Position numbers and translations under genes: made by a program. Below, piece after piece: positions 1 through 64,000 of a stretch of DNA of 64,000 nt (within the stretch, counting starts at the first letter, position 1; each line of letters starts with the position of its first letter). The DNA comes from an uncultured Alphaproteobacteria bacterium (lineage in GTDB: Bacteria > Pseudomonadota > Alphaproteobacteria > Sphingomonadales > Sphingomonadaceae), in the NCBI GenBank assembly GCA_963751145.1, contig CAVVTJ010000007.1, forward strand, positions 106,136 to 170,135, read 5' to 3'. The notes under the pieces are model-generated. The model was not told the origin of the DNA, searched no databases, and saw only the letters and a program-made list of their open reading frames with translations.

Positions 1-1713
1 CAGCCCATGGCCTCCAGCGATGGCCGCGCCATGCTGGTGTTCAATGGCGAGATCTACAATTTCCGGGACCTGCGCGCTGAACTGAAAAGCCACGGGGCAG
101 AGTTTCATACCGATGGCGATAGCGAAGTCATTCTGGCCGCCTGGCAGCGCTGGGGTCCGGCCTGCGTATCGCGGCTGCACGGCATGTTCGCTTTTGCGAT
201 CTATGATCTGACAACCCGCCAGCTGTTTCTGGCGCGGGACCGGCTGGGGGTAAAGCCGCTATTCTACGCTCCGCTCAGCGATGGCAGCCTGGCCTTTGCC
301 TCCGAGCTCAAGGGACTGCTCGCCCACCCCTTGCTGCGCCGCGATATCGATCCGCTGGCCGTGGAAGACTATCTTACCTGGGGCTATGTGCCCGATCATC
401 GCAGCTTCGTGGCGGGCGTGCACAAACTGCCAGCGGGCCATACCCTGCTGTTGTCGCACGGAAAGCCGCTGCCGCAGCCGCAGCAGTACTGGGACGTCAG
501 CTTCGCCGATCGCCGTCAGGGCCGCACTGCCGATCTTGAGGCCGAGCTACTGCACTTGCTGCGTCAGGCTGTTACTTCGCGAATGGTGTCGGATGTGCCG
601 CTGGGGGCGTTCCTGTCGGGCGGAGTAGACAGTTCGGCAGTAGTGGCGCTGATGGCTGAGGCCAGCAATTCCCCGGTCAAGACCTGCTCGATCGGGTTCG
701 ATGTCGGCGCTCTCGATGAAAGCTCCTACGCCGAGCAAGTTGCCCGGAAATTCGCCACCGATCACCGCGCGCGGCAGGTTTCGGCTGACGATTTCGAGCA
801 TGTTGATGAGCTGGCGGCGATGTTCGATGAACCCTTTGCCGATGGTTCGGCGCTGCCAACCTGGCGCGTATGCCAATTGGCCCGCGAAACGGTGACGGTG
901 GCTTTATCGGGCGACGGCGCCGACGAAGCCTTCGCCGGATACCGCCGCCATAAGTTTCAGCATGGCGAAGACCGCGCGCGCAGCTTCATGCCGCAGGCGT
1001 TGCGCGGGCCCGTGCTGGGCGGGCTGGGCAGCGTCTATCCCAAAGCCGATTGGGCCCCGCGTCCGCTGCGGGCCAAGACCACGCTGCTCTCGCTCGCCGG
1101 TAGCAGCGAAGCGGGCTATTCGCGCGCAGTGGCGATCCTCCCGCCGGAACTGCGCCAGTCGCTCTATTCGCCGGAATTCCTGCGGCTGCGCGGTGATTAC
1201 CGCGCCGAGCAACCGTTTGAGGCGCTGATGCGCGGCGCTCCGGCGCGTTCAGGGCTGGACCGGGCGCAGTACGCTGACCTCAAATTTTGGCTGCCCGGTG
1301 ATATCCTGACCAAAGTTGATCGCACGAGCATGGCGGTGAGCCTTGAGGCGCGCGAGCCGCTGCTCGATCACCGGCTGATCGAATTTGCTGCCAGCCTGCC
1401 CGAAGGGCTGCGGTTGAAGCGGGGGCAGGGCAAGTGGCTGCTGAAGAAGACCATGCAGCGCTATCTCCCCGAAGAGATCCTTTACCGCCCCAAGCAGGGG
1501 TTTGTGACTCCGATCAGCCAATGGCTGCGCGGGCCGCTGGCGGCAAGCGCGCGGGCGATCGGATCAAGCGCCGCGCTGGCGCGGACCGGCTGGTTCGATA
1601 GCAACACCCTATCTGCCATGGCCGAGGCACATATCGCTGGCCGATCAGACCATGGCCGGATGCTGTGGCAGCTTCTGATGCTGGACAAGGCGATCGCGCG
1701 GCTCTCAGCCTAA
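1..1713 (+). CDS. asnB: Asparagine synthase (glutamine-hydrolysing) family amidotransferase, XrtA/PEP-CTERM exopolysaccharide-associated type; 5' end truncated by the window edge
   Basis: Motifs VFNGEIYNF, ARDRLGVKPL, LSGGVDSS, SGDGADE and ILTKVDRTSMAVSLEAREPLLD; the YPKADWAPRPLRAKTT segment is typical of the exosortase-A-associated subfamily. The N-terminal MCG catalytic start lies before position 1. Confidence 0.9.
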   Translation, partial: QPMASSDGRAMLVFNGEIYNFRDLRAELKSHGAEFHTDGDSEVILAAWQRWGPACVSRLHGMFAFAIYDLTTRQLFLARDRLGVKPLFYAPLSDGSLAFASELKGLLAHPLLRRDIDPLAVEDYLTWGYVPDHRSFVAGVHKLPAGHTLLLSHGKPLPQPQQYWDVSFADRRQGRTADLEAELLHLLRQAVTSRMVSDVPLGAFLSGGVDSSAVVALMAEASNSPVKTCSIGFDVGALDESSYAEQVARKFATDHRARQVSADDFEHVDELAAMFDEPFADGSALPTWRVCQLARETVTVALSGDGADEAFAGYRRHKFQHGEDRARSFMPQALRGPVLGGLGSVYPKADWAPRPLRAKTTLLSLAGSSEAGYSRAVAILPPELRQSLYSPEFLRLRGDYRAEQPFEALMRGAPARSGLDRAQYADLKFWLPGDILTKVDRTSMAVSLEAREPLLDHRLIEFAASLPEGLRLKRGQGKWLLKKTMQRYLPEEILYRPKQGFVTPISQWLRGPLAASARAIGSSAALARTGWFDSNTLSAMAEAHIAGRSDHGRMLWQLLMLDKAIARLSA

Positions 1714-1739
1714 TCCCTCGAGCCAGTTGCTAAGCCCAA

Positions 1740-1771
1740 ACGAAAGCAGCCCCGACTTTCGTCGAGGCCGC
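1740..1771 (-). terminator. Rho-independent terminator of the small peptide gene
   Basis: Minus strand reads GCGGCCTCGAC-GAAA-GTCGGGGCTGC followed by TTTCGTTT: an 11-bp stem (with G-U pairs), a GNRA tetraloop and a U-rich tail, about 20 nt after the stop at 1792. Confidence 0.75.
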
Positions 1772-1791
1772 TGTTCAAATATGGTGATCGC

Positions 1792-1848
1792 TTAGCGGCG
1801 ACCCAAAACGCGTTCCAGGCTGTCCCAGAAATCAAATTCAGTCTGCAT
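1792..1848 (-). CDS. Small peptide, 18 aa, MQTEFDFWDSLERVLGRR (up to 23 aa if an upstream in-frame ATG at 1860 or 1863 is used)
   Basis: GGAGG 5 nt upstream of the ATG at 1848, TAA at 1794-1792, and a dedicated terminator downstream. Absent from the ORF track because it is under 60 aa. Confidence 0.6.
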   Translation of the reverse strand: MQTEFDFWDSLERVLGRR

Positions 1849-1902
1849 GTCGACCTCCATCATCCGCACGAGCCTCGGTTAGACCCGCTTGCCCCGCAGT
1901 TT

Positions 1903-1943
1903 ATAACGAAATCGTAACCATTTGCAATAGGACGATGTTAACC
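1903..1943. promoter_or_regulatory. Degenerate CtrA-like box (ATAA-N7-GTAACC, 1903-1919) plus TTAACC half-site (1938-1943) upstream of the peptide ORF
   Basis: Resembles the alphaproteobacterial CtrA consensus TTAA-N7-TTAAC with two mismatches; lies in an AT-rich intergenic tract. Confidence 0.35.
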
Positions 1944-2197
1944 ACGACCATTCATAGATCTGGCAAATTTACCATTGAAAATCAAATAGGTAGTAGTTGA
2001 ATTGGAGGGGTGCCGAATTACTTTGCTGCGCGCTGACAAGTGACACGACAGCTCGATTCGCTGCGAATCGAACAGAGTCGCGAGGCCGAATCGTAGCAAG
2101 CTGTCGATGCCGGTAGCTATTCAAGCAGTTCGGCGCGGCTTCTATTCGAAGCCACGCGAGTAGGTGTTTACTTGATGATTTTTGAAATCGCGCAGAA

Positions 2198-4507
2198 TTA
2201 GGCAGCGCGGATTCGACTACTTGCGCTGAGCAGCGATTCCAATGCTTCGATCCGCATCGGCTTGGCCAGATAGTACCCTTGGGCAATATCGCAGCCGATC
2301 GCGCGTAACAGTTCAAGCGTTTCGGGATCTTCGATCCCTTCGGCGATCACCCGGCGGCCCAGGCCATGCGCGAGTTCAATCGTGGATTCGACGAGCAACA
2401 TGTCACCGTTGTCCTTGACCAGACTGGTAACGAAACTGCGATCAATCTTGATTTCCTGACACGGAACCGAGCGCAAATATTCCAGCGTGGCATTGCCTGT
2501 ACCGTAATCGTCAATCGACAGATCGATCCCCAAAGCGGCAATGCCGGCAAGGTTGTTTGCCACTGCCTGATTGTCCGCAAAAGGTGCTGATTCGGTTACT
2601 TCCAGTGTCAGGTTGGAAGTCGGAAACTCAACTCGGCCAAGAATATCGACAATCATCGCCGGGAGCTGGGGCTGTTCCATCAGTGTGGCCGAGATATTGA
2701 TGCTGAGCCGGAAGGCAGGGTTCTGCGCAATGATCGGCTTGGCCGCACGCGTTGCTAGTTCCAGCACATGATAGGTCAACCGGCTGATGCGATTGTGTTC
2801 CTCGGCCTGCAAAATGAAGGCCTCTGGCGAAATGGCGCCGCGTACCGGATGTTGCCAGCGCACAAGAGCTTCGGCGCCGATGATCCGGTCTGTCTTCAGT
2901 TCGAACTGCGGTTGATAGGCTATCCAGATGTCGCCGCCATCGACGGCTGCATCCAGCTCGCTCATCAAGGAAAGCTCCCACGCGCCTTCTTCATCGTTAT
3001 CAGATGTGTTGAACATGTAGGGCTGGTGTTTGGACGCAGCCGTATCGGCGGCGAGCAGCGCCCGTCCGATCCGGTTCGCAACAGGCCGGGCGATGTCAAG
3101 GTCAACCCCGAAGGCGACGTGAACATCGATCTTGCGGCCTTGCACCACAAACAGGCTTTCCATCAGCCGGGCCAGACCTGCCAGATGGCCATCAAGTTCG
3201 TGCTGCGGCAGCACTGGACCAAGCCAGTAAAGCACATCTTCGGCCTGGTAAAAATTCGTCGCTTGACCAGGCAGGGTAAGCCTGCGGGCTATTTCGGTTA
3301 TCAGAATGCTATCGACCGATTCAGAGAAACTCGCGCCAACTGCAGCATAGTTGCGGATCCGCATCGCGATAATTGGTTTGCTGGAAGCCAAGGGTTCTTC
3401 GCGCAGTGCGGAAAGATTGGGGAAGAGTGTGGCCGCGTTCTTGAGCCTCGCGTCGTTCAACTCACGCAAGGTATGGCTGCGATAGGCAACGATACCGAAG
3501 AGTAGAAAAGACGATAGCAGATCGACCTTGATAAGCCACGCATCAAGGACGAACGGTACAATAGCAGCGGCAAACAATGCACCAAGCGCTACATAGAATG
3601 CAGTCCGCCGTGACCGCGTCCAAAGCATCAGGGCTGAAAGAGCAATTGCCAATGCCATAGCTGGCTGCCAGCCAAAATCTCTGGGTTTGCCCTCTCGAAG
3701 GGTCTGTGCTCCAACGGCATGTCCGTACACACCGGGAAACCAACCTTGTCCAGGAATTTGGACGAAATCCGGTTCGGAGCTGGCCGTAACCCCGATCAAC
3801 ACGTCTTTGCCATTGATCGCCGCCGGAGGGATTTTGTTCTCAAGAATATCGATCAGACTAAACGTCGGAACTGTCGAAACCTGGATCGCCCAATCGGGTC
3901 GATACAACTTAGTGTCGGTGGGATTGATTCCTGCGATGTCCGATGAAATGGAAGGGACGATCTTGCCGTCGAAGTCGTTCGCATAAAAGAGATCGACCGA
4001 TAGCGAGAACGGAGCGACCTTGGCATACAGCGAGCGCATCTCGGCCGCATTGCGGTATCTTTCGAGTGGGACCAGCTCGAAGCTTCGACCGGGCACTTTG
4101 CTCTTGGACGTACTCACGCCGACAAACGTGCGGCCTTTGTGGCGTCGCAACGAATCTTCGAACGCCTTGTCGCCCGCTTCATCCATCGGGATTGAGAATA
4201 CTTCGTCGAAATAGGCCCGTTTGGCTCCCAATGCGAAAAGCCGGTCGAGCGCCTTGGCATTGAAGCTGCGAGGATAGTAGCTTCCGCCCAGCGCCTTGAT
4301 GGTTTTCTCATCGATGCCTACAACGACCACTTGCCCGTCGGCTGGCCGCGCACGCAAAATGTTGCGGCCACCGCGGTAAAGGTCTTCCAGCGGCACCAGG
4401 AAGTTGACGGACGCCATCCACAGGCAAATCAGCAGCGCGGTCGCAAAAATCCACGTCCGCGAGGCGGGTTTCTTCGATTTGGAGTTGCGACGGAACGGCC
4501 AGATCAT
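2198..4507 (-). CDS. CHASE2 + TM helices + degenerate GGDEF + EAL c-di-GMP phosphodiesterase
   Basis: CHASE2-like VVVVGIDEKTI and GKDVLIG...PGVYGHA, followed by three hydrophobic helices. EAL catalytic motifs are intact (AEALVRW, DDYGTG, EIKIDRS, AEGIE, QGYY); no GG(D/E)EF. Start placed at MIWPF (4507). Confidence 0.9.
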   Translation of the reverse strand: MIWPFRRNSKSKKPASRTWIFATALLICLWMASVNFLVPLEDLYRGGRNILRARPADGQVVVVGIDEKTIKALGGSYYPRSFNAKALDRLFALGAKRAYFDEVFSIPMDEAGDKAFEDSLRRHKGRTFVGVSTSKSKVPGRSFELVPLERYRNAAEMRSLYAKVAPFSLSVDLFYANDFDGKIVPSISSDIAGINPTDTKLYRPDWAIQVSTVPTFSLIDILENKIPPAAINGKDVLIGVTASSEPDFVQIPGQGWFPGVYGHAVGAQTLREGKPRDFGWQPAMALAIALSALMLWTRSRRTAFYVALGALFAAAIVPFVLDAWLIKVDLLSSFLLFGIVAYRSHTLRELNDARLKNAATLFPNLSALREEPLASSKPIIAMRIRNYAAVGASFSESVDSILITEIARRLTLPGQATNFYQAEDVLYWLGPVLPQHELDGHLAGLARLMESLFVVQGRKIDVHVAFGVDLDIARPVANRIGRALLAADTAASKHQPYMFNTSDNDEEGAWELSLMSELDAAVDGGDIWIAYQPQFELKTDRIIGAEALVRWQHPVRGAISPEAFILQAEEHNRISRLTYHVLELATRAAKPIIAQNPAFRLSINISATLMEQPQLPAMIVDILGRVEFPTSNLTLEVTESAPFADNQAVANNLAGIAALGIDLSIDDYGTGNATLEYLRSVPCQEIKIDRSFVTSLVKDNGDMLLVESTIELAHGLGRRVIAEGIEDPETLELLRAIGCDIAQGYYLAKPMRIEALESLLSASSRIRAA

Positions 4508-4646
4508 GTGGCACCGTGTGATCGGCCCGCAGGCGATCCCGAAAATGTGCAGCAATTCAGCGCATTTTCGCAGGTCTGCGAAGCGCCTCTGGTGCTTTCA
4601 AGCGGGATGATCCCGGTCCACATAAGGCCGCACTAGGGGCAAAACG

Positions 4647-4661
4647 GTAACAATTCGTTAT
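4647..4661. promoter_or_regulatory. Degenerate CtrA-like box upstream of the CHASE2-EAL gene
   Basis: Reverse strand ATAACGAATTGTTACC matches the 1903 motif ATAACGAAATCGTAAC at 12 of 16 positions. Confidence 0.3.
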
Positions 4662-4698
4662 CCCTACCATGGGGTAAGGATGCCGGTTCCGCCTGCGC

Positions 4699-5814
4699 TC
4701 ACTCTTCGCCGTGACCGGCCGCAAGGTATTCGCTGCTTTGCATTTCCTTGAGCCGTGAGACGGTACGCTCGAATTCGAAGGCGCCATCGCCGCGGGGATA
4801 GAGCGCTTCGGGTTCGGCTGCGGCTGCGGCGAACAGCTTGACCTTGTTTTCGTACAAGGCATCGATCAGCGTCACAAAGCGCGCGGCTTCGTTGCGGTTT
4901 TCCGGGCCCATCTGCGGAATCCCGACCAGAATCACGGTGTGATAGGTCTGCGCGACTGCCAGGTAATCGGCCGCTCCGCGGGCCTCACCGCACAGCTTCC
5001 TGAAACTGAACACCGCCACACCCTTGAGGCTTTTGGGCACATGCAACACGCGGCCGCCGCCCAGCGCGAGATCGGCTGAGGGCACATGGGCACTGTCTTC
5101 AGGCGGATAGTCGGTCAGTCGAAAAAAGGCTTCGCGCACCTGATCGGTCGCCGCATCGCCTAGCGGGCTGTGCCAGGTGTCGATCCCGGCCAACCGTTCC
5201 AGCCGGTAATCGTGCGGGCCATTGAGCGCCATGACGTCAAGTTTCTGCTCGATCAGGGTGATGAAAGGCAGGAAATGCTCGCGGTTGAGGCCGTCCTTGT
5301 AGAGTTCTGACGGGGCACGGTTGCTGGTGGTGACGATCACCAGACCGTGGCTTTCGATCAGGGCGGTGAACAGCCGGCTCATGATCATCGCGTCGGCGGA
5401 ATTGTTGACCACCATCTCGTCAAAGGCCAGCACGCGCAGGTTCTCGGCGATTGCTGCGGCCACTGCCGGGATCGGATCGCCGCTCTCGCTTTTGCGCGCC
5501 TCACGCAGGCGGGCGTGGACTTCGATCATGAAGGCGTGAAAGTGGGCCCGGCGTTTCTCCGGGATGGCCAGACAGTGATGGAACAGGTCCATCAGCATCG
5601 ACTTACCGCGCCCGACGCCGCCCCATAGATAAAGCCCGCGCAGCGGCTTTGGCTTATGTCGCGCAAGCCGCCACAGCAGCGAACCGCGCGCCGGGATCGC
5701 CTCAAGCGCTTGTTGCAGGGCGTCCAGCCGCTCAGCCGCGGCGCGTTGCTCTGGATCGGCGCGCAGCTCACCCGCAGCGACAAGCGCTTCATACCGGGCC
5801 AGTACTGCAGTCAT
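4699..5814 (-). CDS. zapE: Cell division ATPase ZapE (AFG1/LACE1 family)
   Basis: Walker A GGVGRGKS, Walker B LAFDE, TTSNR and RFVTLIDALY motifs. Start moved to MTAVL (5814), which overlaps the upstream stop. Confidence 0.92.
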   Translation of the reverse strand: MTAVLARYEALVAAGELRADPEQRAAAERLDALQQALEAIPARGSLLWRLARHKPKPLRGLYLWGGVGRGKSMLMDLFHHCLAIPEKRRAHFHAFMIEVHARLREARKSESGDPIPAVAAAIAENLRVLAFDEMVVNNSADAMIMSRLFTALIESHGLVIVTTSNRAPSELYKDGLNREHFLPFITLIEQKLDVMALNGPHDYRLERLAGIDTWHSPLGDAATDQVREAFFRLTDYPPEDSAHVPSADLALGGGRVLHVPKSLKGVAVFSFRKLCGEARGAADYLAVAQTYHTVILVGIPQMGPENRNEAARFVTLIDALYENKVKLFAAAAAEPEALYPRGDGAFEFERTVSRLKEMQSSEYLAAGHGEE

Positions 5815-6272
5815 CTGGGGGAAGTGGGTTTGCGGATAGTGCCAGAAAATGCGGCGATCAAATTGCCTTCGCCTTGCTCCACCACGCCGCGCAGGAACAC
5901 CAGCCGCCGGGTCTCCTTGAGCAGCTCGGTCACCGCATCGCACGGTAGATCGGGCTTTCCCGCGCCGATAAACTGGACCGAGAGATCAAGCGTCACTGCT
6001 GTCCCCGCCTCGATAATCCCCAATTGGCGCGAGCAGGCGAACAGGCCGATATCGATTAGCGCCATCACCGCGGCGCCGTGGATATTGTTGCCCAGATTGG
6101 TGTGGCGGCGTTCAGGAAACATCCGCAGCCGCGCCTTGCCATCGGCGTCGGCGCGGACCAGCAGTTTTGGGAACATCCAGCTGTTGAAGCGCGTCGTGTC
6201 GTTCAGCTGCCAGGTCTGCCAGCCGGGATTGTCCGGATCGGGCTCGCTGCGGAAACCGCGATCGTCGCTCAA
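5811..6272 (-). CDS. PaaI family thioesterase (hotdog fold)
   Basis: [18 protein letters not shown] motif. Probable TTG start at 6272 overlapping the sdhB stop. Confidence 0.85.
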
Positions 6273-7054
6273 ACGTGGCGCTCCGCCTGCATCTTCTTGA
6301 TCTCGGCGATCGCGCGGGCAGGGCTGAGGCCCTTGGGGCAGACGTTGGCGCAATTCATGATCGTGTGGCAGCGATACAGCCGGAAGGGGTCTTCCAGCTC
6401 GTCGAGCCGCTCACCGGTCATTTCATCGCGGCTATCGGCCAGCCAGCGATAGGCCTGAAGCAGGATCGCTGGGCCGAGGAACTTGTCGCTGTTCCACCAG
6501 TAAGAGGGGCAGCTGGTCGAGCAGCAGGCGCACAGTATGCATTCGTACAGCCCATCCAGCTTTTCGCGCTGCTGCGGGCTTTGCAGCCGTTCCTTGCCCG
6601 AAGGCGTGGTGGAAACGGTTTGCAGCCACGGACGAATGCTGGCGTACTGGGCATAAAAGTGGGTGAAATCAGGAACCAGGTCCTTGATCACTTCCATGTG
6701 GGGCAGGGGGGTGATCCGCACATCGCCCGAGAGATCCTCGATCGCGGTGGTGCAGGCCAGACCGTTGCGGCCATTGATATTCATCGCGCAAGACCCGCAG
6801 ATTCCTTCGCGGCACGAACGGCGGAAGGTCAGTGTCGGGTCCATGTCCGACTTCATCTTGATCAGCGCATCGAGCACCATTGGCCCGCACTGGTCGAGAT
6901 CAATGTCAAACCGGTCATACCGCGGGTTCTGGCCCGAATCCGGATCGTAGCGATAGACCGTGAAAGTCTTTACCCGCGAACCCGCATTGGCCGCGCTGTG
7001 CTGCGTGCCGGTTTTCTGGATCTTGCTGTTAGCCGGAAGCGTGAAGGTCGCCAT
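6269..7054 (-). CDS. sdhB: Succinate dehydrogenase iron-sulfur subunit
   Basis: [29 protein letters not shown] and [14 protein letters not shown]e-S motifs. Confidence 0.98.
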
Positions 7055-7133
7055 GATAGTCCCTGATTGCCAGTACGAAGGCCTTGCGCGCCCTCTCTAG
7101 CGATTCAGGGCGTTGTAGCAAGTGCCCCTTCAG

Positions 7134-7670
7134 TCACAATGCGTCAGCAATTCCCCCTGGGCCTAGAAGCTTCGTGATGAGAATTGCGAGAGCAAGCGCG
7201 GCGATGACGATGGCGCCGATCATCATCAGACGCGCCATCGCCATCGGGCGTTCATTGCTGCTCAGCCATAATGGCGTATCAGCCGAAAAAAGAGCGGAAA
7301 GCTGCGACCCATCCAATCCTGCATCACCAAACTTTTGCGACCCGCCGATGATGCCGGCTTGAATACCTTCCGCGCTGGCCCCTTCGCCGCCGGGAGCCTG
7401 GTCTGGAAGGTGAATTTTCTGCCATGTCGGCATTTCGTCGGCTGTTTCTGTAGAAAAATTCAGCCGGTAAAGTCGAGCCAGTTCGCCGCGCGGCAAACCG
7501 CCCAGTCTGGCCCGGACGATTTCGATCCGCTGATTGACGGCACTTTCGGAAATACCAAGCAGGCCCGCAATTTCCTTGCTGGTGCGATTGTCAGCAACCA
7601 GCGCCAGCACTTCGCGCTGCTTTCTGGTTAGCTGCGGCAAGGATCGCTCTGCGTGAGCTCTGCTGTTCAT
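7134..7670 (-). CDS. LuxR-type HTH regulator with C-terminal transmembrane helix (paralog 1)
   Basis: LTRKQREVLALVADNRTSKEIAGLLGISESAVNQRIE is a LuxR/GerE HTH at the N-terminus; hydrophobic LMMIGAIVIAALALAILITKLL at the C-terminus. Start at MNSRA after an AAGAAGG RBS. Confidence 0.8.
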   Translation of the reverse strand: MNSRAHAERSLPQLTRKQREVLALVADNRTSKEIAGLLGISESAVNQRIEIVRARLGGLPRGELARLYRLNFSTETADEMPTWQKIHLPDQAPGGEGASAEGIQAGIIGGSQKFGDAGLDGSQLSALFSADTPLWLSSNERPMAMARLMMIGAIVIAALALAILITKLLGPGGIADAL

Positions 7671-7722
7671 TGTGCACCCTTCTTGCGGCATCATACCTCA
7701 CCGCGCCACTCTCGACAAATAC

Positions 7723-8226
7723 TCAACGCTGGTGCGGCTGATAATCCGGCCCCTTAACGCGAAGCGGCGCCTTTCCTCTGCGCCAATCGAAAAAGATTCC
7801 GGTCCAAAGCGCCACGACAAGCAGGGCGTTGGCCATTGCGGCGATCAGCTGGGAAGCCAGCGCGGCCGGACCAGTGAGCAGAGCCGCGCAGCCAAGAGCA
7901 AGCGCAGCCAGCAGTGCGGCTGCACCCGCAGCCAGCGGATATATTCGCCGCGAGCGTAGAACGATCGGCAATATCAAGCCCAAGCCAACGATTGCGCACA
8001 ACGCGTGAAGCCCGCTGCCCGAACCATAGGCCCACCATGCCAGCCCATGCAGCAATGCCATCGCAAAGGTAGCCGCCGCGAGCGCCTGAGCAGTGGGACG
8101 ACCGCAGCGCCAGGCAAGGATCAGCGTGCCCGCGATCACCAGCATCAAGGTCGATGGCCATTGCATCGTGAGCAGCGATAGCGCCGCTTGTCCGGGCTGG
8201 GTGATGGCGATGGGCGCGGGGTGCAT
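7723..8226 (-). CDS. Polytopic membrane protein of unknown function (about 5 TM)
   Basis: Almost entirely hydrophobic, with short basic loops (AWRCGRP, LRSRRIYPL). ATG overlaps the upstream TGA (TGATG). Confidence 0.7.
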   Translation of the reverse strand: MHPAPIAITQPGQAALSLLTMQWPSTLMLVIAGTLILAWRCGRPTAQALAAATFAMALLHGLAWWAYGSGSGLHALCAIVGLGLILPIVLRSRRIYPLAAGAAALLAALALGCAALLTGPAALASQLIAAMANALLVVALWTGIFFDWRRGKAPLRVKGPDYQPHQR

Positions 8227-8735
8227 CAGTTGGTCATGCGGGCCAATTTTTCGGCAGCATCTAGCAGGAGCACCAGGAGGGCAGCAAAACCCAACGCAAT
8301 GGCAACTATCAGTGCCAACCGGACCAGCACAGTTTCAGAGGCGGTCCGGGCGAAGAAAAAGGTGGAGGGTTGCAACACGCCGTGGCTCTTTGTGAAACCG
8401 GGGTTCTCAAGATCTACGGCACCCTCCGGCGACGAGGGTTGGATCGCCTCTCCCTCAATCTGAAGCTGGATTGGCTTACCTGTAAGTGAATTACTGGTCG
8501 GCAGGGTGATCAGCAAGGTGTTCTGGTGGCGATACAACCTGGCAATTTGAGAACGCGGCAAGCCGCCCAGCCGTTGTCTGATCGTTTCGATTCGCTGGTT
8601 GACAGCGCTTTCAGAAATGTCGATTTTTCGGGCGATTTCCTTGCTTGTCAGCCCTTCAGCCACCATTCGCAGCACTTCGCGCTGCTTCGGAGTGAGGGCG
8701 TCGAGCCGAGCTGACTGGTCTGATATCGCGGCCAT
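8226..8735 (-). CDS. LuxR-type HTH regulator with C-terminal transmembrane helix (paralog 2)
   Basis: LTPKQREVLRMVAEGLTSKEIARKIDISESAVNQRIE HTH; C-terminal LALIVAIALGFAALLVLLL helix. Confidence 0.8.
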   Translation of the reverse strand: MAAISDQSARLDALTPKQREVLRMVAEGLTSKEIARKIDISESAVNQRIETIRQRLGGLPRSQIARLYRHQNTLLITLPTSNSLTGKPIQLQIEGEAIQPSSPEGAVDLENPGFTKSHGVLQPSTFFFARTASETVLVRLALIVAIALGFAALLVLLLDAAEKLARMTN

Positions 8736-8925
8736 TTCGATTCGGTGAGGTAGCGCGCAACAGGGCTGGTACCAAATACATTCGGTTCAACGCCGGCTCT
8801 GCCTCTCGGGCGTGGATCGTTCAGCCTGGGGCGCGATTGGCGAAGCAAGTGCCGCCTAACGCCTGTTTCGCATTGCTCAACGCTGTGCCATTATGGCTGC
8901 GGGGCACTATAGCGAGGGCACGGGA

Positions 8926-9558
8926 ATGGGATTAGCTAGCTGGTATGATGAACATGTGGTGCCGCGCGTGATCAAATGCGCCTGCTCCTCTCCTGCAATA
9001 GCCAAAGCGCGCGGCAAGGTTGTGCCGCTGGCCCGGGGCAAGGTGTTTGAAATCGGTTGCGGAGGCGGGCTCAACCAGCCGTTTTACGATGCCGCTGCAG
9101 TTGAAAGTTTCGCTGGCATGGATCCTTCGGCCAAGGGTCTCGAATTTGCCCGCACTGCTGCCGCACAAATCGGCTGGCCGGCCGATATCCGCGAGGGCGT
9201 GGGCGAGGCGATACCGTTTGAGACAGAGACATTCGATACGGTGGTCTGTACCTTTACGCTCTGTTCAGTGGCCGATCCCGCGCGGACGTTGAGCGAGCTG
9301 CGCCGGATACTCAAGCCTGGCGGACAACTGCTTTTTGCTGAGCATGGCCGCGCGCCCGATGCGGGAGTGCAGGCCTGGCAAGGCCGGATTGAACCAGTGT
9401 GGAAGCGGTTGGCGGGTGGGTGCCATCTGTCGCGGCCGGTGACCACTGCGATTGCGCAGGCCGGGTTCAAACTGGGCCAGACTGAGCAGCGTTATGCGCC
9501 CGGGATGCCGCGCTGGGCGGGATGGATGGAATGGGGCGCGGCGACCAAGGCCACCTAG
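8926..9558 (+). CDS. Class I SAM-dependent methyltransferase
   Basis: VFEIGCGGG motif I, FDTVVCTFTLCSV, LKPGGQLLFAEHG. Start moved to MGLAS. Confidence 0.9.
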   Translation: MGLASWYDEHVVPRVIKCACSSPAIAKARGKVVPLARGKVFEIGCGGGLNQPFYDAAAVESFAGMDPSAKGLEFARTAAAQIGWPADIREGVGEAIPFETETFDTVVCTFTLCSVADPARTLSELRRILKPGGQLLFAEHGRAPDAGVQAWQGRIEPVWKRLAGGCHLSRPVTTAIAQAGFKLGQTEQRYAPGMPRWAGWMEWGAATKAT

Positions 9559-9568
9559 GCAAGCAGGA

Positions 9569-10543
9569 TCAGAAGCCACGCACTTCGCCCACCTGCATGA
9601 TCCAGGCGTTGGCTTCGCCGTATTGCTGATCGCGTGCGGCGTTGCGGAACCGGTCTGGCGCTTCGAAGGGATTTTCGGGCGTGAGCATGATGCTGCCCCA
9701 ATGCATGCCCACTGCAGCACGCGCGCCGATATCGCGGGCGATGGTGATCGCTTCTTCTGGCGTGGCGTGACTGGGTTCCATGATTACGCGCGGCTCGTAT
9801 GCGCCGATGCCGATCAGCGCGAGATCGAACGGCCCGGCCCGCTCACCAATCTCGCGGAAGCAGGCACCGTAGCCGCTATCGCCCCCGAACCAGACTTTTC
9901 GGGCTGGCGAGGTGAGCGCCATGCTGGCCCATAGTGTGCGATTGCGATCAAAGGGGCCGCGTCCGGAGAAATGCACCGCGGGTAAGGCCGTGACGGCCAG
10001 ATCGCCGAAAGCGCGGCTTTCCCACCAGTCCAATTCGTAGATTTCGGCAAAGCCCAGACGGCGCAGCAGGGCACCGACGCCCAAGGGGCAGATCACCGGC
10101 GTTTCGCCGCGCCAGCGATAGGCCTTCAATGCCGCAGTATCGATGTGATCGTAATGGTTGTGGCTGATCACAATCAGATCGAGCTGGGGCAGGTCCTGCG
10201 CTTCGACCGCTGCGGGCAGGAAACGGCGCGGGCCAAGGCCAAATGGACCGGCGACTTTGGCAAGATAGGGATCGGTTAGCACCAGTTTGCCGCCCAGCCG
10301 CATGGCAAAACAGGCGTGGCCCAGCCAGGCAAGTTCGTTCTCGGCCAGCGCGGCGAGATCGGGCGGTGCGGCAGCTGTTAAGCCTTCGGGTAACGGCGGG
10401 AGCTTCGCGCGGCGCATATCCCAGAGCAGGAATTTGAGGAAATCACGCAACCGGGCCCGGTTTTGCGGGCTACCCGGCGGGTTGCGATAGCCGCCACCGC
10501 TGCGGTGATGATAGGGGCGTTCAGGGGTTTGCGGATCGAGCAT
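9569..10543 (-). CDS. MBL-fold metallo-hydrolase (NAPE-PLD/RomA-like)
   Basis: WLGHA, SHNHYDH metal motif, AVHFSGRG, FGGDSGY, IGAYEPR, MHWG. Confidence 0.9.
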   Translation of the reverse strand: MLDPQTPERPYHHRSGGGYRNPPGSPQNRARLRDFLKFLLWDMRRAKLPPLPEGLTAAAPPDLAALAENELAWLGHACFAMRLGGKLVLTDPYLAKVAGPFGLGPRRFLPAAVEAQDLPQLDLIVISHNHYDHIDTAALKAYRWRGETPVICPLGVGALLRRLGFAEIYELDWWESRAFGDLAVTALPAVHFSGRGPFDRNRTLWASMALTSPARKVWFGGDSGYGACFREIGERAGPFDLALIGIGAYEPRVIMEPSHATPEEAITIARDIGARAAVGMHWGSIMLTPENPFEAPDRFRNAARDQQYGEANAWIMQVGEVRGF

Positions 10544-10605
10544 CGGGCCAATCTTGGGTTAGAGGGCGCTTGCAGCAAGGCGCAGGACACTAAAGCTGAA
10601 ACGAA

Positions 10606-10647
10606 GGCGGGGCGATCTTCGCTCGTTAAAGAGAAGATCGCCCCGCC
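10606..10647 (-). terminator. Terminator hairpin downstream of rne
   Basis: Perfect 15-bp inverted repeat GGCGGGGCGATCTTC / GAAGATCGCCCCGCC with a 12-nt loop; TTCGTTT follows on the minus strand. Confidence 0.75.
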
Positions 10648-10667
10648 AGTGTGCAGTGATTTGCGGG

Positions 10668-13373
10668 TTATTCGCCGAAAGTGCGCTGCCACCAGCCGCG
10701 ACGCGGCTGACCCGAACTCTCTTCGTTGGTGCCGGCTTCAGCATCGACCGCTTCAGCGGTGACCGGTTCATTGGCCGGTTCGGCTGCCTTCTTGCGGCTG
10801 CGCTTGGGCTTGGCGGGGGCTTCTTCGGATACCGGTGCTTCGGTAGCTACAGGTGCTGCTTCGACTTCGGCTACGGCTTCAACCTCAGCATCGGCCTTCT
10901 TCTTGCGCACCCGCTTGGGCTTGGCTGGGGCTTCATCGGCCACGACTTCCGGTGCAGGCGCTGCTTCGGGTTCAGCCGGAGCATCCGCCTCGGCTTCAGC
11001 TTCGACATCGACCTTCTTGCGGCGGCTGCGCTTGGGCTTGGTCGGAGCTTCAACGGCAACCTCAACTTCAGCAGGAGCGGCTTCGTCGCCCTGGCTTTCG
11101 CCGTCGGCAGCTTCGCCAGCTTCAGCGTCTTCCGAGGACTGGCCTTCGCCGTCACCGCGGCCCTTGCCGCCGCGCCGCCGCCGGCCGCGCCGCCGCCGCT
11201 TGCGCGGTGCTTCGCCATCTTCGGCCCGCTCGGCTGCGGTGCGATCGTCGTCTTCCTCGCCTTCGCCTTCGCCGTCGTCTTCACCGGCGTCTGCGGTTTC
11301 ATCGTCGTTTTCGGCGCGCGGCGTTTCGTCACGATCACGATCGCGGCCACCACGCCGGCGGCGCTTGCGGCGGGGCTTGCCGCGTTCTTCTTCGCTTTCC
11401 TCGCTCGAACGCTCTTCGCTTTCGAGCTCTTCCTCATCCTCGATCAGATCATCGTCCTCTTCCTCAAGCGCGAGCGGCTCAAACCGGGGGACGAATTCTG
11501 GGCGGGGACCCGATGAACCGACGCGCATCTTGGCGCCTTCGTTCTCACCTTCAGGGAGGACTTCAACGCGCACGCCATAGCGGTGTTCGATTTCGGCGAG
11601 ATCACCGCGCTTGGCATTGAGCAGGTAAACCGCCGCTTCGGTGCTGGCGAACAACGAGATGACCGAGCCGCGGCCCTTGGCGGCTTCCTCTTCGATCAGG
11701 CGCAAGGCGGAAAGCCCGGCGCTAGAGGCGGTGCGGACCAGGCCGGTGCCGTCGCAGTGCGGGCAGCCGCGGGTGGTCGCTTCGAGCACCCCGGTGCGCA
11801 GCCGCTGGCGGCTCATTTCCATCAGCCCGAACGAGCTGATCCGGCCAACCTGGATCCGGGCGCGATCGTTCTTCAACGCATCCTTCATCGCCTTTTCGAC
11901 TTTGCGGATGTTGGAATTGTATTCCATGTCGATGAAATCGATCACCACCAGCCCGGCCATATCGCGCAGACGCAGCTGGCGGGCGATTTCGCGCGCAGCC
12001 TCAAGGTTGGTGTTGAGCGCGGTTGCCTCGATCCCATGTTCCTTGGTCGAACGGCCCGAGTTGATATCGATCGAAACCAGGGCTTCGGTCGGGTTGATGA
12101 CGATATAGCCGCCGCTTTTCAGCTGGACTTCGGGATCGTACATCGCGGTCAACTGATCTTCGGCGCCGTACCGCTGGAACAACGGCACCGGATCGGCATA
12201 TTGCTTCACCCGTTTGGCGTGGCTGGGCATCAGCAGCTTCATGAAGTCACGCGCGGCGCGGTAGCCGTGCTCGCCTTCAACCACCACATCCTCGATCTCG
12301 CGGTTGTAGATGTCGCGGATCGCTCTCTTGATCAGATCGCTGTCCGAATGGATCAGTGCTGGGGCGACGCTGCCCAAAGTCCGTTCGCGGATTTCGTCCC
12401 ACAGCCGCGCCAGGTAATCGAAGTCGCGCTTGATTTCGGTCTTCGTGCGCTGCAGCCCGGCAGTGCGGACGATGCAGCCCATACTTTTGGGCAGGTCCAT
12501 CTCGGCGATGATGGTCTTGAGGCGCTTGCGGTCGGCACCCGAGCTGATCTTGCGGCTGATGCCGCCGCCATGGCTGGAATTGGGCATCAGCACGCAATAG
12601 CGGCCAGCCAGGCTGAGGTATGTGGTCAGCGCTGCGCCCTTGTTGCCGCGTTCTTCCTTGACCACTTGCACCAGAAGTACCTGGCGCCGCTGGATCACGT
12701 CCTGGATCTTGTAACGGCGGCGCAGCGCCATGCGCTTGGCGCGCAGTTCGTCAGCTTCCTTGGCGTGGCCGCGATTACCCGAACCACCCTGACGGCGGCG
12801 GCCCCGACCGCGGCCGCGGCTATCGCCGTTTTCGCCGCCATCTTCGCCTTCGCCTGCTTCTTCGCTGTCATGATCGAAGGCGCCATCGACGTGGCCGTCT
12901 TCGATCGTGGCGACATCGTCCTTCTCGGACGTGTCAACTTCCATCACGCCGCCGAATTCATCGTCGTCGTGATGATCGTGGCTGGTGCCGGCCAAGTCAT
13001 CCGCCAGGCTTTCGCCCAGTTCATCGTCCCCGACGAAGTCTTCCTCACCCTCGGCAATGGCGCGCAGGGCGGCCTCTTCCTCAGCGTGAGCAGCCTCTTC
13101 GGCCAGCAAGGCCTCGCGGTCTTCCTTGGGGATCTGGTAGTAATCGGGGTGGATTTCGCTGAAGGCCAGAAAGCCGTGACGATTGCCGCCAAAATCGACG
13201 AATGCCGCTTGCAGCGATGGTTCTACCCGGGTGACCTTGGCAAGATAGATGTTGCCTTTGATCTGTTTGTGTTCGGCAGATTCGAAATCGAATTCGTCAA
13301 TCCGGTTGCCTTTTAGCACCGCCACCCGGGTTTCTTCCGGGTGGCGCGCATCGATAAGCATGCGCGTTGTCAT
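10668..13373 (-). CDS. rne: Ribonuclease E
   Basis: S1 domain GNIYLAKVTRVEPSLQAAFVDFG, DINSG and IDFIDM catalytic motifs, CPHC Zn-link, long charged disordered C-terminus. Confidence 0.97.
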   Translation of the reverse strand: MTTRMLIDARHPEETRVAVLKGNRIDEFDFESAEHKQIKGNIYLAKVTRVEPSLQAAFVDFGGNRHGFLAFSEIHPDYYQIPKEDREALLAEEAAHAEEEAALRAIAEGEEDFVGDDELGESLADDLAGTSHDHHDDDEFGGVMEVDTSEKDDVATIEDGHVDGAFDHDSEEAGEGEDGGENGDSRGRGRGRRRQGGSGNRGHAKEADELRAKRMALRRRYKIQDVIQRRQVLLVQVVKEERGNKGAALTTYLSLAGRYCVLMPNSSHGGGISRKISSGADRKRLKTIIAEMDLPKSMGCIVRTAGLQRTKTEIKRDFDYLARLWDEIRERTLGSVAPALIHSDSDLIKRAIRDIYNREIEDVVVEGEHGYRAARDFMKLLMPSHAKRVKQYADPVPLFQRYGAEDQLTAMYDPEVQLKSGGYIVINPTEALVSIDINSGRSTKEHGIEATALNTNLEAAREIARQLRLRDMAGLVVIDFIDMEYNSNIRKVEKAMKDALKNDRARIQVGRISSFGLMEMSRQRLRTGVLEATTRGCPHCDGTGLVRTASSAGLSALRLIEEEAAKGRGSVISLFASTEAAVYLLNAKRGDLAEIEHRYGVRVEVLPEGENEGAKMRVGSSGPRPEFVPRFEPLALEEEDDDLIEDEEELESEERSSEESEEERGKPRRKRRRRGGRDRDRDETPRAENDDETADAGEDDGEGEGEEDDDRTAAERAEDGEAPRKRRRRGRRRRGGKGRGDGEGQSSEDAEAGEAADGESQGDEAAPAEVEVAVEAPTKPKRSRRKKVDVEAEAEADAPAEPEAAPAPEVVADEAPAKPKRVRKKKADAEVEAVAEVEAAPVATEAPVSEEAPAKPKRSRKKAAEPANEPVTAEAVDAEAGTNEESSGQPRRGWWQRTFGE

Positions 13374-13816
13374 TATAAATTCTCCGTGCGCGCCGGGCGC
13401 AGTGCAATCCCTGTCGGGTGCGTGCGAATGAGGCGCGGCTATATGCGGTCAGTCCGCGTCCAGCAGGGTAAGATTCCAAGCCGAGCGCAGATTTATCGGT
13501 GATGCCGGGTCCAAAGCGGACACCGGCGGCGATGTGTGTGTCTGCAACAGTGAAAAGGCGCGGCAAACCCGAGCGCGCACGGCCCACCACTCCAAGCGTC
13601 GGCGCCGCAGGGGCTCCGGACGTCTGGGACAGTGCAAGGCTCTTCATTGATGCATCAACCTGTTTGATCCGGAACGAAAAACACCGGATTCTCCCCCGGA
13701 AACGGTCAAGCCGGTTCCGGTCGGGCACATGCCTAGCATCGCTTATCCGCCCCGGCAAGTTGCTTGCCGCAAGGCAGCGATTGCGCGGCGCGGCTTGGCG
13801 CATTAGGCAAGCAGCG

Positions 13817-14689
13817 ATGCGCCGTCTGTTTCTGATCCTTGCAATCCTGGTGATCCCGGTTGCGGTCTTCGCCGCGATGGTGCTGGCCGATCGCAATTTC
13901 GGCCGACCGGGGCGGGGTTATGATTATGTTGTCTCGGTCGATTTGCCCAAGGCGGATGCTGCGCGGCGTCTGCCCAGGATCGAAGGACCGCTTGATGCCA
14001 GCCGTCCGTTGGTGGTGATTGATGCTGGACATGGCGGCAAGGATCCCGGTGCCGGCACTGGCGAGCTGAAGGAAAAGACGCTCACCTTGATGCTGGCCGA
14101 GGCGCTGCGCGATGCCTTGCTCAAGCAGGGCGGAGTGCGCGTGGCCCTGACCCGTAGCGATGACACCTATCTGTTTTTGGGTGAACGCCCCTCGATCGCT
14201 CGGGCCTTGGGAGCCGATCTGTTCATTTCGATCCATGCCGATAGCACCGAAGCGGACAGCGGGGCGTTGGGCGCCACGGTCTACACGCTATCGGCAAAGG
14301 GCAGTAATGAGGCTGCGGAAACGATGGCAGCGCGCGAGAATGCGGCTGACCAGGTCTATGGAGTAACGATCGAGGGGCAGAACGGCGATGTCAGCGCGGT
14401 GCTGATAGATCTGGCCCAGCGCCAGACCCAGGCCCGATCGGAAACCTTTGCCGGGCTGATCCTGCGCGAAGGGCGCGGGGCAATGCCATTCAAGGGAGCC
14501 GAACCGCAATCGGCCGCCTTTGCCGTGCTGAAATCACCCGATGTTCCCTCAGTGCTGTTCGAAACTGGCTATATAAACAACAGTTCCGACGTGGCCCGGT
14601 TGATGTCGCCCGCCGGACGTTTGACTTTCGCGCAGACGATCGCGCGGGCGATCCGCGTGTTTTTCGCGCGGACCGCTACGGCACCGTGA
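13817..14689 (+). CDS. amiC: N-acetylmuramoyl-L-alanine amidase (Amidase_3), N-terminal membrane anchor
   Basis: VVIDAGHGGKDPG, ELKEK, FISIHAD and SVLFETGY motifs; divergent from rne as in other Alphaproteobacteria. Start moved to MRRLF. Confidence 0.92.
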   Translation: MRRLFLILAILVIPVAVFAAMVLADRNFGRPGRGYDYVVSVDLPKADAARRLPRIEGPLDASRPLVVIDAGHGGKDPGAGTGELKEKTLTLMLAEALRDALLKQGGVRVALTRSDDTYLFLGERPSIARALGADLFISIHADSTEADSGALGATVYTLSAKGSNEAAETMAARENAADQVYGVTIEGQNGDVSAVLIDLAQRQTQARSETFAGLILREGRGAMPFKGAEPQSAAFAVLKSPDVPSVLFETGYINNSSDVARLMSPAGRLTFAQTIARAIRVFFARTATAP

Positions 14690-14746
14690 ATTTACCCCGC
14701 TTGACGCTGGCATTCGCCAAGGTGCCCATGCTAGAGGCCGCGGACT

Positions 14747-17353
14747 ATGGCTGAAAGCGACGATCAGGAACCGTCTTCGGTACGCTTGCGAATTCGCCGC
14801 GAGGCGGGCGGTTTGTGGAGCAAAGCCAAGTCCCTGCTGGCGGGCACGTGGCAGCGGGCCAGCGAAAGCGGCTTTGGCGATTGGTACAAGGCGCGCTGGG
14901 CCGATAGCCGCAGGTTTCGCATCTTCAACTATCTGCTGGGCGCCTTCGTCGTCTTCAATCTGGTGTTCTGGGTAGCGGTGACGCGCAATCTGCCATCGGC
15001 AGAATCGCTGCTGACCTATCAGCCGCCGCTGCCCACAATGGTGCTCGGCATCAATGGCGAAATCGTCTATTCCTATGCCCGCGAACGGCGGGTTCAGCTG
15101 CGCTATGTCGATTTTCCCGAAAAGCTGAAAAACGCCTACCTTTCGGCTGAGGACAAGAATTTCTGGACCCACGGCGGGGTCGATTACATCGGCGTTGCCA
15201 GCGCGGTGATCGACAATATCACCAAGATCGGAACCGACGAGCGCGGGCGCGGGGGATCGACGATTACCCAGCAGGTGGCCAAGAACATCCTGGTCGGGAA
15301 CGAACGTTCGCTTGGTCGCAAGTTGCGGGAAATGGTCCTTGCCCGCCGGATCGAGGACGTGCTCACAAAGCAGCAGATTCTTGAACTATACCTCAACGAG
15401 ATTCCGTTGGGGCGACAGAGTTTTGGGGTTGAGGCTGCGGCCCAGGCCTATTTCGGCAAGAGCGTGGCGGATCTGACCCTTGCTGAAGACGCGTTCCTTG
15501 CGATCCTGCCCAAGGCTCCGGAAAAGTATGGCCGTTCCAATCACGCCGCCGAAGCGCTTGAGCGGCGGAATTGGGTGCTCGACCAAATGGTCAAGAACGG
15601 CGCGGTTCCGGCTGCGGAAGCCGCTGCGGCTAAGGCCCAACCCTTGGGGATCATTCCCCGCCGGGGCGACAATTGGGACCCGGCCAACGGCTATTTCGTC
15701 GAAGAGGTCCGCCGGCAACTGATCGAAAAGTATGGCGAGAATGCCGAAGCCGGTCCGAACAGCGTCTATGCTGGCGGACTTTGGGTGCGCACCTCGCTTG
15801 ATCCGCAGATGCAGAAGGCCTCGCAGGATGCCTTGCGTACGGGCCTCGTGAGGTTCGGCGGAGCAGGCAACGGCAAGGCGCTGGATCATGTCGATCTTGA
15901 TCCCGATGCCTGGCAGAGCCAGATTTCGCTGCTCAACAAATCGATCTCCTATTTGGATTGGCGGGTAGGTCTGGTGCTTGACCGTTCAGGCAGTGGTGCA
16001 ACGATCGGTTTTGCCGATGGCACCAAGGGCCCGCTAGGCGGCGCACCGGCTGCAATCAAACCAGGTGATGTCGTCGCAGCTGCGCCTTCGGGCACGCAGG
16101 CCTGGGCGTTTCGATCGGTCCCTGAAATAACCGGCGGGATGCTGCTGGAAGATGCGCACTCGGGCCGGATCATGGCAATCCAGGGCGGGTTCGACGCCGG
16201 GCTGGGCAGCTTCAACCGCGCCACTCAGGCGCAGCGTCAACCCGGATCGACGATCAAGCCCTTCGTCTATGGCACCGGGCTGGATTACGGGATGAGCCCG
16301 TCAAGCGAAGTGCTGGACGGCAAGTTCTGCGTTTATCAGGGCTCGTCGCTTGGCCAGAAATGCTTCCAGAACTTCGGCAATGCCGGCGGCGGCGGAGCGA
16401 CCCACACGATGCGCTGGGGGCTTGAGCAATCCCGCAACCTCATGACAGTTCGGATCGCCAACGACGCTGGGATGGACCACGTCGCGCAGACTTTTGAAAG
16501 GGTAGGGATTGGCAAATACCCGCCCTATCTGGCCTTTGCGCTGGGGGCAGGTGAAACCACCGTACAGCAGATGGTCAACGCCTATGCCGCATTGGCTAAC
16601 AATGGCATGCAATACCAGCCGACCGTGATCGACTATGTTCAGGACCGCAGCGGCAAGGTGATCTGGCGCGCTGATGCGCGCCGCTGCCAGAAGTGCAACA
16701 TGCCGGAATGGGATGGCAAACCGATGCCGCGGTTCGATTCGCGCGGCAAGCAAGTGATGGACCCGCGCACCGCGTTCCAGGTCGTCCACATGCTCGAAGG
16801 CGTGGTGACCCGCGGGACCGCCTATCTGCTGGGCGATATGGGCCTGCCGCTGTTTGGCAAGACTGGCACCACCACCGGGCCAACCAACGTCTGGTTCGTG
16901 GGCGGCAACCAGGACATCGTCGGCGGGGTCTATCTGGGCTATGACCAGCCGCGGCCTCTGGGCGGATGGGCCCAGGGCGGCACCATTGCCGCGCCGATCT
17001 TCAAGCAGCTGGTGCAGGCCACCAAGCCGCGCTGGAGCACGAAGCCGTTTGTTGCTCCAGCTGAAATCCACTGGGTCAAGGTCGATCGGATCAGCGGCAA
17101 ACGCGTATTCAGCGGTGCGCCTGCTGATGGCAAGGATGCCAGCGTGATCTGGGAAGCCTTCAAGGCGGAAAGCGAAGCACGGCCCGGGATCGGCACCGAA
17201 GAGCTTGAAAAGCAGCGCGCCGCTTTGATCAACGCAGCCCGCAAGGGCGCTGGCAGACCCAAAGCGCCCACCGCGTCTACGTCGGCCGGCGATGCCAAGG
17301 AACCGGAAGCCGTGCCGACGATTTCTTCCGACGCAGCAGTAGGCAATCAATAA
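14747..17353 (+). CDS. mrcA: Penicillin-binding protein 1A (transglycosylase/transpeptidase)
   Basis: EDKNFWTHGGVD and GGSTITQQVAKN glycosyltransferase motifs; STIK, SRN and KTGT transpeptidase motifs. Confidence 0.95.
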   Translation: MAESDDQEPSSVRLRIRREAGGLWSKAKSLLAGTWQRASESGFGDWYKARWADSRRFRIFNYLLGAFVVFNLVFWVAVTRNLPSAESLLTYQPPLPTMVLGINGEIVYSYARERRVQLRYVDFPEKLKNAYLSAEDKNFWTHGGVDYIGVASAVIDNITKIGTDERGRGGSTITQQVAKNILVGNERSLGRKLREMVLARRIEDVLTKQQILELYLNEIPLGRQSFGVEAAAQAYFGKSVADLTLAEDAFLAILPKAPEKYGRSNHAAEALERRNWVLDQMVKNGAVPAAEAAAAKAQPLGIIPRRGDNWDPANGYFVEEVRRQLIEKYGENAEAGPNSVYAGGLWVRTSLDPQMQKASQDALRTGLVRFGGAGNGKALDHVDLDPDAWQSQISLLNKSISYLDWRVGLVLDRSGSGATIGFADGTKGPLGGAPAAIKPGDVVAAAPSGTQAWAFRSVPEITGGMLLEDAHSGRIMAIQGGFDAGLGSFNRATQAQRQPGSTIKPFVYGTGLDYGMSPSSEVLDGKFCVYQGSSLGQKCFQNFGNAGGGGATHTMRWGLEQSRNLMTVRIANDAGMDHVAQTFERVGIGKYPPYLAFALGAGETTVQQMVNAYAALANNGMQYQPTVIDYVQDRSGKVIWRADARRCQKCNMPEWDGKPMPRFDSRGKQVMDPRTAFQVVHMLEGVVTRGTAYLLGDMGLPLFGKTGTTTGPTNVWFVGGNQDIVGGVYLGYDQPRPLGGWAQGGTIAAPIFKQLVQATKPRWSTKPFVAPAEIHWVKVDRISGKRVFSGAPADGKDASVIWEAFKAESEARPGIGTEELEKQRAALINAARKGAGRPKAPTASTSAGDAKEPEAVPTISSDAAVGNQ

Positions 17354-17385
17354 TCGGGGCCGGGGGGCACCAAGGAGAAATCAAG

Positions 17386-17937
17386 ATGAAGCGCGTAATT
17401 ATTGGTCTGAGCGTGGCTTTGGCAGCAGCGGCAATCCCCGCAGCCGCTCCTGCCGATTTGCCGACCGGCGCAGGCGCCCCACAGTTCACCACGCAAGGCG
17501 CACTGGGCGGCAAGGTATTCAACTTCAACTTGGCCAGATCGCTGCGCAAAGGCCCGGTCGTGCTCTACTTTTATCCCAAGAGCTTTACCGAGGGCTGCTC
17601 GCTTGAGGCGCGCGCCTTTGCCCAGGCATCGCAAGACTTCAAAGCTGCCGGGGCTACCCTGATCGGGTTGTCCGCCGATACCATCCAGGTACAGCAGGAC
17701 TTCAGCCGCAAGGAATGCGGTAGCAAGTTCCCGGTCGGAGTGGCAACGCCAGCCATAATCGGATCCTACGACGTCCATCTCAAGAAGCCCGATGGCACCC
17801 AGACCGGTCTGTCCAGCCGGACCAGCTATGTCATCGCCCGCAATGGCAAGGTAGTAATGGCCTTTACCGACATGAACCCCAACCAGCATGTCGCGCGTAC
17901 CTTGGCGGCTGTCCGGGCTTTGCGCGCCAAACGTTGA
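17386..17937 (+). CDS. Peroxiredoxin (BCP/PrxQ-like) with N-terminal signal peptide
   Basis: FYPKSFTEGC (PxxxTxxC) peroxidatic motif; MKRVIIGLSVALAAAAIPAAA signal. Confidence 0.88.
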   Translation: MKRVIIGLSVALAAAAIPAAAPADLPTGAGAPQFTTQGALGGKVFNFNLARSLRKGPVVLYFYPKSFTEGCSLEARAFAQASQDFKAAGATLIGLSADTIQVQQDFSRKECGSKFPVGVATPAIIGSYDVHLKKPDGTQTGLSSRTSYVIARNGKVVMAFTDMNPNQHVARTLAAVRALRAKR

Positions 17938-18004
17938 GCGCACGCCCTTTACATTGCAGGCAATCCGGCTAACGGGCCCCTTCTTGATTTCAGGAGTGTG
18001 ATCC

Positions 18005-19132
18005 ATGCGTGCCGAAGGGCAGGCCTATATTGACCGTATCGAGAAGGCGCTGGCCTTGGTTCGCAAGTTCCTTGATTGGGACCGGGCCTTGCGCCGTCTT
18101 GATGAACTGAACGCCCGGGTTGAGGATCCCAAGTTGTGGGACAACCCAAAGGACGCCGAAGCAGTGATGAAGGAACGCCGCCGGCTTGAAGCCGCGATCG
18201 GCACCGTCAAGACGATCAGCGAGCAGATGGCCGATGCGATCGAATATGCCGATCTGGGTGAGGCCGAGGGCGATGAAGCCACGGTCGACGAAGGTATGGC
18301 CACTTTGGCCGCGCTGGCCGACAAGGCTGATGCCGACAAGGTTGAGGCGCTGCTTTCGGGCGAGGTTGACGCCAACGATACCTTCATCGAAATCCACGCG
18401 GGGGCAGGTGGCACGGAAAGCCAGGACTGGGCCGAGATGCTCCTGCGGATGTACAGCCGCTGGGCCGAAAAGCGCGGCTTCAAGGTGGAAACGGTCGAAT
18501 ATCAGGCCGGCGAACAGGCCGGGATCAAATCGGCGACGATCCTGTGCAAAGGCGAGAACGCCTATGGCTATGCCAAGACCGAAAGCGGAGTGCACCGGCT
18601 GGTCCGCATCTCGCCCTATGATAGTTCGGCCCGGCGGCACACCAGCTTTTCGTCGGTCTGGGTCTATCCTGTGATTGATGATAACTTCGCGATCGAGATC
18701 AACCCGGCTGACCTCAAGATCGATACCTACCGCGCCAGCGGCGCGGGCGGGCAGCACGTCAACACCACCAATTCTGCGGTTCGCATGACGCACATTCCCA
18801 GCGGAATCATCGTCGCCAGCCAGATGGATCGCAGCCAGCACAAGAACCGTGACATCTGCATGGGGATGCTCAAAGCCCGGCTCTACGAAGCTGAAATGCA
18901 GAGGCGTGAGGAATCGGCCAGCGCCGAACACGCGGCCAAATCCGACATTGGCTGGGGCCACCAGATCCGGTCCTACGTGTTGCAGCCCTACCAGATGGTC
19001 AAGGATCTGCGAACCGGGGTGACCAGTCCAACCCCGTCAGACGTGCTCGATGGCGCGCTCGATCCGTTCATGGCGGCTGCCCTGGCGCAGCGCGTAAGCG
19101 GTGAAACGGTTGAGGTGGAAGACGTCGATTGA
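18005..19132 (+). CDS. prfB: Peptide chain release factor 2
   Basis: GGTESQDW, GVHRLVRISPYD, GAGGQHVN and IRSYVLQPY motifs; one continuous frame. Confidence 0.97.
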   Translation: MRAEGQAYIDRIEKALALVRKFLDWDRALRRLDELNARVEDPKLWDNPKDAEAVMKERRRLEAAIGTVKTISEQMADAIEYADLGEAEGDEATVDEGMATLAALADKADADKVEALLSGEVDANDTFIEIHAGAGGTESQDWAEMLLRMYSRWAEKRGFKVETVEYQAGEQAGIKSATILCKGENAYGYAKTESGVHRLVRISPYDSSARRHTSFSSVWVYPVIDDNFAIEINPADLKIDTYRASGAGGQHVNTTNSAVRMTHIPSGIIVASQMDRSQHKNRDICMGMLKARLYEAEMQRREESASAEHAAKSDIGWGHQIRSYVLQPYQMVKDLRTGVTSPTPSDVLDGALDPFMAAALAQRVSGETVEVEDVD

Positions 19133-19199
19133 ACGGGCTGGCTCTCCTTCAAGGGCGCTTTTGCCAAGCACCAGCGGCTGGGCTAAGGCGGGCAGCGTG

Positions 19200-19946
19200 A
19201 TGATCCGGGGCCGTCTTGCTTTGCCACTTACCTGCGTTCTTGTCGCGCTGCTAACAGCGTGCAAGCCCAGCGCAGACGATGCCGACCGAGCAGAAGGCGC
19301 GCGCGGATTTCCCCGGGCAGTGCGCCCGGTTTCGGCACTGGCCGGCACCGAATTCTCAAACGAGGATCAGCGCGACAATCTGGGTGAAGCCAAAGTGGTG
19401 ATGGACCTTGCCGCGATCCGTCCCGGCCAAAGCCTGGCCGATATTGGCGCTGGTGAAGGCTATTACACCATTCGCCTGGCCGCGCGTGTGGGCAGCGATG
19501 GCCGGGTCCTGGCGCAGGATATCGATCCCGGCGCGATCCAGCGTCTGGGCCAACGCGTGGAACGAGAACGGCTCGACAACGTTTCTATCCGTACCGGGCT
19601 GCCCGAAGATCCGAAATTGCCGCCCAACAGCTTTGACCGGATATTCATGGTGCACATGTATCACGAGATCGGCGAACCCTATGCGTTTCTGTGGCATTTG
19701 CGCCCGGCGCTGCGCCCCGGCGGGCAGGTGATCGTGGTTGATGTTGACCGCGCGCCCGATCAGCACGGCATCCCGCCGCGGCAATTATTCTGTGAATTTG
19801 GTGCAGTGGGTTTCCGGCTGGTGCAATTTGTGCTTAGGCCAGAGCTGAACGGCTATTATGCCGCGTTTGAGGCGAATGGGGAACGCCCCAAGCCCGAGGA
19901 TATCAAGCCGTGTGACACGGCTATTGGAAAGACAGGGACGCAATGA
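19200..19946 (+). CDS. Class I SAM-dependent methyltransferase with lipoprotein-like signal
   Basis: LADIGAGEGYYT motif I, FDRIFMVHMYHEI, LRPGGQVIVVD; N-terminus has the lipobox-like LTAC. Confidence 0.82.
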   Translation: MIRGRLALPLTCVLVALLTACKPSADDADRAEGARGFPRAVRPVSALAGTEFSNEDQRDNLGEAKVVMDLAAIRPGQSLADIGAGEGYYTIRLAARVGSDGRVLAQDIDPGAIQRLGQRVERERLDNVSIRTGLPEDPKLPPNSFDRIFMVHMYHEIGEPYAFLWHLRPALRPGGQVIVVDVDRAPDQHGIPPRQLFCEFGAVGFRLVQFVLRPELNGYYAAFEANGERPKPEDIKPCDTAIGKTGTQ

Positions 19947-21361
19947 CTGCAGCCACCCAGTTCAAGGGGCTCAAGCCAATCCTCTATGGCGGACGTGAAG
20001 TCTGGCCAATTGTCGAGGGCGGAAAAGGCGTTGCCGTTACCAACCACGCCAGCTCGGGCGCCTGGGCGGCAGCCGGCGGGATCGGCACGGTAAGCGCGGT
20101 CAATGCCGATTTCTATGACGAGCACGGCGAAATTGTCGATCAGGTTTACGAAGGCGCAAGCCGCAAGGATCGCCATGACGAACTGATCGCCTATGGCATC
20201 AAGGGTTCGATCGAGCAGGTGCGCCGCGCTTACGAGGTTTCGGGCGGCCAGGGCGCTATCAATATCAACGTATTGTGGGAAATGGGCGGCGCGCAGGCGG
20301 TGCTTGAAGGCGTGCTGGATCAGACCCGCGGCATGGTAACCGGTGTTACCTGCGGCGCGGGGATGCCCTATAAGCTCTCGGAAATCGCGGCGCGCTATAA
20401 CGTGAATTACCTGCCGATCATTTCATCCGCGCGCGCATTCCGGGCGCTGTGGAAGCGGGCCTACCACAAGGTTTCGGAATTGATGGCTGCAGTGGTCTAT
20501 GAAGACCCGTGGCTGGCAGGCGGGCACAACGGCTTGTCCAACGCCGAAGATCCCTTGCAGCCTCAGGATCCCTATCCCCGCGTCAAGGCGCTGCGCGATA
20601 CGATGCGCGCCGAAGGCATTGCCAATTCAGTGCCAATCGTGATGGCCGGCGGGGTCTGGTATCTGCGCGATTGGGAAAATTGGATCGATAATCCGGAACT
20701 GGGCCAGATCGTGTTCCAGTATGGCACTCGCCCATTGCTGACCCAGGAAAGCCCGATCCCGCAGGCGTGGAAGGATCACCTGCGCACGCTCAACGACGGC
20801 GATATCCTCCTCCACCGATTTTCGCCGACCGGGTTTTACAGCTCTGCCGTGCGCAATTCGTTCATCCGCAACCTTGAAGGGCGGTCCGAGCGGCAGGTGC
20901 CCTATTCAAAGGTTGAAGCTGGTGTCCATACCGCCCGGCTTGATGTCGGGGTGGGCAACAAGAACTTCTGGGTTGCGCCGGCAGATTTGCAGCGCGCGCG
21001 CACCTGGGTTTCGCAGGGCTTTACCGAAGGCCTGCGCACGCCTGACGATACGATCATCTTCGTCACCCCAGAAGAACGCGGCTTGATCCAGACCGATCAG
21101 AAGGAATGCATGGGCTGCCTGTCGCACTGCGGCTTCTCGGCATGGAAAGACCATGACGATTTCACCACCGGCTATCTGGCCGATCCGCGCAGCTTCTGCA
21201 TCCAGAAGACCCTCAAAGCGATCGTCCACGGCGAGGACATCAACCAGAACCTGATGTTCGCCGGACACGCGGCACACAATTTCAAAAGCGACCCGTTCTA
21301 TTCGAACAATTTCACGCCCACGGTGAAGCAACTGGTCGACCGGATTTTGACGGGGGACTGA
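19943..21361 (+). CDS. Nitronate monooxygenase / 2-nitropropane dioxygenase-like flavin oxidoreductase
   Basis: EGGKG, AGGIGTVS, GAGMP, AGGHNG and IVMAGG FMN TIM-barrel motifs; C-terminal CMGCLSHC. Confidence 0.8.
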   Translation: MTAATQFKGLKPILYGGREVWPIVEGGKGVAVTNHASSGAWAAAGGIGTVSAVNADFYDEHGEIVDQVYEGASRKDRHDELIAYGIKGSIEQVRRAYEVSGGQGAININVLWEMGGAQAVLEGVLDQTRGMVTGVTCGAGMPYKLSEIAARYNVNYLPIISSARAFRALWKRAYHKVSELMAAVVYEDPWLAGGHNGLSNAEDPLQPQDPYPRVKALRDTMRAEGIANSVPIVMAGGVWYLRDWENWIDNPELGQIVFQYGTRPLLTQESPIPQAWKDHLRTLNDGDILLHRFSPTGFYSSAVRNSFIRNLEGRSERQVPYSKVEAGVHTARLDVGVGNKNFWVAPADLQRARTWVSQGFTEGLRTPDDTIIFVTPEERGLIQTDQKECMGCLSHCGFSAWKDHDDFTTGYLADPRSFCIQKTLKAIVHGEDINQNLMFAGHAAHNFKSDPFYSNNFTPTVKQLVDRILTGD

Positions 21362-21368
21362 TCGGGTC

Positions 21369-22055
21369 ATGCCCGGACTGGGCCCTTCCTGGCGGCTTTG
21401 GGCGGCCGAAACACTTGAAATTCCAAAGCTGCTGGCCAGTCCGCTGCAGTCTGCCGTGCCGATCCCGCAAGGCAACGGGCAGCCAGTAGTGGTCTATCCC
21501 GGCTATCTGACCAGCAATGTCAGTTCGATCCGCCTGCGCCGCTCGCTAATTGCGGCGGGATATGCAGCCTATGGCTGGGAACTGGGCCAGAATAAGGGTG
21601 CGCGGGCCGATCTGTTGCAGCGGCTTGAACCACAGCTCGAACGGCTGGCCCTGCGGCATGGCCAGCAAGTAACGCTGATCGGCTGGAGCCTTGGCGGCCT
21701 GTTCGCGCGCGAAGTGGCCAAGCACCGGCCTGATCTGGTCAAAATGGTCATCACTTTGGGTAGCCCGTTCTCAGGTGATCCGCGGGCCAACAATGCGTGG
21801 CGCCTATACGAATGGCTGAACGATCATTCAGTCGAAAATCCGCCGATTGGCGGCGATATTGCGGAAAAGCCGCCAGTACGGACCTTGGCGGTCTGGTCAC
21901 CGATAGACGGGATAGTCGCCCCGCTGGCCGCGCGCGGTCAGCCTGGCGAAAGCGATCGGCAAATCGAACTCAAGGTGCGGCATCTTTCATTAGCCCGCGC
22001 CCCGGCGGGAATCCGGTTGATTGGTTCGTTGCTTGACGAAGTATTGTCCGGCTAG
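21369..22055 (+). CDS. Alpha/beta hydrolase (esterase/lipase-like)
   Basis: GWSLGG nucleophile elbow, ITLGSP, DGIV and a C-terminal His. Confidence 0.85.
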   Translation: MPGLGPSWRLWAAETLEIPKLLASPLQSAVPIPQGNGQPVVVYPGYLTSNVSSIRLRRSLIAAGYAAYGWELGQNKGARADLLQRLEPQLERLALRHGQQVTLIGWSLGGLFAREVAKHRPDLVKMVITLGSPFSGDPRANNAWRLYEWLNDHSVENPPIGGDIAEKPPVRTLAVWSPIDGIVAPLAARGQPGESDRQIELKVRHLSLARAPAGIRLIGSLLDEVLSG

Positions 22056-22091
22056 TCCTTGGGGATCAGTATGTAACCTTGATGATACGGT

Positions 22092-23414
22092 TCATTCAAA
22101 CTCCCATGCCCGTTCACCGTGGCTGGCCAGATCCAGGCCTTCGCGTTCATCGTCTTCGCCAATCCGCATCGGGATGACCAGGCTGACCAGAACGGCCAGC
22201 ACCGCGCTGGCAATCGCCGACCAGATCGCGACTGCACCCACGCCCACTGCTTGCGCCGCGAGCTGGCTGATCATCGAATAGCCATCGTCGTAACCCGCGC
22301 CGCCCAGAGTGGGGGAGAGAAACACCGCCAGCAGCAGTGATCCGGTGATGCCGCCGATCCCGTGGACTGCGAAAACATCAAGCGAATCGTCGATTTCCAG
22401 CCGCCCTTTGACGAACTGGATCATCGGGAAACAGGCCAGTGTGGCGACTGCACCGATTACGATTGCCGCCCACGGCGCGACATAACCGGCTGCCGGGGTA
22501 ATCGTTGCCAAGCCTGCAATCGCGCCCGTGGCGAAGCCGACACTGGTTGGCTTGCCGACCTTGATCTTTTCCAACAGCAGCCAGACGAGCGCGGCGGTGC
22601 AGGCGGCCAGATGGGTGTTGATGATCGCGCTGGCCGCACTGTCGTCAGCGGTGATCGCCGAGCCGCCGTTAAAGCCGAACCAGCCGACCCACAGCAGCGC
22701 TGCACCAACCATAGTCAAGGCCGGGCTGTGCGGCAGCATCAACTGCCGAGGAAAACCCAGTCGTTTGCCCATCAGCACCGCAGTGATCAGCGCCGAAACC
22801 CCGGCGGTGGTGTGGACCACGATCCCGCCGGCATAGTCCATCACGTGCATCCGCGTGGCCAGCCAGCCACCGCCCCATACCCAGTGCGCCACCGGTGCGT
22901 AGACCACCAAGCCCCACAGCGCGCAAAAGCCAACCACCCAGCCAAACCGCGCACGATCGACCCAGGCGCCAACCATCAGTGCGGGCGTGATTGCCGCAAA
23001 GGTCATCTGGAACAGGGCATAGGTGTTTTCGCTGACTGCATAGTCGCCGCGCAGCAGACCGTCTGTGCCCGACAGGAACCACATGTCACCTCCGCCGAAA
23101 TAGCCATTGCCAGCCTCGCCAAACCCGATCCGGTATCCGGCAATCATCCACAGCACCGATGCGACGGCGGCGATTGCGCCGGTCTGCACGGCCACTGAAA
23201 GAAAGTTTTTGGCCCGAACCAGCCCGCCATAAAACAGCGTCAGCCCCGGCATGCACATCATCAGCACCAAGGCCGAAGAGACCAGCAGCCAGGCATTATC
23301 GCCGCTGTTCAGCGCATCGCTGGCCGTATCCAAAGGCACTGTATCCTGCGCAAAGGCTATGCCGGGTGCGGCCAGACTGGTCATGACCACCAAAAACTTC
23401 GCCACAGCGCGCAT
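22092..23414 (-). CDS. amtB: Ammonium transporter
   Basis: FQMTFAAIT, DYAGGIVVH, WFGFNGGS, DDSLDVFAVHG. Start moved to MRAVA after a GGGAGA RBS. Confidence 0.95.
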   Translation of the reverse strand: MRAVAKFLVVMTSLAAPGIAFAQDTVPLDTASDALNSGDNAWLLVSSALVLMMCMPGLTLFYGGLVRAKNFLSVAVQTGAIAAVASVLWMIAGYRIGFGEAGNGYFGGGDMWFLSGTDGLLRGDYAVSENTYALFQMTFAAITPALMVGAWVDRARFGWVVGFCALWGLVVYAPVAHWVWGGGWLATRMHVMDYAGGIVVHTTAGVSALITAVLMGKRLGFPRQLMLPHSPALTMVGAALLWVGWFGFNGGSAITADDSAASAIINTHLAACTAALVWLLLEKIKVGKPTSVGFATGAIAGLATITPAAGYVAPWAAIVIGAVATLACFPMIQFVKGRLEIDDSLDVFAVHGIGGITGSLLLAVFLSPTLGGAGYDDGYSMISQLAAQAVGVGAVAIWSAIASAVLAVLVSLVIPMRIGEDDEREGLDLASHGERAWEFE

Positions 23415-23528
23415 AGTTGTCTCCCTTGCGACGCGCCGACTTATCGCGCGATTCTCTTGCCGGGGGCTTAAAGCAACGATTGCAGCGCGATCAAGCGGCA
23501 AGGCGAACAGTTGTTGCGCGCGGCCGGG

Positions 23529-24548
23529 TTATGCCCACCCTTGCAGCACCTGATCAGGCGGCCGGTGGCCATCCGACCAGAAGCGGATGTTGGCGATGAC
23601 CTTTTCCCCGGCATGTTCGCGCCCTTCGATCGTGGCGCTGCCAAGGTGCGGCAGGGTGATGACATTGGGCAGCGCAATCAGCCGCGGATCGATTTGCGGC
23701 TCCCGCGCGAAGACATCAAGACCGGCCCCGGCGAGATGGCCATTGGATAGAGCCGCAATCAGCGCCTCTTCATCAATCAGATCACCGCGTGCGGTGTTGA
23801 TCAGATAGGCGCCGGGCTTCATCTCGGACAGCCGCTGGGCATTGATCAGGTGGTGAGTATCTTCGCCCGCCGGGCAGTGCAGGGTGATGATATCGCTGCT
23901 GGCAATCAGCTGCTCGAGATCTGGCTCATATCGCGCGCCGAACATCGATTCGATGCTTGCGGGCAGACGGTGGCGGTTGTGATAGACCACTTCCATGCCA
24001 AAGGCCCGGGCCCGGAACGCCACCGCCTGGCCGATCCGCCCCATTCCGATGATCCCCAGCCGTTTGCCGCCGATGCAGCGCCCCAGCATCGCGGTGGGGG
24101 CCCAACCGGTCCATTGTCCATCACGCACCAGCCGGCTGCCTTCGCCCAGACGGCGCGGCACTGACAGGATCAGCATCATCGCCAGATCGGCGGTATCATC
24201 GGTGAACACGCCCGGCGTGTTGGTGACGATCACCTTGCGGGCCCGCGCCGCAGCAAGATCGATATGTTCGATCCCGGCGCCGAAGTTGGCGATGAGCCCC
24301 AGCCGGTCCCCGGCCGCCTCCAGCATTTCGGCATCAATCCGGTCGGTTACGGTGGGGACAATGGCGTCGCAGGTCCGCATCGCGTCGATCAATTCAGCGC
24401 GCGATAGCGGCCGGTCTTCGGCATTCAGCGCAACGTCGAACAGTTCGGCCATCCGCGCTTCGACGGACGGGAGCAGGCGGCGTGTCACGTGGACGCGCGG
24501 CTTTCCTGCGACGCGGCGGGCGGCGGGCGGATCGGAGACGATAGTCAT
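23529..24548 (-). CDS. D-isomer-specific 2-hydroxyacid dehydrogenase (glyoxylate/hydroxypyruvate reductase-like)
   Basis: VTNTPG, GIIGMGRIG, INTARG, LDVFAREP, PHLGSAT. Confidence 0.9.
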   Translation of the reverse strand: MTIVSDPPAARRVAGKPRVHVTRRLLPSVEARMAELFDVALNAEDRPLSRAELIDAMRTCDAIVPTVTDRIDAEMLEAAGDRLGLIANFGAGIEHIDLAAARARKVIVTNTPGVFTDDTADLAMMLILSVPRRLGEGSRLVRDGQWTGWAPTAMLGRCIGGKRLGIIGMGRIGQAVAFRARAFGMEVVYHNRHRLPASIESMFGARYEPDLEQLIASSDIITLHCPAGEDTHHLINAQRLSEMKPGAYLINTARGDLIDEEALIAALSNGHLAGAGLDVFAREPQIDPRLIALPNVITLPHLGSATIEGREHAGEKVIANIRFWSDGHRPPDQVLQGWA

Positions 24549-24626
24549 AAGGCAAGTCGCTAGGCCGCAGGGTGGCAGCTGGTCAAGCGGGTTGAAGATG
24601 AGGGGGGTGAAGGGCTATCAGGGGCC

Positions 24627-25097
24627 ATGTTCTTTACCCGCCGATTCCTTGTTGCCGCTGCGCTGTCCTGCTGCGCCGTTCCTGCCGTGGCTGACGACGC
24701 CAAGACCCCTTATTGGGCATCGGTCAGGGCCGGCGAAGTGAACATGCGGGTCGGGCCGGGGGAGGACTACCGGATCCTGTGGGTCTACCACCGTCCGCAC
24801 CTGCCGTTCAAAGTGCTGCGGATCAAGGAAGGCTGGCGCTTTGTCGAGGATCCCGATGGGGCCAAGGGCTGGGTGCTGGCCCGGTTTCTGAAGCGTGAGC
24901 GGGCCGCGTTTGTAACCGGCAAGGTTCCAGCCGACATGCGCGAAAGCGGCGCTGCGGATGCCCGGTTGAAGTGGCGGTTGGCTCCGGGTGTGGTCGGCTT
25001 GCTCGGTGATTGCGGGCAGGGTTGGTGCCAGTTCAACGTCGGCGAACGCAAAGGCTACGTCGCGCAAGATCGCCTGTGGGGGGCAGGGGAGCCCTAA
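24627..25097 (+). CDS. Bacterial SH3 domain-containing protein (two SH3-like repeats, signal peptide)
   Basis: VNMRVGPG..Y.ILWVY and GWC...GYV repeats; usual divergent neighbour of the hydroxyacid dehydrogenase. Confidence 0.82.
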   Translation: MFFTRRFLVAAALSCCAVPAVADDAKTPYWASVRAGEVNMRVGPGEDYRILWVYHRPHLPFKVLRIKEGWRFVEDPDGAKGWVLARFLKRERAAFVTGKVPADMRESGAADARLKWRLAPGVVGLLGDCGQGWCQFNVGERKGYVAQDRLWGAGEP

Positions 25098-25128
25098 GGT
25101 CCCCCGGCCCCCCACGGGCTGTTTCAGA

Positions 25129-25383
25129 CTACTTACCGCGGTGATGCTGACGCCGGAAGGCGCGCTTGTCCTTGTGCAGATCGCGCTTGGCGTCGCGCAG
25201 TTCGCGGTGCTCGTGGCGCGCGCCGCGCCAATCATGCTGGCGCACATCCTGACGCAGATCGCGGCGTTCCTGCCGGACTTCGCGGTGATCGCCGCGCAGT
25301 TCATTGCGGGTGACCTTGGCTTCAGCCAGGCTTGGCACGGCCACAGCCGCCAGGACCAGAGCGGCAATAATCGAACGGTTCAT
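25129..25383 (-). CDS. Small secreted Arg/Asp/His-rich helical repeat protein (84 aa)
   Basis: Signal peptide MNRSIIAALVLAAVAVPSLAEA followed by RxDxRExR-like heptads; GAGGA RBS upstream. Confidence 0.75.
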   Translation of the reverse strand: MNRSIIAALVLAAVAVPSLAEAKVTRNELRGDHREVRQERRDLRQDVRQHDWRGARHEHRELRDAKRDLHKDKRAFRRQHHRGK

Positions 25384-25523
25384 GGACGAGTTCCTCATTC
25401 GGGAGTGACCGAACCCACCGGGTTGCGGCCACCAGGTTTGTGCCCCGAACGAGTGTCTGCTCCCGAACTGCGTCAGGTATCCAGTCACAGATTGTCTCGA
25501 TTTGTCGCCGGACCCAAAGGCGC

Positions 25524-26720
25524 TCAGATCAGCTCCACCGCCAGTGCCGTCGCCTCGCCCCCGCCGATGCACAGGCTGGCCACGCCCTTGGTCTTGCCGT
25601 GACGTTGCAGCGCGGCGACCAGGGTGGTGATGATCCGCGCGCCCGATGCTCCGATCGGATGGCCCAAAGCAGTGGCGCCGCCGTGGACGTTGATCTTGTC
25701 ATGCGCGATGCCAAGATCGTGCATCGCGAACATGGCGACGCAGGCAAAGGCTTCGTTGACTTCAAACAGATCGACATCGGCGAGCGACCAGCCCGCTTTC
25801 TCAAGCACCTTGGTGATCGCACCAACCGGGGCCGTGGTGAAGTCCTTCGGGGCCTGCGCATGGGCGGCCGCGGCCACCACTGTCGCCACCGGCTTCAACC
25901 CCTTGGCCGCAGCAACGCTAGCGCGGGTCAGCACCAAGGCCGCAGCGCCATCGGAAATCGAGCTTGAGGTGGCGGCGGTGATCGTGCCGTCCTTGGCGAA
26001 TGCCGGTTTGAGGCCGGGAATCTTGTCGGGGCGACCCTTGCCGGGTTGTTCATCGGTATCGACCACGCTTTCACCCGCGCGGCTGACCACCGTGACCGGA
26101 GCAATTTCGCCCACAAACGCGCCATCAGCAATTGCGGCCTGCGCGCGGCGCAGCGATTCGATCGAATAGGCGTCCTGCGCCTCGCGGGTCAGCTGGTAGT
26201 CATTCGCAGTGTCCTGCGCAAACGTACCCATCGCCCGGCCCGCATCGTAGGCATCTTCAAGCCCATCGAGGAACATGTGATCATAGGCCATATCATGCCC
26301 GATCCGCGCGCCCGAACGGTGCTTCTTGAGCAGGTATGGGGCATTGGTCATGCTTTCCATGCCGCCTGCCACCACCAGATCGATCGTCCCGGCGGCCAGC
26401 GCCTCGGCACCCATGATCACCGTCTGCATGCCCGATCCGCAGACCTTGTTGACCGTGGTGGCCTGGACCGATGCGGGCAGACCGGCCTTGATCGTGGCCT
26501 GGCGGGCCGGGGCCTGGCCCAGCCCGGCGGGCAGCACGCAGCCCATATAGACCCGCTCGACATCGCTGCCTTCAACCCCGGCGCGAGCAACCGCAGCGCG
26601 GATCGCGGTGGCTCCCAGATCGGTTGCCGAAACATCGGCGAGCGCGCCTTGCATGCCGCCCATCGGGGTGCGGGCATAGGACAGGATGACGATCGGATCG
26701 GCGGCGGAAAGCTGGGCCAT
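25524..26720 (-). CDS. Acetyl-CoA C-acyltransferase (thiolase)
   Basis: NKVCGSG, NEAFA, GHPIGASG and CIGGG motifs. Start moved to MAQLS. Confidence 0.95.
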   Translation of the reverse strand: MAQLSAADPIVILSYARTPMGGMQGALADVSATDLGATAIRAAVARAGVEGSDVERVYMGCVLPAGLGQAPARQATIKAGLPASVQATTVNKVCGSGMQTVIMGAEALAAGTIDLVVAGGMESMTNAPYLLKKHRSGARIGHDMAYDHMFLDGLEDAYDAGRAMGTFAQDTANDYQLTREAQDAYSIESLRRAQAAIADGAFVGEIAPVTVVSRAGESVVDTDEQPGKGRPDKIPGLKPAFAKDGTITAATSSSISDGAAALVLTRASVAAAKGLKPVATVVAAAAHAQAPKDFTTAPVGAITKVLEKAGWSLADVDLFEVNEAFACVAMFAMHDLGIAHDKINVHGGATALGHPIGASGARIITTLVAALQRHGKTKGVASLCIGGGEATALAVELI

Positions 26721-26857
26721 GGTGGTGGGCCTTTCTGGATGAAATGAGTTTGCGGTGTATCTAATGCTGCGACGCAGCAGTGGCAATCGCGCATCGAAGC
26801 TTGCCATTCGGGCGCGGCTGCGGGAAAAGGTGGCAAATGAAAACCGGGGAGCCGAAA

Positions 26858-28288
26858 ATGAGCGCCGAACTGAACCGTCTGTCTGATGTCCTGGCCCGCC
26901 AGCGCGCCGCCTTTACTGCCGCCTTGCCCGAACCGCTCTCGGTTCGGCGCGACCGGATCGACCGCGCGATTGCGCTGCTGGTCGATCACAAGGACGCCTT
27001 CGCCAAAGCGGTCAGCGCCGATTTCGGCCATCGCAGCACCGAACAGACCCTGATGACCGATATCATGCCCTCGGTCGGCGCGCTCAAACATGCCAAGAAG
27101 CATTTCGAAGCCTGGAGCCGCAATGAAAAGCGCAAGGCGATGTTCCCGCTGGGTCTACTCGGGGCCAAGGCCGAAGTGGTCTATCAGCCCAAGGGTGTGG
27201 TCGGGGTGATTGCGCCGTGGAATTTCCCGGTCGGCATGGTGATGGTGCCGATGGCCGGGATCCTGGCGGCCGGTAACCGCGCGATGATCAAACCCAGCGA
27301 GTTCACCGAACGCGTCGCCGATCTGTTCGCCGAAGTGGTGCCGCAGTATTTCGCCGAAGAGGAAATGGCTGTGTTCACCGGCGGGGTCGACATTGGCACC
27401 GCGTTCAGCAAGCTCGCCTTTGATCACATGATCTTCACCGGCGCGACCAGCGTGGGCAAGCACATCATGCGCGCCGCTGCGGAAAATCTGGTCCCGGTCA
27501 CGCTGGAACTTGGCGGCAAAAGTCCGACTTTCGTCGGCCGCAGCGCCGACAAGACCAAAGCCGGCCAACGCATCGCCCTGGGCAAGATGATGAACGCCGG
27601 GCAGATTTGCCTCGCCCCCGATTACTTGCTGGTGGCCAAGGATCAGGAAGCCGACGTGATCGCCAGCGTCAAAAGCGGTGTCGAAGCGATGTATCCGACC
27701 CTGCTGGCCAACGATGATTACACCTCTGTGGTCAACGGCCGCAATTTCGAACGGCTGCAGGGTTATCTGGCGGATGCCAAGGAAAAGGGCGCCGAACTGA
27801 TCGAGGTCAACCCGGCGGGCGAGGATTTCAAAAGCTCCAACGGCAACAAGATGCCGCTCACCATTGTCCGAGGCGCTACCGATGACATGAAAGTGATGCA
27901 GGAAGAAATCTTCGGCCCGATCCTGCCGGTGATGACCTACGATTCGATCGATGGCGCGATCGATTACGTTAATGCGCACGATCGCCCGCTGGGGCTGTAT
28001 TACTTCGGCAATGACAAGGCCGAAGAGCAAAAGGTCCTCTCGCGCACGATCTCGGGCGGGGTCACGGTCAACGACGTGTTGTTCCACAACGCGATGGAAG
28101 ACCTGCCGTTTGGCGGGGTCGGGCCATCGGGCATGGGCAATTATCACGGCGCAGACGGGTTCAAGACCTTCAGCCACGCCCGCGCGGTCTATCGCCAATC
28201 GGGTATGGATATCGCCAGTCTGTCAGGCTTCAAACCGCCCTATGGCAAGTCAACGCAATCGACTTTGGCGCGCGAACTGAAAAAGTAG
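26858..28288 (+). CDS. calB: Coniferyl-aldehyde dehydrogenase-like NAD(P)-dependent aldehyde dehydrogenase
   Basis: PWNFP, FTGATSVG, ELGGKSP, NAGQICLAPDY, EEIFGP, PFGGVGPSGMG. Confidence 0.82.
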   Translation: MSAELNRLSDVLARQRAAFTAALPEPLSVRRDRIDRAIALLVDHKDAFAKAVSADFGHRSTEQTLMTDIMPSVGALKHAKKHFEAWSRNEKRKAMFPLGLLGAKAEVVYQPKGVVGVIAPWNFPVGMVMVPMAGILAAGNRAMIKPSEFTERVADLFAEVVPQYFAEEEMAVFTGGVDIGTAFSKLAFDHMIFTGATSVGKHIMRAAAENLVPVTLELGGKSPTFVGRSADKTKAGQRIALGKMMNAGQICLAPDYLLVAKDQEADVIASVKSGVEAMYPTLLANDDYTSVVNGRNFERLQGYLADAKEKGAELIEVNPAGEDFKSSNGNKMPLTIVRGATDDMKVMQEEIFGPILPVMTYDSIDGAIDYVNAHDRPLGLYYFGNDKAEEQKVLSRTISGGVTVNDVLFHNAMEDLPFGGVGPSGMGNYHGADGFKTFSHARAVYRQSGMDIASLSGFKPPYGKSTQSTLARELKK

Positions 28289-28340
28289 ACTTTTCTCCGG
28301 CATATTCACCGGGATCAGGCATGTTTTTTCGGGAAATGTA

Positions 28341-28371
28341 GGCGCTGTCCCCCTTGCGCGGGGACAGCGCC
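28341..28371. promoter_or_regulatory. 12-bp inverted repeat centred on a TTGCGC (-35-like) hexamer upstream of nuoA
   Basis: GGCGCTGTCCCC-cttgcgc-GGGGACAGCGCC. It could instead be the calB terminator. Confidence 0.4.
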
Positions 28372-28415
28372 GGGACTAGGGCGCGGGCTAACATTCAGCA
28401 AGGCGAGTCAGCCCT

Positions 28416-28790
28416 TTGATCGACCTGTCGCAATACCTGGCCGTCCTGATCTTTCTGGGGATTGCCTTCGCGCTTTCGGCGCTGTTCGTGTTCCTGCCGA
28501 TGGGCGTTGCCCGGCTGACCGGGACGCATCAGCCCAATGCCGACAAGCTCAGCGAATATGAATGCGGCTTTCCCGCCTTCGAAGAACCGCGCAGTCAGTT
28601 TGACGTGCGCTTTTATCTGGTCGCGATCCTGTTCATCGTGTTCGATCTTGAAGCTGCGTTCCTGTTCCCCTGGGCAGTGACCTTCCTCAAGCTCGGCTGG
28701 TCGGCGTGGATTACGATGATGGTGTTCATTGCCGAACTGGTGTTCGGGCTGATTTATGCATGGAAAATGGGGGCTTTGGATTGGGAATGA
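28416..28790 (+). CDS. nuoA: NADH-quinone oxidoreductase subunit A
   Basis: [25 protein letters not shown]. Confidence 0.97.
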
Positions 28791-29341
28791 GCGTTCCGGT
28801 TGATGCCCTTGGCCGCCCGCTGTGGAATGGCCCGGTAACCGCGCCCGACGCGGACTTTTTCACTGGTCTCAATGCCGAGGTCAACGACAAGGGCTTCCTC
28901 GTCGTCGGCACCGAGGAGCTGTTCCAGTGGGCCCGCACCGGCTCGCTGTGGTGGATGACCTTTGGCCTGGCTTGCTGCGCGGTCGAGATGATCCACGTCA
29001 ACATGCCGCGTTACGATATGGAACGTTTCGGCGTCGCCCCGCGTGCCTCTCCGCGCCAGAGCGACGTGATGATCGTGGCCGGCACGCTGTGCAACAAGAT
29101 GGCCCCGGCGCTGCGCAAGGTCTATGACCAGATGAGCGAGCCGAAATACGTCATCAGCATGGGCAGCTGCGCCAATGGTGGCGGCTATTACCACTACAGC
29201 TACTCGGTCGTGCGCGGGTGTGACCGGATTGTGCCGGTGGACATCTATGTGCCCGGCTGCCCCCCGACTGCTGAGGCGTTGCTCTATGGGGTGATGCAGT
29301 TGCAACGCAAAATCCGTCGGGTGGGGACGATCGAGCGATGA
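28787..29341 (+). CDS. nuoB: NADH-quinone oxidoreductase subunit B
   Basis: [24 protein letters not shown]. Start at the ATGA overlap (28787). Confidence 0.97.
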
Positions 29342-29844
29342 AGAAACTGATCACTGTTGCAGCGCTTGCAGCTGCGAGCCAGGTCCTTGCCAGCGCGCCC
29401 GCCACCTGGGAGCGCTCGGCTTCACCTGACGCGGCAGTTTCGGTGATGACCCCGTGCAGCAAGGCTGAATTTCAAACCGATGTTGAAGGCGCCGGGTTTC
29501 GACTCGTTTGCCGCAAAGGCGGCATGATTTTTGTCGCGACCAGCGGAATGGCTGGAGGAAGTGGCAAGGTAGCGACGTTTGATGATCAGCTTGCCGGTGC
29601 GCGTGAAAAACTGCCATCGAGCGAAGTTGATGAAACGCCGATGTTCGGGCATCGCGCGTTCAAGATCGTGTGCGGGGGCCGAGACGGCGTGGCATGCGTT
29701 GAGATCATCGATTGGCGCCCCGGCAGCCCGCTGATGGTGGCTGCAATCGAGGAAGGCGGTCCCGGCACTGCAACCGCGGCAGAGCTGCCTGGCGTCCTGA
29801 CGCAAGCGCGAAATTTTTACGATTCGCTTGAGGTTGCCAGGTGA
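29338..29844 (+). CDS. Hypothetical exported protein inserted between nuoB and nuoC
   Basis: Signal peptide [22 protein letters not shown] overlap with nuoB and GTGA overlap with nuoC; 4 Cys. Confidence 0.72.
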
Positions 29845-30467
29845 CCGTTTTCCACTCAGCTCCGCGTATTGCCTCAAACGAAGGCGTGCTTTCGGCACTG
29901 TCATTGGCGCTCGGCACCAAGCTGATTGGCGCCAAGGAAGAGCATGGCGAGATCGTGCTCAGCGTGGCGCGGGATCAGATCGTTCCGACGCTCAAGCTGC
30001 TGCGTGACGAGCACGAATACCAGCAGATGATGGAAATGGCCGGGGCCGATTATCCCGATCGGGCCGAGCGCTTCGAAGTTGTCTACATGCTGCTTTCGGT
30101 GACCAAGAACCACCGCATCATGGTCAAGGTTTCGGCCGCCGAGGACACCCCGGTGCCCAGCATTACCGGGCTGTGGCCCAACGCCGGCTGGCTCGAGCGC
30201 GAAGTGTTCGACATGTACGGGGTGGTGTTCGATGGCAATCCGGACCTGCGCCGGATCCTGACCGATTATGGCTTTGAAGGCCACCCGTTCCGCAAGGATT
30301 TCCCGCTGACCGGCTATGTAGAGCTGCGCTATTCGATCGAAGAGCAGCGCGTGGTTTATGAACCGGTGCAGCTGGCGCAGGACCTGCGCCAGTTCGATTT
30401 CATGAGCCCGTGGGAAGGCGCGGACTATGTCCTGCCTGGCGATGAGAAGGCGGAGGAAAAGAAGTGA
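29841..30467 (+). CDS. nuoC: NADH-quinone oxidoreductase subunit C
   Basis: [35 protein letters not shown]. Confidence 0.97.
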
Positions 30468-30487
30468 ACCGCACGCTCACCTATCTT

Positions 30488-30569
30488 CCCGCTCAGGCTG
30501 AGCCTGTCGAAGCCCCCGCGTTTGGAGCTGCCGCTGCGTGCGGGCTTCGACAGGCTCAGCCTGAGCGGG
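30488..30569. repeat. REP-like palindromic element, copy 1 (CCCGCTCAGGCTGAGCCTGTCGAAGCCC family)
   Basis: Perfect 28-bp inverted repeat with a 26-nt spacer between nuoC and nuoD; the same unit recurs near 48.7 kb and 62.9 kb. Confidence 0.9.
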
Positions 30570-30606
30570 CATTGGGTTGTGCCGCCCACCAAATGGGAGG
30601 CGGAGC

Positions 30607-31818
30607 ATGACCATGCAAATGGAACAATCGCCCACCACCGGCGACGAGGTCATCACCAATTACACGATCAACTTTGGCCCCCAGCACCCGGCTGCGCACG
30701 GTGTGCTGCGGATGGTGATGGAGTTGGACGGCGAAATTATCGAGCGGATCGATTGCCATGTCGGGCTGCTCCACCGCGGCACCGAAAAGCTGATCGAGAA
30801 CAAGACCTACCTGCAGGCGCTGCCGTACTTTGACCGACTCGACTATTGCAGCCCGCTGGCCATGGAGCACTCCTATGTGCTGGCGATCGAAAAGCTGCTC
30901 AACCTTGAGGTGCCGCTTCGCGGGCAATACCTGCGGGTGCTGTTCGCCGAGCTGACCCGGATCTGCAACCACATGCTCAACATGGGGTCGCACGTGATGG
31001 ATGTGGGCGCGATGACGCCCAACCTGTGGCTGTTCGAAGTGCGCGAGGATTGCCTCAACTTCTTTGAACGCGCCTCGGGCGCGCGCATGCACAGCGCCTG
31101 GTTCCGCCCCGGCGGGGTCCATCAGGACGTGCCGCAGGACCTGCTCGATGATCTGGGCGTGTGGCTCGATGATCGCCTGCCGCGCCTGTTCGAAGACGCG
31201 ATGAGCCTGGTGGTCGACAATCGCATTTTCAAACAGCGCAACGTCGATATCGCCGTGGTCAGCAAGGAAGATGCGCTGGCTTGGGGCTTTTCCGGCCCGA
31301 TGATCCGCGCCGCCGGGGTGGCGTGGGATCTGCGCAAGAGCCAGCCCTATGACGTTTACGACCGGATGGAGTTCGAAATCCCGGTCGGCACGCGCTCAGA
31401 TTGCTATGACCGTTTCATGGTCCGGGTTGAGGAAGTGCGCCAGTCGGCCAAGATCATGAAGCAGTGCCTGCGCGATATGCCGCAAGGTCCGGTTTCCAGC
31501 AATGATGGCAAAGTCGTCCCACCCAAGCGCGGCGAGATGAAGCAGTCGATGGAATCATTGATCCACCACTTCAAGCTCTACACCGAAGGCTTCCACGTGC
31601 CCGCCGGTGAAGTTTACGTGGCGACCGAAAGCCCCAAGGGCGAATTCGGCGTCTATCTCGTCTCGGACGGCAGCAACAAACCTTACCGCTGCAAAATCCG
31701 CCCGACCGCTTTCAGCCACCTTCAGGCGATGGATATGATGTGCAAAGGCCACATGCTGCCCGACGCGACCGCGATTCTCGGCGCGATTGATGTAGTGTTT
31801 GGGGAGTGTGACCGGTGA
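30607..31818 (+). CDS. nuoD: NADH-quinone oxidoreductase subunit D
   Basis: [38 protein letters not shown]. Start moved to 30607. Confidence 0.97.
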
Positions 31819-32243
31819 AGCGCCTAGTTCTTGCTTCGGCTTTGGCTTGCGCGATCATTGCACCGGTGGCCGCACAAGTCCCAGTCGGGGGCGTGTTGCA
31901 GATGCCAATCAATGCACGCTTAGGGTTCGCATTTATGAATCCCAAGGCCCCAGGCATTCTTGACAGCGTTTTTGCTGACAGCGCGAAGGTCATCGTGGTT
32001 GATTTCACGAAAGAAGGTCAGCCTAGGTCCCGCTTAGGTTCTGGCGCAAAGCAATCGGCTGAATTAGTTGAATATTCGGTAGCGGTCACGGGCTCGCTTG
32101 ATGAAATAGGATGCATCGATCCCGTTCCGGAGCGTTTGGTTTGCACCATGACTAACAAGTCTAAATCTGTGGAAATCGTTGCCCATCTCCAAAACGATCG
32201 GGTCGACGATGCCGTTGTCATTATCAAGAGGAAGGCCTCATAA
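31815..32243 (+). CDS. Hypothetical exported protein inserted between nuoD and nuoE
   Basis: Signal peptide [24 protein letters not shown] overlap with nuoD; stop abuts the nuoE ATG; more A/T-ending codons than the nuo genes. Confidence 0.7.
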
Positions 32244-32912
32244 ATGGCTGACCGTCATCTCGAACCCGATACCCCAGACCTGCGCGCGCGGTGGGGCTCT
32301 TTTGCGTGGTCCAAGGACAACGCCAAGCAGGCCAAAGTGATTGTCGCGCGCTATCCGGCCGGGCGGCAGCGCAGCGCGGTGATGCCGCTGCTCGATCTGG
32401 CGCAGCGTCAGGTTGGGGCGGAAACCAATACGCAGGGCTGGCTGCCGATCCCGGTGATGGAATATATCGCGGCCTATCTCGACATGCCGGTGATCCGGGT
32501 GGTCGAAGTGGCGACCTTCTATTTCCTGTACAATCTGGTGCCAGTCGGCAAATTCCACGTTCAGGTCTGCGGCACCACGCCGTGCATGCTGCGCGGGTCT
32601 GACCACATCATGGCCGCCTGCAAAAAGCGCGGGATGCAGATCGGCCACGTCAGCGACGACGGGCTATGGACGCTGACCGAAGTCGAATGCATGGGCAATT
32701 GCGCCAGCGCCCCGATGGTCCAGATCAACGACGACAATTACGAAGACCTGACGCCCGAGCGGCTCGACTCCGTGCTCGATGCGCTGGCTGCGGGCAAGGC
32801 GCCCAAGGCCGGGACGCAGGAACCGGGGCGGCACACGGTTGAGCCGCTTGGCGGGCCGACCACGCTGAAGGACATGGTCAAGGCCAACCACGATTACCGG
32901 GGGGATTGGTAA
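32244..32912 (+). CDS. nuoE: NADH-quinone oxidoreductase subunit E
   Basis: CGTTPC and VECMGNC 2Fe-2S motifs. Confidence 0.97.
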   Translation: MADRHLEPDTPDLRARWGSFAWSKDNAKQAKVIVARYPAGRQRSAVMPLLDLAQRQVGAETNTQGWLPIPVMEYIAAYLDMPVIRVVEVATFYFLYNLVPVGKFHVQVCGTTPCMLRGSDHIMAACKKRGMQIGHVSDDGLWTLTEVECMGNCASAPMVQINDDNYEDLTPERLDSVLDALAAGKAPKAGTQEPGRHTVEPLGGPTTLKDMVKANHDYRGDW

Positions 32913-32915
32913 GCC

Positions 32916-34202
32916 ATGTCACTGCAGGACAAGGACCGCATCTTCACCAACCTCTACGGCTACCAGCCGTGGACCTTGGCCGCAGCGCGCAAGCGCGGTG
33001 ACTGGGACAACACCAAGGCGCTGCTCACTAAAGGCCGCGATGGGATCATCGAGGAGATGAAGGCATCGGGGCTGCGCGGGCGCGGCGGGGCAGGGTTCCC
33101 GACCGGTCTCAAGTGGTCGTTCATGCCCAAGGAGCCGAACCCGGCGCGGCCCAGCTTCCTCGTCATTAACGCCGACGAATCTGAACCCGGTTCATGCAAG
33201 GACCGCGAAATCATCCGCCACGATCCGCACAAGCTGATCGAAGGCGCGCTGGTCGCGGGCTTCGCGATGGGCGCGCGCGCCGCCTATATCTACATCCGTG
33301 GCGAATATATCCGCGAAGCCGAGGTGCTGTTTGCGGCCGTGCAGGAGGCCTATGATGCCGGCCTGATCGGCAAGAACGCTTGCAAATCGGGCTACGACTT
33401 TGACGTGTTCGTCCACCGCGGCGCGGGCGCCTATATCTGCGGCGAAGAAACCGCGATGATCGAAAGCCTGGAAGGCAAGAAGGGCCAGCCGCGCCTCAAA
33501 CCGCCGTTTCCGGCCGGTGCAGGGCTCTATGGCTGCCCAACCACAGTTAACAACGTCGAATCAATCGCGGTGGCCCCGACCATTTTGCGGCGCGGGGCCA
33601 GCTGGTTCAGCTCGTTCGGGCGCGAGGGCAACAAGGGCACCAAGCTGTTCCAGATTTCGGGGCACGTAAACAAGCCCTGCGTCGTCGAAGAAGCGATGAG
33701 CATCCCGTTTTCGGAGCTGATCGAAAAGCACTGCGGCGGCATCACTGGCGGGAAGGACAACCTGCTGGCGGTGATCCCGGGCGGCAGTTCGGTGCCATTG
33801 GTTCCGGCTGCGGAAATCTGGGACGCACCGATGGATTTCGACGGCCTGAAAGCGGTCGGCTCAGGCCTCGGCACCGCCGCGGTGATCGTGATGGACAAGA
33901 GCACCGACATCGTCCGCGCGATCAGCCGCCTGTCCTACTTCTACAAGCACGAAAGCTGCGGCCAGTGTACCCCCTGCCGCGAAGGCACCGGGTGGATGTG
34001 GCGCGTGATGGAACGCCTGCGCACCGGCGATGCCGATGTCGAGGAAATCGACATGCTGCTCAACGTCACCAAGCAAGTCGAAGGCCACACCATCTGCGCG
34101 CTGGGTGACGCGGCGGCCTGGCCGATACAGGGCCTGATCCGGCATTTCCGGCCTGAGATCGAGCGGCGGATCGGTGAGCGCGTGCGGGAGGCGGCGGAGT
34201 GA
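32916..34202 (+). CDS. nuoF: NADH-quinone oxidoreductase subunit F
   Basis: [35 protein letters not shown]. Confidence 0.98.
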
Positions 34203-34945
34203 GGTTCGCGCTTGCATCTGCAATGGCACTGGCGACGCTCTCCACCGCCGCCAGCGCGCAGTATGAAGCGCGTTCGGGCTCGGTGGCTGAACTGCGCGAA
34301 AATACCCGTGAATATGCGCGGTGCATGGTGCTGTATCAGCATGTTGAGGCGCGCAATCTGGTGCTGTCGAACACGCCCAATGACCGGTTGGAGCGCGAAT
34401 TCGGCTCGATCTACACCACCAAGCCGCTGGCCAAGGTGATGGGCTGTGACAGGCTGGTGATCCGCGATGGCCACGCAATCATCTTGCAGCCCGATCTGCT
34501 GCGCGGCTCGCTGGCGCAGGAGCTGGTGATTGCGGACCTGAAGGTGGCGGAAGCAGACAATTTCGCAACCCGTGCGCCGCTGTCGCACTGGCAGCCCGGT
34601 ACCATGGCGGACTATGCAGCAAAGCGGCCGCTGCAAGCGGGCCCGGTCCGGCACATCACGGTCGAACAGGCCTATGCCGAAGAACTGGGCCGGGCCTGGC
34701 TCTCGCGCTATGGCGAATGCGTGGTGCGCGGCAATTCTGCGGCGTCCTATGGCTGGATCACCGCCAAGCCGGGCACCGAGGCGGAGAAAGCAGAGATCAC
34801 CGCGCTTCAACCGGTGTTCGCCTCGTGTCTGGCGCAAGGCGAGACCTTGACCTTTGGCAAGGCGGTTCTGCAAGGCGCGGTTGCAATCAATTATTACCGT
34901 TTGGCCATGGCAGCCCCGGTATCGGCAAGCGGAGTGGCGAAGTAA
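34199..34945 (+). CDS. Hypothetical exported protein with two internal Cys-pair repeats, inserted between nuoF and nuoG
   Basis: Signal peptide; YARCMV..C..LRGSLA and YGECVV..CL..LQGAVA halves; GTGA and TAATG overlaps. Confidence 0.75.
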
Positions 34946-36948
34946 TGCCCAAACTAACCGTAGACGGCGTTGAACTCGAAGTGCCGCAGGGCGCCACCGT
35001 CCTGCAGGCGTGCGAGCTGGCGGGCAAAGAAATCCCGCGGTTCTGCTACCATGAGCGCCTGTCCATCGCTGGCAATTGCCGGATGTGTCTGGTTGAAGTA
35101 GCGCCCGGGCCGCCCAAGCCGCAGGCCAGCTGCGCGCTGCCGGCCGCCGAAGGTCAGGTGATCAAGACCGACAGCGAAATGGTCAAGAAGGCGCGCGAAG
35201 GGGTGATGGAGTTTCTGCTCATCAATCACCCGCTCGATTGCCCGATCTGCGATCAAGGCGGCGAGTGTGATCTGCAGGATCAGGCGGTGGCCTATGGCCG
35301 CGGCCGCTCGCGCTATGACGAGAACAAGCGCGCGGTCACCGAAAAGTACATGGGCCCGCTGATCAAGACGATCATGACCCGCTGCATCCACTGCACCCGC
35401 TGCGTGCGGTTCAGCGAGGAAGTGGCCGGGGTGGACGAAATCGGCGCGCTCTATCGCGGCGAGAACATGCAGATCACCACCTATCTCGAAAAGGCCGCCG
35501 CCCACGAGATGAGCGCCAATGTGATCGACCTGTGCCCGGTCGGCGCGCTGACATCGCGGCCTTATGCCTTTGAAGCGCGGCCGTGGGAGCTGAAGAAGAC
35601 GCTGTCGATCGACGTGTCTGACGCTTGCGGGGCAAACATCCGGATCGACAGCCGCGGCACCGAACTGATGCGGGTGCTGCCGCGCGTCAACGATGATGTG
35701 AACGAGGAATGGATTTCCGACAAGGCGCGCTATCAGATAGATGGTCTCAGCCGCCGCCGGCTTGATAAGCCGTGGCTGCGCGTGGACGGCAAGCTGCAGG
35801 CCGCCAGCTGGGCGGAAGCTTTTGCCGCGATTGCCAAGATCAATCCGGGCAAGTCGGTCGCGGTGGTCGCGGGCGATTTGACCGACTGCGAGACGATGTT
35901 CGCGGCCAAGGCCTTGGCCGGGGCGCTGGGATCGGATCTGCTCGAAGGCCGCCAGACGGGGCTCGATTACGATTGTTCGAACCTGGCTGCGGTCAATTTC
36001 AATTCGGGCCTGGCCGGGATCGAAGAAGCTGACGCGATCCTGATCGTGGGCAGCAATGTCCGCTGGGAAGCGCCGCTGGTGCAAAGCCGCCTTCGCAAGG
36101 CAGCGCGGCGCGGGGCGAAGGTGTTTGTGGTCGGGGCGGAGTGGGACACGACCTATCCGGCCACCTTCCTTGGCACTGACCTCGCGGTGATCGACAAGCT
36201 TCCGGCCGAAGCTGACGCGGCGTTCAAAGCGGCGCAGCGTCCGGCGCTGATCCTCGGCGGGGCCGGGCTGGGCAAGGGCGCTCTCTCGGCCTGTCTGGCG
36301 CTGGCGACCAAATACAAGCTGGTGCGGGACGAGTGGAACGGATTCAACGTGCTGCACATGGCCGCTGCCCGCATGGGCGGACTGATGCTGGGCTATGCGC
36401 AAAAGGGCGGCATCGCCGATCTGGTCGCCGCCAAGCCCAAGATGCTGATTTCGCTGGGCGCGGATGAGGTGGATTACGCCAAGTTTGCGGGCTCGATGAT
36501 CGTCTATATCGGCCACCACGGTGACAAGGGCGCGCATGCCGCCGATGTGATCCTGCCGTCCGCGGCCTACAGCGAAAAGCCGGGCACTTACGTCAACACC
36601 GAAGGCCGGGTGCAGTGGGCTGACAAGGCCGTGTTCGCCCCGGGCGACGCACGTGAGGACTGGACCATCCTGCGGGCGATGGCCGATGCCCTGAAGGTTT
36701 CGGTCGGGTTCGACAGCTTCGATGCGCTCCGCTCGGAAATGGCGAAGTCAGTTCCGGCACTGGGCCGCGAAGGTCTGGCCGATTACGGCGCGCTGCCAAA
36801 AGGCAAGGCCGGGGCCAAGGGTTCAATCGAAGCCTACCCGATCAAGGATTTCTACCTCACCAACCCGATCGCCCGCGCCAGCGTGACGATGCAGCGCTGC
36901 TCGGCGGAATTGCTGCACGGTGAGAGCTTCGCGGAGGCTGCGGAATGA
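34945..36948 (+). CDS. nuoG: NADH-quinone oxidoreductase subunit G
   Basis: CYHERLSIAGNCRMC, HPLDCPICDQGGEC, CIHCTRC. Start moved to MPKLT (34945). Confidence 0.97.
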   Translation: MPKLTVDGVELEVPQGATVLQACELAGKEIPRFCYHERLSIAGNCRMCLVEVAPGPPKPQASCALPAAEGQVIKTDSEMVKKAREGVMEFLLINHPLDCPICDQGGECDLQDQAVAYGRGRSRYDENKRAVTEKYMGPLIKTIMTRCIHCTRCVRFSEEVAGVDEIGALYRGENMQITTYLEKAAAHEMSANVIDLCPVGALTSRPYAFEARPWELKKTLSIDVSDACGANIRIDSRGTELMRVLPRVNDDVNEEWISDKARYQIDGLSRRRLDKPWLRVDGKLQAASWAEAFAAIAKINPGKSVAVVAGDLTDCETMFAAKALAGALGSDLLEGRQTGLDYDCSNLAAVNFNSGLAGIEEADAILIVGSNVRWEAPLVQSRLRKAARRGAKVFVVGAEWDTTYPATFLGTDLAVIDKLPAEADAAFKAAQRPALILGGAGLGKGALSACLALATKYKLVRDEWNGFNVLHMAAARMGGLMLGYAQKGGIADLVAAKPKMLISLGADEVDYAKFAGSMIVYIGHHGDKGAHAADVILPSAAYSEKPGTYVNTEGRVQWADKAVFAPGDAREDWTILRAMADALKVSVGFDSFDALRSEMAKSVPALGREGLADYGALPKGKAGAKGSIEAYPIKDFYLTNPIARASVTMQRCSAELLHGESFAEAAE

Positions 36949-36951
36949 GCC

Positions 36952-37083
36952 ATGGATCAGATTTTCACATCGCTGTTCGAGACGCTTGTAACGATGCTGC
37001 CGAGGCCATGGAATTGGCTCGTAGGGGCGTTTTTGGTCGTTGCGCTAGTTTGCGCAATAGTTTGGGTGTTGGGATGGCTCTGA
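36952..37083 (+). CDS. Putative 43-aa single-pass membrane microprotein between nuoG and nuoH (MDQIFTSLFETLVTMLPRPWNWLVGAFLVVALVCAIVWVLGWL)
   Basis: Fills the 136-bp nuoG-nuoH gap and has a strongly hydrophobic C-terminal helix. An alternative 47-aa frame runs 36945-37088. Confidence 0.5.
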   Translation: MDQIFTSLFETLVTMLPRPWNWLVGAFLVVALVCAIVWVLGWL

Positions 37084-37084
37084 A

Positions 37085-38131
37085 ATGACCGACTTCTTCC
37101 AATCCAGCCTCGGCCTGTCCTACGAATGGTCGTGGTTCATTGCCACGATCTGCGGGATCCTGCTGATCGCGCTGCCGCTGATGCTCAGCGTGGCGATGAT
37201 CATCTATGCTGACCGCAAGATCTGGGCGGCGATGGCGCTGCGGCGCGGGCCGAACGTGGTGGGCCCGTGGGGGCTGCTGCAAAGTTTCGCGGACGGCCTG
37301 AAGGTGTTCCTGCAGGAAACCATCGTCCCCAGTGCCTCGAACAAAGTGCTGTTCCTGCTCGCACCGATCATCACCTTTACCGTGGCCTTGATGGCCTGGG
37401 CGGTGATCCCGTTCAATGGCCGCGCGATCCTCGCCGATATCAACGTCGGGCTACTCTATGTCCTCGCGATCTCATCGCTGGGGGTTTACGGCACGGTGAT
37501 CGCGGGCTGGTCAAGCAATTCGAAGTATCCGTTCTTCTCGGCGATGCGCGCTTCGGCGCAGATGATTTCGTACGAAGTGTCGATCGGGTTCATCGTGATC
37601 TGCGTGGTGATGTACGCCGGCACGTTCAACATGAACGGCATCGTTCTGGCGCAGCGCGGGCATGGCTTCGGGATCGTCAACGCCTTCGGGTTCAACCTGC
37701 TGCTGTTCCCGATGGCGGTGATGTTCCTGATTTCGGGCATGGCCGAAACCGGCCGCGCGCCGTTCGATCTGACCGAGGCGGAGAGCGAGCTCGTCGCTGG
37801 GTACCAGACCGAATATTCGAGCATGAGCTTCGCGCTCTACTGGCTCGGCGAATATGCCAACGTGCTCTTGATGTGCGCGCTAAACGCCACGCTGTTCTGG
37901 GGCGGCTGGCTGCCGCCGATCGAATGGGCACCGCTCTACTGGATCCCGGGCTGGATCTGGCTGTTCGCCAAGATCTTTTTCTTCTTCTTCGTGTTCAGCT
38001 GGGTCAAGGCGACCGTCCCGCGCTACCGCTATGACCAGCTGATGCGGCTGGGCTGGAAGGTGTTCCTGCCGGTTTCGCTGGGGTTTGTGGTGCTGGTGAG
38101 TGGTTGGTTGATGTGGAGGCAGGGAGCATGA
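37085..38131 (+). CDS. nuoH: NADH-quinone oxidoreductase subunit H
   Basis: RRGPNVVG, ADGLK, RAPFDLTEAESELVAGY, PRYRYDQLM. Confidence 0.97.
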   Translation: MTDFFQSSLGLSYEWSWFIATICGILLIALPLMLSVAMIIYADRKIWAAMALRRGPNVVGPWGLLQSFADGLKVFLQETIVPSASNKVLFLLAPIITFTVALMAWAVIPFNGRAILADINVGLLYVLAISSLGVYGTVIAGWSSNSKYPFFSAMRASAQMISYEVSIGFIVICVVMYAGTFNMNGIVLAQRGHGFGIVNAFGFNLLLFPMAVMFLISGMAETGRAPFDLTEAESELVAGYQTEYSSMSFALYWLGEYANVLLMCALNATLFWGGWLPPIEWAPLYWIPGWIWLFAKIFFFFFVFSWVKATVPRYRYDQLMRLGWKVFLPVSLGFVVLVSGWLMWRQGA

Positions 38132-38658
38132 AGCGATTTGCCACTTTTCTAAGTGTAGGATTGGCGCTGGCGGCGCCTTCAACTATGCAAGCGAAAAATT
38201 CACCATCCAAGCCTGTCGTTGAGCATATTGATTTAGATAAGCTTGATGTCGAATTTGAGCTAGTTTGCTACAAGCAAGATACAGATCCGCCGGGTCCTGC
38301 TATAACATCATTTTTTGTTCACCATATAGTGGGCGAAACTTCGACAAAGCGGTTTGTAGAACTTAGCTTCTACAATAAGGATCTACCACCCAACTTCGTT
38401 TTGACTAACCCGATTCAGCGTGCAGACCACATACTTGGAAGTGGTTTGGGGACATATGTACTCGTTGGAAGGGGCCCAGCTAATAGTCTGGATCGCAAGC
38501 TCGTTTCTGAGAAAGTGTCGTTCAAACTCGTGATTTCATACACGCCGGAGAATTATCTTCGGGCTGACCTCACAGTTACCAGCAAGGAGGTCTCGTTGAA
38601 GCGCAAGGGCTGTCATAAAGCACCACCGCGACCGATCTCAATGGAACCCAAACAATGA
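38128..38658 (+). CDS. Hypothetical exported protein, low GC, inserted between nuoH and nuoI
   Basis: Signal peptide [26 protein letters not shown] overlaps at both ends; visibly AT-rich; 2 Cys. Confidence 0.72.
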
Positions 38659-39140
38659 CCGCCGCACAGCTCATCAAATCGTTTACCCTGTGGGAGTTCG
38701 TCAAGGCGCATTGGCTGACCTTGCAGTACTTCTTCAAGCCCAAGGCCACGATCAACTATCCGTTCGAGAAAAACCCGCTGAGCCCGCGGTTTCGCGGCGA
38801 GCATGCGCTGCGGCGCTATGCCAATGGCGAAGAACGTTGCATTGCCTGCAAGCTGTGCGAAGCGGTCTGCCCGGCGCAGGCGATCACGATCGAGGCCGAG
38901 CCGCGCGACGATGGCAGCCGCCGGACCACACGCTATGACATCGACATGACCAAATGCATCTTCTGCGGCTTTTGTCAGGAAGCTTGCCCGGTCGATGCGA
39001 TCGTCGAAGGGCCGAACTTCGAATACGCGACCGAAACGCGCGAAGAACTGCTTTACGACAAGGCCAAACTGCTGGCGAACGGGGACAAGTGGGAGCGGGC
39101 ACTGGCCGCGAACCTTGAAGCCGATGCGCCGTATCGTTAG
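38655..39140 (+). CDS. nuoI: NADH-quinone oxidoreductase subunit I
   Basis: [12 protein letters not shown] and [12 protein letters not shown]. Confidence 0.98.
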
Positions 39141-39169
39141 GGGCCCGGGGATGAACGCGATGCTCGGTA

Positions 39170-39293
39170 AAATACCTCCCCGGAACGGGGAGGGGGACCG
39201 CTCCGAAGGAGTGGTGGAGGGGTCAGTGATCGGTGGGTATCACCCCTCCGTCAGCGCTGCGCGCTGCCACCTCCCCGTTACGGGGAGGTATTT
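39170..39293. repeat. MITE/REP-like multi-hairpin element between nuoI and nuoJ
   Basis: 12-bp terminal inverted repeat AAATACCTCCCC/GGGGAGGTATTT; CCTCCCC-N5-GGGGAGG hairpins at both ends; internal GGAGGGGT/ACCCCTCC pairing and two further small hairpins. Confidence 0.8.
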
Positions 39294-39299
39294 GGTGTC

Positions 39300-39917
39300 A
39301 TGATCACGGCTCTCGCCTTTTACCTGTTCGCGGCCTTCACCGTCATTTCCGGCGCAGTGGCGATCCTGGCCCGCAACCCGGTCCATTCGGTGCTGTGGCT
39401 GATCCTGGCGTTCTTCAACGCGGCCGGGCTGATGGTGCTGCTTGGCACCGAGTTCATCGCGATGCTGCTGGTGATCGTTTACGTCGGCGCGGTGGCGGTG
39501 TTGTTCCTGTTCGTGGTGATGATGCTCAACGTCGATTTCGCGCAGGTGCGTACTGGGCTGATCCGCAATTTTCCGCTTGGCTTGGTGCTCGCGGCGGTCT
39601 TGCTGGGTGAAATCGTGATCGGGCTTGGCGCGGTGGGCCAGGGCGGGATCAAGCTGGGCGTGGCCGATGGCAGCGCCGCGCCGGTGGCCGGGCAGAGCAA
39701 TATCGAGGCGATCGGGATGCTGCTGTACGGCAAGTATCTGTTTCTGTTCGAAGCGGCGGGGATCCTGCTGCTGGTCGCCATGGTTGGCGCGATCGTGCTG
39801 ACTCACCGCAAGCGCGAGGGCGTGCGCGGCCAATCGGTCCCGCGCCAGAACGCGCGCAGGCCGGACGAGGCGACGGTCAATGTGTCGCCCGAAGTGGGCA
39901 AGGGGGTTGAGCTGTGA
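39300..39917 (+). CDS. nuoJ: NADH-quinone oxidoreductase subunit J
   Basis: [27 protein letters not shown]. Confidence 0.97.
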
Positions 39918-40222
39918 CCATCGGCATCGAACATTACGTCACGGTCAGCTCGATCCTGTTCGTGCTGGGCGTGCTGGGGATCTTCCTCAACCGCAAGAAC
40001 GTGATCACCATCCTGATCTCGATCGAGCTGATCCTGCTGGCGGTGAACATCAATATGGTCGCCTTCAGCGCCTTTCTGCATGACCTGACCGGGCAGATTT
40101 TCGCGATGTTCGTGCTGACCGTGGCGGCGGGCGAGGCGGCGATTGGCCTCGCCATTCTGGTGCTCTATTTCCGTGACCGCGGCACCATCGCGGTTGACGA
40201 TGTCAGCCATCTGAAGGGGTGA
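39914..40222 (+). CDS. nuoK: NADH-quinone oxidoreductase subunit K
   Basis: [20 protein letters not shown]. Confidence 0.97.
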
Positions 40223-40229
40223 GCAGCCA

Positions 40230-42248
40230 GTGACTTCGATCCACTTCATAGTATTTCTGCCGCTGCTGGCCGCGATTGTTGGCGGGCTGGGCAACCGTGC
40301 GCTGGGCAACACCGTGGTCAAGGCGATCACCACCGGCGCGCTGTTCATTGCCGCTGCGCTGAGCTGGCCGATTTTCTTCTCGTTCCTGGGCGGACATGCC
40401 GAAGCCTCCGTGGTGCCAGTGCTGCATTGGGTTCAATCCGGCAGCCTGGCGTTTGACTGGGCCTTGCGGGTTGATACGCTGACGGCAGTGATGCTGGTGG
40501 TGGTCACCACAGTGTCCGCGCTGGTTCACCTCTACTCGTGGGGGTACATGGACGAAGACCCCGATCAGCCGCGGTTTTTCGCTTACCTGAGCCTGTTCAC
40601 GTTCGCGATGCTGATGCTGGTGACCGCCGACAACCTGGTCCAGATGTTCTTTGGCTGGGAAGGGGTGGGGCTCGCCTCATACCTGCTGATCGGGTTCTGG
40701 TTCCGCAAGCCTTCGGCCAGCGCCGCTGCGATCAAGGCCTTCGTGGTCAACCGGGTCGGCGATCTGGGCTTCATGCTGGGTATTTTCGGCGTGTTCCTGG
40801 TGTTCAACACCGTTTCGATCCCGGAAATTCTGGTCCGCGCGCCATCTATGGCCGGATCGACGATTCACTTCATGGGCCTGCAATGGGATACGATGACGAT
40901 CCTGTGCGTGCTGCTGTTCATCGGCGCGATGGGCAAATCGGCGCAGCTGGGGCTGCACACCTGGTTGCCGGATGCGATGGAGGGGCCCACGCCCGTCTCG
41001 GCGCTGATCCACGCCGCCACCATGGTCACCGCGGGCGTGTTCATGGTCTGCCGCCTCTCGCCGCTGTTCGCGGTTAGCCCGGACGCGATGGCGGTGGTGA
41101 CTTACGTCGGCGCAGCAACGCTGTTCTTCGCCGCGACGATCGGCACGACGCAGTGGGATATCAAGCGGGTGATCGCCTACTCCACCTGCTCGCAGCTGGG
41201 CTACATGTTCGTCGCGGCGGGCGTTGGCGCACCGGGTGCGGCGATGTTCCACCTGTTCACCCACGCCTTCTTCAAGGCGCTGCTGTTCCTGGGCGCGGGT
41301 TCTGTGATCCATGCGATGCACCATGAGCAGGACATGCGGTTCTATGGCGGCCTCAGAAAACACATCCCGCTGACCTTCTGGGCGATGATGGCCGGAACCT
41401 TGGCGATCACCGGCATTGGCATTGTCGATGTGTTCGGCTTTGCCGGGTTCTATTCCAAGGATTCGATCCTTGAAGCCGCATATGGCGCGCATAGCGCCAG
41501 CGGCTCGATGGGTTTCTGGCTAGGGATTACCGCCGCACTGCTGACCAGCTTCTATTCGTGGCGGCTGATGTTCCTGACGTTTTACGGAAAGCCGCGCTGG
41601 GAGCAGTCCGAGCACATCCAGCATGCGGTGCACGATGATCATCACGGCCACGCGCACGGTCATTCCAGCGATGGGACCGCCGGGTATCACCCCCACGAAA
41701 GCCCGCTGTCGATGCTGATCCCGCTCGGCTTGCTGAGCCTCGGCGCGGTGTTTGCCGGGTTCGCGTTCCATCACGAATTTATCAGCGAAGGCGGCGGTGA
41801 ATTCTGGCGCGGCTCGGTGGCCTTCAGCGAAGAGCTGATCCACCACATGCACGAGGTGCCGCTGTGGGTGAAATGGGCCCCGTTCGCGGTGATGCTGACC
41901 GGATTTGCGGTCGCCTGGTACGCCTATATCAAGAACCCCGGCCTGCCGGCCAAGTTCGCCGGCGCGATCAAGCCGCTCTACACTTTCGTCTACAACAAGT
42001 GGTACTTCGACGAGCTCTACGACCGGATCTTCGTGCGGCCGGCCTTCTGGCTGGGCAACGCGTTCTGGAAGCTCGGCGATGTGGGCCTGATCGATCGGTT
42101 CGGCCCCAACGGCTCTGCCTGGGCGGTGCTGCAGGGCAGCCGCGCGGCGGCCAGGCTGCAGACGGGTTACCTCTATTCCTACGCTCTGGTCATGCTGCTG
42201 GGGCTTACCGGCGCGATCAGCTGGGTCTTCTGGCAGGCGGTGCATTGA
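40230..42248 (+). CDS. nuoL: NADH-quinone oxidoreductase subunit L
   Basis: [46 protein letters not shown]. Confidence 0.97.
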
Positions 42249-42249
42249 G

Positions 42250-43779
42250 ATGAATGGCTTTCCGATCCTTTCCTTGATGCTGGCCGTGCCGCTGGTGGCG
42301 GCGCTGGCTTGCCTGGTGGTCGATGCCAAGGTGGCGCGCACGCTGGCGCTGGCTGCGACGCTGATCGATTTTGTGCTGGGCGCGGTGCTGTGGCTCAATT
42401 TCGATGTCGGCGGCGCGCAGTGGCAGTTCCAGGAGAGCAAGCAGTTGTTCGCCGGGTTTGACTGGAAGCTTGGGATCGATGGCATCGCGCTCGTGCTGAT
42501 CGAACTGTCGGTGTTCCTGATGCCGATCTGCATCCTTGCCAGCAATGTGATCGACAAGCGCGTCGGTGAATATATGGCGGCGTTCCTGCTGATGGAAACG
42601 CTGATGATTGGCGTGTTCGCGGCGCAGGATCTGTTCCTGTTCTACATCATGTTCGAAGCCGGGCTGATTCCGATGTACCTGATCATCGGGGTGTGGGGCG
42701 GGGCGAACCGGATTTACGCCAGCTACAAATTCTTCCTCTACACCCTGCTCGGCTCGGTGCTGATGCTCATCGCGATGATCTGGATGGCCAAGGAAGCCGG
42801 TACCACTGACATCCCGACGCTGATGGCCTATGATTTCCCGGCGGCAGCGCAAAAGTGGCTGTGGCTGGCATTCTTCGCCAGCTTTGCGGTGAAGATGCCG
42901 ATGTGGCCGGTCCACACCTGGCTGCCCGATGCCCACGTGCAGGCGCCCACCGCAGGTTCGGTGATCCTGGCGGGCGTCTTGCTCAAGATGGGCGGCTATG
43001 GCTTCATCCGCTTTTCACTGCCGATGTTCCCGGCGGCAAGCGCCGACTTTGCCTGGCTGGTGTTCGCACTGTCGATGGTGGCGGTGGTCTATACCAGTCT
43101 GGTCGCGCTGGTGCAGGACGACATGAAGAAGCTGATCGCTTATTCGAGCGTGGCGCACATGGCGATCGTGACAGCGGGGATGTTTGCGTTCAACACCCAG
43201 GGGCTCGAAGGTTCGATCGTGGTTATGCTCAGCCATGGTCTGGTCTCGGCCGCGCTGTTCCTGTGCGTCGGCGTGATTTATGACCGGCTGCACACGCGCG
43301 AGATCAACCGCTACGGCGGGCTGTCGATCAACATGCCGAAGTACGCGCTGTTCTTCATGCTGTTCACCATGGCTTCGGTCGGTTTGCCCGGCACCAGCGG
43401 TTTCGTGGGTGAATTCCTCAGCATGGCGGGGGCCTATCAGGCGTCCAGCTGGCTGGCCTTCGTTACCGGCACCGGAATTATCCTCGGCGCGGGCTACATG
43501 CTCTACCTCTACCGCCGGATCGCATTTGGCGAGCAGAAGAATGCCGATGCCGCCGCCATGCCCGATCTCAACCTACGCGAATGGGTGATGCTCGCGCCGA
43601 TCGCTGCGGCGGTGCTGTGGATGGGGATCTACCCCGAAAGCTTCCTCGCTCCGATCCACAGTGACGTCCGCTTCATCGAAGCGCGATTGGCGGCAACCCT
43701 GCCACCGGGCGACGCCAATCTGACTATCGATCAACGCAAGATCACGACAACCGACGTACAGCAACAGGGAGCGCACTGA
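42250..43779 (+). CDS. nuoM: NADH-quinone oxidoreductase subunit M
   Basis: VKMPMWPVHTWLPDAHVQAPT, KKLIAYSSVAHM, LPGTSGFVGE. Confidence 0.97.
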   Translation: MNGFPILSLMLAVPLVAALACLVVDAKVARTLALAATLIDFVLGAVLWLNFDVGGAQWQFQESKQLFAGFDWKLGIDGIALVLIELSVFLMPICILASNVIDKRVGEYMAAFLLMETLMIGVFAAQDLFLFYIMFEAGLIPMYLIIGVWGGANRIYASYKFFLYTLLGSVLMLIAMIWMAKEAGTTDIPTLMAYDFPAAAQKWLWLAFFASFAVKMPMWPVHTWLPDAHVQAPTAGSVILAGVLLKMGGYGFIRFSLPMFPAASADFAWLVFALSMVAVVYTSLVALVQDDMKKLIAYSSVAHMAIVTAGMFAFNTQGLEGSIVVMLSHGLVSAALFLCVGVIYDRLHTREINRYGGLSINMPKYALFFMLFTMASVGLPGTSGFVGEFLSMAGAYQASSWLAFVTGTGIILGAGYMLYLYRRIAFGEQKNADAAAMPDLNLREWVMLAPIAAAVLWMGIYPESFLAPIHSDVRFIEARLAATLPPGDANLTIDQRKITTTDVQQQGAH

Positions 43780-45245
43780 TGGACTGGGCACAGTCACTGC
43801 GCATCGTTGCGCCCGAGGAATTGCTGAGCACGGTCGGCATAATTCTGCTGGTCATCTCAGCCTGGGGGCAGGGCCGCAAGGACGCGCGCGGGATCACCTG
43901 GGTCGCGGTCCTGACGCTGTTCATCGCCGCACTGATGACCGCCCCGGCGCTGTGCAACGGGGTAAGCGGGGAAGCGGCTTTGGCCTTTGGCGGGCTGTTT
44001 TCGGGCGATGCCTTTGCCGCCTTCACCAAGCTGCTGATCTATATCTCGGCCGGCGCAGCCTTGCTCATCGCCCCCGCGTTCTTCGAACGCTACGGCGCAT
44101 ACCGCAGCGAATATCCGGTGCTGGTGCTGTTCGCGGTGCTGGGCATGGGGATCATGGTTTCGGCGACTAACCTGTTGACGCTCTACGTCGGGCTCGAGCT
44201 TAACTCGCTATCGGCCTATGTCCTCGCCGCCTTCCTGAAGCCGGATGAACGCTCGGCCGAAGCCGGGCTCAAGTATTTCGTTCTCGGCGCGCTGGCCAGC
44301 GGGATCCTGCTGTTCGGGATGAGCCTGACTTACGGGTTCACCGGCTCAATCAATTTCGCCGCAATCTCTATCGCGCTGCAGGGCGGGGTGACCACGGGCG
44401 CGCTGTTCGGGATCACTTTTGTGCTGGCCGGTCTGGCGTTCAAGATCAGCGCCGTGCCGTTCCATATGTGGACCCCCGACGTTTACGAAGGCGCGCCCAC
44501 TCCGGTGACCACGCTGTTCGCCTCTGCGCCCAAGGTTGCGGCGCTGGCGCTGACCGTGCGGGTGGCGATCGAAGCGTTTGGCAGCCAGACCGAAATGTGG
44601 CGGCCGATCGTGATCGTCGCTTCGCTGGCCTCGGTTCTGGTCGGGGCGTTGGGAGCAATCGGGCAAAGCAATATCAAACGGCTGCTGGCCTATTCCTCGA
44701 TCAACAATGTCGGCTTCATTCTGCTCGGCCTCGCCGCCGCGACGCGTGAGGGGGTCAGCGCGATGCTGGTTTACCTGGCGATCTATGTGCCGATGACGAT
44801 TGGCGGGTTTGTCGCCGTGCTGATGCTCAAGGACAAGGATGGGCGGCATCTCGAAGGGATTTCAGACCTGGCAGGTCTGTCGCGCCATCGCCCGATGCTG
44901 GCACTTGGGCTGGGCTCGATCATGTTCTCGATGGCCGGGATCCCGTTCCTGTTCGGGTTCTGGGGCAAATTCGTGGTGTTCCAGGCCGCGGTTGGCGCGG
45001 GGCTGGTCTGGGTTGCCGCAGTGGCCGCAGTGGGCAGCGTGATCGGGGCATTCTACTACCTCAAGGTGGTCAAGGTGATGTATTTCGATGAGCCCGCTGG
45101 CACCGTGCAGGGCAAGAGCGACATGGTCCACGAATGGCTGCTTGCAGCGTGCGCGGTGTTCGTATCGCCGCTGGGCTATCTGGCCACCAAGGCGCTGGCG
45201 GCCTTCACCCTGACGGCTGCCATGGTGCTGTTCCCGCCGGTTTGA
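43779..45245 (+). CDS. nuoN: NADH-quinone oxidoreductase subunit N
   Basis: EAGLKYFVLG, FKISAVPFHMWTPDVYEGAP, KRLLAYSSI. Confidence 0.97.
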   Translation: MDWAQSLRIVAPEELLSTVGIILLVISAWGQGRKDARGITWVAVLTLFIAALMTAPALCNGVSGEAALAFGGLFSGDAFAAFTKLLIYISAGAALLIAPAFFERYGAYRSEYPVLVLFAVLGMGIMVSATNLLTLYVGLELNSLSAYVLAAFLKPDERSAEAGLKYFVLGALASGILLFGMSLTYGFTGSINFAAISIALQGGVTTGALFGITFVLAGLAFKISAVPFHMWTPDVYEGAPTPVTTLFASAPKVAALALTVRVAIEAFGSQTEMWRPIVIVASLASVLVGALGAIGQSNIKRLLAYSSINNVGFILLGLAAATREGVSAMLVYLAIYVPMTIGGFVAVLMLKDKDGRHLEGISDLAGLSRHRPMLALGLGSIMFSMAGIPFLFGFWGKFVVFQAAVGAGLVWVAAVAAVGSVIGAFYYLKVVKVMYFDEPAGTVQGKSDMVHEWLLAACAVFVSPLGYLATKALAAFTLTAAMVLFPPV

Positions 45246-45958
45246 TCCACACGGTCGCCATTACCGGTTCGACCAACGCCGATCTTGCCGCGCGGCTTGC
45301 CGCTGGCGAGGCGGTGCCGGAGGGCGATTGGCTGGTGACCGATCGCCAAAGCGCTGGGCGCGGCCGCCAGGGCCGGGCCTGGAGCGACGGTGCGGGCAAC
45401 TTCATGGGCTCAACCGTGGTGCATCCAGGCGCGGGCGATCCGCCGCCCGCCACGTTGGCCTTGCTGGCCGGAATTGCCGTTCAGGAAGCCGTTTCGCCGC
45501 TTATCCCGCCGCCGGCAATGACGCGGCTGAAATGGCCCAATGACCTGCTGATCGGACCGGCCAAACTCTGCGGCATTTTGCTGGAAGCGGTGGGCAAGGC
45601 GGTGGTGGTCGGGATCGGAGTGAACCTGGCCCAGGCACCTGCGGTTCCCGGCCGGGAGACCATCGCACTGTCGCACTTTGGCCCGGCACCCAGCCGCGAT
45701 TTGTTTGCCGCCAGTCTGGCGCGCCAATTCGCGCTTGAACTTGAACGGTGGCGCAGTTTCGGGCTCGAGCCCATGCTACGCCGCTGGCAAGCTGCAGCGC
45801 ATCCCCGCGGCACCGAACTTGTGGTTGGTGAGCCGGGAGAAGAGCCACTGCGCGGAACATTTGCGGGTCTGAGCGCAGATGGAGCCTTGCAACTGACGCT
45901 AACAGACGGCACGACGCGGACAATTCACGCTGGCGAGGTTCGCCTGGCGCAAAGCTGA
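45242..45958 (+). CDS. birA: Biotin-[acetyl-CoA carboxylase] ligase (type I, no HTH)
   Basis: [33 protein letters not shown] start overlapping the nuoN stop. Confidence 0.93.
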
Positions 45959-45971
45959 GGAGTGCGCAGCC

Positions 45972-46757
45972 ATGCTGCTCGCGATTGATAACGGCAATAC
46001 CAACGTCAAATTCGCGCTGGTCGATGATTCTGGTGAAATCGTCTGCCGTTGGCGGATCGCCACCGATGCCCGCCGCACGGCGGACGAATATGCGGTCTGG
46101 CTGAACCAGCTGGCCGAAATGGAAGGCTATTCGCGCAAAGACGTGACCGCAGTAGTGATCGCCACGGTGGTCCCGCGTGCGCTCCACAACTTGCAGGTTC
46201 TCGCCACCAAGTACTTTGGCGTTGAAGCATTGATTGCCGGCCGCGCACCGGTTGAATGGGGCATCGCTCTCAAAGTGGATGAGCCGCGCGCGCTGGGGGC
46301 AGACCGCGCGGTCAACGCCATTTCCGCGCAGGCGCTTGAAGCGGGCGACAAGATCGTTATCAGCTTTGGCACCGCCACCACTTTCGATCACATCGATGCC
46401 GAAGGCGCCTATCGCGGCGGTTCGATCGCCACCGGCGTGTCGCTCTCGCTCGATGCGCTCTATGAAGCGGCGGCGATGCTGCCGCGCATCGCGATCGAGC
46501 CGCCGCCAACCGCCAGCGTGATCGGCCGTGACACTGTTGGACAGATGCAGATCGGGATCTACTGGGGCTATGTCAGCATGATCGAAGGTATGCTGGCCCG
46601 GATGAAGGCCGAAATTGGCCGCCCGGTGAAAGTTATTGCTACCGGCGGCCTCGCCGCGCTGTTCCAGCAGCATGCTCATTTGTTTGACCGGGTCGAACCG
46701 GACCTGACCCTGAAGGGGATTGCCTTGCTTTATTCCAACCGCAGGCCCGAGGCGTGA
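45972..46757 (+). CDS. coaX: Type III pantothenate kinase
   Basis: [23 protein letters not shown]. Confidence 0.95.
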
Positions 46758-48388
46758 AGCCGGGCAAGGAACTCCTCTTCTGCGCGCTGGGCGGATCGGG
46801 CGAGATTGGCATGAACGTCAATCTCTATGGCACCGAAGGCAAGTGGCTGATGGTCGATCTGGGGATGACTTTCGGCGCGAACGAATACCCCGGCACCGAA
46901 CTGGTCTTTGCCGATCTTGATTTCATCGAAGAGCGGCGCAAGGATCTGGTCGGCGTGGTGCTGACCCACGCCCACGAAGACCACATCGGCGCGGTCCCTT
47001 ATTTTGCCGCAGAGCTGGGCGTGCCGCTTTATGCCACCCCGTTCACCGCGCGTCTGGTGGCAGAGAAGCTGGAAGAAGCCGGGCTTCTGGGCAAGGTCAC
47101 GCTCAACGTGATCGATCACTTGGATCAGTTCGATCTGGGCCCGTTCGGGATCCGCTACGTGCCGCTGGCTCACTCGATCGCCGAAGGCAACGCGCTGGTG
47201 ATCGAGACGCCCTATGGCCGGATTTTCCACACCGGCGATTGGAAACTGGATGACGATCCGCTGGTCGGGGTGCCGGCCACCCCGGCTGAACTGACCGCGA
47301 TCGGCGATAGCGGGGTTCTGGCACTGGTCTGCGATTCGACCAATGTGTTCAATCCCAAAGCCTCAGGCTCGGAAGGCGCGGTGCGCGCGGCCTTGCTTGA
47401 AGAAGTGGCCAAACATCAGGGCCGCCGCGTGCTGGTCACCACCTTTGCCTCCAACGTCGCGCGGCTTGAAACGCTGGGCGAAGTGGCGCGGGCATCGAAC
47501 CGCAAGCTTTGCGTGGCCGGACGCTCGCTCGACCGGATCATCCGCGTCGCCAAATCGAGCGGCTATCTCAAGGACCTGCCGCAGGTCATCGATTTCGATA
47601 CCGCGATGGCGCTCCCGCGCGGAGAAGTGCTGATCATGGCGACTGGCGGGCAGGGTGAACCGCGGGCGGCGCTTGGCCGGATTACCGACAACAACCACCA
47701 GATCGCGCTCGAGGCAGGCGATGTCGTGCTGTTCTCCAGCCGCCAGATCCCGGGCAACGAGATTGCGATCGGCCGGATCCAGAACAAGCTGGCCTTGCGC
47801 GATGTGGTTATCGTCACCGATCGGCAAAGCGAGATTCACGTTTCCGGTCACCCCGGCCGGCCTGAACTGGAAGCGCTGTATGGCTGGATCAGGCCCGAAG
47901 TTTTGGTCCCGGTGCACGGCGAAATGCGCCACATGAAGGAGCAGGGGCGGCTCGGCAAAACCCGCGGCATCCCCAAGGTGGTTGTGCAAGGTAATGGCGA
48001 TATGGTCCGCCTGGCCCCGGGCAAACCGGGCAAAATCAGCGAAGTGCGCGCCGGCCGCCTGGTGCTGGACGGTGATCTGATCACCCCGGCTGACGGCGAA
48101 GCGATCGTTATGCGCCGCCGCCTGGCGCAGAGCGGGCTGGTGATCGTGGTGCTCGACGGCAAGGGCAAGGTCCACGTCGAAGGGATCGGCTTGCCGCTGG
48201 ACGAGGACTATGACGATTTCACCGCCGAAGCGCGCGAAGATGTCGCGGCGGCAATCGCCAAACTCAAAGGCGGGCAGCGCCATGACCGCGATGTGGTGAC
48301 CGAAGCGGCCCGTCTTGCCGGCCGCCGCGCGGCACAGCGCTGGTCGGGCAAAAAGCCGCAAGTCAAAGTGATCATGGCGGAGCAATAG
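46754..48388 (+). CDS. rnj: Ribonuclease J
   Basis: [34 protein letters not shown]. Confidence 0.95.
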
Positions 48389-48392
48389 GGCG

Positions 48393-48662
48393 ATGAAATG
48401 GACTTCGATCCTGGCGATCTATTTGCTGTTCTGGGTGATGAGCGCGTTCTTCGTGATGCCGTTCGGCCTGCGCACGCATGACGACACCAAGGCTGAACTG
48501 GTCCCCGGCCAGGTCAGCAGCGCCCCGGTAAACTTCCGGCCCGGCCTGGTCGCCAAACGCGCCACGGTTTTGGCCGTGGTTCTGTTCGGGCTCTATTACG
48601 CCAACTATGTCTACGGCTGGCTGGGGCCCGAAAGCCTCGATCTGACGCGGTTGTTCAAGTAG
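48393..48662 (+). CDS. Small two-TM membrane protein, DUF1467-like
   Basis: AIYLLFW...PFG.RT....VPGQ..SAP pattern; usual position after rnj in Alphaproteobacteria. Confidence 0.7.
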   Translation: MKWTSILAIYLLFWVMSAFFVMPFGLRTHDDTKAELVPGQVSSAPVNFRPGLVAKRATVLAVVLFGLYYANYVYGWLGPESLDLTRLFK

Positions 48663-48733
48663 AGCGGAAAGGGGGCTGACCCTAGGTTCCGCCAACTTTA
48701 GCCAATCACAAACCCCGGCTCAAAACGAGGGTG

Positions 48734-48836
48734 CTTCGACAGGCTCAGCATGAGCGGACAAACCAGGGAAGGCTAAATTTCCTCGCAGGCAACCTTACGC
48801 CACCTCTAAATCCCGCTCAGCCTGAGCCTGTCGAAG
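48734..48836. repeat. REP-like palindromic element, copy 2
   Basis: CTTCGACAGGCTCAGCATGAGCGG ... CCGCTCAGCCTGAGCCTGTCGAAG: 24-bp arms with two mismatches, opposite arm order to copy 1, between convergent genes. Confidence 0.85.
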
Positions 48837-48873
48837 GCCCCTCGGTTTACGGTTAGGGCGCTTAAGCAAAGCC

Positions 48874-51501
48874 CTAACTCCGCAGCCGCTCGATCGCCTG
48901 GGCGAGCGCGACATAAAGCTTGCCCATATCCGAAGACAGCAGCGTAACCCCAAGCGAATGGCCATCGCGCGTTGACAGCAGTTCACGCAGCATGGCTTCG
49001 AAATCATGGATATAGCGGCTGACGTGGTCGCGGAAATCGCGGTCGCCCTGATAGAGCTGGGTGATCGCCTTGGCCTCGGGTGCGTCCAGCAGCCGCACGG
49101 CACGGCGGGTAAAGATGCCGCGATCACCTTTCAGATAGGCTGCCCAGGCGGTATCGCTGACTTCATGATCCATCGACCGCGCGATATCGATCGCGTTCGA
49201 ATTGAGGCTTTCGGTGATCAGCGCCACGCGGCGGGCGAAATCGTTGTCGACCTGCTCTTCGGCGCGGCTGCGGGCGTGGGCTACGCGCCGTTCAAGGTTG
49301 CCGGCCAGTTCGTTGACCTTGCCCAGCTGATCGCGCAGCTGCACCGCCGCCTCACGGCTCGCGCCACTGGCCTTGGCGGCGGTTTGCTCCAGTTCGGCAA
49401 TCACCTCGGTTGCCCGCTCGCGCAGGGCGGCTTCCATCGCCGCACCGCCTTCGCTGCCTAGCCTTGCCGCAAGCGCGGTAATCGCCTCTGCGCTGATCGT
49501 TTCGATCCCGGCGACGGCATCGCGTGCCGCGGTGTTCAGGGCTTCAATCGCGGCGGTCAGTTCACCTTGCGTGTGCTGCGCGGTGGCCTGGCTTTCAGCG
49601 CGCAGCTTTTCAACCGAGCCTTGCAGCACCTCAACCCGCGCCGATTGCGCAGTCTGGTCCGTGGCCAGCGTTTCGCGCAGTTCGGCCGCCATGCCCATTG
49701 CGGCGACGATGCTGGAGCGGCTCGCCTCGGCATGACCGGCCAACACTTCGCTCTGGGCCACGGCATCGCCGGTGCTTTGGGTCAGTGTGGCGAATCGGCT
49801 TTCGATCCCGGCCAGCCGCTGTTCGCCCTGCGTCAGCGCTTTCGGCAGGCTTTCGCTCGAATGCTGGACACTGGCCTGGATCAGCTCGAGCAACCGCACT
49901 GAATTGTCAGTCAGCCCGGAAATCGCACTATCGGCATCGCGCAGCGCAGCCTGGCTGGTGCCCAGCCGGGTCTCTACTTCGGCCAGACTGGCAGCAAGCT
50001 TCGTCTGCGCCAGATCGCCGTGGCCGGCCAATGTGTCGAGCTGCTGGGCAAAGGCGCCCAGCTGTGTCTCAAGCTTTTCAGCGTGTCCTGCAAGCTGGTC
50101 GAAATGCAATTCCTGGACGCTGCGATGCTGCGCCGAAGCCGCTTCGAACTGTTCCATCTGGCCAGCCAGCCGATCGACGAATTCGCCATGGCGAGCATCG
50201 AAATCGGCCTGTCGTTTGTCCAGTTCGGCGGCGAACAAGGCGTCGCGTTCGCTCAGCCGGCGATCGACCTCTTCTGCTTCGGTGCGTAGAGCTTCAAGGC
50301 GGGTGCGGGCGCTTTCCATCGCCTTGCGGTCAACCTCGGCAACTTCTTCGATCGCGGTGCGAAGATCCTCTTCAAGCACCACGATCGCCTTTTTCCAGCT
50401 TTCGAGTGCCCCTAGCTCGGCATCGCGCAACGACCGGGCCAGGGCGCTGCTTTCATCGCGGACGCTGGCGAGCCGGGCGCGCAGCGATGTCAGGCTTTCA
50501 GCCTCATGCTCGTCCAGTGTGGACCGTGCAGCGACAAGTTCCTGATCCAGCGCGGCGGCGCGGCTGCGGATCGCGGCCAGTGCTTCGATCTCGCGCAGAT
50601 CAAGTTCGGCGCGCTGCTGTTCGCTGCTGTTATTGAGCGCGGCAAAGCGTTGCTGGGCAATTTCGCCCAGCTTGTCGGCTTGCTGGGTGAATTCGCCGAT
50701 CGTCTCATCGACCAGCGCCTTGAGGCCGCTGACCTGACGTTCACTCGCCTGACCGAACTGGTTGAGCTTATTGAACCCGCTCACCAGTTCCTCGATCTGG
50801 CCGTGCGCAGTGCGTCCGGCGGCGCCGATGTTGTTGGTCACGTCCTTGGCCGAACTGGCGATCACCGGCAGCTGGTTGCGCAGCTTTTCCATATTGTCGA
50901 GCGCGGCACTGCTGACATCGGCGATTGCATCAATCCGGTTGCCATTGTCATGGATCAGCGACGCCAAATTGGCTGCGTGTTGCGACAGCCGCTCCACCGC
51001 AACACGGCCCAGCGCATCGATATCGCGGGCCTGCGCGCCAATGAATTCGCGCGCCAGGCTAAGCTCACGGTTGACCGTGGAGAGGCGGGTTTCAAGCCGG
51101 GTGGATTCGTCGCCCAACAACCGCGCGGTCTCGCCAAAACGCTGCGCTTCGCGGCGGCTGTTGCGCATTGCGATCAGCCAGACAATCGCAATCAGCAGTA
51201 CCGGAACCGACCAGTCACGGACCCAGGCGGTCCACTGCGGCAAATCGGTGCTGGTGCGCATCGCCGGCAGATTGCTGGCCACAAACAGCGCCGTCCAGCC
51301 AAGCAGCAATGCCGCCGTAACCGCTGCACCCAGCATAAACGGCCAGTTTCGCGCCTTGGCAGCGGGCGCTTCCCACCAATCATCCGCCTCAGCCGGATTG
51401 TCCGGCGGCAGGACCTGATCCAGCACGTATTCGTCTGACGCGCCATCGGCAGCGGCAAGCGTTTCGACAGCGGAGATGCGCGATCCTTTGCTCATTCGCA
51501 C
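48874..51501 (-). CDS. TipN-like polar landmark protein (2 TM + long coiled coil + conserved C-terminal helical domain)
   Basis: Two N-terminal hydrophobic helices and a long heptad region; the C-terminus WAAYLKGDRGIFTRR...FRDHVSRYIHDFE...SSDMGKLYVALA resembles TipN/RgsE-type C-termini. Confidence 0.65.
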   Translation of the reverse strand: MRMSKGSRISAVETLAAADGASDEYVLDQVLPPDNPAEADDWWEAPAAKARNWPFMLGAAVTAALLLGWTALFVASNLPAMRTSTDLPQWTAWVRDWSVPVLLIAIVWLIAMRNSRREAQRFGETARLLGDESTRLETRLSTVNRELSLAREFIGAQARDIDALGRVAVERLSQHAANLASLIHDNGNRIDAIADVSSAALDNMEKLRNQLPVIASSAKDVTNNIGAAGRTAHGQIEELVSGFNKLNQFGQASERQVSGLKALVDETIGEFTQQADKLGEIAQQRFAALNNSSEQQRAELDLREIEALAAIRSRAAALDQELVAARSTLDEHEAESLTSLRARLASVRDESSALARSLRDAELGALESWKKAIVVLEEDLRTAIEEVAEVDRKAMESARTRLEALRTEAEEVDRRLSERDALFAAELDKRQADFDARHGEFVDRLAGQMEQFEAASAQHRSVQELHFDQLAGHAEKLETQLGAFAQQLDTLAGHGDLAQTKLAASLAEVETRLGTSQAALRDADSAISGLTDNSVRLLELIQASVQHSSESLPKALTQGEQRLAGIESRFATLTQSTGDAVAQSEVLAGHAEASRSSIVAAMGMAAELRETLATDQTAQSARVEVLQGSVEKLRAESQATAQHTQGELTAAIEALNTAARDAVAGIETISAEAITALAARLGSEGGAAMEAALRERATEVIAELEQTAAKASGASREAAVQLRDQLGKVNELAGNLERRVAHARSRAEEQVDNDFARRVALITESLNSNAIDIARSMDHEVSDTAWAAYLKGDRGIFTRRAVRLLDAPEAKAITQLYQGDRDFRDHVSRYIHDFEAMLRELLSTRDGHSLGVTLLSSDMGKLYVALAQAIERLRS

Positions 51502-51525
51502 TGTTTACCATGTTTGGGCGGCGGA

Positions 51526-51555
51526 TAAACCCCGGTTTAACCACTCGCGGGTTAT
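51526..51555. promoter_or_regulatory. CtrA-like box TAAA-N7-TTAACC followed by GGTTAT in the divergent tipN-like/Hpt promoter
   Basis: One mismatch to TTAA-N7-TTAAC; the same architecture recurs at 53156. Confidence 0.6.
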
Positions 51556-51563
51556 GCAGCATC

Positions 51564-51866
51564 ATGGCCTATGAAGCAGGAGCCCTTGACGCCACCCTTT
51601 CCGCCGCAGCAGGAGCGGATGCCGCGCTGTTTTCCGAGCTGCGCCAGGTCTTTGCCGAAAGCGTCGCGCGCCAGCTAGATCTGCTGCGCCGGTCGCGCTG
51701 CGACGGAAACTGGGAAATGGCCGCGCTCCGGCTCAAGGGGCTTGCTGCCAGCTTTCATGCCGAAAACCTGATCGAACTGGCAGAGGATGCTTTGGCCGGT
51801 GCTCCGGGCGATCCGGTGGTGCTGCGCCAGCTCCAAGCTTTTCTCGACGATTTTTCAGCGGCTTGA
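51564..51866 (+). CDS. Hpt-fold protein lacking the canonical His
   Basis: LRQVF...L..L.....W..AALRLKGLAASFHA matches the Hpt AHxLKGxA pattern with Leu at the His position. Start moved to MAYEA. Confidence 0.7.
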   Translation: MAYEAGALDATLSAAAGADAALFSELRQVFAESVARQLDLLRRSRCDGNWEMAALRLKGLAASFHAENLIELAEDALAGAPGDPVVLRQLQAFLDDFSAA

Positions 51867-51898
51867 TTGAACCTGCCAGAGTGTAATCGCCAATAGAC

Positions 51899-53170
51899 TT
51901 GGCACCGCGACTTTGCGCGCCTAAATCGGCCTCCCATTCCCGATTGGTGCGGAGAAAGACACTGCGGGTCGCGCTTTTGCCGATGCTGGAAATTGCTGTT
52001 GAAAGTGGCGGAGTGCCGCGGGCATTTCTGCGCGTTGGCGGGTCAAGCGTGGCCGGTCAGCAATTGGCAATTGCGCTGGGTTTGGGGTGTGAGCGGATTG
52101 TCTGCCTCGCTCTCTCGCTTACCAAAGATATCGTTGCGCTGCAGCATCAGGCGGAAAAGGCCGGAGCGCAGTTTCACGTGATCCCGGGCGCACGACCGCT
52201 GTTGGGGCTGGTCACCGCCACCGACGATGTGATTGCTTTTGCCGATGGGCTGTTTGCAGCCCGCCAGACGGCGCAGGATCTTCTTTCGGCGCAGCAGGCG
52301 GTGCTGGTTCAACCAGTTGAGCAGGGCCTTGCCGCTGGGTTTGAACGGATCGACATCAATCACGCTGCGGCAGGCGCGATGCGCATTCCGGGGCGATTGG
52401 TCGAACGGTTGGGTGAATTGCCGGCCGATTGCGATGTCGTATCTTCACTGCAGCGGATTGCGCTGCAGGCCGGGGTTCGGCAGCAGCCGCTGGGGCAGAT
52501 CGGGCCGGGCGCCGCGATCTGGTTTCTGGCCCGCAGCGAGCGCGAAGCCCACCAGATCGAACCGCTGTGGATCCGTCAGCACACTGGCGATTCGCTGCCG
52601 AACAATCCTTCGGGTGCAATTGCATCGATGGCGGTTCGTGCTTTCGGGCCGGCCATGCTCCACGCCGGAAGCGGATCGGGCGTGCTGGTGGTTGCAGCCG
52701 GCGTGGCGGCTTTGCTGGCGGTCATCGCCGGAGTTTTTGGATTTGTTGCAGCGGGCTTTGGTCTGTGTGTGATTGGCTGGGTCTTGCACGAATTTGCCGC
52801 GCTGCTGTCGCGGATTGAATCCGAGAATGCACCGCATCGGGTCATTGCGGGCGGGCTGTTTGCTTATGGCTGGTCGATCGACGCGCTGCTGGTGGTTTTA
52901 TTGGGACTCGCGGCAAGGCCGGAGCATCAGATGCATGCTGCCGAGCGGTTCTTTCCGGCGCTGATGCTGATAGCACTGCTGCGGATTCTGGCCGAAGTTT
53001 ACAGCGGCCGCTGGAGCCGGTGGATTGGCGATCGCGGAGTAGTGGCGGTCTTGCTGCTGGGCGCGGTAGCGGGCCGGGTGGCTGATGAAACCGCTCATCT
53101 TGGCGCGATCGCCGCGGCAGTGCTTGCGCTGTTGGCGCTGGGCAATAAATCGCGGCTAACCGGGCCTTAA
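51899..53170 (+). CDS. Hypothetical membrane protein: soluble N-terminal domain (weakly nucleotidyltransferase-like) plus several C-terminal TM helices; start uncertain
   Basis: PRAFLRVGGSSVAGQQL resembles the K-x-L-x-x-x-G-G-x-x-x-L start of GT-A nucleotidyltransferases; hydrophobic C-terminal third. Confidence 0.6.
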   Translation: MAPRLCAPKSASHSRLVRRKTLRVALLPMLEIAVESGGVPRAFLRVGGSSVAGQQLAIALGLGCERIVCLALSLTKDIVALQHQAEKAGAQFHVIPGARPLLGLVTATDDVIAFADGLFAARQTAQDLLSAQQAVLVQPVEQGLAAGFERIDINHAAAGAMRIPGRLVERLGELPADCDVVSSLQRIALQAGVRQQPLGQIGPGAAIWFLARSEREAHQIEPLWIRQHTGDSLPNNPSGAIASMAVRAFGPAMLHAGSGSGVLVVAAGVAALLAVIAGVFGFVAAGFGLCVIGWVLHEFAALLSRIESENAPHRVIAGGLFAYGWSIDALLVVLLGLAARPEHQMHAAERFFPALMLIALLRILAEVYSGRWSRWIGDRGVVAVLLLGAVAGRVADETAHLGAIAAAVLALLALGNKSRLTGP

Positions 53171-53184
53171 CCAAACCGGGTTAT
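53156..53184. promoter_or_regulatory. CtrA-like box CTAA-N7-TTAACC followed by GGTTAT
   Basis: One mismatch to consensus; overlaps the upstream stop and the downstream ATG. Confidence 0.55.
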
Positions 53185-54163
53185 GGCGCTGAGCATGACC
53201 GAATTTTCTGCCCCATCTGCAGGCCCTGGTGCGATCGACGCTGTGTTGCGTCAGGAATTGGCGCAAGGCGACGCGCAAATTGCATCGATTGCGCCGATCC
53301 TGCGTCACTTGCTGGCCAATGACGAACATTCTGTGTTCGGTGACGAGGTGATCGCCCGGGTGCGCGGCATGCTTGCCGATGTGGCCCGGCAATTGCTCGA
53401 TGCCCTGGTTGCGGCGCGCGGCGAAGGCGATGATCTGGATCATCCCAGCGCCGAAGTGGATACGCTGGTGACGGCTTTGGCTGGGATCGCCGGGTTTTTG
53501 ACCCATGTCCATGCGCTGGCGCTGGAATGGCAGCTAACTGAACGCCTGCAGGCCAGATTGGCGCTGGACCCGGTGGTTTCCCCGCTGCTGCAGGCGCTGA
53601 TTGCATCAATCGAGCCGCCCACGGCCGCAGCTGCAATGGCCTTGCTAGCGCAGCAGGCGCGCTTTGCTCAGAACCAGCGCCGGATGCAGTTGCCCTTGGC
53701 CGAGCTGCCGGGCGACCTGTTCCACGGCGCACTGATTACGCTGCAGAACCACGCCCATACCGATCCTGCGGCTTTGGCTGCGGTGGATCAGGCGGTGGCC
53801 CATATTCGCAAGGAATTTGATGAAAGCCGCAATCGGCTTGGCCTGATATCTCGTCTGGTTGCCGGAATGGGCGGCGGGGCCAGCGCCGCTCTTAGCATCA
53901 CCCACGCGGGGACGGCGATCTTCCTCAGTGCACTGGCGCTGGCTTCGGGCCATGACCGCGATCTGGCGGTACTCTCAACCAACGAAAGCCAGGTCGCGCG
54001 GTTCGCGCTGGCCTTGCGCGCGGCGGGGCTCAAGCCGCAATCGATCGACGAGCAATTTGCAGCGCTGCATCCTGAAGTGACGCTGCCGGGCGGTTTTGAG
54101 ACTTTGGGGACCGATCGCGCTGCAGCCTTGCTGGCCCATTCTCCGGCCTATTTGGCCCGTTGA
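53183..54163 (+). CDS. All-helical hypothetical protein, possibly DUF2336-like
   Basis: Host-like codon usage, Ala/Leu-rich helical pattern, TTGA overlap with the kinase gene. The family assignment is weak. Confidence 0.55.
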   Translation: MALSMTEFSAPSAGPGAIDAVLRQELAQGDAQIASIAPILRHLLANDEHSVFGDEVIARVRGMLADVARQLLDALVAARGEGDDLDHPSAEVDTLVTALAGIAGFLTHVHALALEWQLTERLQARLALDPVVSPLLQALIASIEPPTAAAAMALLAQQARFAQNQRRMQLPLAELPGDLFHGALITLQNHAHTDPAALAAVDQAVAHIRKEFDESRNRLGLISRLVAGMGGGASAALSITHAGTAIFLSALALASGHDRDLAVLSTNESQVARFALALRAAGLKPQSIDEQFAALHPEVTLPGGFETLGTDRAAALLAHSPAYLAR

Positions 54164-55587
54164 TCACCGTGACCACATCCCCCCAAGACGCACCATCGGG
54201 CCGCAGTGACGCAGCTGACCGGCTGATCGCGGCCAACGAGCCGCTGGCAGGCCTGCAGCGGGCCTGCGGCGGAGAGATTCCAGGCGATATCGCCATCCCG
54301 GCCTTGCGCGAACTGGTTGGCAAGGCGCGCAAGTTCGGGCTCAAACTGGCCCGCGCGATCAAGGCTACTGATGGCCGCGATACGATCTCTGCGTGGATCG
54401 AAGTTGCACCAGATAGCGATGGCTGCGCAATCCGGATTGTCTCGTGGAGCACCAGCCAGCTCGCACCCGAAGATCCGCACGAGGTCGCCGCGCACCGCGC
54501 CGCCATCGAGCGTACTCTGGCTGAATTGACCGCCACGCTCGATGCCCGGCAGTGCGTGCTCAGTGTCACCGCAACCGCTGCCGATCTTTCCGAATTGCAG
54601 CAGGCGATGGCGCAGGGGCTACACCGCCCATGGACCGATTTCGTCCAGATCGAAGGCGCGGTGCACGAACAGCCGATGCATTGGCGCCTGCTTGATGGCG
54701 CAGCGATCAAGGTTGCCGGATCAAGCCGGAACTGGCGCGCGGCGCTGTTGCCGAGCGACCGGCCGGGTAGCGATCCCGTCGGGTTCGATCTGTGCCTGAC
54801 TGCCGATAGCCCGCTGCCCGAACCCGAACCGAAGCCATCCCCGGCGCACTCGTCCTCGATCATGCCCAGCAACGAGCCCGGCCTGGTCGGGCGCGATATT
54901 GCCCCGGTGCTGCGGCAACCGATCGCTCGGATCATTGCCAATGCCGAGACGATCCGCAATCGAATGGCCGGACCCTTGGCCGAGGAATACAGCCAGTATG
55001 CCGCTGATATCGCCGCCGCCGGGCAACACCTGCTCGCGCTGGTTGAAGATCTGACTGATCTTGAGGTGGTCGAGGCTGAAGAGTTCAACACCGCGCCCGA
55101 CCGGATTGACCTGGCCGATGTGGCGCGCCGCGCCAGCGGCATTCTGGGGGTGCGCGCGCAGGAACGCGGGATCACCATCGATGCACCCAGGCACGGTGAA
55201 ACCTTGCCTGCGATTGCTGAATTTCGCCGCGTGCTGCAGATTCTGCTCAATCTTGTGGGCAATGCGATCCGCTATGCGCCGGATAATTCGCAGGTCTGGA
55301 TCAGGCTTGAGGATGCTGGCGTCCGCGCCCGGCTGATCGTTGCCGATCAGGGCCCGGGTCTGGATGACGCGCAGCAAAGCAAGGTGTTCGAAAAGTTCGA
55401 GCGTCTTGGCCGCAGCGGCGAGGACGGCGGCTCGGGCCTGGGTCTTTACATCTCGCGCCGTTTGGCCCGCGCCATGGGCGGTGATCTGGAAATCGAAAGT
55501 GCAATGGGGCAGGGCGCGCGGTTTATCCTCGACCTGCCGGCCGATCTGCTGGCCTCAGCTCCGACGACCGCGCAGGATCCAGATTAA
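54160..55587 (+). CDS. Cytoplasmic PAS-like + HisKA-like + HATPase protein lacking the phospho-His (pseudo-histidine kinase)
   Basis: N box QILLNLVGNAIRY, G1 DQGPG, F box FEKFER and G2 GSGLGL are intact; the H box reads IAPVLRQP instead of SHELRTP. Confidence 0.85.
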   Translation: MITVTTSPQDAPSGRSDAADRLIAANEPLAGLQRACGGEIPGDIAIPALRELVGKARKFGLKLARAIKATDGRDTISAWIEVAPDSDGCAIRIVSWSTSQLAPEDPHEVAAHRAAIERTLAELTATLDARQCVLSVTATAADLSELQQAMAQGLHRPWTDFVQIEGAVHEQPMHWRLLDGAAIKVAGSSRNWRAALLPSDRPGSDPVGFDLCLTADSPLPEPEPKPSPAHSSSIMPSNEPGLVGRDIAPVLRQPIARIIANAETIRNRMAGPLAEEYSQYAADIAAAGQHLLALVEDLTDLEVVEAEEFNTAPDRIDLADVARRASGILGVRAQERGITIDAPRHGETLPAIAEFRRVLQILLNLVGNAIRYAPDNSQVWIRLEDAGVRARLIVADQGPGLDDAQQSKVFEKFERLGRSGEDGGSGLGLYISRRLARAMGGDLEIESAMGQGARFILDLPADLLASAPTTAQDPD

Positions 55588-55770
55588 CCCAGCCCAGCCA
55601 AGCGCCCACAGAATGCCGTAAAGCGTCCAGCGGCGGTCAGCCAGCATGAAGCTTTCAGGCGGCCACATGATAATGCCCAGCCCTTGCAGCGCCCAGAACA
55701 GCCCCGAAAAAACCATCAGTGCCGCGATGATCATATAGATCACGCTGAGCGGACCTCGCAGAGATTCCAT
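55555..55770 (-). CDS. Small two-TM membrane protein (71 aa)
   Basis: GGGGAG RBS; GLFWALQGLG..MWP.ESFM pattern; downstream of gltA; its 3' end overlaps the kinase 3' end by 33 nt. Confidence 0.65.
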   Translation of the reverse strand: MESLRGPLSVIYMIIAALMVFSGLFWALQGLGIIMWPPESFMLADRRWTLYGILWALGWAGLIWILRGRRS

Positions 55771-55810
55771 CGTCAAATTCTCCCCATAAAGGACGGGTAT
55801 TGACCGCAAT

Positions 55811-57094
55811 TCAGCGCTTGTCCACCGCCACGTAATCGCGCGCGACCGGGCCGGTGTAGAGCTGACGCGGCCTTCCGATCTTCTGGTTGGGATCGCTGAT
55901 CATTTCGTTCCATTGCGCCACCCAGCCTACCGTCCGCGCGAGCGCGAACAGCACGGTGAACATGGTGGTCGGGAAACCGATCGCCGAGAGGATCACGCCG
56001 GAATAGAAATCCACATTGGGGAACAGCTTCTTCTCGATGAAATAGGGATCGTTGAGCGCCATTTCTTCAAGTTGCAGCGCAACTTCGAACACCGGATCGG
56101 TGACCTTGAGTGCTGCGAACACTTCGCGCACGGTCTGCTGCATCACGGTCGCACGGGGATCGTAGTTCTTATAGACGCGGTGGCCAAAGCCCATCAGGCG
56201 GAACGGATCGTTCTTGTCCTTGGCCCGCTCGATGTAATGGGGGATACGGTCGGGCGTGCCGATTTCGTGCAGCATGTTGAGCGCGGCTTCGTTGGCCCCG
56301 CCGTGCGCAGGCCCCCACAGGCAGGCGATGCCCGCCGCGATGCAGGCAAACGGGTTCGCGCCCGATGACCCGGCCAAACGGACTGTGCTGGTCGAGGCGT
56401 TCTGTTCGTGATCGGCGTGGAGGATGAAAATCCGGTCCAGGGCCTTTTCGACCACCGGATTGACCTCATATTTCTCGGCCGGGACGCCAAAGGTCATGCG
56501 CAGGAAGTTGCCGGTGTAGGACAGCGAGTTGTCCGGATAGACGAACGGCTGGCCGACCGAATACTTGTAGGCCATCGCCGCGATCGTTGGCATCTTGGCG
56601 ATCAGGCGGTGCGAGCTGATCTTGCGGTGTTCAGGATCGGCAATGTCGGTCGAATCGTGATAGAATGCCGATAGCGCTCCCACCACGCCGCACATGATTG
56701 CCATCGGGTGCGCATCGCGGCGGAACCCGCGGTAGAACGTGGCGAGCTGCTCGTGCAGCATGGTGTGGCGGGTGATGGTGGTTTCGAATTTGGCCAGCTC
56801 GGCTGCGCTCGGCAATTCGCCGTTGAGCAGCAGATGGCTGACTTCCATGAAGCTGGAATGTTCGGCCAGCTGACCGATTGGATAACCGCGGTGCAGCAGC
56901 ACGCCTTCATCACCGTCGATATAGGTCAGCGCGCTTTCACATGAAGCGGTGGAAGTGAACCCCGGATCGAACGTAAACTGGCCGGTCTGGGCATAGAGTT
57001 TGCGAATATCGATGACATCAGGGCCAACGCTGCCCGAAACCACCGGATAGGTGAATTCGGCGCCCGCCGTGTTCAATTTTGCTTCCTTGCCCAC
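55811..57094 (-). CDS. gltA: Citrate synthase (type II)
   Basis: [35 protein letters not shown]. Confidence 0.98.
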
Positions 57095-57288
57095 TTTCCC
57101 AAACTCCTTGGCCAGAACGCCGGACGATTGCCTGGATTGTTGCCGATAGCCTATCCGCTTTTGGCCACCTATCCGGTTATTACCGGGCTAGGGGCCTTTG
57201 CTGGGAAATTGCCGAACGCCCGGAAACAGCAGGACAAATCGAAGCGCGCGCTTGCCAAGCGCAGTGCCATCGGGTCTCTTGCTCCTCC

Positions 57289-59565
57289 ATGGCCAGCGAC
57301 AATTCGCCCTTGGTGCCAATCGGCAGCGATCCGCCGCTTGGCGCTGCACTGCAGCAAAAGCATTGGCGCAAGCCGTTGGACTTGTCCAGCGCCCTTGTGC
57401 GCGTCGCTGCGCGGGTCGAAAAATTCCTAGAAAGCGCCGGATACGATCTTGGCCCCTGGCCCGTTGCCGGGCTGGCGGTGGGCATCGCAGCGTGGTTTGC
57501 CGGCGGCAATTCGTGGCAGTGGGTGGCAGCAATTGCGCTGGGCCTGGGTGCGGCACTGGGCGCCAGCGCGGCGATGGGATCAGAGGGCCGTTTCACGCTG
57601 CTGCGCCGCGCGGTGCAGGTGATGGGGATTGCCTTTGCAGGTGGCTGCGCGCTGGTCTGGGCCAAGGCCGCGCTGATCGGCACGCCGCCGATCGAACGGC
57701 CGATGGTGGTCAGGATCGATGCCCGGGTGCTTTCGCGGGAAGAATTGCCTGCCGACGAAAAGGTCAGGCTGATCGTGGCAACGCGCGATCCCGAAAGCGG
57801 CCGCGCCATTGCCGTTCGGGTGTCGTTAAATAGCACAGCCGATAGCGCCGGGATTACCGAGGGTTCGCTGCTGCGGCTGCGGGCGCGCCTGGTCCCGCCA
57901 GCGCCGCCGATGTTGCCCGGTGGATGTGATTTTGCCCGCAGTGCGTGGTTTTCGGGGCTGGCAGCAACCGGGAGCGTGCTGGGGCCGATCGAAGTGCTGC
58001 AGCCGGGCAAGGAAGGCGGCTTGATCCAGTCGGCCCAGCGCAGCCTTTCGCATCACGTCCGCTCGCAACTGAGCGGTTCGCCCGGGACGCTGGCGGCGGC
58101 CTTTGCCAGCGGGGATCGCGGGGCGATCGCGCCTGACGATGAAGACGCGATGCGCGATGCCGGCCTCACGCATTTGCTGTCGATCAGCGGACTGCATGTG
58201 AGCGCGGTTATTGCTGCGGCCTATGTCATTGTCTTGCGGCTGCTGGCGCTGATCCCGTGGCTGGCCTTGCGGCTGCGGCTGCCAATCGTTGCTGCAGGGG
58301 CCGGGGCGGCAGCCGGGATTGGCTACACGCTGCTGACCGGCGCGCAGGTGCCGACCATCCGATCCTGCATAGGGGCAGTGTTGGTGATGCTGGCGCTGGT
58401 GCTGGGGCGCGAGGCCTTGTCGATGCGAATGGTGGCGGTTGCGGCGCTGGTGGTGCTGGTGATCTGGCCGGAAGCCCTGGTTGGGCCGGGCTTCCAGATG
58501 AGCTTTGCCTCGGTGATTGCGATCGTTGCGCTACACGGCTCGGCACCGATGCGCGCTTTTCTGGCTCCCCGCGAAGAGCCAATCTGGCAGCGCTGGTTGC
58601 GGCAGCTAACGGCGATCCTGGCCACCGGTGTGGTGATCGAACTGGCGTTGATGCCGATCGGTCTGTTCCACTTTCACCGCGCCGGGGTTTACGGCGCGCT
58701 GGCCAATGTGATCGCGATTCCTTTGACCACTTTAGCCTCGATGCCGCTGATTGCGCTGGCCTTGCTGTTTGACAGTTTCGGCGCGGGCGCGCCGTTCTGG
58801 TGGCTGGCGGGCAAGTCGCTCGAACTGCTGCTCGCGCTGGCGCATTGGACCGCGGCCTTGCCCGGCGCGGTGACGATGATGCCAGCAATGGGGCAGGGCG
58901 CGTTTGCCTTGTTTGTTGGCGGCGGGCTGTGGCTGGCGTTGTGGCGGGGGCGGGTGCGGCTGTACGGGCTGGCTCCGGCGATGCTGGGGCTGCTGCTGCT
59001 GGGCAGGATTACCCCACCAGACCTGCTAATCTCGGGCGATGGCCGCCATGTCGGGATAACCGGGGAAAGCGCCAGCGAACTTCTGGTGCTGCGCGAAACC
59101 CGAAGTGAATATACCCGCGACAATCTGCTTGAACAGGCCGGGATGGATGGGGAGATCCGGCTGCTTGATGATTGGCCGGGCGCGCGTTGCACCCCAGGGT
59201 TTTGCGCGATCCGGATTGAGCGCGGCGGCCGGACTTGGCAGCTGCTGCTGGCACGCGGCACTGCCATGGTTGAGGAGCGCGCGCTGGCGGCGGCGTGCGA
59301 GCGGGCCGACATCGTAGTTGCGGCGCGCTATCTCCCCTATTCGTGCCAGCCGCGCTGGATCAAGGCGGATCGGCGGATGCTGGATACCACCGGCGGGTTG
59401 ACGATCGATCTGAACCGACAGCGGCTTGATACGGTGGCGCAGCACGAAGGCGAACATGGCTGGTGGAGCCCACCCGCAGCCCGGCAGCGGCGGCCCTGGC
59501 CCGCGCCGACTGCCAGCGGCGATGCCGACGCTGCCAGTGCCAACGTGTCAGCCAAGACGCCTTAG
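57289..59565 (+). CDS. comEC: ComEC/Rec2 family competence membrane protein
   Basis: [37 protein letters not shown]. Start moved to MASDN. Confidence 0.92.
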
Positions 59566-60245
59566 TGGTAGCGGCGCAGCAGACCGGCGAGCTTGCCCTG
59601 AACCACCACTTCAGACGGATCATAGAGCTGCGGTTCGTATGCCGCATTGGCCGGATCAAGCCGCACCCGGCCGCTTTCGCGCCGCAGGTACTTGAGCGTT
59701 GCTTCCTCTCCGCGAACCAGTGCAACCACAATTTCGCCATCGCGGGCGGTATCGGTGCGGCGGATCAGGGCGTAATCGCCATCGAGAATGCCGGCATCGA
59801 TCATCGAATCGCCTGATACTTCAAGCGCATAGTGTTCGCCCGATCCCAGCAAGGCTGCGGGCACCGGCAGCATCGCGGCGGTTTCCATCGCTTCGATCGG
59901 AACACCTGCCGCAATCCGGCCGTGCAGCGGAATGTGAATCACATCGTTGGCCGGGGATGGCCGCGCCGGTTCGGGCCGCTTGAGTTCAACCACATTGTCA
60001 GACTTGGCGAACGGTGCCTTGCTCGACACGTCTTCAGGCTGCTTGAGCACCTCGAGCGCACGCGCCCGGTTGGGCAAACGGCGGATAAAGCCGCGTTCTT
60101 CCAGTGCCGAGATCAGCCGGTGCACCCCCGACTTCGATTTGAGATCGAGCGCTTCCTTCATTTCCTCAAACGAAGGGGAAACCCCGGTTTCCTCCAGCTT
60201 GGCCTGGATATAACGGATCAGTTCGTGCTGCTTGCGGGTTAGCAT
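59562..60245 (-). CDS. lexA: SOS repressor LexA
   Basis: [18 protein letters not shown] autocleavage site, GDSM Ser, EATLK Lys. Confidence 0.98.
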
Positions 60246-60283
60246 GCGCGCGGGCTCCCAAAAAGAGCGGCCAGGGGATGAAT

Positions 60284-60316
60284 GTTCCTGCGCCGTTCAG
60301 TGAACGAATGCGGAAC
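60284..60316. promoter_or_regulatory. Two alphaproteobacterial LexA (SOS) boxes in opposite orientation
   Basis: GTTC-CTGCGCC-GTTC (60284-60298) and GAAC-GAATGCG-GAAC (60302-60316), both exact N7, directly upstream of lexA. Confidence 0.9.
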
Positions 60317-60340
60317 AATTAAGCAACAGATTCGCTGCCG

Positions 60341-61564
60341 TCAAGCAATACCGCCATTTTCGAGCAGATAGGCCCGGACCATGCTGTTTGCCGCTGCCGG
60401 CGGGGCCGATGCCGGCCGTTCGATCAGGGCATTGCTCGCCCCCAATGCGGCCAGCGCGCCGCTATCCTGATTGACCGCGGTGGTCAGGCTTGTGCCGTCC
60501 CAGTGCGCGCGCAGGAATTCCTGCCGATCGCCGCCCTGAGGCAAGGCATGTGCCAGCGCGGCCATAAATGCGCGCGGCAGCGGCGCGGCAGCACCCAGCA
60601 TTGCGCGCAGCAAAGGCAGCAGGAACAGGAATGCGGTGACGTGGCTGGAAACGGGATTGCCGGGCAGTCCCAGCACGATCTGGCTGCCCTTACGTGCGAC
60701 CAGCAACGGCTTGCCCGGCTTGATCGCCACTTTCCAGAAATCGATCTCAGCGCCCCAGGCCGCAAGCGCGGGGCGGACCAGATCGTGATCACCCACCGAA
60801 GCACCGCCGCTGGTGACGATCAGATCGGCTTCGGCGCATTGGTCGAGCGCGGCCACAAGTGCTTCGATCCGGTCTGCTACCGGGCCGATCCGCGTTATTG
60901 TGCAGGGCACCGCGCAGCGGGCCTGCGCGGCCAACATCGCGCCGTTGCTGGCGGGGATCTGATGAACCGCGCAATTCTCGGGATCGCCCGCCAATTCATC
61001 GCCGCTATCGATCACGGCCAGCCGCGGCAGGCGGCGCACCGCAACCAGTCGCTGGCCCGCCGAGAGCGTAAGCGCGACCTGGGCCGGTCCGATCCTGGCC
61101 CCTTTGGCGAGCAGTTCGGCGCCTTCGGCAAAATCCATGCCCCGGCGGCGGATGTGGCGGTTGAGAGGTGCGGGCGGAGTGCCGGTCAGCTTTAGGGCTG
61201 AACCTTCGCGCGCGGCATCTTCTTGCATCAGCACCATGTCGGCGTTGTCTGGCAGCAGCGCGCCAGTAGCAATCCGCACCGCTTGACCCGGCTCCAGTCG
61301 GCCCGCAAAGGGGTGCCCGCAAGCGCTTTCACCCACCACTTGCCACGGCCCCGGCAAATCAGCGGCCCGCAGCGCATAGCCGTCCATTGCAGACAAATCC
61401 GCCGGAGGCTGCGTCCGGCGGGCCACGAGCGGTTCGGCCAGGTAGCGCCCCAGCGCTTCATCGGGCGGCACGCGTTCGATCGGCAAAAGTGCTGCCAGCT
61501 CAAGCAGCCGCCTTTGCGCCTGGTCTAGTGGCAGCGGCGCGGCCATTATTCGCTCGCCCGCCAA
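60341..61564 (-). CDS. moeA: Molybdopterin molybdotransferase MoeA
   Basis: [36 protein letters not shown]. Confidence 0.95.
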
Positions 61565-62019
61565 TGGCCAGACTTGCCGCCGCGCTTTTCGATCAGGCGT
61601 AGATCGCTGATGACCATGCCTTTGTCGATTGCCTTGGCCATGTCATAAATTGTCAAAAGTGCGATGGAGGTGGCTGTCAATGCTTCCATTTCAACGCCAG
61701 TTCGTCCGGTGAGCGCGGCGCTTGCCGTAACCAGCACGGCGTCGTCCTCAATTGCAAAATCGACCGTTACCGAAGTCAGCGCGAGCGGATGGCACAGCGG
61801 AATAAGGTCTGCGGTCTTTTTCGCTGCCATAATCCCAGCGATCCTAGCCGCGGCAAGGACGTCGCCCTTGGGCACCGAGCCATCGCGAATAGCTGCCAAG
61901 GCGGCCTGGTTCACCCGGATCCGGCCTGAAGCGATGGCCACGCGCTGCGTTTCGGCCTTGCCGCCGACATCGACCATGCGGGCCTTGCCCTGGGCGTCGA
62001 GGTGGGTGAGTTCAGCCAT
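61546..62019 (-). CDS. moaC: Cyclic pyranopterin monophosphate synthase
   Basis: LTHLD..G.ARMVDV, LIPLCHP, GVEMEAL, KRGGKSG. Start moved to MAELT. Confidence 0.96.
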
Positions 62020-62800
62020 GCAGTAGCCCCCGCGTAGCTGCAGCCACATCTTGCTGCCGCATCAGGCTCTCTCCAACCAGGAAGGTTCGGATCCCGGCTT
62101 GCTCGAGCCGCAGCAGATCGGCGTGGTGGTTGATCCCGCTTTCGCTAACCAGCAGGGTGCCTGCCGGCACCAGCGAAACCAGACGCTCGCTGGTCGCCAG
62201 ATCGGTTACGAACTGTTTCAGATCGCGGTTATTGACCCCGATCAGCCGTGATTTCAATGCATTTGCCCGCGCCATTTCAGTTTCGTTGTGAACTTCGACC
62301 AGCACGTCCATCCCGCGTTCAAGCGCGGCCGCTTCGATCTCAGCCATCTCGGTATCGCCCAGCGCGGCGACGATAATCAGGATCGCGTCGGCGCCGATCG
62401 CCCGGGCCTCGGCCACTTGCCAGGTATCGACCATGAAGTCCTTGCGCAGCACCGGCAGATCGCAGGCGGCGCGGGCGGCGATCAGGTAGTCCTCGTGCCC
62501 TTGGAAATAGGGTGCATCAGTCAGGACCGAAAGGCACGTCGCGCCGCCGGCCTGATAAGCGCGGGCGTGGTCGGCGGGATCGAAGTCTGCCCGGATCAGA
62601 CCTTTTGACGGGCTGGCCTTCTTGATTTCGGCAATCAGGGCATAGCCGCAGGCTGCCTTGGCGCGCAGAGCCGCCTCAAACCCGCGCGGCGCGCTTTGCG
62701 ATGCGGCATGGGCATCAAGATCGGCCAGCGAAGCCAGCGCCTTGCGCGCGGCTACTTCTTCGCGCTTGGTGGCCCAGATTTCGGCGAGTTTGTCGGTCAT
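62012..62800 (-). CDS. trpC: Indole-3-glycerol phosphate synthase
   Basis: [39 protein letters not shown]. Confidence 0.97.
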
Positions 62801-62849
62801 TGCCTGTGCCCTAGCCACTGGGTGAAGGCTAGTCGAGAGCTTTGCGCGG

Positions 62850-62932
62850 GGGCTTCGATAGGCTCAGCCCGAGCGGAGGTTTGTTCAATGCGCTAACATG
62901 AATTCCCGCTCAGGCTGAGCCTGTCGAAGCCC
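62850..62932. repeat. REP-like palindromic element, copy 3 (degenerate extra arm at about 62814-62840)
   Basis: GGGCTTCGATAGGCTCAGCCCGAGCGG ... CCCGCTCAGGCTGAGCCTGTCGAAGCCC between trpD and trpC. Confidence 0.88.
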
Positions 62933-62946
62933 ACAGCGTGAGAACG

Positions 62947-63912
62947 CTACTTCACCGTTTCGATCCAGCAATCAAGCAGTGCCTTTGGCAATCCCTTGTC
63001 GATTGCTTCGGCAGCTTCCTCGGTGCCTTCGAACCAATCCCCGGCTTGCCCGACTACGACCAAAGCTGCGGCGGCGTTGAGCACAACCGCATCACGGTAG
63101 GCCCCCGGTTCTCCGTCCAGCAGGCGGCGAAGCGCCGCCGCGTTGAAAGCCGCATCGCCGCCGCGCAGATCGTCCAGGCTATGCGGCATCAGCCCGGCGT
63201 CGCCCGGGATCAGCTGTGTCGGGCAATTGGGCAGGCCGATCGCGGCAAGATAGCTGGGCCCGGCGATCGAAAGCTCGTCCAGCCCTTCCTCGCCCGAGAC
63301 GATCAGCGCGGTTTCGCTGCCGAGCAACTGCATCGCATCGCGGTAGAGCGCGATCAGGTTGGGGTGGGAAACGCCGACCAGCTGGCGGGTCACTCCGGCG
63401 GGATTGGCGAGCGGTCCGGTGAGGTTGAAAATTGTCCGCCGGCCCAGGCTTTTGCGGATCGGCGCGACCCGGGCCAAAGCCGGATGGTGGGCCTGCGCAA
63501 ACAGGAAGGCGATGCCCAGATCGGGCAGGGTCGCCTCGGCCATTTCGCTGGCGCGTTGCAGGTTGAGCCCCAGTGCTTCGAGCGTATCGGCGCCGCCAGC
63601 CAAACTGGAGGCGGCGCGGTTGCCGTGTTTGGCCACCGGCACATCGCAAGCCGCCACTACCAGCGCCACAGCGGTTGAGACATTGAGCGAATGCTGGCCA
63701 TCGCCGCCAGTGCCGCAGACGTCGATCGCATTATCAGGCGCTGCGATGCGCCGCATCCGCGCGCGCATGGCCAGCACCGCGCCGGCGATTTCATGCGCGC
63801 TTTCTCCGCGATCGGCCAACTGGGTCAGGGTATTGGCAATCTCATGGTCTGACAGTTCACCATCAAGCATCTGCCCGAACAGGGCCTCAGCCTCAGCCAG
63901 AGACAGGCTCAT
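62947..63912 (-). CDS. trpD: Anthranilate phosphoribosyltransferase
   Basis: DVCGTGGDG..SLNVST, KHGNR, RTIFNLTGPLANP, GLDE. Confidence 0.97.
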   Translation of the reverse strand: MSLSLAEAEALFGQMLDGELSDHEIANTLTQLADRGESAHEIAGAVLAMRARMRRIAAPDNAIDVCGTGGDGQHSLNVSTAVALVVAACDVPVAKHGNRAASSLAGGADTLEALGLNLQRASEMAEATLPDLGIAFLFAQAHHPALARVAPIRKSLGRRTIFNLTGPLANPAGVTRQLVGVSHPNLIALYRDAMQLLGSETALIVSGEEGLDELSIAGPSYLAAIGLPNCPTQLIPGDAGLMPHSLDDLRGGDAAFNAAALRRLLDGEPGAYRDAVVLNAAAALVVVGQAGDWFEGTEEAAEAIDKGLPKALLDCWIETVK

Positions 63913-64000
63913 GCCAGTTCCTTGACCGCAATTCCGCAGATCCGCAGGTAATTGGCCAGCATCGCGTGGCCGTGTTCGGTGGCGATGCTTTCGGGGTGGA
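63909..64000 (-). CDS. trpG: Anthranilate synthase component II, C-terminal fragment
   Basis: Reads HPESIATEHGHAMLANYLRICGIAVKELA*; HPES is the class I glutamine amidotransferase motif; ATGA overlap with trpD. Confidence 0.9.
   Translation of the reverse strand, partial: HPESIATEHGHAMLANYLRICGIAVKELA

Follow-up and report, generated by a model that had tools for sequence, protein, structure and literature searches.

In NifL, the anti-activator of NifA in Azotobacter and Klebsiella, tandem PAS domains precede a transmitter that resembles that of a histidine kinase yet undergoes no autophosphorylation; the GHKL domain of NifL binds nucleotide, ADP/ATP modulates its binding to the non-receiver partner NifA, and its H-domain histidine is still present. 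In Caulobacter, the transmitter module of DivL reads DivK~P and has Tyr at the position of the phospho-acceptor His, followed by an intact ELRTP, while ShpA and ShkA of the ShkA-ShpA-TacA system keep their histidines and transfer phosphate. DivL is described as signaling via protein-protein contacts of this transmitter module (PMC4211667, PMC9430884). The Streptomyces polarisome histidine pseudokinase PsmA, which has tandem PAS domains, has DivIVA, a coiled-coil polarity protein, as a binding partner (PMC12963549), and the Arabidopsis pseudo-HPt AHP6 competes with functional HPts for partners (PMC7402358).

Here we describe a Novosphingobium gene cluster that pairs a histidine-kinase look-alike with a phosphotransfer-protein look-alike, both without the needed histidine. 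It lies in a 64-kb window, that is, the whole stretch of DNA that was analyzed. Public annotations label its genes only as "hypothetical", "DUF2336" or "sensor histidine kinase"; the sequence-only reading knew of no description of such a module, a literature search for one likewise found no paper, and the cluster appears unstudied so far. The features are as follows.

48874..51501, minus strand: divergently transcribed gene for an 875-aa coiled-coil membrane protein (two N-terminal TM segments, 56-74 and 94-112, long coiled coil, conserved C-terminal region)
51564..51866, plus strand: pseudo-Hpt, a ShpA-like four-helix bundle of 100 aa (Pfam, phmmer, AF2, Foldseek)
51720-51746, plus strand: AALRLKGLA motif of the pseudo-Hpt
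51899..53170, plus strand: polytopic membrane protein of 395-423 aa, start codon uncertain, between 51899 and 51983
53183..54163, plus strand: helical 326-aa protein, a divergent DUF2336 member (positional orthologues, family HMM)
54160..55587, plus strand: His-less histidine-kinase homologue, 475 aa, cytoplasmic (Pfam, phmmer, AF2, Foldseek), with PAS-like domains at 13-100 and 106-215, a disordered linker, DHp at 243-305 and CA at 314-461
54898-54921, plus strand: degenerate H-box IAPVLRQP of the kinase-like gene
55243-55281, plus strand: N box of the kinase-like gene
55339-55365, plus strand: G1 box of the kinase-like gene
55384-55407, plus strand: F box of the kinase-like gene
55426-55467, plus strand: G2 box of the kinase-like gene
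55555..55809, minus strand: small two-TM ORF, 71-84 aa, convergent with the kinase-like gene (3′-end overlap 33 bp)

A histidine-kinase homologue without the phospho-acceptor histidine

The kinase-like protein reads IAPVLRQP in place of SHELRTP, and codon 54904-54906 (CCG) puts Pro249 at the phospho-acceptor His position. The Pfam HisKA match (32 bits) begins only at profile position 13, past the His; the register was verified independently of Pfam with phmmer, whose ungapped alignment to HK853 (2c2a/3dge) places I-S-H-E-L-R-T-P-L over I-A-P-V-L-R-Q-P-I. The protein has also lost the acidic neighbor of this site and the phosphatase residue (T/N); the motif, the Pro codon at 54904 and the lost acidic residue had been given exactly by the sequence-only reading. 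Among 103 divergent relatives the His position is hypervariable (entropy 2.96 bits; P in 41, R in 14, S in 11, T in 8, and E in 7, besides rarer residues, with H in 1) and is one of the most variable DHp columns of the family, while D or E occurs at position +1 in none and T or N at position +4 in only five. DHp helix 1 offers no conserved His elsewhere, with no column holding His in more than 5 of the 103 sequences, and His290 in helix 2 is also found in canonical SHELRTP kinases. L251, R252, P254, R257, I258, A262, and I265 of the DHp are nearly invariant, and the highly conserved helix-1 stretch beside the His site aligns with the regulator-contact region of HK853.

The ATP-binding boxes, earlier described as intact, proved to be so and to be under strong constraint. 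Pfam HATPase_c matched with 96 bits, and in the 103 relatives, which go down to ~35% identity, the N, G1, F, and G2 boxes are kept invariant, with N364, N368, D396, G398, G400 (100/103), F410, G424, G426, and G428 invariant or nearly so; the Mg-binding Asn is strictly kept and the basic N-box residue R371 is found in 83/103. This is more than some pseudokinases keep, and judged from these motifs the family could perform real catalysis on some substrate.

In the AF2 model, tandem PAS-like domains precede a normal DHp-CA, and the Foldseek matches include NifL-NifA, WalK, HK853, DivL, and RetS. The NifL-NifA complex (9qq6) is the second-best match of the whole model, a likeness by architecture and fold; however, the His kept in the H domain of NifL is absent here, and whereas NifL is encoded with its target NifA, this cluster has no AAA+ activator and instead has a DUF2336 protein, a membrane pseudo-enzyme and a pseudo-Hpt. 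DivL resembles the protein as an alphaproteobacterial, PAS-containing HisKA-type protein without the phospho-acceptor His, yet it has a Tyr with ELRTP where this family has a hypervariable site and has lost the acid, and it has a membrane anchor and a larger number of PAS domains. The family profile gave the ordinary kinases HK853 and 7z8n 119-121 bits and DivL (4q20) 84 bits, and a specifically DivL-like or orthologous assignment was rejected on these scores. ShkA (6qrj) is the top single-sequence PDB match but not the best with the family profile, and it is a DHp-CA-REC-REC protein without PAS rather than PAS-PAS-DHp-CA. PsmA shares the tandem PAS-DHp-CA order, a His-site residue that varies across orthologues and the lack of a phosphatase motif, and its tie to coiled-coil DivIVA parallels the TipN-like coiled-coil gene adjoining this cluster. 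Unlike the invariant ATP site found here, the ATP-binding motifs of PsmA are degenerate; it also has a long disordered linker and a REC domain, which the cluster does not encode, has no nearby Hpt and belongs to another phylum.

The pseudo-Hpt and the companion proteins

In the 100-aa protein, AALRLKGLA replaces the AHxLKGxA of Hpt domains, with Leu55 (CTC, 51726-51728) at the phospho-acceptor position. An alignment to ShpA (2ooc), A-V-H-T-V-K-G-A-A over A-A-L-R-L-K-G-L-A, sets this register and bears out both the motif and the Leu codon at 51726 reported previously. The Pfam Hpt score of 16.8 bits falls below the cutoff of 24.6, and 10 of the 17 order-wide orthologues are matched (best E 8e-6). 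Across the order the His position holds L/M/Q/R/Y/A/F; R56 never varies, whereas K58 and G59 are retained by most of the 17 orthologues and are invariant among 37 Novosphingobium sequences. Orthologues have Gly, Tyr or Gln in place of the sole His of the protein (motif SFH), and S33, C46, and D47 are near-invariant. The AF2 model of the protein (pLDDT 90) has ShpA as the best Foldseek match (33% identity, TM 0.68), with many HPt proteins ranking next, so that ShpA is the closest solved relative by sequence and fold; for this protein and the kinase-like one alike, the claim that the folds are retained despite His loss holds. AHP6 is likewise an Hpt fold with a substituted phospho-acceptor His, but it is eukaryotic, has Asn at a site that is variable here, and works in the known cytokinin phosphorelay, whereas no known phosphorelay partner is linked to the pseudo-Hpt.

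The membrane protein combines an N-terminal cytoplasmic nucleotidyltransferase-like domain with ~5 TM segments. Its family profile matches 4mnd (E=2e-6), the Archaeoglobus bifunctional cytidylyltransferase/CDP-alcohol phosphotransferase IPCT/DIPPS, with which it shares a nucleotidyltransferase-like N-terminal domain, linker and TM domain and the alignment of 'GGVPRAFLRVGG' with 'GGVPKPLVRVGG'; NTP_transf_3 is weakly matched by 3/17 orthologues, and a Pfam search gave no match to PF01066. Canonical nucleotidyltransferases carry a GxGxR loop, but the nucleotide-binding loop is unrecognizable in this family, which reads PMLEIAVES or ATEDADDR at the expected site, a loop that the 4mnd alignment does not cover. 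By HMM alignment, the acidic residues of the DGCDGEIAR stretch of 4mnd are replaced, and a single conserved Asp lies further on (WSIDALL in the window). From these residues, we regard the protein as a degenerate IPCT/DIPPS-like nucleotidyltransferase/CDP-alcohol-transferase homologue that is likely not an enzyme. This homology had been missed by the sequence-only reading.

The helical 326-aa protein had been called DUF2336-like. A Pfam search with it gave no match, but positional orthologues in Sphingomonas, Sphingobium and locus L088 match PF10098 (DUF2336; best E 2e-14), and the family HMM ties it to such orthologues (E 3e-7 and 8e-8), in agreement with that call. A search of the PDB gave no relative of it.

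The divergent coiled-coil gene, which fell outside the coordinates considered earlier, has a tblastn match in 71/81 loci compared and also stands beside the cluster in Sphingomonas QA11, Sphingorhabdus and L088. Its weak Pfam matches to Apolipoprotein point to a coiled coil, and it is TipN-like in architecture (TipN architecture from PMC4085708). On the Logan contig the small two-TM ORF was predicted as a gene, and tblastn shows it conserved in 45/81 loci; it had no Pfam match, and its membership in the cluster is doubtful.

Conservation and linkage of the cluster

The two His-less genes bracket the membrane and helical proteins in the order originally read. The cluster is kept across the order Sphingomonadales, to which every named relative belongs, with purifying selection acting on each of the four genes (dN/dS 0.10-0.38). 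His loss in both proteins, for which a check in orthologues had been proposed, is conserved order-wide, and because this holds for both under purifying selection, the paired losses exceed chance.

A four-gene module had been proposed; linkage supports it for three genes. The membrane protein, DUF2336 and kinase-like genes form a constant core, which remains linked in S. koreensis and Sphingosinithalassobacter despite disrupted synteny around it. The DUF2336 stop overlaps the kinase-like start in the window (TTGA, 54160-54163), and the two overlap or abut in every lineage examined. The Hpt-like and coiled-coil genes are usual companions: the former does not adjoin the core in at least three lineages (L016/L017, L082/L086, and L088), and where it occurs the latter travels along. 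General synteny (nuo...rnj...gltA...comEC) is also conserved within the order, and coiled-coil adjacency is therefore weak evidence alone.

Possible modes of action

It had been suggested that the module signals by binding rather than phosphotransfer. With both His residues absent and the ATP site kept, this remains the most likely reading, although the invariant ATP site leaves room for non-canonical kinase activity. We tentatively propose, at somewhat short of an even chance, that the cluster encodes a conserved, Sphingomonadales-specific, phosphotransfer-independent signaling or scaffold complex with a nucleotide-binding pseudokinase working like NifL, DivL or PsmA. In line with this, receivers were sought (phmmer, CheY and PhoB receiver) and not found, either among window ORFs of at least 50 aa at E<10 or, at E<1e-3, in 83 loci (L001-L084, from a set running to L088), which agrees with the earlier statement that the cluster has no response regulator.

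CheA phosphorylates in a split fashion, and the kinase-like protein might do so too: its DHp would only dimerize, like CheA P3, its CA would phosphorylate a His carried by another protein encoded elsewhere, for instance a canonical Hpt, and the pseudo-Hpt would be a competing decoy or regulator. The invariance of every ATP-binding and catalytic CA residue and the Hpt-fold gene beside the kinase would fit, as would Sphingomonas sp. QA11, where a canonical His-bearing Hpt (PAHTLKGEA) lies directly beyond the coiled-coil gene. However, no other canonical Hpt was found in the 64-kb window or other loci, the DHp and CA are of ordinary HisKA type with CheA P2 and P5 absent, and the Hpt-like, DUF2336 and membrane families all lack a conserved His, which makes this route unlikely.

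Anti-sigma kinases of the SpoIIAB/RsbW type, mitochondrial PDK/BCKDK and some plant HK-derived receptors phosphorylate hydroxyl residues. A repurposed Ser/Thr/Tyr kinase, acting on the DUF2336, membrane or coiled-coil protein or on the pseudo-Hpt with its near-invariant S33, C46, and D47, or else a pure ATPase, would likewise explain the invariant ATP site. Weak matches to the anti-sigma-type HATPase_c_2 occur in the window protein and many orthologues, some of which are named 'anti-sigma regulatory factor (Ser/Thr protein kinase)' in JGI records; yet the window match is sub-threshold (24 against 27.4 bits) and overlapped by the much stronger HATPase_c, and the cluster has no STAS, anti-anti-sigma or sigma-factor gene, so that we consider this quite improbable. 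A decaying two-component or phosphorelay operon without a current role, suggested by three proteins having lost catalytic residues and by lineages without the Hpt-like gene, is effectively refuted by the conservation data, namely ORFs intact throughout a bacterial order, the low dN/dS, the invariant ATP-box and nearly invariant helix-1 residues and the conserved stop/start overlap.

In a phosphotransfer-independent complex, the cytoplasmic PAS-PAS-DHp-CA pseudokinase would be the center and would no longer autophosphorylate on its DHp helix, because it has lost the His together with the catalytic acid and the phosphatase T/N residue. Its CA domain would still bind, and possibly hydrolyze, ATP; nucleotide state and whatever signal the PAS domains perceive would jointly set the DHp/CA conformation and hence which partners bind the conserved helix-1 stretch. 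The DUF2336 protein, translationally coupled to the pseudokinase, is the likeliest candidate for a stoichiometric partner, the IPCT/DIPPS-like protein might, purely by conjecture, anchor the complex at the inner membrane, and the TipN-like protein may position it. The pseudo-Hpt, not obligatory because several lineages dispense with it or at least do not keep it linked, would have an accessory role as adaptor or decoy. Because its HxxKG face largely keeps K and G and R56 is invariant, it can probably still dock onto a receiver domain or the pseudokinase; if it docks in this way, it would be a bacterial counterpart of plant AHP6.

Arrangement of the cluster and its flanks

Four same-strand ORFs occupy 51564-55587, with a divergent coiled-coil gene upstream and a convergent ORF at the downstream end, and the features of the region are as follows.

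48874-51501, minus strand: coiled-coil protein, 875 aa, upstream of the four ORFs and divergent from them
51564-51866, plus strand: Hpt-like protein, 100 aa
51899/51983-53170, plus strand: membrane protein, 395-423 aa depending on the start
53183-54163, plus strand: helical protein, 326 aa
54160-55587, plus strand: histidine-kinase homologue (the kinase-like protein), 475 aa
55555-55809, minus strand: ORF with two TM segments, 84 aa (called as 71 aa), convergent with the kinase-like gene
Downstream of the ORF with two TM segments: citrate synthase (gltA, minus strand) and comEC

The ORF with two TM segments overlaps the last 33 bp of the kinase-like gene, was found by tblastn in 45 of the 81 loci compared and has no Pfam match. 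Further downstream (55811-59565), gltA directly adjoins comEC, and in Sphingomonas, Sphingobium and the AT-rich lineage L088 the glutamyl-tRNA synthetase gene gltX lies between the two. Because the first ~140 residues of the long comEC ORF precede its DUF4131 domain and overlap the start of gltA, the true comEC start is probably further downstream. Scanning for promoters and terminators gave matches at background level. The names attached to close homologues place the organism in Novosphingobium. The identical contig and near-identical DNA were found only in sediment and freshwater metagenomes, and the search of sequencing runs returned only metagenomic DNA runs from these two sources.

The 875-aa protein has two N-terminal TM segments by hydropathy (residues 56-74 and 94-112), and weak Apolipoprotein-type Pfam matches suggest a long coiled coil; NCBIfam gave no match. 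Two N-terminal TM segments followed by a large coiled coil is also the architecture of TipN (PMC4085708), and the 875-aa protein is TipN-like in this respect.

The kinase-like protein has lost its H-box histidine and kept its ATP site

Pfam HATPase_c scored 96 bits and HisKA 32 bits in the kinase-like protein, the latter match beginning at profile position 13. As this lies past the His, the register was set by phmmer alignment to solved structures, and the gapless alignment to HK853 places ISHELRTPL over IAPVLRQPI, with codon 54904 being CCG (Pro249). By Pfam, PDB alignments, and AF2 modeling with Foldseek, the protein contains a DHp four-helix-bundle region followed by a GHKL CA domain; TM segments are absent, in keeping with a soluble protein. 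The AF2 model (pLDDT 85) comprises two PAS-like domains, a disordered linker, a DHp hairpin with Pro249 placed within helix 1, and a normal CA domain, and its structural neighbors in Foldseek were WalK, NifL-NifA, LOV kinases, HK853, DivL, and RetS. Alignment to HK853 further established that the H-box His, the acidic residue following it and the T/N phosphatase residue are all missing, D/E-x-x-T/N being the phosphatase motif (PMC12963549). Since the residues required are missing, canonical autophosphorylation, phosphotransfer and phosphatase activity are ruled out for this protein, as judged from its sequence.

When 1.84 billion cluster representatives were searched exhaustively with HMMER, ~135 family members outranked every canonical SHELRTP kinase, and conservation was analyzed in 103 full-length members, down to ~35% identity. 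Position 249 has an entropy of 2.96 bits, among the highest of the DHp columns (P41, R14, S11, T8, E7, A6 and others, including a single His), while the next position (250) is A or V in 88 of the 103 and D or E in none, and T or N stands at position +4 in five. L251, R252, P254, R257, I258, A262 and I265 are nearly invariant, and these residues align without gaps to the HK853 stretch after His260, which contacts its regulator. The N, G1, F and G2 boxes are all present; N364, N368, D396, G398, F410, G424, G426 and G428 are invariant and G400 is kept in 100/103. The loss of the histidine (Pro in the window protein), the loss of the adjacent acid and the intact ATP-binding boxes, which the sequence-only reading had pointed out, are confirmed in codon and register, and across the family His occurs once at this position and the key ATP-box residues are kept.

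Other histidines were considered as acceptors. No helix-1 column carries His in more than five of the 103 sequences. His290, a residue of DHp helix 2 that 99/103 retain, was rejected, since the same GRHLL His occurs in canonical SHELRTP kinases and is thus an inherited structural residue. Column conservation among the 103 relatives, together with the failure of the candidate alternative histidines, indicates that the phospho-acceptor site is free to vary, and that the ATP pocket and the adjoining helix-1 stretch are constrained, as read from the alignment.

When CheY and the PhoB receiver were used as phmmer queries, no receiver (REC) domain was detected in the 64-kb window (ORFs of ≥50 aa, E<10) or in 83 related loci drawn from L001-L084 (E<1e-3); the cluster had already been described as having no response regulator. 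A link to DivL, the precedent originally invoked, was not found: the family profile gives DivL (4q20) 84 bits versus 119-121 bits for HK853 and 7z8n, the Tyr that DivL has at the His position occurs there in 1/103 relatives, and DivL orthology was rejected on score.

The Hpt-like protein keeps the Hpt fold with the histidine replaced

Codon 51726 is CTC (Leu55), and phmmer alignment with Caulobacter ShpA sets AVHTVKGAA over AALRLKGLA, so that the second His loss proposed in the sequence-only reading likewise falls in register. In 17 order-wide orthologues and additional sequences this position is L, M, Q, R, Y, A or F, and the loss is thus kept across orthologues, as it is in the kinase-like family. 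Among the 17, R56 is invariant and K58 and G59 are retained in most, the latter two being invariant among 37 Novosphingobium sequences. The sole His of the protein, His65 in SFH, was dismissed as an acceptor: it is replaced by Gly, the canonical Hpt residue, in Sphingomonas-type orthologues, and by Y or Q in some Novosphingobium.

Pfam Hpt (PF01627) scored 16.8 bits for the window protein, under the 24.6 cutoff, and matched 10 of the 17 orthologues at E<1 (best 8e-6), while the family profile searched against PDB recovered no Hpt proteins and lost the ShpA match. The Hpt assignment being weak by sequence, the structure was modeled. The AF2 model (pLDDT 90) has five helices and the Hpt four-helix-bundle fold, and Foldseek against PDB returned ShpA first (33% identity, TM 0.68) and then almost exclusively HPt proteins, the other top matches including Shewanella HPt, HptB, ZmHP2, YojN and AHP2. 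Between helices 2 and 3, residues 45-50 (51696-51713) form an RCDxNW loop that is nearly invariant and whose Cys46 is conserved; we know of no function for such a Cys in Hpt proteins.

The membrane protein looks like a further pseudo-enzyme and the helical protein appears related to DUF2336

A profile of 17 membrane-protein orthologues matches the archaeal bifunctional IPCT/DIPPS (4mnd) at E=2e-6, the match spanning the linker and first TM helices. The N-terminal domain matches 4mnd weakly (GGVPRAFLRVGG aligned with GGVPKPLVRVGG), NTP_transf_3 gives weak matches in 3 of the 17 orthologues, and five TM segments lie within residues 234-387. The protein thus shows detectable homology to IPCT/DIPPS and the same layout, in which a nucleotidyltransferase domain at the N-terminus is joined to a polytopic TM domain. 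Canonical nucleotidyltransferases carry a GxGxR loop; the expected position here reads PMLEIAVES or ATEDADDR, in a loop that the 4mnd alignment leaves uncovered. The CDP-alcohol transferase motif is DxxDGxxAR...GxxxDxxxD, of which we take the DGCDGEIAR stretch of 4mnd to be part; in the HMM alignment its acidic residues are replaced in the family, one conserved Asp standing further on, and PF01066 has no match in the family. Given IPCT/DIPPS homology with both motifs degenerate and no PF01066 match, the membrane protein looks like the third pseudo-enzyme of the cluster, a character absent from the sequence-only reading.

Candidate starts of the membrane-protein gene are TTG 51899, GTG 51947, TTG 51977 and ATG 51983. 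The called ATG probably lies too far downstream, since orthologues conserve an LRVALL peptide encoded 5′ of it, the position of which fits the first beta-strand expected in a nucleotidyltransferase fold.

The helical protein of the window has no Pfam match at E<1. PF10098 (DUF2336) matches 6 of 18 positional orthologues (best E 2e-14), positional orthologues with a match occurring in Sphingomonas, Sphingobium and L088, and a family HMM ties the helical protein to these proteins with E values of 3e-7 and 8e-8. No relative of the helical family profile was found in PDB, nothing relevant to the cluster was found in the DUF2336 literature, and public records label such proteins only as "DUF2336 domain-containing" or hypothetical.

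A three-gene unit is constant and the Hpt-like gene is a frequent accessory

A genome scan with a small alignment gave the best 80 loci, all from close Sphingomonadales, and these were compared together with the window's own Logan contig (81 loci). Beside the kinase gene, tblastn found the helical gene in 80/81, the membrane-protein gene in 78/81, the Hpt-like gene in 73/81 and the coiled-coil gene in 71/81, most misses being short or truncated contigs; this linkage alone is weak evidence, because these genomes are broadly syntenic in any case. The gene order is coiled-coil (minus), Hpt-like, membrane, helical, kinase-like and gltA (minus). The informative loci are arranged as follows.

Sphingomonas sp. 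QA11, Sphingorhabdus and L084: five of five genes retained
S. koreensis and Sphingosinithalassobacter: another neighborhood, with NamZ upstream; only the membrane-protein, DUF2336 and kinase-like genes retained
Sphingobium: integrase and phage-like genes immediately 5′ of the DUF2336/kinase pair
L016 and L017 (uncultured Novosphingobium MAGs): no Hpt-like gene
L088 (AT-rich): no Hpt-like gene

These arrangements indicate that the constant unit is three genes, namely those for the membrane protein, the DUF2336 protein and the kinase-like protein, and that the Hpt-like gene is a frequent accessory adjoining the coiled-coil gene. The four-gene module first proposed accordingly stands as to the linkage of its genes, but not as to its constant core. 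In every lineage examined the stop codon of the DUF2336 gene overlaps or directly adjoins the start of the kinase gene (TTGA, 54160-54163, in the window), which suggests that the two genes are translationally coupled.

Several loci have features of their own. In S. koreensis (L082:3940-5687) and Sphingosinithalassobacter (L086:5803-7625), a conserved function-unknown protein of 184-208 aa and a NamZ gene (exo-MurNAc-ase family) precede the three-gene core, standing where the coiled-coil/Hpt-like pair sits elsewhere. The Sphingobium locus (L083:1-8004, Logan ERR7184425) carries a phage-type integrase and ~12 small phage-like ORFs (Peptidase_S24, HipA_2, DUF3037), which occupy the place of the membrane-protein gene in other genomes, and its DUF2336 ORF has an N-terminal extension; a mobile element looks to have inserted within the cluster. 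In L016 (7637-7778) and L017 the coiled-coil and membrane-protein genes lie only ~140 bp apart, the other genes being intact. L088 (4118-11416, Logan SRR30563903) has genes for a 1015-aa coiled-coil protein, a 450-aa membrane protein, and the DUF2336 and kinase-like proteins; this kinase-like protein reads DHSFKP, the sole H-box-position His among the 103 and one without the acid or ELRTP context. Just past the coiled-coil gene of Sphingomonas sp. QA11 (L085:4334-4705, CP098774.1) lies a canonical 123-aa Hpt with PAHTLKGEA, and no canonical Hpt was found near the cluster in the window or the other loci.

Named members of the family, going by database names and, for the genome scan, its best 80 loci, are Sphingomonadales without exception; close relatives fall in Novosphingobium, Erythrobacter, Tsuneonella, Pontixanthobacter, Altererythrobacter and Caenibius, and distant ones in Sphingomonas, Sphingobium, Sphingorhabdus, Sphingosinithalassobacter and Qipengyuania. 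The dN/dS values of 0.10-0.38 show purifying selection on all four genes.

Models for cluster function

Selection has preserved the ATP pocket, the helix-1 stretch beside the lost His, the PAS domains and the DUF2336 coupling. The best-supported model, put forward tentatively, is a nucleotide-binding pseudokinase that signals by protein-protein contacts. Such a pseudokinase would be tethered to the membrane via the DUF2336 protein and the IPCT/DIPPS-like protein and might be positioned by the coiled-coil protein, and the pseudo-Hpt would serve as an accessory adaptor or as a decoy for a receiver domain.

A split kinase of the CheA type, with the His that it phosphorylates carried by an unlinked protein, would also suit the fully intact ATP site, and the canonical Hpt adjoining the cluster in Sphingomonas QA11 fits this reading too; however, no canonical Hpt stands beside the cluster outside QA11, and we consider a split kinase unlikely. 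A Ser/Thr-type kinase or a pure ATPase, for which the same intact ATP site speaks, appears less likely still. Decay of the cluster is excluded, a pseudogene or remnant being ruled out by the dN/dS values and the order-wide conservation.

Beyond the pseudokinase model, a wider reading, which is conceivable and in our view doubtful, is an order-specific Sphingomonadales signaling machine made almost entirely of pseudo-enzymes, an ATP-driven switch that would sequester the receivers of unlinked two-component pathways. Its parts would be the His-less kinase, the His-less Hpt and the motif-less IPCT/DIPPS-like protein, together with the DUF2336 protein and the TipN-like landmark protein, and the CA domain of the kinase-like protein, in binding ATP or turning it over, would supply the sole remaining chemistry. 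The ATP-driven conformational switch would couple a membrane, lipid or cell-pole cue to the unlinked pathways. If this is true, the Hpt-like protein would act in a bacterium as the pseudo-HPt partner of a pseudo-HK, and no such pair was found described in the literature searched.

Relation to known systems and significance

The nearest analogues come from several systems. NifL, whose GHKL domain does not phosphorylate but controls NifA by binding ADP/ATP, is an analogue of the proposed pseudokinase, and NifL-NifA is also a structural neighbor of the kinase-like model. DivL, a pseudo-histidine kinase (PMC4211667; PMC9430884), is a second analogue. The kinase-like protein also has a parallel in Streptomyces: PsmA is a pseudo-HK with tandem PAS domains whose residue at the His position varies, and it binds DivIVA, a coiled-coil protein (PMC12963549). 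The plant pseudo-HPt AHP6, which acts as a competitor (PMC7402358), parallels the pseudo-Hpt.

Pseudo-histidine kinases are already an established kind. No description of the cluster was found in the literature searched, and public records name its proteins "sensor histidine kinase", "Hpt domain-containing protein", "DUF2336 domain-containing protein" or "hypothetical protein". What is new is that a pseudo-HK whose ATP site is fully conserved is combined with a bacterial pseudo-Hpt, a DUF2336 protein and a membrane protein of degenerate IPCT/DIPPS-like type, and that the whole combination is conserved across one bacterial order.

As DivL, NifL, RetS and PsmA illustrate, sensors and scaffolds can be built by reusing two-component folds; to our knowledge, few pseudo-histidine kinases have been characterized, each discovered through genetics. 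The cluster provides an order-wide case in which the kinase and Hpt folds are both His-less and the ATP site is fully kept, and its genes adjoin two uncharacterized families, DUF2336 and the degenerate IPCT/DIPPS-like membrane protein. Experiments should be feasible, since genetic tools for sphingomonads (e.g., Novosphingobium aromaticivorans and Zymomonas) have been reviewed. The cluster makes directly testable what role an intact CA domain has when there is no His to phosphorylate, whether bacterial pseudo-HPt proteins act as decoys as AHP6 does in plants, and what DUF2336 proteins actually do.
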